A stretch of 52,952 nucleotides of DNA from contig CAZJBJ010000003.1 in assembly GCA_964544295.1 (NCBI GenBank), forward strand, positions 1 through 52,952, read 5' to 3'. The DNA is from an uncultured Bifidobacteriaceae bacterium (GTDB taxonomy: Bacteria; Actinomycetota; Acidimicrobiia; IMCC26256; JAENVU01). Positions 1 through 52,952 of the stretch are shown in pieces. A program made the position numbers and the translations under genes. The notes beneath the pieces are model-generated. The model was not told the origin of the DNA. It made no database searches and saw nothing but the letters and a program-made list of their open reading frames with translations. Position 1 is the stretch's first letter. Each line of letters begins with the position of its first letter.

Positions 1-629
1 AAGAAGGCGGGAAGGTCGACGGCGTGCGCGGGGCGTTCGTTGTCGTACGCCGCGACGTCGGTGTCGGTCCCCATGACGAACGGCCCGGCCGGGATCAGGA
101 CCTCCCCGGCCGGATCGGGACCGTCGGCCCCCGGGTCACGCGGCCGGCCTTCGCCGGTTCCCGCCTCGGCCGGATGACCGTCCGCCATCAGCTGGATCGT
201 CGCCAGCATCGTCTCGATGTGTTGGTGCTCGTGGCGGATGACCATGGAGTACACGAAGTCGTCCTGCGCCAACGCCGACGCCCGCTCGGAAGTCGGTCTC
301 GGTGGTGCGACGGTCAGGACCCGGCTGCGCACCGCGGCGGCGAACTCCTGCGCGGACTCGGGGTCGAGGATGTCGAGGGTCGGCCGTTCGGACCGGGCGT
401 GGCGAAACGCGTCGTAGACGTCGTCGAAGTGCGGGTCGGTGGGCGGCGCGCCCGTGAGCTCGCGCAGGAGCCACAACTCCTCGAAGTGGGCGATGTGCGC
501 GACGTCCCACACCAGTGGCGACATCAGGGGCGAATGCTGAGCGACGAGTTGCGCCTCGGTGAGCGAGGCGACGAGCGCATGGGTCCGTGCTCGCGCCTCG
601 GCGAGTTCCAGCTCGGTCGCGGGGCTCAT
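1..629 (-). CDS. egtB: Ergothioneine biosynthesis sulfoxide synthase EgtB (C-terminus runs off the left edge)
   Basis: Not in the ORF track; translated by hand from ATG at 629. Contains QHSPLMSPLVWDVAHIAHFEELWLLR (DinB-like N-domain), the HEHQH iron motif, then EVLIPAGPFVMGTD...YDNERPAHAVDLPAF (FGE-sulfatase domain). ATGA overlap with the egtA stop. Confidence 0.93.
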   Translation of the reverse strand, partial: MSPATELELAEARARTHALVASLTEAQLVAQHSPLMSPLVWDVAHIAHFEELWLLRELTGAPPTDPHFDDVYDAFRHARSERPTLDILDPESAQEFAAAVRSRVLTVAPPRPTSERASALAQDDFVYSMVIRHEHQHIETMLATIQLMADGHPAEAGTGEGRPRDPGADGPDPAGEVLIPAGPFVMGTDTDVAAYDNERPAHAVDLPAF

Positions 630-1861
630 CGGCTGGTGGTCGTCGCCGCCCGTTCGGGTGCGGGCGCAACCGCCTCCCCGGCGATCCACCGGTCGAGGCT
701 GTCATCGGCGAGCGAACGGCCGCGGCGGGTGTAGCGGTCGACGAACCGGTAGGCGTCGTCGACCACGGTGTCGGAGTAGCCGTGCTGCACGAGCGTCGGC
801 AGCGTCACGTCGAGCAACTGGATCGCGGTGGCCCCGATCGCCGGATCGTGCACGCCCCACCAGGCCGCATTGAGCGCGAGCGACCGCCCGCCGCGGACGA
901 TGGGCGCCACGCGTTGCCCGAGGTCGACGTCGGTCAGCACACTCACCGTGATCGCCGCCGCCACTTCCCACCAGGGGTGAGGCAACGCATCCAGCATCCG
1001 GAGTTCCAACCAACCGCGTGGACGAATCGGTGGGAACAAGGTCGTGAGGTGGTACTCGATGTCCTGGGTCTCGGGAAATCCGACGGCGTGACCGTCGGTG
1101 ATCCATTCGGCGAGCGTCACCGTCGAATCGGGCACGGTGCATTCCGAACCGGATCGCATGAGCATGACGGGAGCCGCCAGCGCGTACTCGACCCACGCCG
1201 TCGTCGCGTCCGGGGTGCCGATCGCGGGTGCCGTGCGACCCTGGTCGAGCGCGCTCCACACGGCCTGTCGGGTCGACTGCCAGCCGCTCGGGCGGCCGTC
1301 GACGAGGGACGAGTTCGCGAAGATGGCGGTGAGGATCGGCGCGACGTCGTGGGCGAGTTCCCACTGGGCATCGACGTCGTCGGCGAAGCCCACGTTGATC
1401 TGCAACGACGCGGTGTTGCACATCATGGACTCGCCCGCACTCCCGGCGACGGCGAAGTACTCGGCCATCGACCGGTACCGAGCCTCGTCGAGCACGCGGT
1501 GCCGTCGGTTGATCGGATCGAGACCGATCGCCGTGCATTCCATGCCGGCGTGAGCGAGCCGCGTGATGACCTCGGTCGAGTCCTCGGCGGCGACCCGGAT
1601 CGCCTCCGGACCGAAACCGGTCGGTGGAGCGCTCACCTCGACCTGGGCTCCCGGTTCGAAGGACAGGCGACTGTCGTGGGGGAGCGGGCCGCTCCGGGTG
1701 ATGGTGGAGTGCAGCAGATCGAGATCGGTCACCGGACGGCCGTGCCGGGTCACGAACCATTCGAGTTCGAAGCCGACCGCCGGTGGGCGGGACGCGAAAC
1801 CGGCCGCCGCGACGACGGCGGCGGCGTCCGCGATCGTCAGCGCTGGTCGGGGGCAAGGCAT
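626..1861 (-). CDS. egtA: Glutamate--cysteine ligase (GCS2 family), ergothioneine EgtA
   Basis: VGFELEW, SFEPGAQVEVS, MMCNTASLQINVG, HLTTLFPPIRPRGWLELRMLDA; directly upstream of egtB. Start placed at ATG 1861 (track ORF extends to 1924). Confidence 0.9.
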   Translation of the reverse strand: MPCPRPALTIADAAAVVAAAGFASRPPAVGFELEWFVTRHGRPVTDLDLLHSTITRSGPLPHDSRLSFEPGAQVEVSAPPTGFGPEAIRVAAEDSTEVITRLAHAGMECTAIGLDPINRRHRVLDEARYRSMAEYFAVAGSAGESMMCNTASLQINVGFADDVDAQWELAHDVAPILTAIFANSSLVDGRPSGWQSTRQAVWSALDQGRTAPAIGTPDATTAWVEYALAAPVMLMRSGSECTVPDSTVTLAEWITDGHAVGFPETQDIEYHLTTLFPPIRPRGWLELRMLDALPHPWWEVAAAITVSVLTDVDLGQRVAPIVRGGRSLALNAAWWGVHDPAIGATAIQLLDVTLPTLVQHGYSDTVVDDAYRFVDRYTRRGRSLADDSLDRWIAGEAVAPAPERAATTTSR

Positions 1862-1994
1862 GAAGGTCCCTCGGGGGTGGCCGGATGGTTCGGCGGTACG
1901 AAACAGGTCTCCCCGGCCGAGCATTCCTCGACCGTCGGTGGATCTGGAGACATCGTGGCTCCAGGGGGTGATTCGTTACAGGAAGCGCGCCGGA

Positions 1995-2603
1995 TCACCA
2001 GCCCCGTTCGATCCAGGCGTCGAGATGGGGCCGTTCGGTCCCGATGGTCGTGTCCAGCCCGTGACCCGGCAGGACCAGCGTGTCGGGTGGCAGCGTGAAC
2101 AGGCGGCGATCGATCGACTCGATGATCTGGTCGAAACTCGCGCCCTCGGTGGCCGTATTACCGGCGCCGCCCGGAAACAATGTGTCGCCGCTGAAGAGGA
2201 CCGGGTGGCCGATCAGCTCGAAGCAGGTCGAACCGGGGGTGTGGCCGGGCGTGTGGATCGCCCGGAGCGACAGCGAACCGACGCGGAGTTCCTCGTCGTC
2301 GGGGATGGTGAAGTCGTAGCTCGGCAGCATCGCGGCGTCCGCGGTGGCGATGCCGACCTCGATGCCGGCATCGCGCAATGCGGTGACGGCCTGGATGTGA
2401 TCCCAATGCCCGTGGGTCGTGAGCACCCGCCGTACCCCGGTCGCCCGGCTGACCTGGAGCAGGAGGTCGTGCTCGTTCGCCGCGTCGATGATCAACGCAT
2501 CGCCGCTGCCGACATCGCGCACGACGAACACGTTGTTCTCGAACGGGCCGACGACGTACTTGTCGATTCGGACCCCGGAGGCCGCGTAGTGGGGCTGCAA
2601 CAT
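1995..2603 (-). CDS. MBL-fold metallo-hydrolase (glyoxalase II-like)
   Basis: THGHWDH, HTPGHTPGS, FSGDTLF and PGHG motifs; ATG 2603 lies 8 nt after a TAGCGT -10-like box. Confidence 0.9.
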   Translation of the reverse strand: MLQPHYAASGVRIDKYVVGPFENNVFVVRDVGSGDALIIDAANEHDLLLQVSRATGVRRVLTTHGHWDHIQAVTALRDAGIEVGIATADAAMLPSYDFTIPDDEELRVGSLSLRAIHTPGHTPGSTCFELIGHPVLFSGDTLFPGGAGNTATEGASFDQIIESIDRRLFTLPPDTLVLPGHGLDTTIGTERPHLDAWIERGW

Positions 2604-2737
2604 CGGTATCGACGCTATCGCCCTCGGGCGGCCGTCGCGTCGCGGTCGGGAAGCCACGATCGCCGGTACCTCCAACGGTACGATCGAGTATCGATCCGAC
2701 GACGCCCGGAGGGGCAACTCCCACGCGGCCCGAACCG

Positions 2738-4033
2738 GTGAACCCGGTGAACCCGGTGCTGCCGAGTGCGAGCGTCGAGCACACCAGCCTCGGCGATCGC
2801 ATGCAGTTCCTGGACGCGCTCCGTGGGTTGGCGGCGATGTGCGTCGTCGTCCAACACTCGTTGGAGCAGCTCTACCCGTGGTGGTCCAAGTTCGCGCTCG
2901 AACGGTTCCGTCTCGGCGAGTTCGGCGTCGTGGTCTTCTTCCTCTGCTCCGGCTTCATCATCCCGGCGTCCCTCGAACGGCAGGGTTCGCAGATGAAGTT
3001 CTGGGTGGGCCGATTCTTCCGGCTCTTCCCGCTGTACTGGGCCACGCTCGCCGCGGTGCTCGTCCTGCACTACCAGTTCGATCGCTTCGGCCTGCCCCCG
3101 GCCTACCTCGAACACCCGATTCGGGCCACGGTCGCGAACGCGACGATGTTGCAGAACTTCCTGAGTCAACCGTTGGCGCTCGGGCAGTCGTGGAGCTTGG
3201 CCTACGAACTCGTCTTCTACGGACTGGTCTCGGCGATGTTCGTCGTCGGTCTCCACCGACGGTCGTCGCTGTGGGCCACCCTCGCATTCCTCGCGGCGAT
3301 GGTCGTGAACACCCGGCACGTGCCGACCGGCGCCATTCACGATCTGGTCACCGACGGCGGCAAGCGTCTGTTCCTGATCGCGGTGGTCTCGCTCGCGATC
3401 GGGGTCGGGTACACCGTGTGGGTCACGCGGTTCTCGGGGCCGCAGCGCTGGCTCAGCATCAGCATCGTCGCGGTCTCGATCCTGCTCGTCCTCAACCGGC
3501 CGAACGAACCGCTGTTCCAGGCGATGTTCTTCTTCGGCACCTTGTTCTTCGGGACCTGCCTGTTCCGGTGGAGCCAGGGTGAGCTGCCGACCGCGCGGCT
3601 CATGGCGATCGCCGGTCTGGGCGTCCTCGCGATCGTGGTGTCGTGGGTCACTGCCGACGTGTACTGGGCGCCCCTGCCGAACGAAGTGACCGTCGGCTCG
3701 TACAAGGCTGCGGAGATCCTCACCTACCTCGCGGCCTACGCCACCTTCGCGCTCGCGTTGCGGTTCCGCACCGCTCGGTTCCCGCGGTCGCTGCTCTGGC
3801 TCGGCACCATCAGCTATTCGCTCTATCTCGTGCACGTGATCATCATCGATTCCGTCGGGCGCCAGTTCGACAACCGCCCGCTCGACGCCCTGCTGTGGAT
3901 CGGACTGTCGGTGGTGGCCTCGGCGGTGACCTATCAGCTCATCGAGAAGCCCTCGATCAGCCTCGGGCGTAAGGTCTCGGCCCGGTCGGCGGCGCGCTGG
4001 GCACGCCCGGCGCCGACCCCGACCCGGCCCTGA
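2738..4033 (+). CDS. Acyltransferase family 3 (OafA/YrhL-like, membrane domain only)
   Basis: LDALRGLAA..VV..H, GVVVFF..SGF, RFFRLFPLYW, WSLAYELVFY, LGTISYSLYLVH, YQLIEKP. Start could also be ATG 2801. Confidence 0.9.
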   Translation: MNPVNPVLPSASVEHTSLGDRMQFLDALRGLAAMCVVVQHSLEQLYPWWSKFALERFRLGEFGVVVFFLCSGFIIPASLERQGSQMKFWVGRFFRLFPLYWATLAAVLVLHYQFDRFGLPPAYLEHPIRATVANATMLQNFLSQPLALGQSWSLAYELVFYGLVSAMFVVGLHRRSSLWATLAFLAAMVVNTRHVPTGAIHDLVTDGGKRLFLIAVVSLAIGVGYTVWVTRFSGPQRWLSISIVAVSILLVLNRPNEPLFQAMFFFGTLFFGTCLFRWSQGELPTARLMAIAGLGVLAIVVSWVTADVYWAPLPNEVTVGSYKAAEILTYLAAYATFALALRFRTARFPRSLLWLGTISYSLYLVHVIIIDSVGRQFDNRPLDALLWIGLSVVASAVTYQLIEKPSISLGRKVSARSAARWARPAPTPTRP

Positions 4034-4179
4034 CGGCCGGGGCTGACGGGCGGTCCTGACGTCGGTCGCGAATCGTCGCGGTTGCCCCGAATCCGCCTCC
4101 GGAGCCCAGGTGGTGCGCCCGGGTTGAGTCATGGCAAGCTGCGGCGCACTCCGTTCGAGTCGGCCGAGGAAGGACCCCC

Positions 4180-5298
4180 GTGAACTTCGCATTTTCCGAA
4201 GAGCAGGATCAACTGCGAGACGCCGTTCGCAAGTTCCTCGAGGCCAAGAGCCCCGAGGCCGAGGTCCGTCGGCTGATGGAGACCACCGAGGGCTACGACC
4301 GGGCGGTGTGGTCACAGATGGCGAACGAGTTGGGGCTCCAGAGCCTGCACATTCCCGAGGCGTACGGCGGCCAGGGGTTCACGTGGGTGGAACTCGGCAT
4401 CGTGCTCGAGGAGATGGGCCGGACGTTGCTCTGCGCGCCGTACTTCTCGACCGTCGTGTTGGCCGCCAACGCCATCCTGAACTCCGGCACCGAGGACCAG
4501 CAGGCCGCGTTGCTGCCGGGCATCGCGAGCGGTGAGACGATCGCGACGTTGGCGTTCACCGAGCCGAACGGCAAGTGGGACGCGTCGGGGATCACGCTCG
4601 AAGCGGACGGCACCAAGCTGACCGGCACGAAGATGTTCGTCATCGACGGTCACACCGCGGACCTCATCGTGGTCGTCGCCCGCGCCAAGGGGACGAGCGG
4701 CACCGACGGCATCAGCTTCTACACCGTCGCCGGCGACGCAGCCGGTCTCACCCGCACGCCGCTCGCCACGATGGACCAGACCCGCAAGCAGGCCAAGCTC
4801 GAGTTCGACGGCGTCGAGGCCGAGCTGCTCGGTACCGCGGGTGCGGGTTGGGACGCGTTGTCCAAGACCCTGGATCAGGCTGCGGTCGGTCTCTGCAACG
4901 AGATGGTCGGTGGCGCTCAGTACGTGCTCGACGAGTCGGTGCAGTACGCCAAGGACCGGGTGCAGTTCGGTCGCCCGATCGGTTCGTTCCAGGCGATCAA
5001 GCACAAGTGCGCCGACATGCTGCTCGAGACGGAGTCGGCCAAGTCGGCCGCGTACTACGCGGCCTGGGCCGCAGCCGAGGACAACGACGAACTGCCGGTC
5101 GTGGCCTCGTTGGCCAAGGCCTACTGCTCGGACGCGTACTTCCACTGCGCCGCGGAGAACATCCAGATCCACGGAGGGATCGGGTTCACCTGGGAGCACG
5201 ACGCCCACCTGTACTTCAAGCGGGCGAAGTCCTCGGAGATCCTGCTCGGTGACGCGACGTACCACCGTGAGTTGCTCGCCCAGCGCATCGGTATCTGA
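4180..5298 (+). CDS. Acyl-CoA dehydrogenase (FadE-like)
   Basis: IPEAYGG, LAFTEP, RVQFGRPIGSFQAIKH, IQIHGGIGFTWEH; GGAAGGA SD before GTG. Confidence 0.93.
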   Translation: MNFAFSEEQDQLRDAVRKFLEAKSPEAEVRRLMETTEGYDRAVWSQMANELGLQSLHIPEAYGGQGFTWVELGIVLEEMGRTLLCAPYFSTVVLAANAILNSGTEDQQAALLPGIASGETIATLAFTEPNGKWDASGITLEADGTKLTGTKMFVIDGHTADLIVVVARAKGTSGTDGISFYTVAGDAAGLTRTPLATMDQTRKQAKLEFDGVEAELLGTAGAGWDALSKTLDQAAVGLCNEMVGGAQYVLDESVQYAKDRVQFGRPIGSFQAIKHKCADMLLETESAKSAAYYAAWAAAEDNDELPVVASLAKAYCSDAYFHCAAENIQIHGGIGFTWEHDAHLYFKRAKSSEILLGDATYHRELLAQRIGI

Positions 5299-5329
5299 GA
5301 CCGAGTGACCGCCCGGCGATGAGGACCCG

Positions 5330-5791
5330 ATGATCTGGATCGTCGGGTTCATCGTCGTCGGACTGGTCCTCGCGATTGCGGCCGCGTTGGTCTTCCGCGA
5401 GGCCGCGCGCCTGAGTGAGGATCCGCCCGACGCGGTGTTCGACCCGGACGACGCGCAGGCGTGGGTCGTGGAACATCTCCCCGATCTCGTGGCCGCGACC
5501 CTGACCGAAGCCGACGTCGAGCGGATCCTCGGCTTCCAGGCTGAGTTCTTCGAGCAGCGGGGTGTCGCGCACACCACCGAGCGGCCCGACGACTCGGTGC
5601 CGGCGCTCCTCAGCCCCGAGGCCACGATCGACTACATCGTCGAACGCTGTGCTGCGACCGGCGAGGCGTACCTGCCCGAACAGGTCGAGGGTGTCGTGGC
5701 CTGCCAGCTCGACTACCTGGTGTTCATCGGCGCCATCGGGCGCCCGGTCGAGGATCCGCTGGACGATTTCGGTCCCGGCTCGTCGCCCTGA
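5330..5791 (+). CDS. Hypothetical protein with N-terminal membrane anchor
   Basis: Hydrophobic first ~22 aa, then an acidic helical domain; GAGGA SD; GC3-rich codons. Confidence 0.75.
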   Translation: MIWIVGFIVVGLVLAIAAALVFREAARLSEDPPDAVFDPDDAQAWVVEHLPDLVAATLTEADVERILGFQAEFFEQRGVAHTTERPDDSVPALLSPEATIDYIVERCAATGEAYLPEQVEGVVACQLDYLVFIGAIGRPVEDPLDDFGPGSSP

Positions 5792-5835
5792 ACGGTCCCG
5801 ACGCCCGGAAAACGCTCGAACCCACCCGACCGACG

Positions 5836-5854
5836 TGGTACGAATCTCGTACCA
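5836..5854. promoter_or_regulatory. Perfect inverted repeat TGGTACGA-atc-TCGTACCA (candidate operator or 5' hairpin)
   Basis: 8-bp perfect arms with a 3-nt spacer, immediately 5' of the SD of the 13-aa ORF. Confidence 0.45.
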
Positions 5855-5876
5855 GAGAAAGGGGGTGGTCCAACAC

Positions 5877-5918
5877 ATGCATGATCAACATGGGACCCTG
5901 GAGGTGCTCGGCCGCTAG
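5877..5918 (+). CDS. Small ORF, 13 aa MHDQHGTLEVLGR
   Basis: Very strong SD AAAGGGGGTGG (5858-5868) 8 nt before ATG; the stop codon sits in a 7-bp hairpin CTAGGAA-cct-TTCCTAG (5915-5931). Confidence 0.5.
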   Translation: MHDQHGTLEVLGR

Positions 5919-6044
5919 GAACCTTTCCTAGAAGTCGCTCACTCATTGGACTTCGTGCGGAATTCCACCGCAGCACCGCCGCCGTCCGATCGGGAGTTGG
6001 TCCCACCCGAGCAGTCCGGACGTCGGAACCAAGCACACACGCGA

Positions 6045-6082
6045 AGAGCCGGTGGGAAGGTCGTGACCTTTCCACCGGCTCT
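6045..6082. terminator. Long GC-rich hairpin, likely bidirectional intrinsic terminator
   Basis: AGAGCCGGTGGGAAGG-tcgtga-CCTTTCCACCGGCTCT (16-bp stem, one G-U pair) between convergent transcription units; no U-tract, as is common in actinobacteria. Confidence 0.75.
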
Positions 6083-6111
6083 CTCGCGCTCGACCCCGAC
6101 GACGGGTACGG

Positions 6112-7821
6112 CTACGGCTTCGGGCAGAACTTCTGCTCGGCGGCGATGGGGTTCTTGGGGATCTTCAGCAGCGTGTACTCGGGCGCGTGCCAGATGTTCG
6201 AGAGGAACCGGCCCGGGGTGAGCGGCTCGGTCACGGCGTCGAGCAGTCCCTTGATCGGCTGACACCGCAGCACCCGACGCGCGGCCTTGGTACGGGCGTC
6301 GGTGCCACCCACGCCGAACCGCGCGTCGTACCACTGGTCGTCGACCTGCTTGCGGTGACCTGCGGGCCGGTCGGGGATCGGGTCGGTGCGTGCGGCCAAC
6401 GGCTCGGCGAGCCCGCCGATGTCGACGATGTAGACGTCGTGACCCATGACGCGGGCGGGCACACCGATCGAGCCCAGGACGACCACCAGTCGGTTGGGGT
6501 CCTTGCCGGCCCGCGGCTGCTTGTCGAGGACCCGCATGAATCCGCGCCAGCCGTTGGCGTAGTTCCGGCGGATCTCCTGGGGTGCGATGGTGATGCCCGC
6601 ATCCGGGGTGTGGAACATCTCCTTGTGCAACACCAGCCGCCAGTCGGCGATGTCGGTGAGCCCGAACGTCTGCTTCGGGGCGGGGTACCGCACGCCGGCG
6701 ATCACGACGACGACCCAGACCACGGCGACCGCCACCGGGACGAGGCGGCGGACGACGTGCGCGCGCCAGCGCCGCGGATCGATGCCGACCGAAGCGGGCA
6801 GCGCGACCGCGAACACCGCGGGAAGCAACAGGCGACCGTGCATGTAGTCGCCGCCGGTGGCGATCATGTAGCCGGCACCGGCCGCAGCCGCGATCAGGAA
6901 CGTGGCGCTCACGACCAGTTGCCGCCGGTCGCGCACCTCGATGCCGCGCACGAGGACCACCACGACGATGACGGCGAGCGGGATCCAGAGCGCGTAGGTG
7001 CCGACCAGGTCGGTGAAGTAGTTCCATCCCTGGCTCACGTGCAGCCCGCTCGAGTCCTTGGCCAGTGCGGTGCTCGGCACCAGGCTGGCGAAGTAGCCCA
7101 TGCGGAAGACCTGGTACGCGATCGGGAGCGCGAACGCGATCGCGAGGTCGCGGATGATTCGGCGCGGGCTCGCCAGCAGGAACCACGCGACGAGGAACAC
7201 GATCACCATCAGACCGAGTTCGGGCCGTACCAGCGGACCCAGACCGAGCGCGACCAACGACCACCGCCGGGCGCGGGGCGTGGGCTCGGGTGCGTCCGCC
7301 ACGCGGGTGAGCGCGAGCCAGCAACACGCGATCCAGAGCCAGACGAGGCTCATCTCGAGCCCCGAGGTGGCGAAGTCCCACATCACCGGGATGGCGGCCA
7401 CGATGATCAGGCCGATCGGAATCACGAGTTCGCCGGGCCGGTGACGGCGGCGAGTGGCGAGGGCCGCGATCGTGAACGCGCCGATCGCGGCGGCCAGTCC
7501 GAACAGCACCGAGATCCACTCCATGCCCATGGCCCACCCGAACAGGGTCCGACCCACGACGAGGATCGCGAGCCAGAGAGTGCTCGTGTAGGTCTCGATC
7601 CGCTCGCCGGCGTTGAACACGGGCCCGTGACCTGCCATCACCTGGTCGACGATGCGGAAGTTGATGAACGCGTCCTCGTCGGTCCAGCGGTGGATCCACG
7701 CGCCGATGCCGATCATGACGGCGGGAAGCGCGAGCAGCACGATCGAGGCCGCGCGCGTCCACGCGGGTCGTGGTGTCGCGGCCACGGCGTCCACCGTCTC
7801 GTCGAGTTCGGGGTCGGTCAT
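6112..7821 (-). CDS. GT-C fold glycosyltransferase, AftB (arabinofuranosyltransferase)-like
   Basis: RWTDEDAFINFRIVDQVMAGHGPVFNAGERIETYTSTLW, DFATSGLE, LGPLVRPEL, FRMGYFASLVPSTALAK, GGDYMHGRLLLP and GLAEPLAAR...RPAGHRK match AftB-family motifs; ATG 7821 overlaps the upstream stop (ATGA). Confidence 0.8.
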   Translation of the reverse strand: MTDPELDETVDAVAATPRPAWTRAASIVLLALPAVMIGIGAWIHRWTDEDAFINFRIVDQVMAGHGPVFNAGERIETYTSTLWLAILVVGRTLFGWAMGMEWISVLFGLAAAIGAFTIAALATRRRHRPGELVIPIGLIIVAAIPVMWDFATSGLEMSLVWLWIACCWLALTRVADAPEPTPRARRWSLVALGLGPLVRPELGLMVIVFLVAWFLLASPRRIIRDLAIAFALPIAYQVFRMGYFASLVPSTALAKDSSGLHVSQGWNYFTDLVGTYALWIPLAVIVVVVLVRGIEVRDRRQLVVSATFLIAAAAGAGYMIATGGDYMHGRLLLPAVFAVALPASVGIDPRRWRAHVVRRLVPVAVAVVWVVVVIAGVRYPAPKQTFGLTDIADWRLVLHKEMFHTPDAGITIAPQEIRRNYANGWRGFMRVLDKQPRAGKDPNRLVVVLGSIGVPARVMGHDVYIVDIGGLAEPLAARTDPIPDRPAGHRKQVDDQWYDARFGVGGTDARTKAARRVLRCQPIKGLLDAVTEPLTPGRFLSNIWHAPEYTLLKIPKNPIAAEQKFCPKP

Positions 7822-9854
7822 CGTTCGTGTTTGGCGATCTCGGCGAGGATCCACCGGCCGTAGCGAGCGGCCGATGCCGGCGTGAAGTGACGGCCGTCGG
7901 GGCGGATCCGTTCGCCGTTGACGGTTTCGGGGCAGGGTGCACCGGTGGGACACACCTGGGCCGCCAGGTCGATCAGGGTGACCTGGTTCGGATGGCGTTT
8001 CGCGAACCGCCGTTCGATCGAGGCGAGACGCGCGTAGCTGGCGTCGTCGACCGCGTTGGAGGTGTTGTCGGTGCCCTGGGCGTCGTTGGGCGCCGGCGCC
8101 GCGATGGTCACGAGCATCACGTGGGCGCCACCGCGAGTGAGCTGCTTCAGCGCCTCGTCCATGCGGGCGAGCATTGCCCGATCGCCCGCCTTCGTGCCGT
8201 TGACGAGGGTCTTCCCGTCGACGACGAGATCGGACTTCTCCCAACTGCTCGCCCAGACGACGACGTTCGGTCGGGCGCGGGCCAGGCCGTCGCGGAGTGC
8301 GGTGTCGACGAGTTGCGGGCAGCGTTCGGAGTGCGGCGTGATCTGTTCACCCCGGGTCGTCGTGATCTCGCCGGAGGCGACGCCGCACCCGAAGACCGAC
8401 GCCTGGTCGAGTGGTATCCGGTTCCGCCGCCCGACTTCGCGCATGCCCGTCCAGAGACTGCACGCGACGGAGTCGCCGACGATGAGGACGCGCATGTTCT
8501 TCGCGTCGCCGGTGCGGCGGATCGGCCGCTGGGTCGCGACCTCGGTCTTCGCCTCCCGGGTCTCCTCCGGACGCGGCGTGCCGCAGACGAGCGGGTCGCC
8601 GTAGCCCCACAGGTAGCTCGGTGGCGGGGTGGCCCCGGCGGCGGACGCGACGAGCGCGATGCTGACCATCCCGACCGCGACCGGTGCCAGGATCGCCGTC
8701 GGCCGGGCGCGGGTGGCGAGGCCCTCGCGGATCGGCCGTTCGACCAGGTAGTAGGACGTGATCGCGGCGGCGAACGTGACCGCGAGCCGGATCAGGTTCA
8801 GCTGGTTCGGCCCGACATGGACCCGGGTCGGGATCAACCAGACGACGATCGGCCAGTGCCACAGGTAGAGCCCGTAGGACAGCCGCCCGATCCAGGCCAG
8901 GGGTCCGACTCCGAGCAGCCGACCGAAGGGCCCGCCGGCCATGACCGCGGCGATGACGACGGCGACGACGAGGGCGTAGATCGCCGAGCCGCCGTGGTAG
9001 TAGTTCGAGCTCGTGTCGAGCACCGAGTGCCACGCGAATCCGACCGCCACGAGGGCGAGCGGTCCGGCGATCGCCAGGATCTGCCGGACGCGCCGACCGA
9101 TGGGACGCGCGGCCAGGATCAGTGCGAGCAACGCGCCGATGAGCAAGGTGTGCGCGTGGGCGTCCGTCCCGTAGTACGCCCGCGACGGATCGCCGTCCTG
9201 GTACAGGACGGCCATCGCGATCACGGACGCGATCGCGCCCACCGTGCACACCGCGGCCAGCACCCGAGTCGATCCGCGGGCGACCCGCAGGCAGCCCAGC
9301 ACGATCAGCGGCCAGACCAGGTAGAACTGTTCCTCGATCGCGAGCGACCACATGTGTCGGAGCGGCGACGCGGCCGAGAACAGCGTGAAGTACGACTGCT
9401 GGTCGAGGATGAACCGCCAGTTGGCGACGTAGAACAGGCTGGCGATGCCGTCGTTGCGGATGCTGGTCCGCTCCCACGGCGCGACGTAATGGTGCGTGTA
9501 CCACGCGACGAACAGGAGCACGAGCAGGAGTGCGGGGAGGAGTCGTCGGGCCCGTCGGCCCCAGAATCCGCCGAGCTTGATCGTGCGGATCCGACGGAAC
9601 TCGAACACCAGCAGCGTCGTGATCAGGAAGCCGGAGAGCACGAAGAACGCGTCGACGCCGAGGAACCCGCCCTTCGCCCACCGGTAGTCGAAGTGGTACG
9701 CGATGACCGCCAGCACCGACAGGGCGCGGAGTCCGTCCAGGGCCGGGTGGTACCGCAGCCGGTTCGCGGCGGACTGCGCGGTGCCGGACCCCGAAGAGTC
9801 GGCATCCGGACCGTCGGCGAGGGTCGAGAGCTGCGTGTCGTCGCCGGGATCCAC
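7818..9854 (-). CDS. O-acyltransferase, AT3 membrane domain fused to extracellular SGNH domain (OatA/OafA-like)
   Basis: LDGLRA, GGFLGVDAFFVLSGFLIT, RRARRLLPA, HMWSLAIEEQFY, SYGLYLWHWP; C-terminal GDSVA and DGRH (DxxH) SGNH motifs. Confidence 0.92.
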   Translation of the reverse strand: MDPGDDTQLSTLADGPDADSSGSGTAQSAANRLRYHPALDGLRALSVLAVIAYHFDYRWAKGGFLGVDAFFVLSGFLITTLLVFEFRRIRTIKLGGFWGRRARRLLPALLLVLLFVAWYTHHYVAPWERTSIRNDGIASLFYVANWRFILDQQSYFTLFSAASPLRHMWSLAIEEQFYLVWPLIVLGCLRVARGSTRVLAAVCTVGAIASVIAMAVLYQDGDPSRAYYGTDAHAHTLLIGALLALILAARPIGRRVRQILAIAGPLALVAVGFAWHSVLDTSSNYYHGGSAIYALVVAVVIAAVMAGGPFGRLLGVGPLAWIGRLSYGLYLWHWPIVVWLIPTRVHVGPNQLNLIRLAVTFAAAITSYYLVERPIREGLATRARPTAILAPVAVGMVSIALVASAAGATPPPSYLWGYGDPLVCGTPRPEETREAKTEVATQRPIRRTGDAKNMRVLIVGDSVACSLWTGMREVGRRNRIPLDQASVFGCGVASGEITTTRGEQITPHSERCPQLVDTALRDGLARARPNVVVWASSWEKSDLVVDGKTLVNGTKAGDRAMLARMDEALKQLTRGGAHVMLVTIAAPAPNDAQGTDNTSNAVDDASYARLASIERRFAKRHPNQVTLIDLAAQVCPTGAPCPETVNGERIRPDGRHFTPASAARYGRWILAEIAKHER

Positions 9855-9920
9855 CGCCGGAGAAGGGTACTCGGGCGGGTGCGTGCGCCCGACGCGGGGG
9901 ATCTTTCCTAGGCTGGTGGG

Positions 9921-10115
9921 ATGAGTCGACCCACCAAGTTCGAAGAGTTCCGGTACGTCGGGGACAAGCGCACGCAGCGCCTCTACGACCTCGACGCGGC
10001 CGACCTCGACCCCGCCGTCATCGACGAACTCATGGAGTCCGAGCAGTTCATCTGCTTCGGGCCCGACACCCCGGCCGAGGCCCGCAATCGCGGGTACCGC
10101 CTCGCCCGGTCGTAG
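9921..10115 (+). CDS. Small hypothetical protein (64 aa)
   Basis: Clean GC3 codon usage; TAGGCT -10 box 6 nt before ATG (leaderless type). Confidence 0.75.
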   Translation: MSRPTKFEEFRYVGDKRTQRLYDLDAADLDPAVIDELMESEQFICFGPDTPAEARNRGYRLARS

Positions 10116-10130
10116 GCGGGTACGGCCCGG

Positions 10131-10745
10131 TTACCGCGTCGGTGCGACGAACCCGCCGGGGATCGCGTCGGCCGCGCCCTTGAGTCTGGCCGCGAACGCC
10201 TCGTCGGACAGGGCCGGTCGTGCCGCGAGCGTTCGGGGGTCCGGCAGTCCGGCAACGTCGACCCACGACGTGCAGCCCCCGTAGCTCTCGTCGTTGGGGA
10301 CCACGAGGGTCTCGGCCAGCACGTGGACGCGCAGCGCGAGCACGAACAGGGGATCGCGTGACTTCCAGCGGAACCGCGACTCGACGTACTCGCGGGACCA
10401 GATCACCTTGCCGTCCAGCGCGTCGAGCACGTCCGGTTCGGTCACGGTCGCGACGCCGGCGACCTCGGCCCAGCCGTCGAATCGAAGCTCGTCGGCGTCG
10501 GCACCGGCGTCGAGGGTCGTGACCCAGCGGCGGTAGGCCGGCTTCACCAACTCCTCGCGCTGGTGTTCGAACGTGGGAAAGAGCCAGGCGGTCGTCGACT
10601 GCACGCCGAAGTGCCGCCCGGTTTCGTGGAGCCCGCCCTTGCGGATGTCGAGGATCTGCTCGCCTTCGAGGAGCGCCTGGACGATGACCGCCCACTCCTT
10701 GAACGCCGGAACGGATGTGGGAACGGTGGGCGCGGCGTCGGTCAC
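10131..10745 (-). CDS. DUF1802 family protein
   Basis: AFKEWAVIVQALLEGEQILDIRKGGLHE, LFPTFEHQ, YGGCTSWV. Confidence 0.85.
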   Translation of the reverse strand: MTDAAPTVPTSVPAFKEWAVIVQALLEGEQILDIRKGGLHETGRHFGVQSTTAWLFPTFEHQREELVKPAYRRWVTTLDAGADADELRFDGWAEVAGVATVTEPDVLDALDGKVIWSREYVESRFRWKSRDPLFVLALRVHVLAETLVVPNDESYGGCTSWVDVAGLPDPRTLAARPALSDEAFAARLKGAADAIPGGFVAPTR

Positions 10746-10782
10746 GAGCGGTCAGGATACTGGGGTCTCGACGAGGAGCTCC

Positions 10783-11535
10783 GTGGACCAACAGATCGAA
10801 CATCCCGACGGCACCACCCTCGCCGCGTACTGGGCCCATCCCGCGAAGCGGGGCTCGGTCCCGGGGCTGGTGCTGTGCCACGACTTCCCGATCCCGCCGC
10901 GCGGCTCGGTGGCCTCGGGGTTGACGTTTCCCGAACTGGCCGACCGCATCGCGGCCCAGGTCGGTTGGCGGGTCCTCACGTTCAACTTCCGCGGTACCGG
11001 TGGTTCCAGCGGTGATTTCTCGATCGGCGCGTGGAACGAGGATCTGCGCCTCGCGCTGGACTCGCTGCTGGCTCACCCCGACACGGTCGGCGCGTCGATC
11101 CTCGGGACGGGGGTCGGCGGTGCGCTGGCACTGGGCATCGGTGCGTCCGATCCTCGAGTGCGGGGGATCGCGTGCCTCGGCGCGCCGACCTCGTTGTCCG
11201 ACTGGTCACGCGACGCGGGCCGGTTCGCCCGGTTCTGTCGGGGCATGGGCGTCTTCGAATCCGAGTCGGCTCCGAAGGATCTCACCGCGTGGGCCCGAGA
11301 GATCGCGGCCGTCGACGCGGTGGCGAGTGCGCGCGCGTTCGCGCCCCGGCCGCTCCTGTTGCTCCACGGGACCGACGACGACGTGGTGTCGGTCTCCGAG
11401 TCGCAGCGGCTCGCGGCCGCACACGGCACGGCCGAACTCCGCATCATCGCCAACGCGGGTCGCCGACTCCGGCACGATCCCCGCGCGGTGGCCTCGGTCC
11501 TCGGCTGGTTGGATCGCCAGGCGCCGTTGGCCTAG
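10783..11535 (+). CDS. Alpha/beta hydrolase-fold protein (catalytic residues appear degenerate)
   Basis: FNFRGTGGSSGDFS, PLLLLHGTDDDVV; GAGGAG SD before GTG 10783; nucleophile elbow reads GTGVGG. Confidence 0.85.
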   Translation: MDQQIEHPDGTTLAAYWAHPAKRGSVPGLVLCHDFPIPPRGSVASGLTFPELADRIAAQVGWRVLTFNFRGTGGSSGDFSIGAWNEDLRLALDSLLAHPDTVGASILGTGVGGALALGIGASDPRVRGIACLGAPTSLSDWSRDAGRFARFCRGMGVFESESAPKDLTAWAREIAAVDAVASARAFAPRPLLLLHGTDDDVVSVSESQRLAAAHGTAELRIIANAGRRLRHDPRAVASVLGWLDRQAPLA

Positions 11536-11539
11536 GAGT

Positions 11540-12451
11540 TCAGCTCGACGCGAGGCGGGCGCGGGCTGCGTCGAGCACATCGGCCAGCGTCTGGGCCAGC
11601 GGGATCTCGGGCGCCCACCCGGTGACATCGCGGATGTGTTGATTGCTGCCGACCATGCGGGGCGCATCGACCGGCCGCACGAGCGCCGGATCGGTCACGA
11701 GCCGGATCGGCCGGCGGGCGTGAGCGAGCAACGCATCGGCGATCTCCTGAATACTCACGCCCTGGCCGGAACAGACGTTGTAGACGTCGCCGGCGACGCC
11801 GTGCAGGGCGGCCAGGCGGTAGGCGCGCACGACGTCGCGCACGTCGGAGAGATCACGAACCGCGGTCAACGACCCCACCGGGATCTCGTCGACGCCCTCC
11901 AGTTCGGCGCGGGCGATGCGAGCGGCGAGCGCGGGTACCACGAACTGATCGGTCTGGCCCGGACCGGTGTGGCCGAACGGACGCACCCGCACGATGTCGA
12001 GCCCGTCGGCGAGGAACGTCTGCAGCGCGACGAAGTCGGCCGCGACCTTGCTCGCACCGTACGGGGTGACCGGTCGGAGCGGTGCGTCCTCGGTGAGCGG
12101 GATGCGTTCCGGGTCGGCGTTGCCGTACTCCTCGGAGCTCAGGATCACGACGACGCGGGGGACCTGGACCTCGACGCATGCCCGCAAGACGTGCAGTGTG
12201 CCTTCGGCGTTCACGCGGAAGGACGCCCCCGGACTCGACCAGCTCTGCCCGACGCTACTGAGTGCGGCGAGGTGGTACACGACCTCGGGTCGCGCGTCGC
12301 GCATGGCCGTCAGCACCGAGTCCGCGTCGGTCACATCCACCTCGACCGGACCGAACAGGTCCATCTCGGTGACGTCGTCGCCGCTCGCGCGCAGGTGCGC
12401 CACCAGGTGCGGGCCGACGAACCCGCCCGCGCCGGTCACAGTTGCTCTCAT
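11540..12451 (-). CDS. NAD(P)-dependent sugar-nucleotide epimerase/dehydratase, Rmd/Gmd-like
   Basis: VTGAGGFVG, YHLAA, SSEEYG, PYGASK, RPFGHTGPGQ, RDLSDVRDVVRAY. Confidence 0.88.
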   Translation of the reverse strand: MRATVTGAGGFVGPHLVAHLRASGDDVTEMDLFGPVEVDVTDADSVLTAMRDARPEVVYHLAALSSVGQSWSSPGASFRVNAEGTLHVLRACVEVQVPRVVVILSSEEYGNADPERIPLTEDAPLRPVTPYGASKVAADFVALQTFLADGLDIVRVRPFGHTGPGQTDQFVVPALAARIARAELEGVDEIPVGSLTAVRDLSDVRDVVRAYRLAALHGVAGDVYNVCSGQGVSIQEIADALLAHARRPIRLVTDPALVRPVDAPRMVGSNQHIRDVTGWAPEIPLAQTLADVLDAARARLASS

Positions 12452-13566
12452 CGGTTACCCCCCAGCGCCGCAGCGTAGGCGTCGAGATGGTGGTCGACGG
12501 ACCTCTCCCACGTGAAGGTCGCGGCGCGTGGGGGACCGGTCACTCGGAGTCGGTCACGGGTATCGGGGTCGTCGAGCACGCGGACCATGGCCGCCGCGAG
12601 CCGATCGGGGTCGCGTGGGGGGACGAGCACCGCGGCGTCGCCGACGACGTCCTCCATCGCCGACCCGGTGGTCGTGATGAGCGGGGCGCCACACGCGAGG
12701 GCCTCGAGGGCGGGGAGCCCGAATCCCTCCTCCAGCGAGGGGTAGACGACGGCCACCGCCTGACGGAAGAACGCCGGGAGGAGCTCGGCCGGCATCCATC
12801 CGGACCGCAGAATCTGGGTCGTGCAACCGCTGCGGGCCGCGGCGTCGCGCACCGCGATCGCGCCCCATCCGTCGCGACCGGCCACGACGAGACGGAGTTC
12901 CGGCCGACTCGGAGCGAAGCGAGCGAACGCGGCGATGAGGTTCGGGACGTCCTTGCGCGGTTCGAGGGTCGCCGCGAACGCGAAATAGGGAGGCCGGATG
13001 CCGTGCGCGGCGAGACGCGCGAGGTCATCCCGGTCCTCGGTCCGGAATCGCGTGTGGTCGACGCCGTGCTCGGCCACGACGACCGGAGCCGACGGCGCGA
13101 GGACGGCGGTGAGGCGTCGGGCCGTATGGGGGCTGACCGCCACGATGGCATCGGCTCGGTGGACGCTCGCGGCCATCATCCGCCGGAAGAAGACGACTTT
13201 CGATCGTTCATGCCACTCGGGGTGCTCGAAGAACGTCAGGTCGTGCACGGTGACCACTCGCGGCAGCTCCAACCGCAGCGGCAGCGTGTAGTGAGGTCCG
13301 TGCCACAGGTCGGCGCCGACGTGCGCGGCCAGGCGTGAGGCACCGGTCTGTTCCCAGAGGAGTCGCGCGGGTCGCCGATCGGGCACGTCGGGATGGACGG
13401 TCGCGCCGGGCGCGATGGCGGTCCACCGGGTGACGTCGTCGCGTCGGGTGGCCAGGTGGAGTTCCACTCCGCGTCGAGCATCGAGTCCACGGGCGATCTC
13501 GATCGTCGCGACCCCGGCACCCACCGGACGCGCGGGAACGGCCGAGACATCGAGCAGGAGCCGCAC
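12448..13566 (-). CDS. Glycosyltransferase family 4
   Basis: VVTVHDL, TLEPRKD, YPSLEEGFGLPALEALACG; start GTG (MRLLLDVSAV); ATGA-coupled to the reductase. Confidence 0.9.
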   Translation of the reverse strand: MRLLLDVSAVPARPVGAGVATIEIARGLDARRGVELHLATRRDDVTRWTAIAPGATVHPDVPDRRPARLLWEQTGASRLAAHVGADLWHGPHYTLPLRLELPRVVTVHDLTFFEHPEWHERSKVVFFRRMMAASVHRADAIVAVSPHTARRLTAVLAPSAPVVVAEHGVDHTRFRTEDRDDLARLAAHGIRPPYFAFAATLEPRKDVPNLIAAFARFAPSRPELRLVVAGRDGWGAIAVRDAAARSGCTTQILRSGWMPAELLPAFFRQAVAVVYPSLEEGFGLPALEALACGAPLITTTGSAMEDVVGDAAVLVPPRDPDRLAAAMVRVLDDPDTRDRLRVTGPPRAATFTWERSVDHHLDAYAAALGGNR

Positions 13567-13577
13567 GACGCGCCAGC

Positions 13578-14660
13578 TTAGGAGGCGTCGATCGCGGCGG
13601 CGTAGGCCGCGGCGTGGGCGTGGGCCGAACCGCGCCACGAGAAGCCGGCCGACCGCTCGCGCCCGGCGCGGCCCATCGCTCGGCGACGCTCGGGGTCCGT
13701 CGCCACGTCGACGATCGCGTGGCCCCACCCGTTGATATCGCCGACCGGTACCAGGACTCCCGCACCGCCCACCACCTCGGGCAGGCTCGTCGCGTTGCTG
13801 GCGATGACGGGACAGCCGCGGGCCATGGCCTCGAGTGCGGGCAAACCGAATCCCTCGTACCGGGAGGGCACCGCGCAGAGGGTGGCGCGCCGATAGAGCG
13901 CGTCGAGGGTGCGCTCGTCGACCGTACCCAGACGCGCGACCCCGTCGACGTCGAGGCCCCCGACGTCGAGCCAACCATCCGGACCGACGATCGCCAGCGT
14001 GAGATCGGGGAGTTCACGCCGGACGCGGGTCATCGCGCGGGCCAGGATGTCGAGACCCTTCCGCGGCTCGACCGTTCCGACGGCCAGGACGTAGGGGCCG
14101 AGGACGCCCGCGCGAACCACGAGTTCGTCGATGACGGGGTCCGGCTCGGGGTCGCGAACCGCGACCCCGTGGGGGGCGAGGAAGATGCGTTCCCGTTCGA
14201 AGCCGACGCGCACCAGTTCGTCGCGCGCGAAGCGAGACGCGGTCACGATCGCGCGCGCGTGTTCGTGTGCGAGTTCGAGGCCGCGTTCGTGGAACGCGAG
14301 CCCCCGCTTGGTGAACGCGGCCGGCTCGCGGAGGAACGCCACGTCGTGCACGGTGACGACCAACGGCGCGGTGTCGGTGGGTGGGATCGCCAGGCTCGGA
14401 GCGTGGATGACGTCGACCGGCAGGCGGACCCGCGGGCGCTGGAGGCGATGCCACGCCTCGTAGCGCATCGGGCCGCGGGGCCATCCGAGGTCGACGGTCT
14501 CGCCGATCAGTGACCGGACGCGCCGGCTCGGCGTGCCGGCCCCGAAGCTGAGGACCTCGACGTCGGCGGCGGGGAGATTCTGCGCGAGATGCACGATGTA
14601 GCGCCCGATACCGCCCGGCACCGGTTGGAACAGCTGACCGATGTGGAGTCCCACCTTCAT
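13578..14660 (-). CDS. Glycosyltransferase family 4
   Basis: MKVGLH, VVTVHDV, GTVEPRKG, PSRYEGFGLPALEAMARG. Confidence 0.9.
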   Translation of the reverse strand: MKVGLHIGQLFQPVPGGIGRYIVHLAQNLPAADVEVLSFGAGTPSRRVRSLIGETVDLGWPRGPMRYEAWHRLQRPRVRLPVDVIHAPSLAIPPTDTAPLVVTVHDVAFLREPAAFTKRGLAFHERGLELAHEHARAIVTASRFARDELVRVGFERERIFLAPHGVAVRDPEPDPVIDELVVRAGVLGPYVLAVGTVEPRKGLDILARAMTRVRRELPDLTLAIVGPDGWLDVGGLDVDGVARLGTVDERTLDALYRRATLCAVPSRYEGFGLPALEAMARGCPVIASNATSLPEVVGGAGVLVPVGDINGWGHAIVDVATDPERRRAMGRAGRERSAGFSWRGSAHAHAAAYAAAIDAS

Positions 14661-15766
14661 CCGAGGCTCCGGTACAACTGGAGGAGTCCGTCGACGGTGG
14701 TTGTCCAGCTGTACCTGGCCACCTGTCGACGACCGCGGTCGATGAGTTCGTCGCGCTCGGCGGACGGTTGGCTCAGCCGGGTCACTTCCATCGCAAGTGA
14801 CTCGGCATCGTCCGGTGCCACGAGGCTGGCCGCATCGCCGAGCACTTCCGGGAGGGATCCGGCGGTGCTCGCGACCACGGGGACACCGCACTGCATCGCT
14901 TCGAGCGGCGGGAATCCGAATCCTTCGTACAACGACGGGTATGCGAAGACCGCGGCGCCGGAGAGCAGGTCGGCGCGGTCGCGGTCCGGCACGAACCCGA
15001 GCCGGTGAATCCGGTCCCGGGCCGGGCAGGCGGCGATCGCGGCCTGGACCCGGTCCGTATCCCACCCCGGGGGTCCGGCGAGCACGAGATGGAGTTCGGC
15101 ATCCGAACCGGCGGCGATCGCGAACGCCTCGACGAGCATGGTGAGGTTCTTGCGCGGCTCGATGGTGCCGAGCGCGAGCACGTAGCGGTCGGCACCGACG
15201 ATCGCGCGGCCGCGTTCGGCGTCGCCCCCACTCACCATCGGTACTCCCGACGGGATCGCGACGACGCGCGCCGGTTCGATGGCGAACGCCTCGCAGACTT
15301 CCGCGGCGACGAACTGACTGGGAGTGTGGACGACCGCCCCCCGAGCGATCGCGCGGGCGAGCAGATCGCGATACCGGAGGGTGTCCGCGGTGCACAGCTC
15401 GGGGAATCGGATGAAGGTGACATCGTGCACCGTCACGACCACTCGCGCCCGTGCGGGGGGCGCGACGAAGTTCGTGGCGTGGACGACGTCGACGGTCCCG
15501 GTCCAATCCTCGATCCGCGGTCGCGTCATCCCTCGTCCCCACAGCTCTCGCACCAGGGTGGCCGGGAACGGCCGGGTGGCGGTCGCGATCCCGCCGGGGA
15601 CGCGTTCGCGCAACTCGGCCCGGCCACGCAGCGTCAGGGCGTACGCGACCACGGAGATGTCGGCGCGTCCCGCCAGCTCCGCGAGCACGCCGGCGGTGAC
15701 TTCGCCGACACCCGTGCGATGACCGAGTAATGGGGTGCCGTCGATGGCGATGCGAAGGGCGCCGAT
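14657..15766 (-). CDS. Glycosyltransferase family 4 (start uncertain)
   Basis: LRIAIDGTPL..RTGVG, VVTVHDV, GTIEPRKN, YPSLYEGFGFPPLEAMQCG. No canonical start near the domain start; ATC 15766 or GTG 15868 are the candidates. Confidence 0.85.
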   Translation of the reverse strand: MGALRIAIDGTPLLGHRTGVGEVTAGVLAELAGRADISVVAYALTLRGRAELRERVPGGIATATRPFPATLVRELWGRGMTRPRIEDWTGTVDVVHATNFVAPPARARVVVTVHDVTFIRFPELCTADTLRYRDLLARAIARGAVVHTPSQFVAAEVCEAFAIEPARVVAIPSGVPMVSGGDAERGRAIVGADRYVLALGTIEPRKNLTMLVEAFAIAAGSDAELHLVLAGPPGWDTDRVQAAIAACPARDRIHRLGFVPDRDRADLLSGAAVFAYPSLYEGFGFPPLEAMQCGVPVVASTAGSLPEVLGDAASLVAPDDAESLAMEVTRLSQPSAERDELIDRGRRQVARYSWTTTVDGLLQLYRSLG

Positions 15767-15956
15767 GGTGGCGATCCTAGAGCCCGGACCAGGAGCGGCC
15801 CCGCCTTGTCGAACGATGATTTCCGGCGATTCGACGGTTGGTATGGGACGATCGCGGAGCCGGGTCACCCGCAGGTCGGACTCCAGGCCGGGGTGGTGAT
15901 CGGTCGATGGTTGTCGGGAGGCCCGACAGCGAGTCTCGAAGGTGAGGATGTCGTCG

Positions 15957-17843
15957 ATGAAGTCCTGGGGAGCAGCGGTCACCGGGGTCGTGCTCGGGAT
16001 GGGGTGGATCGTCGCGCCCGCGATTGCCCCACCCCCCGGCCCGGCCGTGGTGACACCGGGTATCCACTCGGCCGCCGTCAGCGGCTCCGGTGTGGTCGCG
16101 GCAGGGTGGCAGGCCACCGTGCGCTCGCCGGCGAACCTGGTCGGCGTGCGCTGGGATGGCGATCCGGACGCGCGGTTCCGGGTGGAAGCCCAGAACCGGT
16201 CCGGCACCTGGCAGGCGATCACCGACGTCGGATTCGAGTCGGAACACCAGCCGGATCCGGGGACCCTCGAGGCGGAGCGGGCCGCGACGCGACCGGCGAG
16301 CGACGCCGTGTGGGTCGGTGATGCGGCCGCGGTCCGCGTCCGGTTGACGAGTGGCACGGCCCGGGACGTGACGGTGGAGCGCGTGATGAGTCCGCCGGCC
16401 TCACCCCGGTCCGGGGTGGCGAGCGCGGCGACCGTGGCGATGCCCGGCATCGTCTCGCGGGGCGAGTGGGGTGCCGACGAGAACCTGCGCCTGGCGAACT
16501 GTCCCGAGCCGCCCGACATCTCGACCAACACGACCGTCGGGGTCGTCCACCACACGGGCGGGAACAACAACTACGGCCCGCAGGACACGCCGGCCATCGT
16601 CCGAGGGTTGTACGGCTATGCGACCCAGACGCTCAAATACTGCGACACGCACTACAACTTCTTCGTCGACCGCTACGGCCAGATCTTCGAAGGTCGCTAC
16701 GGCAGCGTGTGGGACCCCGTGCGCGCGGCGCACACGACCGGGATGAACACGGGCACGGTCGGGGTCGCGTTGATCGGGAACTTCCAGAACGTCCCGCCGC
16801 CTGCGGCCGCCATCGACGCGCTCGAACGGCTGTTGGCCTGGAAGTTGAACCTGCACGGCGTCGATCCGCGGCGCTCGGTGGACTACACGCCGCTCTCGAA
16901 TACGGATCGTTGGCCCGCCGGTGTGACCCGGACCATTCCCTACATCGTGGGCCACCGCGATCCCGGGTCCACGGACTGCCCGGGGAACTTCGTGTACTCG
17001 CAGCTACCGAAGATCCGGCTCGCAGTGGCGGGACGCATCCTGAGCGGCCAAGCCGACGTCGTGTCCAACCATGCGATCTCGGGGTCGGCGCCGAAGCTGG
17101 CCGTGGCCAGTTCGTACGGTGTCGTGTATCCCGCGGGTGGCGCGCCCGAACTTCGGGCCGCCGCGGTCTGGCCGAACTGGTCGATCGCGCGCGACATCGA
17201 ACTGTCCGATTGGAGCCCGGGCGGGTGGACGCTCGACGGGTTCGGTGGCGTGCACCCGTTCCAGGGCGCGCCGTCGTTGGGAGCCGGTCCGTACTGGCCG
17301 GGGTTCGCGATCGCCCGTGATCTCGTCGTGCGTCCGGGCGGCGGCGGGTGGATCCTCGACGGCCTGGGCGCGGTGCACGCCTTCGGTGGCGCACCGTCGT
17401 TGGGACGCGGTCCCTACTGGCCGGGGTTCGACATCGCCCGCAAGCTCGTGCGCTTCAGCGCCGGCTGGTACGTCATGGACGCCTACGGCGCCCTGCACCC
17501 GTTGGGCAACGCCCCGCCGGTCTACGGCCCCTACTGGCCCGGCTGGCAGATCGCCCGGGACGTCGCGGCGAATCCCGACGGTCCCGGCGGGTACATCCTC
17601 GACGGGTACGGCGGCGTCACCCCCGTGGGCGGCGCGCCACGTGTGAGTGGTGTGCCGTACTTCGGCCGGGACGTGGCGCGCGGTTTCGTCGTCCTGCCGG
17701 GCGGCCGCGGCTACACCGTGCGAGAGGACGGGTACCTCGCCCGCTTCGGTGGGGCGCCCACGGTGTCGCAGAGCCGCAACACGTGGCGGAACGCCGCGCC
17801 CATCACGACACCGTGGGTCGTGATCGGGGTCGCGGCTGCCTGA
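15957..17843 (+). CDS. Secreted N-acetylmuramoyl-L-alanine amidase (PGRP/Amidase_2) with C-terminal repeat domain
   Basis: Signal peptide; IVSRGEWGADE, VVHHTGG, YNFFVDRYGQIFEGR, AAHT..N, GHRD...TDCPG; about five ~40-aa C-terminal repeats. Confidence 0.9.
   Translation: MKSWGAAVTGVVLGMGWIVAPAIAPPPGPAVVTPGIHSAAVSGSGVVAAGWQATVRSPANLVGVRWDGDPDARFRVEAQNRSGTWQAITDVGFESEHQPDPGTLEAERAATRPASDAVWVGDAAAVRVRLTSGTARDVTVERVMSPPASPRSGVASAATVAMPGIVSRGEWGADENLRLANCPEPPDISTNTTVGVVHHTGGNNNYGPQDTPAIVRGLYGYATQTLKYCDTHYNFFVDRYGQIFEGRYGSVWDPVRAAHTTGMNTGTVGVALIGNFQNVPPPAAAIDALERLLAWKLNLHGVDPRRSVDYTPLSNTDRWPAGVTRTIPYIVGHRDPGSTDCPGNFVYSQLPKIRLAVAGRILSGQADVVSNHAISGSAPKLAVASSYGVVYPAGGAPELRAAAVWPNWSIARDIELSDWSPGGWTLDGFGGVHPFQGAPSLGAGPYWPGFAIARDLVVRPGGGGWILDGLGAVHAFGGAPSLGRGPYWPGFDIARKLVRFSAGWYVMDAYGALHPLGNAPPVYGPYWPGWQIARDVAANPDGPGGYILDGYGGVTPVGGAPRVSGVPYFGRDVARGFVVLPGGRGYTVREDGYLARFGGAPTVSQSRNTWRNAAPITTPWVVIGVAAA
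17165..17760 (+). repeat. Intragenic ~40-aa tandem repeats (PYWPGxxIARD...GGxxLDGxGxVHxxGGAP)
   Basis: Visible in protein and DNA (e.g. GGTCCGTACTGGCCGGGGTTCG and GGTCCCTACTGGCCGGGGTTCG). Confidence 0.85.
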
Positions 17844-17875
17844 TCGGGCACTGCCTCGAGGCGGTTGGCCGCGAA

Positions 17876-19204
17876 TCAGAGGTCGAGCGGTTCGTGTTCG
17901 ATCTGGCTGATGAGCGAGTCGATGCTCGCGTCGACGCCGCCGCGCATCCGCGCCGCGAGCGTGAAGCTCATCACGGCAGCGGTGATGATGGTTCCCGCGA
18001 GGAAGCCGATCTCGACGCGGAGCGCGAGATCCGAGATGGCCGATGCACCGATGACGAATGCGACCACGCCGGCGCCCCACGCGATGGCGACTTCCTTGTG
18101 GCCGTGCAGTGCGATCAAGGCCTGGGCGATCGTCAAGGCGATGATGAAGACGCCGTTCCCGGCGACGAGGAGCCCGAGGTCGACGGCACCGATGTCGAAC
18201 GGCGGGAACAGCTTCTCGCCGATCGGAACACCCACGGCAAATGCCGCCGCAGTTCCGAGCGCCGCGATACCGCAGACGAGCACCATGAGTTGGCGGAATC
18301 CGCTCCGGAACTCGTCGTGCCGACCGGCGCCGGCGAGGCCGGCGAGCTTCGGCAACAGCGTGCCCTGCACGGCTTGGAACAGCAGTGGCGGGATCCGACC
18401 GACGAAGAACGCACTGCTCAACGCGGCGGCGATCGCCGCGTCCTCGTGGCCGCGCAGAATGCCGACCCCCAACAGCACCGAGTACCCCAGCACCTGCATC
18501 AGCAGCGAGCCCGCGAGCAGCCAGCCGAGCGTGGTCGACAGCTCGGAGTACGGAGCGGGTGGGCCTTCCTGGAGCAGTCCCTTCTGGCCGATCAGGGCGA
18601 TGCCGGTGGCCAGGAACGGTGAGAGCGCGATGCAGAGCCCGTACGGCCCGGCCGTGTCGACCCCGAGCTTCCAGAGCACGAGGGCCGCGGCGAGCTTGGA
18701 GCTGCCGTCGATCGCCAGGATCTTGCCGTAGGGAACGAAGCGACCGTTGCCCGAGAGTGTGCCCCGGGTGAGGTGCATGAAGGCGAAGCCGAACAGTCCG
18801 ATGGCCAGGCTGATGACGAGGAGCCAGTCGCCGTGGAACAACCCGTCGACGTAGAGCGGGGCCCCGGCGACGGCCACGACCGCCATCACACCGGTGAGCG
18901 CGGCACCGAGCCGTGCCGCGCGGTGTACCAGCGGGCCGCCCCCGAGGTTCTGGGCGCGCCGGTGGGCCAACGCGCGGCCGACCTCCTGCTCCAAGGGGAG
19001 GAACAGGCCCGGTCCGGCGACGAAGATGAACCCCCAGAACGCGTTGAACGCGTTGAACGGCCGGTCGGGGAGGGCCTGGCGGGCGACGGTCAGGAAGATG
19101 AACGTGGTGACCGCGGTGATCATCAGGCCGACGCCGACGGCGATCGTGCCCTCGGGCACGGCGTCCCGGGTCTTGCCGATGAGCTTCTCGGCCCGATCTT
19201 TCAC
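17876..19204 (-). CDS. Polysaccharide flippase / Wzx-like MOP-family membrane protein
   Basis: About 12 hydrophobic helices; GPGLFLPLEQEVGRALA, RGTLSGNGRF..YG, RIPPLLFQAVQGTLLPKLA. Start GTG 19204; the longer track ORF is an antisense shadow of lpdA. Confidence 0.8.
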   Translation of the reverse strand: MKDRAEKLIGKTRDAVPEGTIAVGVGLMITAVTTFIFLTVARQALPDRPFNAFNAFWGFIFVAGPGLFLPLEQEVGRALAHRRAQNLGGGPLVHRAARLGAALTGVMAVVAVAGAPLYVDGLFHGDWLLVISLAIGLFGFAFMHLTRGTLSGNGRFVPYGKILAIDGSSKLAAALVLWKLGVDTAGPYGLCIALSPFLATGIALIGQKGLLQEGPPAPYSELSTTLGWLLAGSLLMQVLGYSVLLGVGILRGHEDAAIAAALSSAFFVGRIPPLLFQAVQGTLLPKLAGLAGAGRHDEFRSGFRQLMVLVCGIAALGTAAAFAVGVPIGEKLFPPFDIGAVDLGLLVAGNGVFIIALTIAQALIALHGHKEVAIAWGAGVVAFVIGASAISDLALRVEIGFLAGTIITAAVMSFTLAARMRGGVDASIDSLISQIEHEPLDL

Positions 19205-19357
19205 GCGTGGCGACCCGATCTTCGCGGTGAGGGACTCGGCGGTCAGACGTACCGCCCGAAAGCCGCGTGAGTGTACCTGGGTCGACCTCCGGGGACGGTC
19301 ACACCTGCGATCGCGCCCGGTCGGGCGTGGCCGATCGTCGTCCGCGAAGATGGCAGG

Positions 19358-19450
19358 GTGAAGACGCGCACCTTGCTCGTGTTGGCTCTCGTGACCGGTC
19401 TGGCCATCCTGGTCGCCGGAATCCTCCAGATCACTGCAGGCACTCGGTGA
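19358..19450 (+). CDS. Small single-pass membrane peptide, 30 aa MKTRTLLVLALVTGLAILVAGILQITAGTR
   Basis: Below the ORF-track cutoff; basic N-terminus plus ~18 hydrophobic residues; GC3-biased codons; same strand and just upstream of lpdA. Confidence 0.55.
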   Translation: MKTRTLLVLALVTGLAILVAGILQITAGTR

Positions 19451-19513
19451 CGCTGCGGGGCCGCATGAACGAGAATGGGCGTCTCCATCGATTCCCGACC
19501 CCGGAGGCATCTC

Positions 19514-20902
19514 GTGGCTGAGCAGTTCGACGTCGTGGTGCTCGGCGGTGGTCCCGGCGGGTATGCCGCGGCGCTCTACGGCGCCGCCGCCGGTCTCCAC
19601 ATCGCGCTGGTCGAGGAGGCTCGGATCGGCGGGACGTGTCTGCATCGCGGCTGCATTCCGGCCAAGGAGCTGCTCCAGACGGCCGAGGTGCTGCGCACGG
19701 TCCGCAACGCCAAGGAGTTCGGCGTCGACGCCGGACAACCGACGGTCGATCTCGCCACCAGCCTGGCCCGGAAACAGACGGTGGTCGATCGTCTCACCAA
19801 GGGGCTCGAGGGTCTGCTCAAGGGCCGCAAGGTCACCGTGTTCCCGGGGACCGGCACCGTGCTCGACGCGGCGGCGCGGCGGGTGCGCGTCTCCGACGGC
19901 ACCGAACTCGAGGGCACGGCACTGATCCTCGCCACCGGCTCGGCCCCGCGTTCGATCCCCGGGTTCGACTTCGACGGCGAGCGCATCCTGTCGTCCGACC
20001 ACGTGTTGAACATGGATCAGGTGCCCGGACGGGTCGCGATCATCGGTGGTGGCGCGATCGGCTGTGAGTTCGCGTCGTACCTCGCCGATGTCGGCAGCGA
20101 CGTCACCGTGCTCGAGGCGTTGCCGAGCATCTTGCCCGGCGTCGACAAGCAGGTGGCCGACGTCGTCGCCCGCGCGTTCAAGAAGCGGCGGATCACGGTC
20201 GAGGCCGGCATCAGCGTCACCGGCTACGACGCCGGCGACGCCCTCACGGTGCACGCACAGCGCGGCGACGAACACACGGACATCGAGGTCGACGCCATCA
20301 TCGTGAGTGTCGGGCGCCGGCCCCGCTCCGAGTCCGTCGGGCTGGAGGGTTCCGCGGTGGTCGTCGACGACCGGGGATTCATCACCGTCGACGATCACAT
20401 GCGCACCTCGGTGCCCGGGGTCTACGCGGTCGGCGATGTCGTGGCAACGCCGGCATTGGCACACGTCGGGTTCGCCGAAGCGATCGTGGCGATCAAGACG
20501 ATCCTCGGCGAGGACGTCGTGCCGATCGACTACGACCGGGTGCCGTGGGGCATCTACTGCCATCCGGAAGTGTCCTTCACCGGCCTCACCGAGCAGGCGG
20601 CGATCGACCGCGGCTACGACGTCGAGGTGTCGGCGCACCGGTTCATGGGGAACGGTCGCGCCTTGATCATCGGTGAGTCCGACGGCATGGTGAAGATCGT
20701 CGCCGAGCGCGGCAGCGGCGTGATCCTCGGCGTCCACATCGCCGGTCCCTGGGCCACCGAGTTGATCGGCGAGGGGTACCTCGCGGTGAACTGGGAGGCC
20801 ACCGCCGCGGACCTCGGCGCGCTGATCCATCCGCATCCGACCTTGGGCGAACTCTTCGGTGAATCGGCGCTCGCGCTCACCGGCCGTTCGCTCCACGGGT
20901 AA
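19514..20902 (+). CDS. lpdA: Dihydrolipoyl dehydrogenase (E3)
   Basis: GGGPGGY, GGTCLHRGCIPAK redox disulfide, GGGAIGCE, IHPHPTLGE; GGAGG SD before GTG. Confidence 0.95.
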   Translation: MAEQFDVVVLGGGPGGYAAALYGAAAGLHIALVEEARIGGTCLHRGCIPAKELLQTAEVLRTVRNAKEFGVDAGQPTVDLATSLARKQTVVDRLTKGLEGLLKGRKVTVFPGTGTVLDAAARRVRVSDGTELEGTALILATGSAPRSIPGFDFDGERILSSDHVLNMDQVPGRVAIIGGGAIGCEFASYLADVGSDVTVLEALPSILPGVDKQVADVVARAFKKRRITVEAGISVTGYDAGDALTVHAQRGDEHTDIEVDAIIVSVGRRPRSESVGLEGSAVVVDDRGFITVDDHMRTSVPGVYAVGDVVATPALAHVGFAEAIVAIKTILGEDVVPIDYDRVPWGIYCHPEVSFTGLTEQAAIDRGYDVEVSAHRFMGNGRALIIGESDGMVKIVAERGSGVILGVHIAGPWATELIGEGYLAVNWEATAADLGALIHPHPTLGELFGESALALTGRSLHG

Positions 20903-20916
20903 CGAAGGGAACCACA

Positions 20917-22251
20917 GTGGACGTGACGATGCCCCAACTGGGCGAGACGGTCACCGAAGGCACGATCACGAAGTGGTTGAAGGCGGTGGGCGAGCCGGTC
21001 GCGCTCGACGAGCCGCTCTTCGAGGTCTCGACCGACAAGGTCGACTCCGAGGTGCCGTCGCCGGTCGCCGGGGTGCTCACCGAGATCGTGGTGCCCGAAG
21101 GCGACACCGTCGACGTCGGCGCGCGCCTCGCCGTGATCGGTGGTGCCGGCGACGAAGCTGCGGGCGTTGCCCCGGCCGTTGTCGACGAGCCGGCCTCGGC
21201 CGGCGCACCTCCGGTCGAAGCCGCGCCGCCAGCCGCTCCGCCGACTCCGCCGCCGGCTCCTGCACCGACGCCGCCACCTCCACCTCCTGCTCCAGCCGTT
21301 CCTGCTCCCGCTCCCGTCCCCGTTCCTCCGCCGGCGGCTCCGGCCGCCGCACCGGACGGTGCGGGATCGGTCACCTCGCCGCTCGTGCGGCGCATGATTT
21401 CCGAGCGCGGCCTGGACCCGGCGCGGATCGTCGGGACCGGCGAGGGGGGTCGCATCACGCGACGTGACGTCGAGGCGGCAGGCCGAAGCGGGACGGCCGT
21501 GGCCCCCAGTGCGCCGACACCGGCCCGGATGGTCACGGGTGACGAGCGCGTGCCGTTCGACAACATCCGCCGTCGTACCGCCGAGCACATGGTCATGTCC
21601 AAGGCGGTCAGCGCCCACGTCGCGACGGCGGTCGAAGTCGACTTCGAGCGCGTCGAGCGGGTCCGGCGCGTGCACGGCGACACCTTCCGGGCCGAGGAAG
21701 GATTCGGGCTCACGTACCTGCCGTTCATCGTGCGGGCCTTCTGCGACGCGGTGCACACCTTCCCGGCGGTGAATGCCACCGTCGACGGTGACGCGCTCGT
21801 GATCCACCACGACGTGCACCTGGGGATCGCAGTCGATCTCGATTTCTCGGGGCTCATCGCGCCGGTCATCCGGTCGGTCGACACCAAACGCCTCCGCTCC
21901 GTCGCGCGCGAGATCCACGATCTCGCGGGGCGCGCCCGGAGCAAGCAGTTGGGGCCCGACGAGATCATGGGCGGCACGTTCACGATCACCAACATGGGGC
22001 CGTTCGGCACGATGTTCACGGTGCCGATCATCAATCAGCCCCAGGTGGGGATCCTCGCGACCGACGCGGTTCGGAAGCGCCCGGTCGTGGTCGAGGGCCC
22101 CGACGGCGAGGACTCGATCGCGATCCATTCGGTCGGGGTCCTCACGCTCACCTGGGATCACCGCGCGTTCGACGGCGCCTACGCCGCGTCGTTCCTCCAT
22201 GCGGTCGCGCAGATCATCGAGACGCGCGACTGGGAAGCCGAACTCGCGTAG
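20917..22251 (+). CDS. 2-oxoacid dehydrogenase E2 (dihydrolipoamide acyltransferase), one lipoyl domain
   Basis: MPQLGETVTEGTI, STDKVDSE lipoyl-Lys, Pro/Ala linker, SPLVRR...GTGEGGRIT E3-binding domain, WDHRAFDG. Confidence 0.93.
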   Translation: MDVTMPQLGETVTEGTITKWLKAVGEPVALDEPLFEVSTDKVDSEVPSPVAGVLTEIVVPEGDTVDVGARLAVIGGAGDEAAGVAPAVVDEPASAGAPPVEAAPPAAPPTPPPAPAPTPPPPPPAPAVPAPAPVPVPPPAAPAAAPDGAGSVTSPLVRRMISERGLDPARIVGTGEGGRITRRDVEAAGRSGTAVAPSAPTPARMVTGDERVPFDNIRRRTAEHMVMSKAVSAHVATAVEVDFERVERVRRVHGDTFRAEEGFGLTYLPFIVRAFCDAVHTFPAVNATVDGDALVIHHDVHLGIAVDLDFSGLIAPVIRSVDTKRLRSVAREIHDLAGRARSKQLGPDEIMGGTFTITNMGPFGTMFTVPIINQPQVGILATDAVRKRPVVVEGPDGEDSIAIHSVGVLTLTWDHRAFDGAYAASFLHAVAQIIETRDWEAELA

Positions 22252-23795
22252 TGGGCGCGTTGCGCGCTCGCTGGCTGGGGCGGGTTCCCTACGGTGAAGC
22301 GCTGGCGTTGCAGCGGGCACTACACGGCGGCACCGAGGACGACTATCTCCTCCTTCTGGAGCATCCGCACACCTACACGCTGGGGAAGCGGGCCGACCCA
22401 GCGCACGTCCTGGTCGATCCCGCAGCGGTCGGCGCGACGCTGATCACGACCGACCGCGGTGGCGACGTCACTTACCACGGGCCTGGCCAACTCGTCGGCT
22501 ACCCGATCGGCGAACTGGCGGAGTCGCCGGCCGGTACCCGGGACGTCGTCGCGCACGTGCGGCGGATCGAAGCGGCGTTGATCTCGGTGTTGGCCGAGTT
22601 CGGCATCCGCGGCGATCGGGTCGACGGTCGCAGCGGGGTCTGGGTCGGCAACGAGAAGATCGCCGCGATCGGTGTGCGCGTCGCGCGCGGACGCACCATG
22701 CACGGGTTCGCACTCAACGTCGACTGCGATCTCACGATGTTCGACCACATCGTCCCGTGCGGCATCCGAGACGCCGGGGTGACATCGATGGCCGCGCAGC
22801 TCGGCGGCGCGCCGGACATGGCCGACGTCGTCGATGCCGTGACGGCGGCCTGGGCCTCGACGGTCGCCGCGCCGGACCTGGATGTCGCCTCGGTCGGGTT
22901 CGTCCGCCCGAGCGAACCTGCCGCGGTAGCGATCGGACGGCGCCCGGGATGGATGAAGGTCACCGCCGACCTCGGCCCCGAGTACCGCCGGCTCAAGCGC
23001 CTGGTGCACGACCAGGAGCTCCACACCGTGTGCGAGGAAGCGGGCTGTCCGAACATCTTCGAGTGCTGGTCGCAGCGCACGGCCACGTTCATGATCCTCG
23101 GTGATCGGTGCACCCGGGCGTGCGGGTTCTGTCTGGTCGACACCCGCAAGCCGTTCCCGATCGATCCCGACGAACCGCGGCGGGTCGCCGCGGCGGTCGC
23201 GACGCTGGGCCTGGCCCACGCGGTGATCACGAGCGTGGCGCGTGACGACGTCGCCGACGGCGGCGCGGCGGGATTCGCGGCGACGATCCACGCGGTGCGC
23301 GAGCAGAACCCGGAGACGACCATCGAGGTGCTGATCCCGGACTGCAAGGGCGACGCCGACGATCTCGGGGTCATCTTCGCGGCGCGTCCGGATGTGCTGA
23401 ACCACAACCTCGAGACGGTCGCACGACTGCAACGGCGGGCGCGCCCGTCGGCCGGCTACGCCCGGTCCTTGACCGTGCTGGCCCGATCCAAGGCGGCGGG
23501 GCTCGTCACGAAGTCGGGCATCATCCTCGGCCTCGGCGAGGAAGCACACGAGGTGCGGTCGGCCATCGCCGATCTCCGTAACGTCGGCGTCGACATCCTC
23601 ACGCTCGGGCAGTACCTCCAGCCGTCGGCGGCGCACCTGCCGGTCGCCCGGTGGGTCACCCCGGAGGACTTCGCGGAGCTGGGTGAGTACGCCCGCGGGC
23701 TCGGATTCGCGCACGTCGAGTCCGGTCCGCTGGTGCGCTCCAGCTACCACGCGCGCGACGGTGCCGATGCGACGCTCGCGGTCACCGGCGGATGA
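22251..23795 (+). CDS. lipA: Fused octanoyltransferase LipB and lipoyl synthase LipA
   Basis: N-half: LEHPHTYTLG, DRGGDVTYHGPGQLVGYP, KIAAIG, HGFALN, IVPCG (LipB). C-half: CEEAGCPNIFEC, CTRACGFC, RSSYHA (LipA). Single ORF. Confidence 0.93.
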   Translation: MGALRARWLGRVPYGEALALQRALHGGTEDDYLLLLEHPHTYTLGKRADPAHVLVDPAAVGATLITTDRGGDVTYHGPGQLVGYPIGELAESPAGTRDVVAHVRRIEAALISVLAEFGIRGDRVDGRSGVWVGNEKIAAIGVRVARGRTMHGFALNVDCDLTMFDHIVPCGIRDAGVTSMAAQLGGAPDMADVVDAVTAAWASTVAAPDLDVASVGFVRPSEPAAVAIGRRPGWMKVTADLGPEYRRLKRLVHDQELHTVCEEAGCPNIFECWSQRTATFMILGDRCTRACGFCLVDTRKPFPIDPDEPRRVAAAVATLGLAHAVITSVARDDVADGGAAGFAATIHAVREQNPETTIEVLIPDCKGDADDLGVIFAARPDVLNHNLETVARLQRRARPSAGYARSLTVLARSKAAGLVTKSGIILGLGEEAHEVRSAIADLRNVGVDILTLGQYLQPSAAHLPVARWVTPEDFAELGEYARGLGFAHVESGPLVRSSYHARDGADATLAVTGG

Positions 23796-24880
23796 CGCCA
23801 CCGTTCGCGACGCGCCAAGCAGCCGCGCGGGCCGCGCTCGAGCAGCATGGTCTCGACGCGTTGCTCCTCTCCGTCGGCGCCGACCTGCCGTACTTCACCG
23901 GGTACGAGGCGATGCCCCTGGAACGACTCACGATGCTGGTGCTCCCGCGCGACGGCGAGGCCACGTTGGTCGTCCCGGAGCTGGAAGCGCCCCGGGTGCC
24001 GGCGAACGACGCGTGCACGGTGCGCGCCTGGCCCGAGGGTGACGATCCGGTGGAGATCGTCACCGAACTCGTCGGGTCGGCCGCGGGCATCGCCATCGGC
24101 GACCACACCTGGACGACGTTCACGCTCGCGCTCCAGACCGCGATCCCGGGCGCCCGGTTCGTCCCGGCGAGTCGCGTCACCGGTCCGCTGCGGTCGGTCA
24201 AGGACGACGCCGAGATCACCGCGCTCCGCGCCGCCGCGCACGCGGTCGACGCGGTCGCGGCCGAGATGCGCGCCCGTCCGTTCGGGGGCCGCACCGAGCG
24301 GGACCTGAGTCGCGAGTTCGTCGACCGCATGCTGGCGCACGGTCACGACCGGCCGAACTTCGCCATCGTCGGATCGGGTCCCAACGGCGCGTCCCCGCAC
24401 CACGACGCCGGCGACCGGGTGGTGGGTGCCGGTGACGTCGTCGTTTGCGATTTCGGCGGGACGATGGCGGGCTACTGCTCGGACATCACCCGGATGTTCG
24501 TCGTCGGCCGGCCCACCGCGGAAGTCGTCGAGACGTACGCCGCGCTCGTCGTGGCCCAGGAAGCCGCCGTCCAGGCCGCGGTCGTCGGAACATCGTGCGC
24601 CGCCGTCGACGCCGTCGCCCGGGACTCGCTCGACGGCGCCGGGCTCGGCGCCGCGTTCATTCACCGCACCGGTCACGGCATCGGGCTCGACGCCCACGAG
24701 GATCCCTACATCGCGTCCGGGAACGAGACGCCGCTCGCCGCCGGTCACGCGTTCAGCATCGAACCCGGTGTGTACTTTCCCGGTCGGTTCGGCATGCGGC
24801 TCGAGGACATCGTCGTGGCCACCGCGGACGGGCCGGACCGTCTGAACCGCGCGCCGCGCGACCTGGCCGTCGTGGACTGA
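23792..24880 (+). CDS. Xaa-Pro peptidase (M24 family)
   Basis: PHH, DFGG...GYCSDITR, HRTGHGIGLDAHE, FSIEPGVY, GMRLED. Confidence 0.92.
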   Translation: MTPPFATRQAAARAALEQHGLDALLLSVGADLPYFTGYEAMPLERLTMLVLPRDGEATLVVPELEAPRVPANDACTVRAWPEGDDPVEIVTELVGSAAGIAIGDHTWTTFTLALQTAIPGARFVPASRVTGPLRSVKDDAEITALRAAAHAVDAVAAEMRARPFGGRTERDLSREFVDRMLAHGHDRPNFAIVGSGPNGASPHHDAGDRVVGAGDVVVCDFGGTMAGYCSDITRMFVVGRPTAEVVETYAALVVAQEAAVQAAVVGTSCAAVDAVARDSLDGAGLGAAFIHRTGHGIGLDAHEDPYIASGNETPLAAGHAFSIEPGVYFPGRFGMRLEDIVVATADGPDRLNRAPRDLAVVD

Positions 24881-24881
24881 C

Positions 24882-25760
24882 GTGCACCTCGACGCCGCGA
24901 CCATCCTCCTGCAGTGGGCCGCCGGTGGTCTCGCGTTCCTCTGGGTCACGACGCGCGGTCGGCTGGTCAGCCTCGGGTACGGATGGTTGCTCCGCGGCAT
25001 CTACGCCGTGATGGGAGTCGGTGCCATCGCCGCCGAGCTGCGGACCGAACACCGGGGATGGGGCCACTCGCTCTTCCTCGGCGGATCCGCCGCCCTCGTG
25101 GGCGCTGCGCTCGTCGCACTGGTCGTCAGCGTCCTCCGCCGCCGAGCGGGAGTGTCCGGCGCCGACGCGCTCGCAGCCGCCCGCACCGAGCGGGTCGCGG
25201 TCATGGCCGGCCGCGCCGAGGCCGAAGGCCCCGAGCGGGTCGATGACCCGGCGCGCGCGCCGCGCGAGTTCCCGCCGGGTTTCGATCTCCTCGCGCCGAG
25301 CTTCGGGGTGCTCGCCCTCGTGGGTGCCGCGCAGTTCTCGGGGGGTGCGGTGTGGCTGGCCGCGGTGCGGCTCGTCGTCGGCGCGGCCTTCCTCGGGGTG
25401 GTCAGCGACGCGATGCTGCTCGGTCACTGGTACCTGACCCAGCCGGGCCTCCCGCGGGATCCGCTGAAGGAGCTCGTCCGCTGGGCCGGCTACGTCTGGC
25501 CGGTCGAAGTGCTGGTCCTGCTCCTGCCGCCGGGCATGATCGGCGTCCTGGGTGGGAGCCGGTCCGACGGCTACGGCGGGTTGATCGGATGGATGTGGGT
25601 CGTCTGCGCGATCTCCACGGGCGGATTGCTCTGGGTGACCTGGCTCGCGCTGCGCGAGCGTTTCTACTCCGCGGTGATGGCGGCGACGGGCTTGCTCTAC
25701 CTCGCCATCCTCACCGCGTTCGGCACCGACCTCGTCGCCCGGGCGCTCCTCGCGCCGTAA
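24882..25760 (+). CDS. Conserved multi-pass membrane protein of unknown function
   Basis: About 8 TM segments; AMLLGHWYL and YSAVMAATGLLYLA motifs; 1 nt after the peptidase stop. Confidence 0.8.
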   Translation: MHLDAATILLQWAAGGLAFLWVTTRGRLVSLGYGWLLRGIYAVMGVGAIAAELRTEHRGWGHSLFLGGSAALVGAALVALVVSVLRRRAGVSGADALAAARTERVAVMAGRAEAEGPERVDDPARAPREFPPGFDLLAPSFGVLALVGAAQFSGGAVWLAAVRLVVGAAFLGVVSDAMLLGHWYLTQPGLPRDPLKELVRWAGYVWPVEVLVLLLPPGMIGVLGGSRSDGYGGLIGWMWVVCAISTGGLLWVTWLALRERFYSAVMAATGLLYLAILTAFGTDLVARALLAP

Positions 25761-25772
25761 CCGAAGGTTCCC

Positions 25773-27188
25773 ATGGCGCAGTCTCGGCATCGACGGATGG
25801 GTCCAGCCGCCATGGTGTGGCTCACGCTGGCCATGACCGGGATTGTCGTGACCACCGCCGTCACCTCGGGTGAGGCCGAGTTCCGCGCCCACCAAGCTGC
25901 CGCGCGTGCGTATCGGGCGGAGCACCCGTTCGCAACCTGGGACCCCGAGGTGGCCGCCGTGGCCCGCGAGGTCGAGGACATCCGAGGGGTCTCGTTTCGG
26001 CGGGTGGTCCCGGTCGTGACCCTCTCGCGACGTGCCTTCCTCGCGCGCGAGCAGCAACGCACTCGCACCAACCCGGACCACGACCGGTTTCTGCGCACGA
26101 TGGGGTTCGTCGGGGGTGCCGCCGGCGACCAGCATCGCGGGCCGACGACGGCGGAACTTCTGGCCGGGGTGTACGAGCCGGGAGCGGATCGCATCTACGT
26201 GGTCGCGCAGACCTCGCGCGCGGCTCGGCGAGTGATGCTCGCGCACGAGCTCACGCATGCGCTGCAATGGCAACGCCTGCCGATGAATCGGTACGTGCGG
26301 ATTGGCCGCGAGCTGGGAATCCCGGATGTGACGCGGGCTGTGATCGAAGGCGACGCCGAGCTGGTGGAGGCCGAGTACAGACGGCGGCACCCGACGACAC
26401 GGACCCGGGTTCGGGCGGGCTCGGCGAACGCCCTGCAGCCGATCACCTACGACGAATGGCAGTTCTACGAGCCGTACGCGTTGGGTATGGCGCTCGTGCG
26501 CACGCTGCGGCTGCCCGATCCTTCGAGTTTTCGACGTCCGTACCTGTATTCGCCGACCACCCAGCTCCCGCTCCTGGATCTCCGGCGAGTCGGTGACCCG
26601 CTCGATCCACCGTTTGTGGCAGTCCCACGTCGATCGGGCGAACGCAAGCGGGACCGGCCGATCTATCGCTTCGGGGCGCTCGACCTGTATCGCATGTTGG
26701 CGTACTCGATGACATCGAGCGCGGCGGCCGATGTCGCGCAGCGGTGGCAGGGTGGCTCGGTGCGCATCGGGCGATTGGACGGCGTCGAGTGCGTGGACAT
26801 CGCGGTCGCCGTGCGCCGGCGGGATCGAACGACGGTCAGGACGGCGCTCGAACAATGGGTCACCGATCATCCCGGCGCGCGGCTGGAGTCGGATCGGCTG
26901 CTCGTTCGCCGCTGTGATCCGGGGCCGACGGCGCCCGCCCCCGACCAACTGGTGCCCGGCCGGGCGCTCGCCTTCCTGGCCATCCGGAACGATGCCTGGG
27001 TCCGACTCCGGAGCGACGGTCACCCCCGAGCGATCGCGGACTGCGCCACCGATCGCTTGATCGCGACGGCGCCGTTTCGGCGGATCATCGAGGAATCCGC
27101 GCACCGGCGGGCCGCGACTCGTTCGATGGTCACGGAACTCCGCACCCGCGCTCGGGCCGAGGCCCGCGCGTGTCGTCATCGCGTGTGA
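25773..27188 (+). CDS. Exported putative zinc metallopeptidase (HExxH)
   Basis: N-terminal TM/signal; LAGVYEP, LAHELTHALQ, AVIEGDAELVE (HExxH with a downstream E), EPYALG. Confidence 0.7.
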   Translation: MAQSRHRRMGPAAMVWLTLAMTGIVVTTAVTSGEAEFRAHQAAARAYRAEHPFATWDPEVAAVAREVEDIRGVSFRRVVPVVTLSRRAFLAREQQRTRTNPDHDRFLRTMGFVGGAAGDQHRGPTTAELLAGVYEPGADRIYVVAQTSRAARRVMLAHELTHALQWQRLPMNRYVRIGRELGIPDVTRAVIEGDAELVEAEYRRRHPTTRTRVRAGSANALQPITYDEWQFYEPYALGMALVRTLRLPDPSSFRRPYLYSPTTQLPLLDLRRVGDPLDPPFVAVPRRSGERKRDRPIYRFGALDLYRMLAYSMTSSAAADVAQRWQGGSVRIGRLDGVECVDIAVAVRRRDRTTVRTALEQWVTDHPGARLESDRLLVRRCDPGPTAPAPDQLVPGRALAFLAIRNDAWVRLRSDGHPRAIADCATDRLIATAPFRRIIEESAHRRAATRSMVTELRTRARAEARACRHRV

Positions 27189-27245
27189 ACGACTGTTTCA
27201 GGCGGAGCCCTCGCGCCGTAGCGAACTGCAGCCCGACCCGGCGGC

Positions 27246-30200
27246 TCAGACGACGAAGTACTTGGCCTCGGGGTGCGGGACGATGATCGCGCTCGTGGTC
27301 TGCTCCGGTTCGAGCTGGAACTCGTCGGTCAGGGCCACGCCGATCTTGTCGACTTCGAGGAGTTCGACGAGCTTGGCCTGGTCGTCGAGATCCGGGCACG
27401 CTGGGTAGCCCCACGAGTACCTCGAGCCCCGGTACTTCTGGCGGAACAAACCGGCGAGGCTCGGGCCGTCCTCGTCCACGAATCCCCATTCGGTGCGGAT
27501 GCGCTGGTGCCACAGCTCGGCGAGCGCCTCGGTCATCTCGACCGAGAGTCCGTGGGTGAGGAGGTACTCCTGGTACCGGTTCTCGGCGAACAACTCGCGT
27601 TCGCGTTCACTCGCCGCCGAACCGACTGTGACCACGTGGAACCCGGCGTAGTCGGCGTCGCCGGAGTCGACGGACCGGAAGAAGTCCGCGATGCAGAGGA
27701 ACCGATCCTTCTGCTGGCGCGGGAAGTGGAAGCGGCAGCGCTCGGTCGTGCGGTCGTCGTCGGTCCAGACGACGAGGTCGTCGCCCTCGGCGTTGACGGG
27801 GAAGTAGCCCCACGCCACCGACGGCACCAACCACCCTTCGGACTTGGCCCGGTCGAGTTCGGCGCGCAGCGTGGCCCGGATGCGGGTCTTGAAGTCCTCG
27901 TCGGGCTCGCCGCTCTCCGGTCGGAACTGCCACTGGTTGCGGAACAGCGCGGTCTCGTTGATGAAGCCGGCGATCTCGTCGAGCGAGATCCCCTTCGCGA
28001 CCCGGGCGCCGAGGAACGGGGGAGTGAAGACGGTGGCGTCGGTGGCGACATCCGAGCGCGCCGGGATCGCGACCGGCTCGGTCACCTGCTCCGACCGACG
28101 CGGCGGCAACTTGCGACCGCCGGGCGCCCGTCCGAGGTCGGGGTCGATCGTGCCGGTCTTCTTCGCGGTCATGAGCGTGTCCATCGTGTGGAGTCCCTCG
28201 AACGCGTCCTTGCCGTAGAAGAGCCGACCCTCGTACACCTCGCGCAGGTCGACCTCGACGTAGTTGCGGGTCAGGGCGGCGCCACCGAGGAGTACCGGGG
28301 TCTCGGCCAGGCCCAACGAGTTCAACTCCTGCAGGTTCTCGCGCATGATGATCGTGCTCTTCACGAGCAGGCCGCTCATGCCGATCGCGTCGGCGTTCAC
28401 TTCCTTCGCCTTGTCGACGAAGCTCTGGAGCGGCGCCTTGATGCCGATGTTGTGGACCTCGTACCCGTTGTTCGTAAGGATGATGTCGACGAGGTTCTTG
28501 CCGATGTCGTGCACGTCGCCCTTGACGGTGCCGAGCACGACGATGCCCTTGCCGCCGGCGTCGTCCTTCTCGAGATGGGGCTCGAGGTAGGCGACGGCGG
28601 TCTTCATCGTCTCCGCGCTCTGCAGCACGAACGGCAACTGCATCTCGCCGCGCCCGAACAGTTCACCGACGACCTTCATGCCTTCGAGGAGCACGTCGTT
28701 GATGATCGACAACGGCGCCCGACCGCCGGTCATCGCTTCTTCGAGGTCGGCTTCGATGCCGTCGCGCTCGCCGTCGATGATGCGATGGGACAGCCGTTCC
28801 TCGATGGTCCAGCCCGAGCGGTCCTCCTGCTCGATCTCGCCGGCTTCGACCCCCTCGAACAGCGCCATGAGCTCGGTGAGCGGGTCGTAGCCGTCGCGCC
28901 GACGGTCGTAGATCAGATCGAGGGTGACCTCGCGGACGTGATCGTCGATCTTGTGCATCGGGATGATGCGCGCCGCGTGGGCGATTGCGGCGTCGAGTCC
29001 GGCCTCGCGACACTCGTGGAGGAACACGCTGTTGAGCACGTGGCGGATCGCCGGCTTCAGACCGAAGCTCACGTTGGAGAGTCCGAGCACCGTCGCCGAC
29101 CCCGGCAGTTCAGCTCGGGCGCGGCGGATGGCTTCGATGGTCTCGATGCCGTCCCGGCGGAGTTCGTCCTGACCCGATCCGAGCGGGAACGTGAGCATGT
29201 CGAAGAGGAGATCCGACGGGTCGATGCCGTACTTCTCGGTCGCGAGCGTGTAGATCCGCTTGCAGACGCGCAGCTTCCAGTCCGCGTCGCGGGCTTGGCC
29301 TTCCTCGTCGATCGCGAGACAGATCACGCCGGCGCCGAAGTCCCGCGCGAGCGTGAACACACGATCGAGACGCGAACCGGGATGTTCGCCGTCCTCGAGG
29401 TTGGCCGAGTTCAGGATGGCCTTGCCGCCCGAATGCTTCAGGCCGGTCTCCAGCACCTCCGGCTCGGTCGAGTCGAACACGAGCGGGAGTGCAGCTTGCG
29501 TCGCGAAGCGCGACGCGATCTGTTCCATGTCGACCGAGCCGTCGTGGCCGACGTAGTCGACGCACACGTCGAGCACGTGGGCGCCTTCCTTGACCTGGTC
29601 CTTCGCCATCTGGACGCAGGTGTCCCAGTCCTCGGCGAGCATCGCCTCGCGGAACTTCTTGGACCCGTTCGCGTTCGTGCGTTCGCCGATCGCGAGGTAG
29701 GCCAGCTCCTGGTGGTACGGGACGTGGCTGTAGATGCTCGAACATCCCGGCTCGTACTCGGGCGTCCGAGGCACCGGAGCCCGATCGTTGCCGAGCCGTT
29801 CGACGACCGCGGCGAGGTGGGCCGGGGTCGTGCCGCAACAGCCACCCACCACGTTGAGCCCGAACTCGGTCACGAACCGCTCGTGCGCGTCGGCCAGACC
29901 GTCGGTGGTGAGGTCGTAGTGGGTGTGACCGTCGACCACGGAAGGGAGGCCCGCGTTCGGGAGACACGACAGATAGGTGCGCGCGTGCTGCGCGAGGTAC
30001 CGGAGGTGTTCGGTCATCTCGACCGGACCCGTCGCGCAGTTCAGCCCGATCACGTCCGGGCGCAGCGCCTCCAATGCGGTGAGCGCAGCACCGATCTCGG
30101 ACCCGACGAGCATGCGGCCGGTGGTCTCCATGGTGACCTGCACCATCAGGGGCAGCTCCCGGCCGGCGTCGGCCATCGCCCGCCGACACGCCATGAGGGC

Positions 30201-30707
30201 CGCCTTGGCCTGGAGCAGGTCGTACACCGTCTCCACCAGCAGCACGTCGGCGCCCCCGGCGATCAACCCCGACGCCTGTTCCTGGTAGTCGGTGCGCAGT
30301 GCGTCGAAGGTGATCGCCCCCAGGCTCGGCAGCCGCGTGCCGGGCCCGATCGAACCGACGACCCACCGCGGCCGGTCGGGCGTGCTGTACTCCTCGGCCG
30401 CTTCCTTCGCGAGACGGGCCGCGGCGACGTTCATCTCGTACGCCCGGTCGGCCAGGCCGTACTCGGCGAGGACGAGCCCGAACGAGCCGAAGGTCGCGGT
30501 CTCCACCGCGTCGACCCCGACCGCGAAGTACTCGCTGTGCATCTGGCGGATCAGGTCGGGCCGCGTGAGCACCAAGTGCTCGTTGCAGCCTTCGAGGGCG
30601 TCGCCGCCGAAGTCGTCGGCCGTCAGATCCTGGCCCTGGACCCAGGTGCCGAACGCCCCGTCGAGAATCAGGACGCGTTCGGGCAAGGTGGCGAGAAAGG
30701 TGTGCAT
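27246..30707 (-). CDS. metH: Cobalamin-dependent methionine synthase
   Basis: LDGAFGT, GLNCATG, GGCCGT, IGERTNANGSK, GDVHDIGKN, RYSWGYPACP, HPEAKYF. Confidence 0.97.
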   Translation of the reverse strand: MHTFLATLPERVLILDGAFGTWVQGQDLTADDFGGDALEGCNEHLVLTRPDLIRQMHSEYFAVGVDAVETATFGSFGLVLAEYGLADRAYEMNVAAARLAKEAAEEYSTPDRPRWVVGSIGPGTRLPSLGAITFDALRTDYQEQASGLIAGGADVLLVETVYDLLQAKAALMACRRAMADAGRELPLMVQVTMETTGRMLVGSEIGAALTALEALRPDVIGLNCATGPVEMTEHLRYLAQHARTYLSCLPNAGLPSVVDGHTHYDLTTDGLADAHERFVTEFGLNVVGGCCGTTPAHLAAVVERLGNDRAPVPRTPEYEPGCSSIYSHVPYHQELAYLAIGERTNANGSKKFREAMLAEDWDTCVQMAKDQVKEGAHVLDVCVDYVGHDGSVDMEQIASRFATQAALPLVFDSTEPEVLETGLKHSGGKAILNSANLEDGEHPGSRLDRVFTLARDFGAGVICLAIDEEGQARDADWKLRVCKRIYTLATEKYGIDPSDLLFDMLTFPLGSGQDELRRDGIETIEAIRRARAELPGSATVLGLSNVSFGLKPAIRHVLNSVFLHECREAGLDAAIAHAARIIPMHKIDDHVREVTLDLIYDRRRDGYDPLTELMALFEGVEAGEIEQEDRSGWTIEERLSHRIIDGERDGIEADLEEAMTGGRAPLSIINDVLLEGMKVVGELFGRGEMQLPFVLQSAETMKTAVAYLEPHLEKDDAGGKGIVVLGTVKGDVHDIGKNLVDIILTNNGYEVHNIGIKAPLQSFVDKAKEVNADAIGMSGLLVKSTIIMRENLQELNSLGLAETPVLLGGAALTRNYVEVDLREVYEGRLFYGKDAFEGLHTMDTLMTAKKTGTIDPDLGRAPGGRKLPPRRSEQVTEPVAIPARSDVATDATVFTPPFLGARVAKGISLDEIAGFINETALFRNQWQFRPESGEPDEDFKTRIRATLRAELDRAKSEGWLVPSVAWGYFPVNAEGDDLVVWTDDDRTTERCRFHFPRQQKDRFLCIADFFRSVDSGDADYAGFHVVTVGSAASERERELFAENRYQEYLLTHGLSVEMTEALAELWHQRIRTEWGFVDEDGPSLAGLFRQKYRGSRYSWGYPACPDLDDQAKLVELLEVDKIGVALTDEFQLEPEQTTSAIIVPHPEAKYFVV

Positions 30708-30813
30708 GGAGCAGATCAGGTTATCGGGCGCGGCTCGGAAACCCGATGCCGTTCCCGTGGTGGGAAGGGTGCGCTCGGTCAAGAGCGACAGGCCGCCTCC
30801 TACACTGCCGGGC

Positions 30814-31470
30814 GTGACGGGGTCTGGTGCGGCAGCAACGCCGATTGGTCTGGCGCCGGGCGCGCCGTCGAACGCCGCCGGTCAGGATGCCCGCAAGTAT
30901 CAGTCGAACAATCCCGTCGTCGTGCGGCTCCTCGACCGGTGGCTCCACCACCTGGTCGACCTCGTTCCCGGTGACCCGGGGTGCGTCCTCGACGTCGGCG
31001 TGGGCGAAGGCTTCGCACTCGGGCGGATCCTCGCGGGGACCGCGGACTCGGCCCGGACCACCGTCGGGGTGGAGTATCGACTCGACAAGCTCCAGGTCGC
31101 CGCCGCCCGGGTCTCGGGACTTCGAGCCGTCCGCGCCGACGCGGGCATGTTGCCCTTCGCTGACGCGAGTGCCGACGTGACCCTGTGCACCGAGGTGCTG
31201 GAGCACCTGCCCCGGCCCGATGCCGCGGTCGAGGAACTGGCGCGCGTCACGCGAGGTGTGTGCCTCGTGTCGGTGCCCTGGGAGCCATGGTTCCGGCTCG
31301 GGAACCTGGCACGCGGCAAGAACATCTCCCGGTTCGGCAACGATCCCGAGCACGTGCAGCAGTTCTCCCACCGCGGTCTGTCGCGCTTACTCGGACAGTC
31401 GTTCGAGTCCGTCCGCGTCACTACCAGCTTTCCGTGGCTGGTCGGCGTGGCGTCCCGCACCGCGCGGTAG
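30814..31470 (+). CDS. Class I SAM-dependent methyltransferase
   Basis: VLDVGVGEG, LPFADAS.D..LCTEVLEHL, SVPWEPWF; TACACT -10 box 7 nt before GTG 30814. Confidence 0.85.
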   Translation: MTGSGAAATPIGLAPGAPSNAAGQDARKYQSNNPVVVRLLDRWLHHLVDLVPGDPGCVLDVGVGEGFALGRILAGTADSARTTVGVEYRLDKLQVAAARVSGLRAVRADAGMLPFADASADVTLCTEVLEHLPRPDAAVEELARVTRGVCLVSVPWEPWFRLGNLARGKNISRFGNDPEHVQQFSHRGLSRLLGQSFESVRVTTSFPWLVGVASRTAR

Positions 31471-32310
31471 TCCGTCGTCCGGCGCGGCGCGTCGCCGGGC
31501 CAGAGCGGCGAGTGCCATCGCCACCAGGACCTCCGCACCGGTGAAGGCGAGCCGCGACGCGACCGCGCCGGCCGCGATGAGCGACCGCGGTGCGGTGCCC
31601 GCGAGGAGCGAGCCGTACACGACCTCGCGGACGCCGGCGCCGCCCGGCGCGAAGATCACGACGAATCCCGCGGCCCAGGCCACGAGCCCAGCCGCGACCA
31701 CCGCCGCGACCGACGGTCCCGTGCCGACCGCCGCCTGGCCCGCGGCCGTCGCCAGTCCGTAGAGCAGCCAGCTCGGCACGAGCCACAGCATCGCCATCGC
31801 GGCGCGACCCGTCGTGATGGAGAAGCGGCGTCCTCCCCAGTGCACGAGCGCGAGGGCGACGCCCGGCGCGAGCACGGCTGTGAACAAGCGGCCGTCGACG
31901 GCGAGTCCGCCTGCCGCGCCGCCGACGCAGAGCGCGGTGGCCAGGAAGATCAATGCTTCGGCGACGACGGTGGCGAAGCGCTGGCTCGCCTGTCCGGGCA
32001 CCGCCGAGGCTCGGGCCATCGGCGCCCAGATCGCTCCGGGCAGGTACCGCAGCAGCTGACTGCGGGTCCAGGTGGCCGCCTGGACCAGCGCCGAGCCGTG
32101 CGGATTCAGCGCGACCCACGCCGCCGCGAAGCCCAGCCACGAGATCGAGAATGCGAGGGTGCTCAGGGCGAGCCAGCCCAGGCGGAGCTCGGCGAGATCG
32201 AGCCCGGACGCGGCGTCGACGATGACCGAGACCATCAAGGCGAGTGCAATCAGCACTCCCACGATCCAGAGAATCCGCAGCACCTGCTCTCGGCGGCGCG
32301 GTTCGGGCAC
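31387..32310 (-). CDS. Lysylphosphatidylglycerol-synthase TM / flippase-like membrane protein
   Basis: SQLLRYLPGAIW, AWAAGFVVIFAPGGAGVRE, ASRL motifs; TAGGGT box 7 nt before GTG. The 3' end overlaps the methyltransferase convergently. Confidence 0.78.
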   Translation of the reverse strand: MPEPRRREQVLRILWIVGVLIALALMVSVIVDAASGLDLAELRLGWLALSTLAFSISWLGFAAAWVALNPHGSALVQAATWTRSQLLRYLPGAIWAPMARASAVPGQASQRFATVVAEALIFLATALCVGGAAGGLAVDGRLFTAVLAPGVALALVHWGGRRFSITTGRAAMAMLWLVPSWLLYGLATAAGQAAVGTGPSVAAVVAAGLVAWAAGFVVIFAPGGAGVREVVYGSLLAGTAPRSLIAAGAVASRLAFTGAEVLVAMALAALARRRAAPDDGLPRGAGRHADQPRKAGSDADGLERLSE

Positions 32311-32383
32311 GGCGACCACCCTAGGTGACGACGTCGACCGTCGATGAGCGTCGGTTTCCCAGACCGGCAACTACGTTGCAGAG

Positions 32384-34285
32384 ATGGCGACCAGCGGAGG
32401 CGACGCACGGCTGGGTCGCGTCGCCCGCGGGGTGCTCGACCTCGGTCTGGTCGGCCTCTCTGCCACCGGTATCGCCGCGCTGCTGTTCCGGGTCTGGGAC
32501 CGAGGTCTGTCCGCGCCGTTCTACCGGGAGAGCGACGTCCAGATCATCAGCGCCATCGTCAAGACCATCGCCCGTCATGGCTGGTACCTGCACAACCCCG
32601 ACCTGGGGGCGCCGTTCGGCCAACAGTTCTACGACTTCCCCCACGGGGGCGAGACCCTGCAGCTCGCGGCGATACGCGTGCTCAGCCTGTTCACCGATCG
32701 CTTCGGCGTGATCATCAACGCCTATTTCCTGCTCGGTTTCGGGCTCCTGGCCGCGGTCACCTTCGCGGTGCTCCGGCACCTCCGGTTCTCACGTCCCATC
32801 GCATGGTCGGTCGCTCTGCTCTACACGTTCTTGCCGTATCACTTCGCCCACGGCGAGCAACATCTCTTCCGCTCGACCTACTTCAGCGCCCCGCTCGCGG
32901 CACTCCTGATGCTGTGGGTCTTGAGCTACCGCTCGACGTTTCTCCGGTCGCCCGATGTGGAACTCCGATCGTGGCGCGCGGTGCGGTCCGGTGTGCGCTG
33001 GCCGCGGGTGTGGCTCGCCGTGCTGCTCGGTGTGGTCATCGCGTTGACCGAGACCATGACGGTGGCGTTCACCCTGACCGCGCTGGTCGTCGCTTGTCTC
33101 CTCATCGCGATCCGCGATCGCAGCATCGTGCAGCTCGTGGCCGGCCTACTCGCGGCGGGTGTGATCGTGTTCGCGTTCGCGTTGGCGTTGTCGCCGAATC
33201 TCCTCAACGGGCTCGAGCACGGCGCGAACAAGGTCGCCGCCCGCCGGAACATCGGCGAGCAGGAGCTCTACGGCCTCCGCCTTTCGCAGATGGTGCTGCC
33301 GGATTCGCACCACCGGCTTCCGGCCGCGCGGCAACTCACGCGACGCACCAACGAGTACTCGCCCGTGAAGTCGGAGCCGGGCCAGGCGCTCGGACTGCTC
33401 GGCACTCTGGGATTCGTCGCGATGGTCACGACCGTGCTGCTGCGCGGCATTCCGAAGCGATCGACGGCACCGGTCACCGACCGGGACCAGCTCGTGCGGC
33501 ACGGCGGGCTGCTCGCGCTGATCCTCGTCCTCTTCGGCACGGTGTCGGGATTCGCGATCACCCTCGACCTGCTCGGCTTCACCCAGATCCGCGTCTGGAA
33601 TCGGGTGGTGGTGCTGATCGCCTTCTGGGCGTTCGTCACCTTGGCCATCGGGTTGGAACGCGCGAGCCACTGGCTCGCGGCGCGGACCCGACGGGCGACG
33701 GCCATCTCGGTCGCGGTCCTCGTCGTGCTCGTCGGCTTCAGCCTGTGGGACACGACCGGTCACCTCGCCCCGTCGGGGGATTCGAAGTTGATCGGCCCGG
33801 TCAAGGCCTTCGGCTCGGGGCTCGAACGGCGGTTGCCGCCCGGATCCTCACTGTTCCAGCTGCCGGTGGTCCCGTTCCCCGAGTGGCCGGACGTCAACGG
33901 GATGCTCGACTACGACGAGTTCCTGCCGTATCTCTGGTCCGACGGGCTCCGGTGGAGCTACGGATCGATCAAGGGCCGCCCGGAGGCGGACTGGCAGGCC
34001 CGCGTGGACTCGGATGACCCGTCGTCCGACCTTCCCGGTCTCGTCGGGCTCGGGTTCGCGGGCATCGTGGTGGACACGGCCGGGTACGCGGACGACGGCG
34101 CGGCGATCAGCGCGAAGTTGGACGCGGCGCTCGGCAGCCCGGCGGTCGTGAGCCCCGGCGGGCGCTGGAAGTTCTGGGACCTGCGCGATTACGCACGCAC
34201 CACCGGTCGCAGCGACGCCGAGCTGCGCACTGCGGCTCGCGGTCTGGTCGGCCCGCTGGTCGAACAGCTTCCGACGGCTCCGTGA
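32384..34285 (+). CDS. Multi-pass membrane protein, probable GT-C-like glycosyl/phosphoglycerol transferase
   Basis: Acidic first loop (RESD), GWYLHNPDLGAPFG..YDFP, LYTFLPYHF, QIRVWNR, QLPVVPFPE, LRWSYGSIKGR; lies among GT2, flippase and methyltransferase genes. Confidence 0.65.
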   Translation: MATSGGDARLGRVARGVLDLGLVGLSATGIAALLFRVWDRGLSAPFYRESDVQIISAIVKTIARHGWYLHNPDLGAPFGQQFYDFPHGGETLQLAAIRVLSLFTDRFGVIINAYFLLGFGLLAAVTFAVLRHLRFSRPIAWSVALLYTFLPYHFAHGEQHLFRSTYFSAPLAALLMLWVLSYRSTFLRSPDVELRSWRAVRSGVRWPRVWLAVLLGVVIALTETMTVAFTLTALVVACLLIAIRDRSIVQLVAGLLAAGVIVFAFALALSPNLLNGLEHGANKVAARRNIGEQELYGLRLSQMVLPDSHHRLPAARQLTRRTNEYSPVKSEPGQALGLLGTLGFVAMVTTVLLRGIPKRSTAPVTDRDQLVRHGGLLALILVLFGTVSGFAITLDLLGFTQIRVWNRVVVLIAFWAFVTLAIGLERASHWLAARTRRATAISVAVLVVLVGFSLWDTTGHLAPSGDSKLIGPVKAFGSGLERRLPPGSSLFQLPVVPFPEWPDVNGMLDYDEFLPYLWSDGLRWSYGSIKGRPEADWQARVDSDDPSSDLPGLVGLGFAGIVVDTAGYADDGAAISAKLDAALGSPAVVSPGGRWKFWDLRDYARTTGRSDAELRTAARGLVGPLVEQLPTAP

Positions 34286-34327
34286 TCCGCCGCGGCTCCC
34301 CGCGATCGGAGCGCAACGGACGGATCG

Positions 34328-35281
34328 TCAGTCTTCGGTGAGGGTCGTTTCCGCGTCCCGCCGGATGCGGCTGCTCCGATGCGAGAGCGACACGATGAGT
34401 TCCGCGACCAGCCCGAGCGAGATGAGTTGGACGCCGACGATGATGAACAGGACCCCGGCGATCAGCGCCGGGCGGCCACCGATGGCGGTACCGGCGAGCC
34501 ATTCGATCGAGAGCCACGTGAGGATGAGGAATCCGAACGCGCCCAGGGCACTCCCCAGGGAGCCGAGCAGGTGCAACGGTCGGTTCGTGTACGTGGTGAG
34601 GAACTTCACCGTCAGCAGGTCGAGGTAGCCGCGCCAGAAGCGGGCCCGGCCGAACTTGCTGGAGCCGGCCAGGCGGGACCGATGGTGCACCGGGACCTCG
34701 CCGACTCGGAACCCGGACCACGCAGCGAGCACCGGGATGTAGCGGTGGAGGTCGCCGTAGAGGTCGAGTGAGCGCGCGACTTCCATCTTCATCGCCTTGA
34801 AACCGCTGTTGAAGTCGTGACCGTCGACTCCGGTGAGCCGGCGGGTGGTCCAGTTGTAGAGACGCGACGTGTGGCGTTTGACGAAGCGGTCCTGGCGATC
34901 CTCCCGCATGCCGGTGACGAGATCGAGACCGTCGGCGATGGCGTCGAGCAGGCGCGGGATCTCGTGCGGGTCGTCCTGGCCGTCCGCGTCCATCAGCACG
35001 AGGATGTCCCCGGCGGCATCGTCGATACCGACCTGCAGCGCCGGCGACTTGCCCTGGTTGCGACGGAGCCGGATCACGCGGACACGCGGATCGCCGGCAC
35101 ACGTGCTGCGCACCACGGACTTCGTGCCGTCGGTGCTGCCGTCGTCGACGACGATCACCTCGGCATCGGTCGCCTTGTCGTCGAGCACCTGGAGCAACTC
35201 GATGAGGAACTCGCCGATGGACTCCGCCTCGTTGTAGGCCGGAATCAGGATCGAGACCTGGGGGGAAGGGCGATCGGGCAA
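34328..35281 (-). CDS. GT2 polyprenol-phosphate glycosyltransferase (DPM1/ArnC/GtrB-like)
   Basis: IPAYNE, VDDGSTDGT, RNQGK, MDADGQDDP, DFNSGFK, LHRYIP; two C-terminal TMs. Confidence 0.92.
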   Translation of the reverse strand: MPDRPSPQVSILIPAYNEAESIGEFLIELLQVLDDKATDAEVIVVDDGSTDGTKSVVRSTCAGDPRVRVIRLRRNQGKSPALQVGIDDAAGDILVLMDADGQDDPHEIPRLLDAIADGLDLVTGMREDRQDRFVKRHTSRLYNWTTRRLTGVDGHDFNSGFKAMKMEVARSLDLYGDLHRYIPVLAAWSGFRVGEVPVHHRSRLAGSSKFGRARFWRGYLDLLTVKFLTTYTNRPLHLLGSLGSALGAFGFLILTWLSIEWLAGTAIGGRPALIAGVLFIIVGVQLISLGLVAELIVSLSHRSSRIRRDAETTLTED

Positions 35282-35421
35282 GGACCCTCAGCATAGTGGT
35301 GGCATTCCCGGAACCCCCGGGCTCCGCGTTGCCGCGCCGGTTGGGTCGGCGGCCCGGCCCGGACCGCGGGCCGCTGCCATCTCACCTCTAAGCTGACCCG
35401 GATGCGCGGAGCGACTCGGTC

Positions 35422-35976
35422 ATGAAGGTCTACACGCGTACCGGCGACGACGGCACCACGGGCCTGTTCTTCGGCGGCCGGACCGACAAGGACGGGCCTG
35501 GTCCCACCGCGTACGGCACCACCGACGAAGCGGTCTCCGCCCTCGGGCTCGCCCGAGCCGAGACCCCGGCCGATTCGGAACTCGGCCAGATCCTGATCCG
35601 GCTCCAGCAGGAGCTCTTCGTCGTCGGCGCGGAACTCGCCACCGCCCCCGAGAACCGGCACAAGCTCGAACCCGGCAAGTACCTCGTCACCGAGGCGATG
35701 GTCACCGAACTCGAACCGCTCATCGACACGATCACCGAGCGGTTCGACCCGCCGCAGCAGTTCGTCCTGCCCGGTGAGGACCGCATCTCCGCGGCGCTCG
35801 ACGTCGCGCGCACCACGGTGCGGCGCGCGGAACGCGAATGTGTGACCGCCACCCGCGCCGGGTGGCTCGGGCCGGAGAGCTTCGTGGTCCCGTATCTGAA
35901 TCGCCTCGCCGACCTGTGCTGGACGCTCGGCCGGTGGCAGGAAGGGCAGTTCCGCGCCGCCCGCCCCAATCGTTGA
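35422..35976 (+). CDS. pduO: ATP:cob(I)alamin adenosyltransferase, PduO type
   Basis: KVYTRTGDDGTT, YGTTDE, FVLPG, ARTTVRRAER, YLNRLAD. Confidence 0.93.
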   Translation: MKVYTRTGDDGTTGLFFGGRTDKDGPGPTAYGTTDEAVSALGLARAETPADSELGQILIRLQQELFVVGAELATAPENRHKLEPGKYLVTEAMVTELEPLIDTITERFDPPQQFVLPGEDRISAALDVARTTVRRAERECVTATRAGWLGPESFVVPYLNRLADLCWTLGRWQEGQFRAARPNR

Positions 35977-35995
35977 ACCACCCCCTGGAGGAACT

Positions 35996-37492
35996 GTGTC
36001 GATCTCGTTCTCACTCGCCTCGACCGCGCCCGACCGCACCCGCGCCGACGTGCTGGCCGTCCCGGTGTTCGCCGAGCGGACCCTCGGCCCGGGCGCCGAC
36101 GCCGTCGACGCCACCTGCGGGGGCGACCTCGCCGGGTTCATGACCCGCGCCGGGTTCACCGGCGCAAAGGGTCAGGCGTTGTTCGTTCCGCTCGACGGCC
36201 CCGCGAAGTCGGCGTTGCTCGTCGGTCTGGGGAAGGCCGAGGACGTGACCGCCGACAGCCTGCGCGTCGCGGCCGCGCTCGTGTCGCAGCGGGCCTCGGG
36301 TGCGGCGCGCGTGGCGACGACGTTGCCGGACGGCGCGCCGGCCTCGATCGATCGCCCGGCCGCGGCGCAGGCCGTCGCCGAAGGCTTCGTGCTCGGCGGG
36401 TACGAGTTCCTCGAGTACCGGTCGAAGAAGTCCGAGCGGAAGCTCGCCAACGTCGTGGTTCTCGGCGGGGGCGGCGCGGGCGTGCGCCGCGCGCTCGATC
36501 GCGCCGCGACCGTGGCCGACGCGGTGGTCTGGGCGCGCGACATGGTCAACACGCCGGCGCGTGAACTCTCGCCGGATCAGTTCGCCAAGGCCGCCCAGGC
36601 GCGTCTGCGCGGCCGGAACGTGAAGGTCGAGGTGCTCGACCTCGCGGCGATCCGCCGGCTCCGGCTCGGCGGCGTCGTCGGCGTCGGTCAGGGGTCGAAG
36701 CAGCCGCCCCGGTTCGTGAAGATGACGTACTCGCCCCGCGGGGCGCGCGGCACGATCGCGCTCGTCGGCAAGGGGGTCGTGTTCGACTCCGGCGGCCTCT
36801 CGCTCAAGACCGGCTCGGGCATGGAGACGATGAAGACCGACATGGCCGGGGCCGCCGCGGTGATCGCGGCGATGTCGGCGCTGGCCGACCTCGACGTGCA
36901 GACCAAGGTCGTCGCCTACACGCCGATGGTCGAGAACATGCCGAGCGGGGAGGCGATCCGCCCCGGCGACGTGCTCACCTTCCGCAACGGCAAGACCGCC
37001 GAAGTGCTCAACACCGACGCCGAGGGTCGCCTGATCCTGGCCGACGCGCTCTCGCTCGCCGCCGAGGGCAAGCCCGACGGCATCGTCGACCTCGCGACCC
37101 TCACCGGCGCGTGCGTGGTCGCGCTCGGCGAGAAGATCGCCGGGCTCATGACGAACGACGAGTCGTGGGGCGACACCGTCGAGGCCGCGTCCAAGCGGGC
37201 CGGCGAGTCCATGTGGCCGCTGCCGCTGCCCAAGGAGTACCGCAAGATGCTCGACTCCGAGGTCGCCGACATGAAGAACATCAGCCACGGTGGCTATGGC
37301 GGCGCGCTCACGGCCGGGCTCTTCCTCCAGGAGTTCGTGAACGACGTGCCGTGGGTCCACCTCGACATCGCCGGCCCGTCACGCGCCAGTGCAGACGACG
37401 GCTACGCGCGTCGGGGCGGCACCGGCTTCGGGGTGCGCACGCTCCTCGAGCTGGTCGACGGCTACCGGCCGGCGAAGCGCGCCAAGAAGTAA
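35996..37492 (+). CDS. pepA: Leucyl aminopeptidase (M17)
   Basis: LVGKGVVFDSGGLSLK, MKTDMAG, NTDAEGRLILAD, ATLTGA, WVHLDIAG. Confidence 0.96.
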   Translation: MSISFSLASTAPDRTRADVLAVPVFAERTLGPGADAVDATCGGDLAGFMTRAGFTGAKGQALFVPLDGPAKSALLVGLGKAEDVTADSLRVAAALVSQRASGAARVATTLPDGAPASIDRPAAAQAVAEGFVLGGYEFLEYRSKKSERKLANVVVLGGGGAGVRRALDRAATVADAVVWARDMVNTPARELSPDQFAKAAQARLRGRNVKVEVLDLAAIRRLRLGGVVGVGQGSKQPPRFVKMTYSPRGARGTIALVGKGVVFDSGGLSLKTGSGMETMKTDMAGAAAVIAAMSALADLDVQTKVVAYTPMVENMPSGEAIRPGDVLTFRNGKTAEVLNTDAEGRLILADALSLAAEGKPDGIVDLATLTGACVVALGEKIAGLMTNDESWGDTVEAASKRAGESMWPLPLPKEYRKMLDSEVADMKNISHGGYGGALTAGLFLQEFVNDVPWVHLDIAGPSRASADDGYARRGGTGFGVRTLLELVDGYRPAKRAKK

Positions 37493-37520
37493 GCGGGCGC
37501 GCGGTCTCAGGCGCGCGGCG

Positions 37521-38189
37521 TCAGGCGGTCACGACGACGAGGGTGCCCTCGGGCGTCCAGTCGTAGAGCACCTTCGCCCAGAACTGGCTCTCGCGCACGC
37601 AGCCCGAACTCAACGGCTGACCGAGTTGGGAGTCGTCCTCGATCTGGGAGTTGTCCGGGTTCAGCGGGATCCCGTGGAACCCGATGTCGGTCGTGCGCCC
37701 CCAGGTGAATCCGACGAACCACGGCAGGCGCAGGTCGGGGTGGGCCTTCGAGCGGCCCATCTCCAGCTTGCGGAACACGTGGTACTCGCCCGGGCTCGGG
37801 ACGCCGCGACGACCGCTCACGAGGTACTTGAACTCGACGTAGTTGGTCTCGTCGATCAGCCACACGGTCTGGCACGAGTTGCAGTACACGATCCGACGGC
37901 CGACGCCACTGTTCTCCGGCGCCGGGCCGTAGTTCGGGTTGACCGCAGGGCGGGTCGTCGTCGTGGTCGTCGCCGTCTCCGCGAGCCGGGCGGCGGCGCG
38001 CTGGAGCACGAGCGGTTGGGTGTCACCGGACCAGCGGGCGCCCGGCGGTGCGGGGGCCGCGGTCGCGGCCCGGCCGCCGCACGAGGCGAGGAGCAGCGCG
38101 ACGACGACCGACGCGACGCTCGTGGCGATGGCGGCCTGCAACCGGCGGCGCGCCTCCCGACGGGCCCGGCGATCCTGCATGGTTTCCAT
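37521..38189 (-). CDS. L,D-transpeptidase (YkuD family) lipoprotein
   Basis: Lipobox LLASC; IGFHGIP...LGQPLSSGCVR catalytic His/Cys; GGAGG SD. Confidence 0.85.
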   Translation of the reverse strand: METMQDRRARREARRRLQAAIATSVASVVVALLLASCGGRAATAAPAPPGARWSGDTQPLVLQRAAARLAETATTTTTTRPAVNPNYGPAPENSGVGRRIVYCNSCQTVWLIDETNYVEFKYLVSGRRGVPSPGEYHVFRKLEMGRSKAHPDLRLPWFVGFTWGRTTDIGFHGIPLNPDNSQIEDDSQLGQPLSSGCVRESQFWAKVLYDWTPEGTLVVVTA

Positions 38190-38311
38190 TGCGGCCTCCC
38201 AACCGTTCCGGGTCGTGCCCGGTTCGGTGGGGTTCTCGGCCGCGAATCAGCAGAACTGAAACCGAACGCGCGGAGGCGCAGGACGATTCGTCCGGTTGGG
38301 AAGTCTTTGGG

Positions 38312-39496
<1,185 letters not shown>

Positions 39497-39589
39497 CGGA
39501 GGCTCCGGAAAACGTGAGGATGTTCGATCGGGGATTGAAATGCTACCCGCCCGGTCGGATATTCCCAAGATGGAAGATCGGCGGGGCCG

Positions 39590-40369
39590 TCAGGCCCGGA
39601 TCGCGGCCACCAGACGGGGCAGGAACTCGCCGAGCGGCTCCCGGGCGATGGCATCGGCATACCCGTCGAACGGGGTGGGTTCGGCGTTGGCGATCACGAG
39701 CCGGGCGCCGTGGCCGAGCGCGATCTCGGGGAGGGCCGCGGCCGGGTACACGCCGAGGCTGGTGCCGAGGGCGAGAAACACGTCGGCGTCGGCGGCGGCG
39801 CGCTGGGCCCGGGCGAGATCGGCGGGCACCAGGTTCTCGCCGAAGCTGATCGTGGCGGACTTCAACATCCCGCCGCACTCGGTGCAGGCCGGATCCGGGT
39901 CGCCGGCGCGGACCCGGGCGAGCGTCTCGGTCATCGGCCCGCGCCAGTCGCACGCCAGGCACTTGGCGCCGTGCACGGTGCCGTGGATCTCCACGATCGA
40001 AGTCGGATCACTGCCCGCCGCCTGGTGCAGGCCGTCGATGTTCTGGGTGACGAGCGTGTGGACCGACGCGACCCGCGCCAGTTCGGCGAGGGCGCGGTGC
40101 CCGGCGTTGGGTTCGGCGTTCCAGATCTCGGAGGTGAGCCGGTTCTGCCACGCCTGCCGGCGCACCTCGGGATCGGCCACGTAGTGCTGGAGGGTCGCGG
40201 TCTTCTCGGCCGCAGGGTTCTTCGTCCACACCCCGTCGGGACCGCGGAAATCAGGGATGCCCGATTCGGTCGACATGCCCGCGCCGGTGAGGATCACGAT
40301 CGCGTCGGCGGCAAGCAACCAGCCGGCGAGGGTGGCGATGTCCTCGTCGCGCGCCGTCGCCCCACTCAC
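39590..40369 (-). CDS. cobB: NAD-dependent protein deacylase (Sir2 family)
   Basis: TGAGMSTESGIPDFR, TQNIDGLH, EIHG, CxxC...CxxC, FGE, GTSL.VYPAA; TACGCT box 7 nt before GTG. Confidence 0.9.
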   Translation of the reverse strand: MSGATARDEDIATLAGWLLAADAIVILTGAGMSTESGIPDFRGPDGVWTKNPAAEKTATLQHYVADPEVRRQAWQNRLTSEIWNAEPNAGHRALAELARVASVHTLVTQNIDGLHQAAGSDPTSIVEIHGTVHGAKCLACDWRGPMTETLARVRAGDPDPACTECGGMLKSATISFGENLVPADLARAQRAAADADVFLALGTSLGVYPAAALPEIALGHGARLVIANAEPTPFDGYADAIAREPLGEFLPRLVAAIRA

Positions 40370-40473
40370 CCGGTCGAGCGTACCGGTGGTGTGAGCGGGG
40401 CGACAGCAGGCGGAGGGTTCGATCCGGCGGACGGAGGGGGAGGGGGAGACGCGCCGGACCGAACCCTCCGCGA

Positions 40474-41136
40474 TCAGGCGGCCGTGTCGGCCGTCGAGTC
40501 CGCGATCGTCGGCGGGGCCGGTTCGGCGTCGACCGAAATCGGTTCGGGTTCGTCGAGCGCCGCGAACGCACGTTGATGTTGCGCGTGGGCCCACTCGGCG
40601 CTCTCCCGACAGATGGTCGGGTGGAATCCCGTGCTCAGCAGCGTGCGCTCGACGAGGTCGAGGTCGTCACCGTGCTCGAACAGCGTGAACGCGAGCCGAC
40701 GCGCCCGCTTGCGCGCGTGTTCGAGCGGGGAGGTGCCGAGTTGGGTTTCGGTCCAGTCGGCGTGCTCGCGCTGGAGGTGGAGCGGCAGTCGATGGAGATG
40801 CCGCAGGTTCAACGGCTGGACGCGTCGGCGCACCGCGTAGTGCCCGTCGGTGGGCTGGCAGGCGAGGTCGAACTGGGTGAGCCGATCCAGGCTGCGGAAC
40901 AGCGGCGAGGCGCCGCCGCTGCGGGATCCGAGCCCGAGCGCGTGGGAAAGGTCGGCCGCCCCGATCGTCAGACCCTCGGGGTGTGCCTCGAAGCTGGTCG
41001 CGAGTCGCCGGAGCAGCAGCAGGCTGGTGGGTCCGAGCGTCGGGAGCCAGAACCGCTCCACGTATTCGGCGCGGGGGTCGTGGCCCAGGGTGTCGATGAT
41101 CGGGTCGGTCCAGGGGCTGAGGACGATGGTGGTCAT
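40474..41136 (-). CDS. Hypothetical protein with putative winged-helix domain
   Basis: YVERFWLPTLGPTSLLLLRRL...LSHALGL...SLDRLTQFDL pattern recalls DnaB/DnaD/RepA-type N-terminal wHTH; AAGGAG SD. Confidence 0.7.
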   Translation of the reverse strand: MTTIVLSPWTDPIIDTLGHDPRAEYVERFWLPTLGPTSLLLLRRLATSFEAHPEGLTIGAADLSHALGLGSRSGGASPLFRSLDRLTQFDLACQPTDGHYAVRRRVQPLNLRHLHRLPLHLQREHADWTETQLGTSPLEHARKRARRLAFTLFEHGDDLDLVERTLLSTGFHPTICRESAEWAHAQHQRAFAALDEPEPISVDAEPAPPTIADSTADTAA

Positions 41137-41180
41137 GATGCTCCTTCGGTGATCGGCTCGGGTGGGGCTGGTGCAGGTGG

Positions 41181-42026
41181 TCACGGCGCGGCCGGCAGCG
41201 TGAGGGCGAGACCCGGACGGATCAGGTTGGGGTCACCGCCGATCGCGTCGCGGTTGGCCGCGTAGATCGCCCGCCACGCGCGGTCGATGGTGGCGTTGGT
41301 CGCGTTCGCCGGGAGTTGGGACGCCGCGATGTTCCACAGGCAGTCGCCGGGCCTGACCATGTACGCGCGGCTCGGGTCCGGCAGGGGAGCGGGGGTCGTC
41401 GTGGGCACGGGGATTGGTGTCGCCGGTACCGCGGTGCGGGCCGGTTCGGCGGGTGCGCGTGTGGGGTTCCGCGCGATTGGGCGCGTCGGCGGCGGCGCCG
41501 GACTCAGCGAAGTCGTCGTCGTCGCCGGGAGCTGATCATCGGGAGTCGCGGCGCGCTTCGGTGTCGTCGGGTCGGTGCGTACCGCTGCTTCGGGTTCGGT
41601 GTCGCGCACCCACCGGCCCGTTCGGGCCGCGCGGGTCGTCGTCGTGGGCACGTCGGGACTGGGTTCGGGCTCGACGGGTGCGGGGCTGGACGTCGACGTC
41701 GACGGCGGGATCGCCGGTGCGGGGTGCACACTGGTCACGGTCGTCGTGGGCGGGGACAACCAGTCCCGGATCGATTCGTCCGCGGCGGCCGGGCGACCAC
41801 CCGTGAGCGAGACGACACCGGCGAGGACGCTCAGCACCGCGATCGCGCTGCGGTGGAGCGCGCTGGGAACCAGTCGATCCGCGAGCACGACGAACCTCGC
41901 GGTTGCGTGTCGTCGTCGCAGGAGTTCGGCGATCCCGGCGATGAGGAGCAAGGCGATCCCGACGGCGGTCGTCACCACGGCCGCCGCCCGGATCGTCTCG
42001 CTGATCAGATGTTCGTCGAACGCCAT
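41181..42026 (-). CDS. Membrane-anchored LysM-domain protein with Pro/Thr-rich stalk
   Basis: Two hydrophobic segments, P/T linker, YMVRPGDCLWNIA...IYAANRDAIGGDPNLIRPG; GGGAGG SD. Confidence 0.9.
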   Translation of the reverse strand: MAFDEHLISETIRAAAVVTTAVGIALLLIAGIAELLRRRHATARFVVLADRLVPSALHRSAIAVLSVLAGVVSLTGGRPAAADESIRDWLSPPTTTVTSVHPAPAIPPSTSTSSPAPVEPEPSPDVPTTTTRAARTGRWVRDTEPEAAVRTDPTTPKRAATPDDQLPATTTTSLSPAPPPTRPIARNPTRAPAEPARTAVPATPIPVPTTTPAPLPDPSRAYMVRPGDCLWNIAASQLPANATNATIDRAWRAIYAANRDAIGGDPNLIRPGLALTLPAAP

Positions 42027-42070
42027 CCGTGGCCTCCCCGTCGGGACCCACATCCGTGTGGGACCGTTGT

Positions 42071-42100
42071 TTTGCATCGGTTTCCATCGTGTTGCCTTGA
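42071..42100. promoter_or_regulatory. Three 10-bp phased direct repeats in a divergent promoter region
   Basis: TTTGCATCGG / TTTCCATCGT / GTTGCCTTGA in exact 10-nt register. Confidence 0.45.
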
Positions 42101-42247
42101 GCAGGGTGGCAAAGACCTACGATGGGGTCAAGGCTCATCCTCGGAATTGGGGAATTTGGCTCAGGCGCGCAGAATCTCGCGTCTCCGTCTGACTACTCTC
42201 CGTGACCTTCCTGCTACGGATGGCGGGATCGAACCGGAGGGCCAGGG

Positions 42248-42571
42248 ATGGACGAGTTCGATGCGATCGCCGCGGAGTTCCGCGCCGAGGGGCAGTTCGA
42301 GCACGAGGAACACGCCCGTGAGTTGCTCGCGGCAGCCGACGAGGTGCGTGGGTTCGACGAGTTGCTCCGGAGAGTGGCCACCGGGGACGTGGTGGCGCTG
42401 AGCATGATCGACGGAGCGATCCTGCGGGGCCGCATCGTACGGGTGGGCCGGGACTGGGTACGCCTCGCCGAGGTCGCCGACGAACTCGGCTCGGCCCGGG
42501 CCCGCACCCGCCGGGTGCACGACGTGCGGATCGCCGCGGTCGGTCGGATCAGTCGGGAGACGAGTCGATGA
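42248..42571 (+). CDS. Hypothetical protein (Sm/SH3-like beta pattern)
   Basis: GGAGG SD; VALSMIDGAILRGRIVRVGRDWVRL. As recalled (not searched), this type occurs beside LysM/SAF/ParA genes in actinobacteria. Confidence 0.72.
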   Translation: MDEFDAIAAEFRAEGQFEHEEHARELLAAADEVRGFDELLRRVATGDVVALSMIDGAILRGRIVRVGRDWVRLAEVADELGSARARTRRVHDVRIAAVGRISRETSR

Positions 42572-42785
42572 CCGGCACCCGCGATCGGGCCTCGGCCTCG
42601 AGGTCGGCGATGTACGCCTCGAGGGTCTCGCGGCTCACCCGCCAGACCCCCTTCTTGCCGATCTTCAATGCCGGCAGGTCCCCCGAACGCATGAGCGTGT
42701 ACACCTGGGTCACGGTGACGCTGAGCACCCGCGCGACGTCGGCGGGTTTCAAGAGCGGCGGTGGCAGGTCGTCGGTGTCGGCCAC
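42549..42785 (-). CDS. Excisionase/BldC-like small HTH (HTH_17) DNA-binding protein
   Basis: LLKPADVARVLSV...VYTLMRSGDLPALKIG..GVWRV; GAAGGAG SD before GTG. Confidence 0.88.
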   Translation of the reverse strand: MADTDDLPPPLLKPADVARVLSVTVTQVYTLMRSGDLPALKIGKKGVWRVSRETLEAYIADLEAEARSRVPVIDSSPD

Positions 42786-42890
42786 GAAGGCTCCTTCAGC
42801 GCTGCGTCTCGTGCAGTTCCCTGTGACTGGCTGCAACAGCGTAGCGAAGCGCGATGCTCAGCTTGCCCTGACCGTCATGGACGTGTCCCG

Positions 42891-43577
42891 ATGACAGCGG
42901 CGATCGGCGTGCTCAGCCGGCGCAGGCTCCGGGTTCCGGCGATCGACTCGCGGGTGGTCGCCGGCGTGGTGTTGATCGCAGTGTCGATCATCGGTGGACT
43001 GCGGCTCGCGGGTGATCCGGCGCCGATGACCCGCGTCTATGTCGCGGCGAGCGACCTCGAGGCCGGGCATGTGGTGAGTGGGAGTGACGTCTCGGTCCGC
43101 GAACTGCGGGGGGACCCGGCCACACTGGACGGCCTGAGTCGCGCCGGCCACGGTGTGCCGATCGGCCGGGTGCTGCGCACCGCCCTCCCCGCTGGCTCGG
43201 TGGTGCCCGTCGCCGCGCTGGGCGGTGCGATTCCCGGCGGACGGGACATCACGATTCCGGTGACGCCCGAGCATGCCCTCGGCGGGGACGTCCGTGACGG
43301 GGACCGCGTCGATGTCCTGGCCACCTTCGACAAGGGAACGGATGCGGCGCGCACCGTCATGGTGGCGAGTGACGCGACCGTCCGTGGCGTGGTGCGGGCC
43401 GACGGGCTCTTCGGCCAGCATGCCGGCGCGATCAGTGCCCTGACGCTCGCGGTCGAACCGGATGCCGCGGTCGCGGTGGCGTTCGCCGCCCGCAACGCGG
43501 AGCTCGACGTGATCCGCGCACACGGCGATCTCGACGGCGCGGGGCGTGACCGCTTCGACCGGGGCGATCTCCGATGA
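42891..43577 (+). CDS. cpaB: SAF-domain Flp pilus assembly protein, CpaB/RcpC-like
   Basis: TM, VYVAASDLEAG (SAF), VRDGDRVDVLATF, LTLAV; first gene of the ATGA-coupled tad operon. Confidence 0.8.
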   Translation: MTAAIGVLSRRRLRVPAIDSRVVAGVVLIAVSIIGGLRLAGDPAPMTRVYVAASDLEAGHVVSGSDVSVRELRGDPATLDGLSRAGHGVPIGRVLRTALPAGSVVPVAALGGAIPGGRDITIPVTPEHALGGDVRDGDRVDVLATFDKGTDAARTVMVASDATVRGVVRADGLFGQHAGAISALTLAVEPDAAVAVAFAARNAELDVIRAHGDLDGAGRDRFDRGDLR

Positions 43578-44752
43578 CCGACACGATCGATGTCGTGGTG
43601 TGCGCGGGCGGGGCACCGTGGGAGCTCTCGCTCGTGCGGGCGTTCCAGCGGCGCGAGCTCGGCGTACGCGTCGCCCGTCGATGTGTGGACCACGGTGAGT
43701 TGCTCGGCACCGCGCTCCGCGATCGGCCGGCGGCGGTACTGCTCGATGCCTCACTGACCTGGATCGATCGCGATCTGGTCACCACGTTGCGTCGGTCCGG
43801 CATCGAGACCATCGCGATCGGCAACTCCGCCCGTTCGCTCGACCGATTCGGCGTGCAGCAGTTCGAGGCCGACGTGTCTCCGGAGTCCATTGCGGCGGCC
43901 CTGTATGCGTTGGCCCCGATTCCGGGCGAGTCCGGGTCAGCCACGCAACCGGCCGACTCCCGCGCATCGACAACCGCCGGCCGGGTCGTCGCGGTGTGGG
44001 GCGGTGCCGGATCTCCCGGTCGGACGACGGTCGCGGTGCATCTCGCGATCGAGTCCGCTCGGGCCGGCGCCCGCACCGTGCTCGTCGATGCCGACGTGTG
44101 GGCGGCGTCGGTCGCGCAGCTCCTCGAACTCGAGGAGTCACCATCGTTGGCGCAGGCGGCGCGGCTCGCTGCGGATGGTTGGCCGAGTGGACTCGGCTCG
44201 GCACTGCAGCACGGGCCCGACGGGCTCATGGTGCTGACGGGGTTGGCGCGTGCCGAACTCTGGCCCGAGGTGCGCGAGACGGCGTGGCGCGCGGTCCTCG
44301 CCGAGGCGTCCACCATGTTCGATGTCGTCGTGGTCGACCTCGCCGCACCCATCGAAGAGGACGAGGAACTCACGTACGACCGAGCGCCCTACCGCCGCAA
44401 TCTGGTGACCCGGATCGCGTTGGAGCGGGCCGACGAGATCGTGCTGATCGCCGCGGCTGACCCCGTCGGTCTCCGGCGAGCGGTCGTGGCCCACCGGACC
44501 CTCACCGATGTCGGGCCGGACAGTGCTGCGACGGCGACGGTCGTCCTCAACCGCGCCCCGCGCGCGGGTCGACGGCTCCAGGACTGTTCGCGATCGATCG
44601 AGGAGTGGACCGGGGCCATTCCCCGGGCGATCCTTCCCGACGAACCGGCGTTCACTCGGGTGACGTGGGAAGGCCGAGCGCTCACCGAGGTCGCGCCGCG
44701 GTCTCGTTGGCTGCGCGAGTTGCGCGAGTCGCTCGTCACGGTGCTCGCATGA
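43574..44752 (+). CDS. cpaE: CpaE/TadZ-like MinD/ParA ATPase with degenerate receiver domain
   Basis: VAVWGGAGSPGRTTVAVHLA (deviant Walker A), LVDAD, DVVVVD, ADPVG. Confidence 0.8.
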   Translation: MTDTIDVVVCAGGAPWELSLVRAFQRRELGVRVARRCVDHGELLGTALRDRPAAVLLDASLTWIDRDLVTTLRRSGIETIAIGNSARSLDRFGVQQFEADVSPESIAAALYALAPIPGESGSATQPADSRASTTAGRVVAVWGGAGSPGRTTVAVHLAIESARAGARTVLVDADVWAASVAQLLELEESPSLAQAARLAADGWPSGLGSALQHGPDGLMVLTGLARAELWPEVRETAWRAVLAEASTMFDVVVVDLAAPIEEDEELTYDRAPYRRNLVTRIALERADEIVLIAAADPVGLRRAVVAHRTLTDVGPDSAATATVVLNRAPRAGRRLQDCSRSIEEWTGAIPRAILPDEPAFTRVTWEGRALTEVAPRSRWLRELRESLVTVLA

Positions 44753-45975
44753 TCGATCTCGGGTCCGACGTCGCAATCGCACGGGTCGAACACGACGTGC
44801 GCGAGCTGCTGGCGGCACGCGACGTGCCCGTCGACGAGGACCGCGCCCTGCGGGCACTGATCGATGAGGTCGTGGCCGAATACCGCGACCGGTACCTCGG
44901 AGGTGGACTGCCACCGCTGGCGGATCGGGATGTGGAGCTGCTGCACCAGCGCATCGTCGGGTTCGGCGCGATCACACCGTTGTTGGAGGACCCGACGGTC
45001 GAGGAGATCTGGATCAACGAACCGGGTCGGGTGTTCGCCGCGCGCGGTGGAGAGCACGAGCTGACTGGCGTGGTGCTCGATGCGCGCGACGTCGAGGAAC
45101 TGGTCGAGCGCATGTTGGCCCGCGCGGGTCGACGCCTCGATCGGGCCCAGCCGTTCGTCGATGCGCGCTTGCCCGACGGAAGCCGCCTGCACGTGGCCAT
45201 TCCGCCAATCACCAATCACTGGTCGGTGAACATCCGCAAGTTCGTCGGATTGCGCGCGCAGTCGTGTGCCGAGCTGGTCGCGATCGGTTCGTGTTCGGAC
45301 GCCGCGGCCTCGTTTCTGGATGCGGCGGTGCGCGCCGGCCTCTCGATCGTGGTGGCCGGTGCCGTCGGCGCGGGAAAGACCACGCTGCTCAACTGCCTGC
45401 TCGGTGCCGTGCCCGCCCGGGACCGCATCGTCACCTGCGAGGAGGTGTTCGAACTCCGGGTCGATCGTCCGGACGTGGTTGCGATGCAGTGCCGTCAACC
45501 CAACCTCGAAGGCGAAGGGGCGATCACCTTGCGTGATCTCGTCCGGGAGTCCCTCCGGATGCGGCCCGATCGGATCGTCATCGGCGAGGTGCGCGGCCCC
45601 GAGGCGCTGGACATGCTGCTGGCGCTAAATAGTGGCGCCGTCGGCATGACGTCGGTGCACGCCAACTCGGCTCGGGAAGCGCTGCGCAAGCTCACGACGC
45701 TGCCGCTCCTGGCCGGAGAGAATCTGGATCGCCGGTTCATCGCCGCGACGGTGGCCGCGTGCGTCGATCTCGTCGTGTTCTGCCGTCGGTCGACGAATGG
45801 CCGGGAGATCACCGAAATTCTGAGCGTCGGCGAACAGGTGGGCGACGGCGCGGACCTGACGGCGGGAGCGATCTTCACCGGTGCCGGACGGGACCTGACC
45901 TGGACCGGTGAATATCCCGCCGGCCGCGAGCGGTTCACCGATCGGGGTCTCGATCTCGCCGCGGTGCTCCGATGA
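44749..45975 (+). CDS. cpaF: Tad pilus assembly ATPase CpaF/TadA
   Basis: [57 protein letters not shown]. Confidence 0.94.
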
Positions 45976-46844
45976 GGACGATCGTGGCGATCGGGTTGGC
46001 GCTCGGCGTCTTCATGGTGTTCGACGGCCTCACTCGCCGTCAGGTGGAGTCGCGCCCGCCCGTCGCGCCCGCGCGCATTCGTGCCTGGCTCGGCGCGGCA
46101 GGTCTCGACCAGGTCAGCCCGGCCCAGTTCGTCGTGGCGAGCCTCGGTCTCGGATTCGTGGTGGGCGCATTCGTGCTCGTGACGATCGGCTCGGCCGGTG
46201 TCGCGCTGGTGGCGAGCCTGGCCGGGTGCGTGGCACCGACCACCTACTACCGGCGGCGCCGACGGTCGGTACGCGTGGCTCGACGGCGGGCGTGGCCCGA
46301 GGCGATCGAGCTGCTCGCAGGCGCAGTGCGCGCCGGCGACACGCTGCCCGCCGCGATCGGCGTGGTCGCCGACCGTGGTCCCGAGACCCTCCAACCCGTC
46401 TTCCGGTCCGTGGTCTCCGACCATCGGGTGACGGGTGATCTGGTGGGCGCGCTCGAACGAATGGGTTCACGGGTGGCCGACCCCATCGCGGACCGGATCG
46501 TGCGGACGCTGATCCTGGCGCATCGGGTCGGTGGTCGCGAGTTGGGCCGGGTCCTGCGCACCCTCTCCGAGTTCCTCCGGGAGGACGTCGCCACCCGCCG
46601 CGAGATCGAAGCTCGGCAGTCCTGGACCGTCGTCGCGGCGCGGGTCGCCGCCTCGGCGCCATGGTTGGTGTTGGCGCTGGTGGCCAGCCGACCGCAGGGT
46701 GCCGCGGCGTTCGACACGCCGACGGGCGTGATGGTGCTCCTCGTCGGCGCCGCGGTCACCGTCGTCGGGTACCGCCTCATGATGCGCCTCGGTCGGCTTG
46801 CCGAAGAACCGCGCGTCCTCGTGGCCGAGCCGGTGAGCGCATGA
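45972..46844 (+). CDS. tadB: Tad inner-membrane platform protein TadB
   Basis: [36 protein letters not shown] (T2SSF domain). Confidence 0.88.
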
Positions 46845-47773
46845 GCCCGCTGCGCGCCGTCGTGGTGGTGTTGCTCGGCGGGCTCGGTTTCGTCGTGCTC
46901 GTGAGTGCCTTGCCCCGATTCCGGCGCACCGTGCTGTCGCGACGGCTCGTGCCGTACCTCATCACGCTCGGGCCCGGTCGGTCGACCCTCTTCGGCACGT
47001 CGCCGAGGTCGTCAGGCCTGGGCGCAGTCTTCGATCCGGTGATGCGGGCGTGGGGTGATCGACTGCAGCATCTGTTCGACGACGGCCAGCAGCTGGCCGA
47101 ACGCCTGAGTGCCGCCGGGACGGAACTCGACCCGTCAGGGTTCCGCTCCCAGCAGGTGATGTGGGGGCTCGGCGGTTTCGCGGGTGGACTGGGATTCGGC
47201 GTCCTGCTCGCGGCTGCGGGACGGACCGTCTCCCCGGTTGCGGTGCTCGGCATCGCGCTCGCGTTCGCAGCTGCGGGTGTGGCCGGCCGGGATCGGGCGC
47301 TCACGCGGACGATCGCCCAGCGGCGGGAGCACGCGCGCCTGGCGCTGCCGACCGTCGTCGACCTCGTGTGTCTCGCGGTCACGGCTGGCGAAAGCCTCCG
47401 CACCGCGTTGGCCATGGTGGCCGAGACCGGCGGAGGCCCGCTCGCGCAGGAACTTCGCCGCGCGTTGCGTCAGGCGCGCGGCGGGACACCGTTGGCCGAG
47501 GCGCTGGAGGAACGAGCGCGGGTGCTCGGGGTCCCGGCCTTCGGTCGGTTCGTGGCCGCCATCGTTGCGGCCCAGGAGCGCGGCATCCCCCTGGCGGATG
47601 CGCTGCGCTCCTTGGCGTTCGACCTGCGCGAGCGCGAGAAGCGTGAGTTGATCGAAGTCGCGGGAAAGAAGCAGATCTCGATGCTGGTGCCAGTGGTCAT
47701 GTTGATCCTGCCCGTCGCGATCGTCTTCGCCTTCTATCCCGGAGTTGTGGCCATCAGGACGTTGGCCCGGTGA
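46841..47773 (+). CDS. tadC: Tad inner-membrane platform protein TadC
   Basis: LPTVVDLVCLAVTAGE, AQERGIPLADAL, MLVPVVMLILP..IVFAFYPG. Confidence 0.88.
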   Translation: MSPLRAVVVVLLGGLGFVVLVSALPRFRRTVLSRRLVPYLITLGPGRSTLFGTSPRSSGLGAVFDPVMRAWGDRLQHLFDDGQQLAERLSAAGTELDPSGFRSQQVMWGLGGFAGGLGFGVLLAAAGRTVSPVAVLGIALAFAAAGVAGRDRALTRTIAQRREHARLALPTVVDLVCLAVTAGESLRTALAMVAETGGGPLAQELRRALRQARGGTPLAEALEERARVLGVPAFGRFVAAIVAAQERGIPLADALRSLAFDLREREKRELIEVAGKKQISMLVPVVMLILPVAIVFAFYPGVVAIRTLAR

Positions 47774-47784
47774 GAGGAGCACGG

Positions 47785-47937
47785 ATGCGAAGAGTGGAGC
47801 GGGACGAGCGCGGTTCGATCCCCGAATGGGTCATGTTGTTGGTGATGGGGATCGGGATCGTGATGGCGCTCTGGGCCATCGTGCAGCCCGATCTGGCGTC
47901 GATCGTGAGTGATGCGCTCAATCAGCTCCGCGGCTGA
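47785..47937 (+). CDS. flp: Flp-like major pilin, 50 aa (absent from the ORF track)
   Basis: GAGGAG SD; MRRVERDERG|SIPEWVMLLVMGIGIVMALWAIVQPDLASIVSDALNQLRG; class III signal peptide; lies between tadC and tadE. Confidence 0.8.
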   Translation: MRRVERDERGSIPEWVMLLVMGIGIVMALWAIVQPDLASIVSDALNQLRG

Positions 47938-48331
47938 GCGGCCTCGTCACCGATCGGCCGACGAGCAGGGCACGGCCATCGTCGAGTTCCTCGGTGTCGC
48001 GCTGCTCACGGTCGCGGCACTCATGGTGCTCATGCAGATGGCGATGTGGGTGTGGGCGCGCAACGTGACGGTGAACGCGGCCGACGAAGGGGCACGGACG
48101 GCCGCCGAGACCGGCCGCCCCTTGTCCGACGGTGCCGAGCGGACGCGGTCGGTGTTGCATGACGGGTTGGGCGGACGCGCCGCCTCGTTCGCGATCGGCG
48201 CGGCCCAGGACGGTGACGCCGTGATCGTGCGGGTGTCCGGCGTCGCTCCCCACATCGTGCCGTTCCTGCCCGAGTTCGTGGTCACGGCCGAGGCCCGGGC
48301 GTTGGACGAAGACACCGTGGTGCGCCCATGA
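47912..48331 (+). CDS. tadE: TadE-like minor pilin
   Basis: DEQG|TAIVEF, hydrophobic helix, AADEGARTAA. Start uncertain (overlaps the flp 3' end). Confidence 0.85.
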   Translation: MRSISSAAERPRHRSADEQGTAIVEFLGVALLTVAALMVLMQMAMWVWARNVTVNAADEGARTAAETGRPLSDGAERTRSVLHDGLGGRAASFAIGAAQDGDAVIVRVSGVAPHIVPFLPEFVVTAEARALDEDTVVRP

Positions 48332-48750
48332 CGCCGCGGCGGGAGGAGGGGAGTGCGATCGTCGAAATCGCGATTCTCGGGAGTCTGATCTTCGGAGTGC
48401 TGTTGCACGTGCTGCTCGTCTTCGGCGCGTTGCATCGGGCGACGCTCGCAACCAGCGCGGCGGCGCGCGAGTACGGGCGGGTGATCGTGGTGGCCGACTC
48501 CGAAGGCGAAGCCGCGCAGCGCGGTGCGATCGCGGTCGAGCTCGCGGGGCGCAATCACGGTCTGGCACCGGGGTCGCTCGCACCGTCGGTCGCCGGTCTC
48601 CGGCAACGGGGGGAGGTCCTCGTCGTGCGGGTGCGCACCGAGGTGCCGGTCGCGTCGATTCCGTTCCTCGGTGCGATCACCGGCGGGTTGACGGTGCCCG
48701 TGGAGGCGACCCACGCGGTGCGGCTCGACCGGTATCGGAGTGGCGCGTGA
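48328..48750 (+). CDS. TadE-like minor pilin
   Basis: EEG|SAIVE, AAAREYGR. Confidence 0.82.
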   Translation: MTPRREEGSAIVEIAILGSLIFGVLLHVLLVFGALHRATLATSAAAREYGRVIVVADSEGEAAQRGAIAVELAGRNHGLAPGSLAPSVAGLRQRGEVLVVRVRTEVPVASIPFLGAITGGLTVPVEATHAVRLDRYRSGA

Positions 48751-49157
48751 GGCGCGAAGCGGGCCAGGCGTCGGTGGTGTTGATCGGCGTGCTGCTGCTC
48801 GGGTTGATGTTCGCCGGGCTCGCCGTCGACGGTGCCCGCATGTTCACCGCGCGGCGGGATCTGCAGAACGTGGCCGACAGTGCGGCGTTGGCGGGCGCGT
48901 CGTCCTTGGACGAGGCGCAGTATCGGGCGAGCGACGGACGTGAGGCGCGGCTCGATCCGACTGCGGCACGGCGCGCCGTCTCCGAGGTCCTCGCCGCGTC
49001 GTCGTTGCCGTCGTCGGTCACGGTCGAGGTTGCGGTGACCGACGATCGGGTCGTGGTGCGGATCGCCCGTCCGGTGCGCCCGCTGTTCCTCGGCCTCATC
49101 GGTCTCGGCCCCGAACGCATCGGCGCTCACGCCACGGCCGCACCCCAAACGGGATAG
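48747..49157 (+). CDS. tadG: TadG-like (Tad domain) pilin
   Basis: EAG|QASVV, GLAVDGAR..ARRDLQNVADSAALAGA. Confidence 0.82.
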   Translation: MRREAGQASVVLIGVLLLGLMFAGLAVDGARMFTARRDLQNVADSAALAGASSLDEAQYRASDGREARLDPTAARRAVSEVLAASSLPSSVTVEVAVTDDRVVVRIARPVRPLFLGLIGLGPERIGAHATAAPQTG

Positions 49158-49880
49158 CTACGCCTGGGCGTCTTGGAGGCGCTGGACCAGGACGGGCAGG
49201 AGGTCGGATTCGAGCTTGGCCATCTCGGGCACGGTGCCGCTCACGTTGAGGGTGAGGCCGACCCGTCCGACCTGCACGCCGATCACGTCGGCGACCTGAC
49301 CGTCGGTCCGGCCTTCCGATTCGATCCGCACGGTGATCCGGAATCCGAACTGCGCGTCGCCCACGACCTCCACGGCGATCGGACTCACGTCGACGCTCAC
49401 GGTGGCGTTCGGCGGCACGATCTTGGACACCGCCGCGGTGTACAGCGCCCGGTAGCAGTCGACGATCGTCGGGTCACGGTAGAGCTCGAGTTGCGGGGTG
49501 ATCGCGTCGACGTCGGCGTAGACGGCGGTGCCGCTGTCGGTCGTGGTCTGCTCCTTGGCCCATTGCGGTGAGCGGCGCTGCACGTCACCGTCCTGCTTGG
49601 CCGCCATGAAGGTCTGGCACGCGGGGAGGGTCTTGGCCAGCGCGTCGATCTCGTCCAGCTCGGCCTTGGTGGTCGCCGGGTTGGCGGTGAAGCCCGGCAC
49701 GTCGGCCTGGGTGATCAGCCCCGCCTTGGCCAGGACGACATCCTCCCGGTCGGCGGTGCTCGTCGACGAGGTGCGGGCCTTCGTCGTGGTCGTCGACGAA
49801 CCCTTCGACGAGCCGCTGCTGCAGGCGGCCAGCGCGACCGAGACGGCGACGACCAGGAGGAGGGACCGGCATCGATGCAT
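49158..49880 (-). CDS. Secreted lipoprotein of unknown function
   Basis: Lipobox LAAC, Ser/Thr linker, two Cys, IGVQVGRV end pattern typical of PknH-like sensor folds. Its stop abuts the tadG stop. Confidence 0.75.
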
Positions 49881-49935
49881 CCCCCATGTTGGTCCGGGCT
49901 GGGGTCCTCCGGGGGGACACCGGTACGATCCGCCG

Positions 49936-51528
49936 ATGGCCGACGACGCACCCCGCCGCACCGATTCCGGAATCGAGATCAAGCCGCAGTACAACGCGGC
50001 GGACCTCGAGGCCGCCGAGTTCGATCCGGCCTCCGCCCTGGGGGAGGCCGGGACGCCGCCCTACACCCGGGGTGTGTACAGCCAGATGTACCGGACCCGG
50101 CCGTGGACGATGCGCCAGTACTCGGGGTTCGGGACGGCGGCCGAGACCAACGAGCGGTTCCATTTCCTGCTCGGTGCCGGCCAGACCGGTCTCTCCTGCG
50201 CCTTCGACCTGCCCACCCAGATGGGCTACGACTCGGACCACCCCCGCTCCGAGGGTGAGGTTGGCAAGGTCGGCGTCGCGATCGACTCGCTCGAGGACAT
50301 GGAGATCCTGCTGCAGGGCCTCCCGCTCGACACCGTGTCGACGTCGATGACGATCAACTCGACCGCCGCGATCCTCCTGCTGCTGTACCAGATCGTCGCG
50401 GAGAAGCAGGGCGTGTCGTCGGACAAGATCAGCGGCACCATCCAGAACGACCTGCTCAAGGAGTACGTCGCACGCGGCACCTACATCTACCCGCCGCGGC
50501 CGTCGATGCGGATCATCACCGACATCTTCGACTACTGCGGCGAGCACGTTCCGCGCTGGAACACGATCTCGATCTCCGGCTACCACATCCGTGAGGCGGG
50601 CAGCACGGCGGTGCAGGAGATCGCGTTCACGTTGTCGAACGCGATCGCGTACGTGCAGGCCGCGGTCGATTCGGGGCTCGACGTCGACGACTTCGCGCCG
50701 CGCCTCTCGTTCTTCTGGAACGGACACAACAACTTCTTCGAGGAGATCGCGAAGTTCCGGGCCGCGCGGCGCATGTGGTACTGGATCATGAGCAACCGGT
50801 TCGGCGCCAAGAACGAGAAGTCGAAGCTGCTGCGGTTCCACACCCAGACCGCCGGTTCGATGCTTACCGCGCAACAGCCGGAGAACAACGTGGTGCGGGT
50901 CGCGCTCCAGGCGATGGCCGCCGCGTTGGGCGGAACCCAGAGTCTGCACACCAACGGCTTCGACGAGGCGTTGGGTCTGCCCACCGAACGCGCCGCCAAG
51001 ATCGCGTTGCGCACCCAACAAATCGTGGCGTACGAGACGGGCATGACCGAGACGGTCGACCCGCTCGCCGGTTCCTACTTCGTCGAGTCGCTCACCAACG
51101 AGGTCGAGGCCGCGGCGTGGCGCTACATCGAGAAGATCGACGAGCTCGGCGGCGCGGTCGCCGCGATCGAGGCCGGCTACATGCAGGACGAGATCGAGCG
51201 GGCCGCGTTCGAGTGGGCCAAGGCGGTGGACAACGGCGACAAGATCATCGTCGGTCTCAACAAGTTCGCCGACCCGAACCCCGAAGAGCCCGACGTGTTC
51301 CCGATCGACCCGGAGTTGGAACGCCAGCAGTCGGCGCGGCTCGCGGCGCTGCGGGCCCGGCGGGATCAGGCGGCGGTCGACGCGGCCCTCGCGGATCTGC
51401 GCACCGCCGCCGAGGGCACGGCCAACGTGCTGTACCCGATGAAGACCGCGCTCAGCGCGTACGCGACCTTGGGCGAGGTGTCCGACGTGTTGCGGGACGT
51501 GTTCGGCGTCTACCAACCGGCGCGCTGA
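49936..51528 (+). CDS. Acyl-CoA (methylmalonyl-CoA) mutase, large catalytic subunit without B12-binding domain
   Basis: [54 protein letters not shown]; ends at YATLGEV..VFG with no DxHxxG domain. Confidence 0.94.
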
Positions 51529-51555
51529 CGCCAACGGCGGGCGGCCGGGCTCCGC

Positions 51556-51804
51556 TCAGCTGGCTCGGACCAACTCGTGGGCGCGCTCGGTGGTGGCCTG
51601 GATCTCCGCCAGCCGACGACGCGCCTCGGCGACTCCGGACTGACCGATCTGACGCGTCCGCTCGGACAGCCGGACCGGGGCCGGGGCGGGACGGCGGGCC
51701 GGGACCTTGGCCCGCGAGACGCGGGTTCGGGTCGCCGTCGAGCCGGCCAATGCCTCGGTCTCGGGGGGTTCAGGGGTGCTCAGGAGTCGCAACTGGGTGG
51801 TCAC
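51556..51804 (-). CDS. Small hypothetical protein (~82 aa)
   Basis: MTTQLRLL...RLSERTRQIGQSGVAEARRRLAE; GTG 6 nt after a GACACT -10-like box. Confidence 0.65.
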   Translation of the reverse strand: MTTQLRLLSTPEPPETEALAGSTATRTRVSRAKVPARRPAPAPVRLSERTRQIGQSGVAEARRRLAEIQATTERAHELVRAS

Positions 51805-51810
51805 GCTCGC

Positions 51811-51833
51811 AGTGTCGCATGGGGGTGTGACAG
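51811..51833 (-). promoter_or_regulatory. Candidate RecA-NDp/PafBC-like promoter; also an imperfect palindrome TGTCACA-N6-TGCGACA
   Basis: Minus strand reads cTGTCAcac-ccccatgc-GACACT, with the spacing of tTGTCRgtg-N8-TAnnnT. Confidence 0.4.
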
Positions 51834-52014
51834 TCATTCCGGGTCTCCGCTCTCGCCGGTGCAACTGACCGCTGTCATACCCGGATCGGATGGTTGCGAA
51901 CCCCGTCCGGGTCACTGGTGACAACGTGTTCACCGGCCGGACCGTTCCCGGTCGCGCGTCACATCACGCTGCGTAGCGGGGTCGCTGCCCGGGGCGTTCG
52001 ACCTCGCGACTCGG

Positions 52015-52809
52015 CTACTCGGTGGTGCGGACGACGTAGCGGCGTTGGGCGACGATCCAGCCGATGATCACCAAGGCGATGCTGTAGATCCACGCGGCGA
52101 GGACCGGATGGTCCATCGGCCAGACGTGTTGGGTGACCGGGGTCACCGGGTTGCCGAACAGCTCGCGAATGGCGGCGATCATCACGCTCACCGGGTTGAG
52201 GCTCGCGATCCACTGCAGGGCGATCGGCATGGTCTTGATCGGGACGAACGCGTTCGAGATGAACGTGAGCGGGAACACGATCACGAATCCGATGCCCATC
52301 ACCGCGTCCGGCGAGCGCACGAGGATGCCGAGCCAGATGCCGAGCCAGACGATCGCGGTCGAGAACACGAGCAGGAGCAGGATCCCCTCGCCGGCCTCGA
52401 GCACGCTGCTGTGCACCCGCCACCCGACGATGAGCCCGGTGACGAGCAGGATCACGATGGTGAGGATCTGACCGAGCATCTCGGCGAAGTAGTGGCCGAG
52501 CAGGTAGGCGGGGCGGGGGATCGGGAGCGACCGGAACCGGTCGATCACGCCGGCCTGGAAGTCGGTGGCGACCGACATCGCCGGGCCCATCATGGCGAAG
52601 GTCAACGTCTGGATGAGGATCCCGGCCATCAGGTATTCGGCGTAGCTGCCGCCGTCGACCTGGATGGCACCGCCGAAGATGTACGCGAAGAGCAGCACGA
52701 ACATCAGCGGTTGGACCGTGACGTTGGTCAGCTTCTCCGGGACCTGCCGAATGTGTTCGATGTTGCGCCGGGCCAGCACCCGCGCGTCGGCCACCAGATG
52801 CTTGCTCAT
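52015..52809 (-). CDS. ABC-2 type exporter permease (DrrB-like)
   Basis: QPLMFVLLFAYIFGGAI, GVIDRFRSLP, FPLTFISNAFVP..TMP..LQW.ASLNPVS. Confidence 0.92.
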   Translation of the reverse strand: MSKHLVADARVLARRNIEHIRQVPEKLTNVTVQPLMFVLLFAYIFGGAIQVDGGSYAEYLMAGILIQTLTFAMMGPAMSVATDFQAGVIDRFRSLPIPRPAYLLGHYFAEMLGQILTIVILLVTGLIVGWRVHSSVLEAGEGILLLLVFSTAIVWLGIWLGILVRSPDAVMGIGFVIVFPLTFISNAFVPIKTMPIALQWIASLNPVSVMIAAIRELFGNPVTPVTQHVWPMDHPVLAAWIYSIALVIIGWIVAQRRYVVRTTE

Positions 52810-52952
52810 GTCACTCCGCTCTCGGCTGCGCCGGGCCGCTCGGGCCCCGCTCGCCGCGCGCGGCGTCGGTGCATCGGGGTCGACGGCTCGCTCATGCCAC
52901 TCCGCTCTCGGCTGCGCCGGGCCGCTCGGGCCCCGCTCGCCGCGCGCGGCGT
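52804..52952. repeat. Two copies of a 63-bp direct repeat (52804-52866, 52890-52952), period 86 nt
   Basis: GCTCATG(T/C)CACTCCGCTCTCGGCTGCGCCGGGCCGCTCGGGCCCCGCTCGCCGCGCGCGGCGT, one mismatch; the second copy ends exactly at the window edge. Confidence 0.92.

Follow-up and report, generated by a model that had tools for sequence, protein, structure and literature searches.

The catalogued small RNA family Ms_IGR-5 (Rfam RF02471) was reportedly first found through an Hfq pull-down. Its reference member, M. smegmatis IGR-5 or ncMSMEG15794c, is encoded between MSMEG_5794 and MSMEG_5795. In the portions of the literature available to our search, the M. smegmatis relative is described as an NAD-capped RNA with A at +1, the IGR-5 start having been mapped to this nucleotide by NAD captureSeq in a study that cites Li et al. 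(2013) for IGR-5 and for its reported start site (bioRxiv 10.1101/2021.12.14.472595). The same sources report RNA-seq validation of the S. lividans relative, an sRNA unit in S. avermitilis whose start and end were both mapped, and ribosome footprints on homologues in M. abscessus and M. smegmatis (PMC4974804). These texts call Ms_IGR-5 uncharacterised and describe no function, mini-ORF, 16S rRNA complement, fold or pseudoknot for it; supplementary tables might list the ORF. Names in the Mtb style (ncRv0811 and similar) gave no literature match. The idea that Streptomyces scr4389 might be this RNA was dropped; the literature examined gives its name alone.

Positions 5836-6088 of the window, by which we mean the whole 52,952-nt stretch of DNA analysed here, had been flagged in a sequence-only reading as an undescribed structured RNA carrying a 13-codon gene, with a hit to a described Rfam family named as the finding that would remove its novelty. 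Such a hit exists. RF02471 aligns over its whole model (1-184) to positions 5851-6032 with 24.8 bits and an E-value of about 1e-3, and this is the top-scoring match in the genome, where the element occurs as a single copy. As judged by sequence and structure comparison, the flagged stretch is a divergent member of Ms_IGR-5, in a lineage that probably belongs to class Acidimicrobiia, and the claim of an undescribed element falls. Every sequence feature listed in that reading is present where it was placed.

The score lies under the RF02471 gathering cut-off of 45 bits, and Rfam run at its gathering thresholds reports no match anywhere in the window. Membership therefore rests on a reciprocal model and on common architecture. 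Among 151 genomes sampled at the class level and scanned with RF02471, one passes the cut-off and 42 contain full-length matches at E<=0.01, so this threshold is too strict for the class. R1, a covariance model built from 22 own-order sequences only, matches 81 of 100 sources at E<=0.01. Specifically, it recovers the undisputed members L063-L066, which score 165-186 bits with RF02471, at 43-46 bits for L063-L065 and 31.4 bits for L066 (E-values of 6e-9 to 2e-5), as well as a named Mycobacterium (L093, 39 bits) and Streptomyces purpureus (L095, 24.9 bits), and it matches none of four chance-pattern controls. Thus each model recognizes the members of the other group, the match in this genome is full-length and the best there, and the two groups share a secondary structure whose helices P1, P3 and P4 covary across 81 sequences spanning both.

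The order of elements agrees with that of Ms_IGR-5. Each RNA appears to be a stand-alone gene, present once per genome and aligned over the full length of the model. Its 5′ part runs from the +1 A through P1, a long Shine-Dalgarno (SD) segment and the mini-ORF to a second GGAGGUG, and its 3′ part includes a GAAUYC internal loop and a terminal hairpin with a GUCC loop. The window copy differs in coming from a different class of the phylum, in scoring below the cut-off, in having an ATG-initiated ORF of 13 codons where Mycobacterium-type members have TTG and 12 codons, and in having two additions, an expansion segment past the stop codon and a distinct GC terminator hairpin. Of 41 genomes searched with BLASTN, 33 contain the region, this one counted, and positions 5834-5919 are 86-98% identical across 29 related genomes; the element is therefore more than a chance pattern. 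For the window itself, the result is mostly a correction, in that a supposedly undescribed element proves to be an sRNA copy missed by the Rfam threshold in this class. The family nevertheless merits attention as a single-copy RNA conserved across the whole phylum and beyond, which combines a complement to the whole free 16S tail with a mini-ORF in which the codons also serve as strands of a pseudoknotted fold. With coordinates at hand for start, stop, SD and pseudoknot, the family lends itself to direct testing in harmless model organisms such as M. smegmatis and Streptomyces.

The RNA would be transcribed as a stand-alone unit from an extended -10 promoter element (TGnTACGAA, 5836-5844; this and the RNA features below are on the + strand), which was recognized from the sequence and an upstream alignment. 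A TANNNT hexamer starting between -14 and -11 occurs in 119 of 203 distinct relatives, compared with two of 203 in a control window. The predicted transcription start is A5851, to which the first position of the Rfam model and that of R1 align, and an A is located 10 nt 5′ of GGAGG in 171 of the 203 relatives. The perfect 8-bp palindrome noticed earlier (arms 5836-5843 and 5847-5854, with a 3-nt loop) is present as promoter DNA rather than as an RNA hairpin: its left arm is the extended -10 box, 5′ of the transcript, and the complementarity is lost outside the genus.

From this start, the transcript would extend for ~180 nt to the end of P4 (~6028) or for ~240 nt to a terminator hairpin. The latter, also anticipated by the sequence-only reading, is found by folding at 6040-6088 as a GC-rich hairpin of ~16 bp that lacks a U-tract and is followed by a UCUCGCGC motif. 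A strong hairpin (-31.5 to -49.5 kcal/mol over the 56-nt windows tried) begins at +160 to +202 in all 28 own-order loci evaluated, where it is kept irrespective of downstream context and is mostly followed by UCGCGYC. A simple promoter and terminator scan returned no sites on either strand; the -10 box deviates from consensus, and a U-tract is missing from the terminator.

Metatranscriptome contigs were compared over the 701-nt stretch 5600-6300. RNA-library contigs from four runs (four study codes) span 5863-6034, 5898-6044, 5864-6014 and 5898-6027, and within 5600-6300 they cover neither 5600-5862, nor anything beyond 6044, nor the flanking genes. The conserved -10 box and +1 A and the confinement of the contigs to 5863-6044 fit a separately transcribed small RNA, although contigs show neither strand, ends nor level and direct mapping comes from relatives. 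Where contigs stop near 6034-6044, the hairpin may have interrupted assembly.

These data bear on whether the RNA is instead a cis element, namely the 3′ untranslated region or terminator of the upstream acyl-CoA dehydrogenase/153-aa operon or of the downstream membrane protein gene (6112-8244), which is convergent. Synteny of the upstream gene pair extends to about 32-36 loci, within the order and part of the class, and the 6040-6088 hairpin lies 24 nt beyond the stop codon of the convergent gene, so it may act bidirectionally. However, a conserved -10 box and +1 A belong to the RNA itself, the RNA contigs start at 5863/5864 and leave the upstream gene uncovered, and a synteny search found no neighbor gene common across the phylum. 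Genomic contexts differ widely among Mycobacterium-type, Streptomyces-type, acidobacterial and Leptospira copies, and downstream genes vary among relatives. We therefore regard a cis role as very improbable. As the earlier reading had also concluded, this is not the leader of a neighbor, since no same-strand gene follows it. Leader-peptide attenuators likewise contain a short ORF that, when translated, would open the helices beyond it, along with SD- or anti-SD-like segments, but they act on a same-strand gene immediately downstream. The window RNA has no such cis gene, no conserved neighbor and no run of regulatory codons.

Just 3′ of the predicted start is SD1 (AGAAAGGGGGTGGTCC, 5856-5871), a 16-nt complement of the 3′ tail of 16S rRNA that forms 14 Watson-Crick and 2 G.U pairs. 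The tail sequence occurs exactly at the 3′ end of 16S genes in same-genus genomes, the 16S of the window genome being unassembled. Pairing with the tail is possible at all 16 positions in 177 of 203 relatives and at 15 of them in 25 more. The SD core AAAGGGGGTGG, whose strength had been remarked upon before, falls inside 5858-5868. The second segment, SD2, is an internal GGAGGUG (5900-5906) placed 9 nt ahead of the stop codon and invariant across the family; its GAGGT is invariant in alignment A1, and the segment is present in 88 of 88 loci.

Between SD1 and the stop lies the 13-codon mini-ORF MHDQHGTLEVLGR, read from ATG 5877 to TAG 5918, which is conserved as well. A canonical start occurs in frame 0 in 162 of 191 distinct relatives, compared with 25 and 7 in the other two frames, and frame 0 is free of stops in 185 of the 191, compared with 80 and 17. 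An in-frame TAG, TGA or TAA is located exactly 5 codons past the GAG codon in 87 of 88 loci; the remaining locus (L009) is outside the pattern used by the script for the stop position, yet fits on inspection. When a pattern scan permits TRR at this position, TAG, TAA or TGA is recovered 117 times and TGG three times, and the three TGG matches lack the 5′ part of the family. A canonical in-frame start is missing in 29 of 191 relatives, and in the first 88-locus set the start position is CTG in 11, ATC in one, ATA in one and absent in L075. Some lineages may therefore translate the ORF weakly or do without its translation.

The mini-ORF is also a structural component of the RNA. P1 joins CCAG (5852-5855) to CUGG (5898-5901), the latter formed by codon 8 and the first base of codon 9. 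Its pairs covary extensively (columns 3-54: CG50, AU12, GC9, GU3, UG3, UA2, with none unpaired; columns 4-53: AU45, CG18, GC12), this helix 1 is 97.8% paired, and it covaries independently on a MAFFT alignment. Codons 6-7 supply GGGACC (5892-5897), which together with U5891 forms a 7-bp pairing with GGUCCC(A) (5999-6004/6005) inside the loop of P4. This pairing was proposed from the sequence as TGGGACC with GGTCCCA, and it emerges as a conserved pseudoknot with compensatory changes (CGACC:GGUCG, AGACC:GGUCU, GGACG:CGUCC and GGAU:AUCC). In 63 of 81 rows, the inner hairpin of P4 contains an exact complement of the core, and the flanking pair forms in 34 of 54 distinct combinations, compared with 17.0 +/- 3.0 after shuffling; 0 of 2000 shuffles reach the observed figure, although the relatedness of the sequences makes such controls overstate significance.

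Codons 9-13 (GGUGCUCGGCCGCU, 5903-5916) constitute the 5′ strand of P3, which pairs with GCGG-AAUUCCA-CCGCAGCACC (5957-5977), the strand that carries the conserved GAAUYC internal loop. Columns 61-133 of P3 covary inside the order (GC11, GU4, UA3, AU3); family-wide, helix 4 is 92.4% paired and helix 5 is 88.2% paired, and changes on both sides affect 5 and 6 of their pairs, respectively. After the stop codon comes an expansion segment (5915-5955) that varies widely in length and sequence and contains TTGGAC (5946-5951). It also includes the hairpin CTAGGAA/TTCCTAG (5915-5931) that had been noticed over the stop codon, which is present here and in the closest relatives only (L003-L007, L009, L010). 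P4 (5979-6026; helices 6-8) is a terminal hairpin supported by covariation, with an inner stem (5990-5994/6006-6010) closing an 11-nt loop, AGUUGGUCCCA; helix 8 is 97.2% paired and all 5 of its pairs are changed on both sides. For the whole structure, 89.8% of cells are paired, compared with 68.9% after shuffling, in an alignment (A4) fitted to the model structure so that pair counts are inflated. The covariation score is 0.438, compared with 0.137 for shuffled alignments (0 of 500 reach it, the same relatedness overstating significance) and at most 0.064 with slid partners.

Other pairings around the initiation region fare less well. P2, which pairs GGUCC beside the SD (5867-5871) with GGACC in the ORF (5893-5897), was the main helix of our initial model; it was demoted to an alternative because the changes that compensate for ORF-motif variants lie in the P4 loop rather than beside the SD. 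P2 is nonetheless pairable in most relatives (95.7% paired) and would cover part of the SD, so that access to the SD may at times be restricted. TTGGAC (5946-5951) and GTCCAA (5868-5873) are both present, as had been pointed out, but this pairing of the SD with a mid anti-SD motif was rejected, as it shows no covariation (self extension 0.90, compared with 0.80 +/- 0.08 for cross). Of 201 relatives, 78 contain the mid GGACC motif and 37 contain GGACCAC, neither of which covaries with the SD flank. This restricted occurrence separates the RNA from SD/anti-SD switches, whose SD- and anti-SD-like segments it otherwise resembles. Similarly, CCACCC (6003-6008) does complement GGGTGG (5863-5868), but as an anti-SD it is lineage-specific; elsewhere it is CCCCCC, CCCTCC or CCCACT and forms the 3′ strand of the P4 stem.

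Since the mini-ORF is woven into the fold and the RNA matches the 16S tail over 16 bases, this RNA probably works by engaging ribosomes, a conclusion close to the suggestion of a ribosome-binding or dual-function RNA made in the sequence-only reading. The explanation that best accounts for the whole, and to which we give somewhat better than even credence, is an Ms_IGR-5-type single-copy sRNA in which ribosome docking is followed by translation-coupled refolding. Of this explanation, the homology and architecture, the covariation, the retention of start, frame and stop, and the occurrence of the RNA in RNA libraries are shown by the computations; we infer actual translation, refolding and any downstream effect. 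P1 would clamp the 5′ end and leave the 16S-tail complement, which directly follows it, unpaired in the covariation-supported fold, with the start codon 5 nt further on. A 30S subunit could then dock on this exposed 'super-SD' and seat the AUG without melting any structure, because the pseudoknot starts 15 nt downstream. Translation of the 13 codons would unzip the pseudoknot (codons 6-7), the 3′ strand of P1 (codon 8) and the P3 strand formed by codons 9-13, which includes the second GGAGGUG and has the stop codon at its top. Ribosome engagement would thus remodel the RNA and free the C-rich 3′ strand, and the peptide would be a by-product.

The same geometry could instead describe a ribosome decoy or parking RNA, in which a 30S or 70S initiation complex is retained by the SD, the start codon and the pseudoknot at +15, and elongation is rare. 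If so, the RNA would serve to titrate or store ribosomes or to shield the 16S tail, and would not be remodelled by translation. Footprint sizes of initiating ribosomes are established, and the structure in this RNA starts right at the edge of such a footprint. Moreover, the complement spans the whole 16S tail, non-canonical or absent starts are tolerated in the 29 of 191 relatives noted above, and within 5600-6300 the RNA alone is covered by contigs in the four metatranscriptome runs, which is compatible with, but not proof of, high abundance. However, neither an open frame (185 of 191 relatives) nor a fixed stop, at which TAG, TGA and TAA interchange and no sense codon occurs in true members, is needed if ribosomes never elongate, and a sponge would need to rival ribosomes in number. 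We consider this alternative unlikely.

Conservation of start, frame and stop might also indicate a true micropeptide gene, whose 13-residue product is the effector while RNA structure only tunes its synthesis. An in-frame TTT insertion of 3 nt in the mini-ORFs of L027 and L031 is in keeping with this, as are a recurrent C-terminal T-x-E-V-x-x-R/S/G/C and Ser(AGU)-rich N-terminal halves in distant lineages. However, RNA constraints explain the conserved residues, with T encoded by the pseudoknot strand, x by P1 and E-V by GGAGGUG. The codons covary as helix strands: the L/R/H codon pairs with its partner in P3, and the last three codons covary with theirs. The N-terminal half is almost wholly different between classes, and changes in codons 2-5 are mostly non-synonymous within the order. 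A peptide effector is thus improbable; from these sequence patterns, it looks as if selection acts on the act of translation rather than on the peptide. Dual-function sRNAs such as SgrS/SgrT, RNAIII/hld, SR1/SR1P and rnTrpL/peTrpL also carry a short ORF in an independent, structured small RNA, but their peptides are conserved and active, whereas the window peptide follows RNA pairing. Term searches within two 2025 reviews (PMC12612679, PMC12310071) yielded no mycobacterial or actinobacterial example belonging to the Ms_IGR-5 family. The proposed likeness to type I toxin mRNAs (hok-like) holds only loosely. In both, the 5′ end is paired internally and long-range pairing surrounds the initiation region, but P1 pairs the 5′ end with the ORF rather than with the 3′ end, and the 13-residue MHDQHGTLEVLGR and its homologues are hydrophilic, unlike the small hydrophobic, membrane-active peptides of those systems.

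An ordinary base-pairing sRNA, acting on target mRNAs through its SD-like and C-rich segments with the ORF incidental, appears less probable still. The C-rich 3′ strand (CCACCGCAGCACCGCCGCC) is a candidate seed, presumably like the seed regions of other Gram-positive sRNAs, and the reported Hfq pull-down origin of the family would suit such a role. Conversely, the frame and stop signature is strong in the 191 relatives, and the C-rich segment is paired in P3 in the covariation model.

Extending the preferred explanation of docking and refolding to the whole family, one might speculate that it is an ancient, multi-phylum 'test mRNA', or dedicated RNA sensor of translational capacity, although we think this unlikely. 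If true, the exposed 16S-tail complement and minimal ORF would report the availability or competence of ribosomes or of free 16S 3′ ends, and translation-driven unfolding of the pseudoknotted core would be converted into a regulatory output. Such a distribution, equally tentative, would take in Actinomycetota, Acidobacteriota, Leptospira, Syntrophobacter-type Desulfobacterota and possibly more. Relatives are also seen outside Actinomycetota, in Acidobacteriota, Syntrophobacter and, more weakly, Leptospira. The most distant candidates (Leptospira, Ignavibacteria, Terriglobales, Bryobacter, Fibrobacter, Phycisphaerae) are weak or unscored with R1, at 12.9 to 1.4 bits compared with up to 9.8 for chance controls. 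RF02471 gave no match in a Leptospira genome, and the Leptospira case rests on architecture and on conservation across the genus.

By thermodynamic stability alone, this RNA does not stand out. The body (5850-6036) folds with z = -0.71 and so is not unusually stable, and the single-sequence minimum-free-energy fold does not recover the covariation model. The whole spacer has a z of about -5.9. Because the body alone is at -0.71 and the opposite strand is at -5.4, the terminator hairpin probably accounts for much of the whole-spacer value.

The element occupies a 320-nt spacer between convergent genes at 5330-5791 (forward strand) and 6112-8244 (reverse strand). It is a genuine small RNA locus, conserved among relatives and represented in RNA libraries. 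BLASTN matches the spacer in 33 of 41 genomes, the window's own included, and the core (5834-5919) is 86-98% identical across 29 related loci, so its conservation extends far beyond chance. Every part named in the sequence-only reading is present: an 8-bp palindrome (arms 5836-5843 and 5847-5854), a purine-rich SD, the mini-ORF MHDQHGTLEVLGR (forward strand, ATG 5877 to TAG 5918), a hairpin over the stop codon (5915-5931), a GC hairpin (6040-6088) and four long-range complementarities. That description is largely right, but its claim of novelty is wrong, since the RNA is a divergent member of the known but uncharacterized family Ms_IGR-5 (RF02471); only the member itself is new.

At curated thresholds, Rfam yields no match anywhere in the window. 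A permissive scan aligns the whole RF02471 model ('Actinobacteria sRNA') to 5851-6032 at 24.8 bits (cut-off 45, E ~1e-3), the top match of this model in the genome. Full-length matches at E<=0.01 occur in 42 of 151 genomes evenly sampled from the class, mostly one each and only one above the cut-off, and matches at E<=0.001 occur in 44 of 151 genomes sampled from the phylum, 22 above the cut-off (165-186 bits in mycobacterium-sized genomes, 78-85 bits in 8-9 Mb genomes); these tallies count four unpublished genomes that were excluded from all later analyses. Fourteen well-known control genomes give no match at either threshold. R1, a covariance model trained on 22 own-order sequences alone, gives full-length matches in 81 of the 100 sources (E<=0.01). 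It recovers high-scoring RF02471 members (L063-L066) at 31-46 bits, a named Mycobacterium (L093) at 39 bits, Streptomyces purpureus (L095) at 24.9 bits and an acidobacterial MAG (L151) at 40.8 bits, and matches none of four chance-pattern controls. Because R1 finds accepted RF02471 members and not the controls, we file the element with Ms_IGR-5, an assignment we hold with high confidence.

The same genome has one more RF02471-like match, covering only model positions 115-178 (G000:C10:1598-1661; 15 bits, E 0.59); a GC hairpin probably produced it as noise. The RNA is otherwise single-copy, except for two matches apiece in G005 (C195, C483) and G197 (C126, C17), which reflect either true duplication or mixed strains in the MAGs.

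A pattern scan of named genomes returned at least 120 loci. The matches listed are mostly from several classes of Actinomycetota (Mycobacterium, Streptomyces, Micromonospora, Nocardioides, Acidimicrobiia, Thermoleophilia-type, Rubrobacteraceae and Nitriliruptoraceae), together with records from Acidobacteriota, Leptospira, Syntrophobacter, Thermodesulfobacteriota, Ignavibacteria, Fibrobacteraceae and Phycisphaeraceae. RF02471 places two acidobacterial loci above its own cut-off (51.6 and 47.7 bits) and scores a Blastocatellia locus at 41, a Thermodesulfobacteriota locus at 34.7 and a Syntrophobacter locus at 32.9 bits. In an acidobacterial phylum sample, the strict pattern occurs in 14 of 151 genomes, 12 of them with the stop codon and family layout, and a reversed control pattern matched 4 genomes. 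Leptospira carries one copy in 40 of 41 genomes (85-100% identity) with the family's order of elements, namely the SD, a UUG-start ORF, GAGGUG, pairing like that of P3 and a terminal hairpin whose loop contains GGUGGUC; this element gives no convincing score with RF02471 or R1. The family has relatives in other phyla: Acidobacteriota (L128, L141, L146, L151, L164, L171, L182, L185, L186), Leptospira (L162, L219-L238), Desulfobacterota-type (L170, L094) and further loci (L096, L143, L193, L212), the candidates from Ignavibacteria, Fibrobacter, Deferrimicrobiaceae and Phycisphaerae being identified by the 5' pattern only.

About 32-36 loci, from the order and part of the class, share the upstream genes for an acyl-CoA dehydrogenase and the 153-aa protein in synteny. 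A synteny comparison of relatives finds no phylum-wide neighbor gene, and we consider it barely credible that the RNA serves as a cis element of neighboring genes. Neither flanking protein, the 710-aa multi-pass membrane protein (6112-8244, reverse strand) nor the 153-aa protein (5330-5791, forward strand), has a Pfam match; an acyltransferase-3 and SGNH protein (7818-9854, reverse strand) is encoded next after the former. In two distant loci, L146 (Bryobacter; 1-158) and L138 (488-577), the RNA has a second stable RNA gene beside it, for RNase P RNA in one case and for a tRNA in the other.

In 171 of 203 distinct relatives an A stands 10 nt 5' of GGAGG, and a TANNNT hexamer begins at -14 to -11 in 119 of the 203 versus 2 in a control window. 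In the window, these features predict an extended -10 element, TGgTACGAA (5836-5844, forward strand), and a +1 at A5851 (forward strand). Because the -10 hexamer and A5851 map there, the palindrome corresponds to the extended -10 box together with the transcript's opening bases, and its complementarity is gone outside the genus. The M. smegmatis IGR-5 RNA, called 'validated but yet uncharacterized', likewise starts with A by NAD captureSeq (bioRxiv 10.1101/2021.12.14.472595). At the other end, a strong GC hairpin stands 3' of P4 in all 28 own-order loci evaluated, usually followed by UCGCGYC. Its presence irrespective of the downstream gene argues that the 6040-6088 hairpin is part of the RNA unit; here it could serve the convergent gene too. 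Past the GC terminator hairpin, most own-order and many class-level loci carry a short UCUCGCG(Y)C motif (window 6082-6095), even where the hairpin sequences differ; it may replace the absent U-tract or mark the 3' end.

RNA-library contigs from four runs with four study codes cover 5863-6034, 5898-6044, 5864-6014 and 5898-6027, giving neither strand nor true ends; two of the four are identical to the window, and none covers the flanking genes. Where contigs end near 6034-6044, the assembly may have broken at the hairpin. Elsewhere, the S. lividans member was validated by RNA-seq (PMC8079986), the S. avermitilis member is an sRNA unit in a study mapping transcript starts and ends (PMC8780764), and the M. 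smegmatis member was detected again as ncMSMEG15794c (PMC10454040). 'Significant ribosomal reads' are reported for the M. abscessus and M. smegmatis members (PMC4974804). The passages found on Ms_IGR-5, RF02471 or IGR-5 describe no ORF, 16S complement, pseudoknot or function, and ncRv0811-type names gave no literature match. By term search, one 2025 review of dual-function RNAs has no mycobacterial or actinobacterial mention (PMC12612679), and another names only Streptomyces scr5239, a different sRNA (PMC12310071).

Helix P1, tested on 88 5'-domain sequences aligned with MAFFT, pairs RNA nucleotides 2-5 with the four nucleotides preceding AGGUG and covaries strongly. Specifically, columns 3-54 are CG50, AU12, GC9, GU3, UG3 and UA2 with 0 unpaired, and columns 4-53 are AU45, CG18 and GC12; the covariation score is 0.313 versus 0.096 shuffled (0/500 as high), with slid partners at <=0.084. 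RNAalifold on the own order adds two elements: P3, formed by 5903-5916 and 5957-5977 with an internal GAAUYC loop, and P4, a terminal hairpin at 5979-6026 (forward strand). Over 81 model-aligned sequences, 89.8% of cells are paired versus 68.9% shuffled, the covariation score is 0.438 versus 0.137 (0/500 as high; slid <=0.064), and 30 of 40 pairs changed on both sides, figures that are generous because related sequences were aligned to fit the structure.

In 63 of 81 rows the inner hairpin of P4 contains an exact complement of the ORF core, and the flanking pair forms in 34 of 54 distinct combinations versus 17.0 +/- 3.0 shuffled (0/2000 as high). Compensatory variants occur in several lineages (CGACC:GGUCG, AGACC:GGUCU, GGACG:CGUCC, GGAU:AUCC). 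The TGGGACC:GGTCCCA pairing noticed from the sequence alone is thus supported as a pseudoknot between the ORF GGGACC and the P4 loop. Two other pairings proposed with it are not supported: CCACCC, read as an anti-SD, is the 3' strand of a P4 stem and varies among relatives, and TTGGAC:GTCCAA lacks covariation, its motif occurring in only 78 of 201 relatives. P2, which joins the SD-adjacent GGUCC (5867-5871) to GGACC (5893-5897), was rejected as the main pairing; because ORF-strand variants are not compensated there, it is at best an alternative helix. Single-sequence thermodynamics (RNA body, z = -0.71) shows none of the covariation fold or pairings.

An in-frame stop lies exactly five codons past the GAG of GAGGUG in 87 of the first 88 loci (TAG 64, TGA 17, TAA 6); the 88th, L009, was missed by the script's pattern and also fits. 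The start position in these 88 holds ATG 44, TTG 24, GTG 5, CTG 11, ATC 1 and ATA 1 (L075 none, L009 unscored), and the mini-ORFs span 12-15 codons. With TRR allowed at the stop position, the matches listed (at least 120) show TAG 94, TAA 13, TGA 10 and TGG 3, the three TGG matches lacking the family's 5' part. Of 191 distinct 5' domains, 162 have an in-frame canonical start 4-14 nt past GGAGG (other frames 25 and 7) and none has solely out-of-frame starts; frame 0 is stop-free in 185 (other frames 80 and 17). Together with an in-frame TTT insertion in two loci, this start, frame and stop pattern reads as a coding signature.

In the peptide, T is encoded by the pseudoknot strand, the residue after it by the P1 strand that covaries with the 5' end, and E-V by GGAGGUG. 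Covariation with P3 marks the final three codons; the L/R/H codon, for instance, shifts together with its partner (GC11, GU4, UA3, AU3). The N-terminal half differs between classes. Since RNA pairing sets the residues and the coding frame is kept, we conclude that selection probably acts on translation, not on the peptide. A functional micropeptide would share the coding signature and would have to accommodate residues dictated by pairing; we judge it improbable.

All 16 nucleotides of 5856-5871 can pair (14 Watson-Crick and 2 G.U) with the 16-nt tail at the extreme 3' end of 16S genes, taken from same-genus genomes; the window genome's own 16S is not assembled. The same 16/16 is reached in 177 of 203 relatives, and in the covariation model this segment stays free of pairing, with P1 before it and the start codon after it. 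The RNA has another GGAGGUG (5900-5906), which is invariant and whose GGUG forms the first part of P3. A non-elongating ribosome decoy could exploit the 16S complement and would leave the kept frame to be accounted for, and is unlikely.

This observed architecture suggests translation-coupled remodeling as the working principle, a reading we favor tentatively, at somewhat short of even chances. The 30S subunit would dock on the exposed 16-nt SD, and initiation would need no unfolding because the pseudoknot begins 15 nt past the A of AUG, approximately at the edge of the initiating ribosome. Elongation through 13 codons would then have to unfold first the pseudoknot, then P1, then P3, and at its end GGAGGUG would stand as far from the last sense codon as an SD does from a start. 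In this way translation would refold the RNA and free the C-rich strand 5957-5977. A plain base-pairing sRNA might also present such a strand, with the coding signature then left over, and we regard this as highly improbable.

Two further observations concern the ORF. CTG, with no canonical codon, occupies the start position 8-9 nt past GGAGG in 11 of 88 loci (L033, L037, L076, L077, L079-L081, L084-L086, L088); these loci and L075 imply either CUG initiation behind a very strong SD or that translation is dispensable. In distant relatives, in-frame AGU (Ser) recurs in the variable N-terminal half as GAY-AGU or GGY-AGU-AGU (for example, L039, L051, L089, L094, L128, L141, L151, L162 and L164). 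This recurrence extends even to high-GC lineages, in which AGU is a rare codon, and could reflect an RNA motif or deliberate rare codons.
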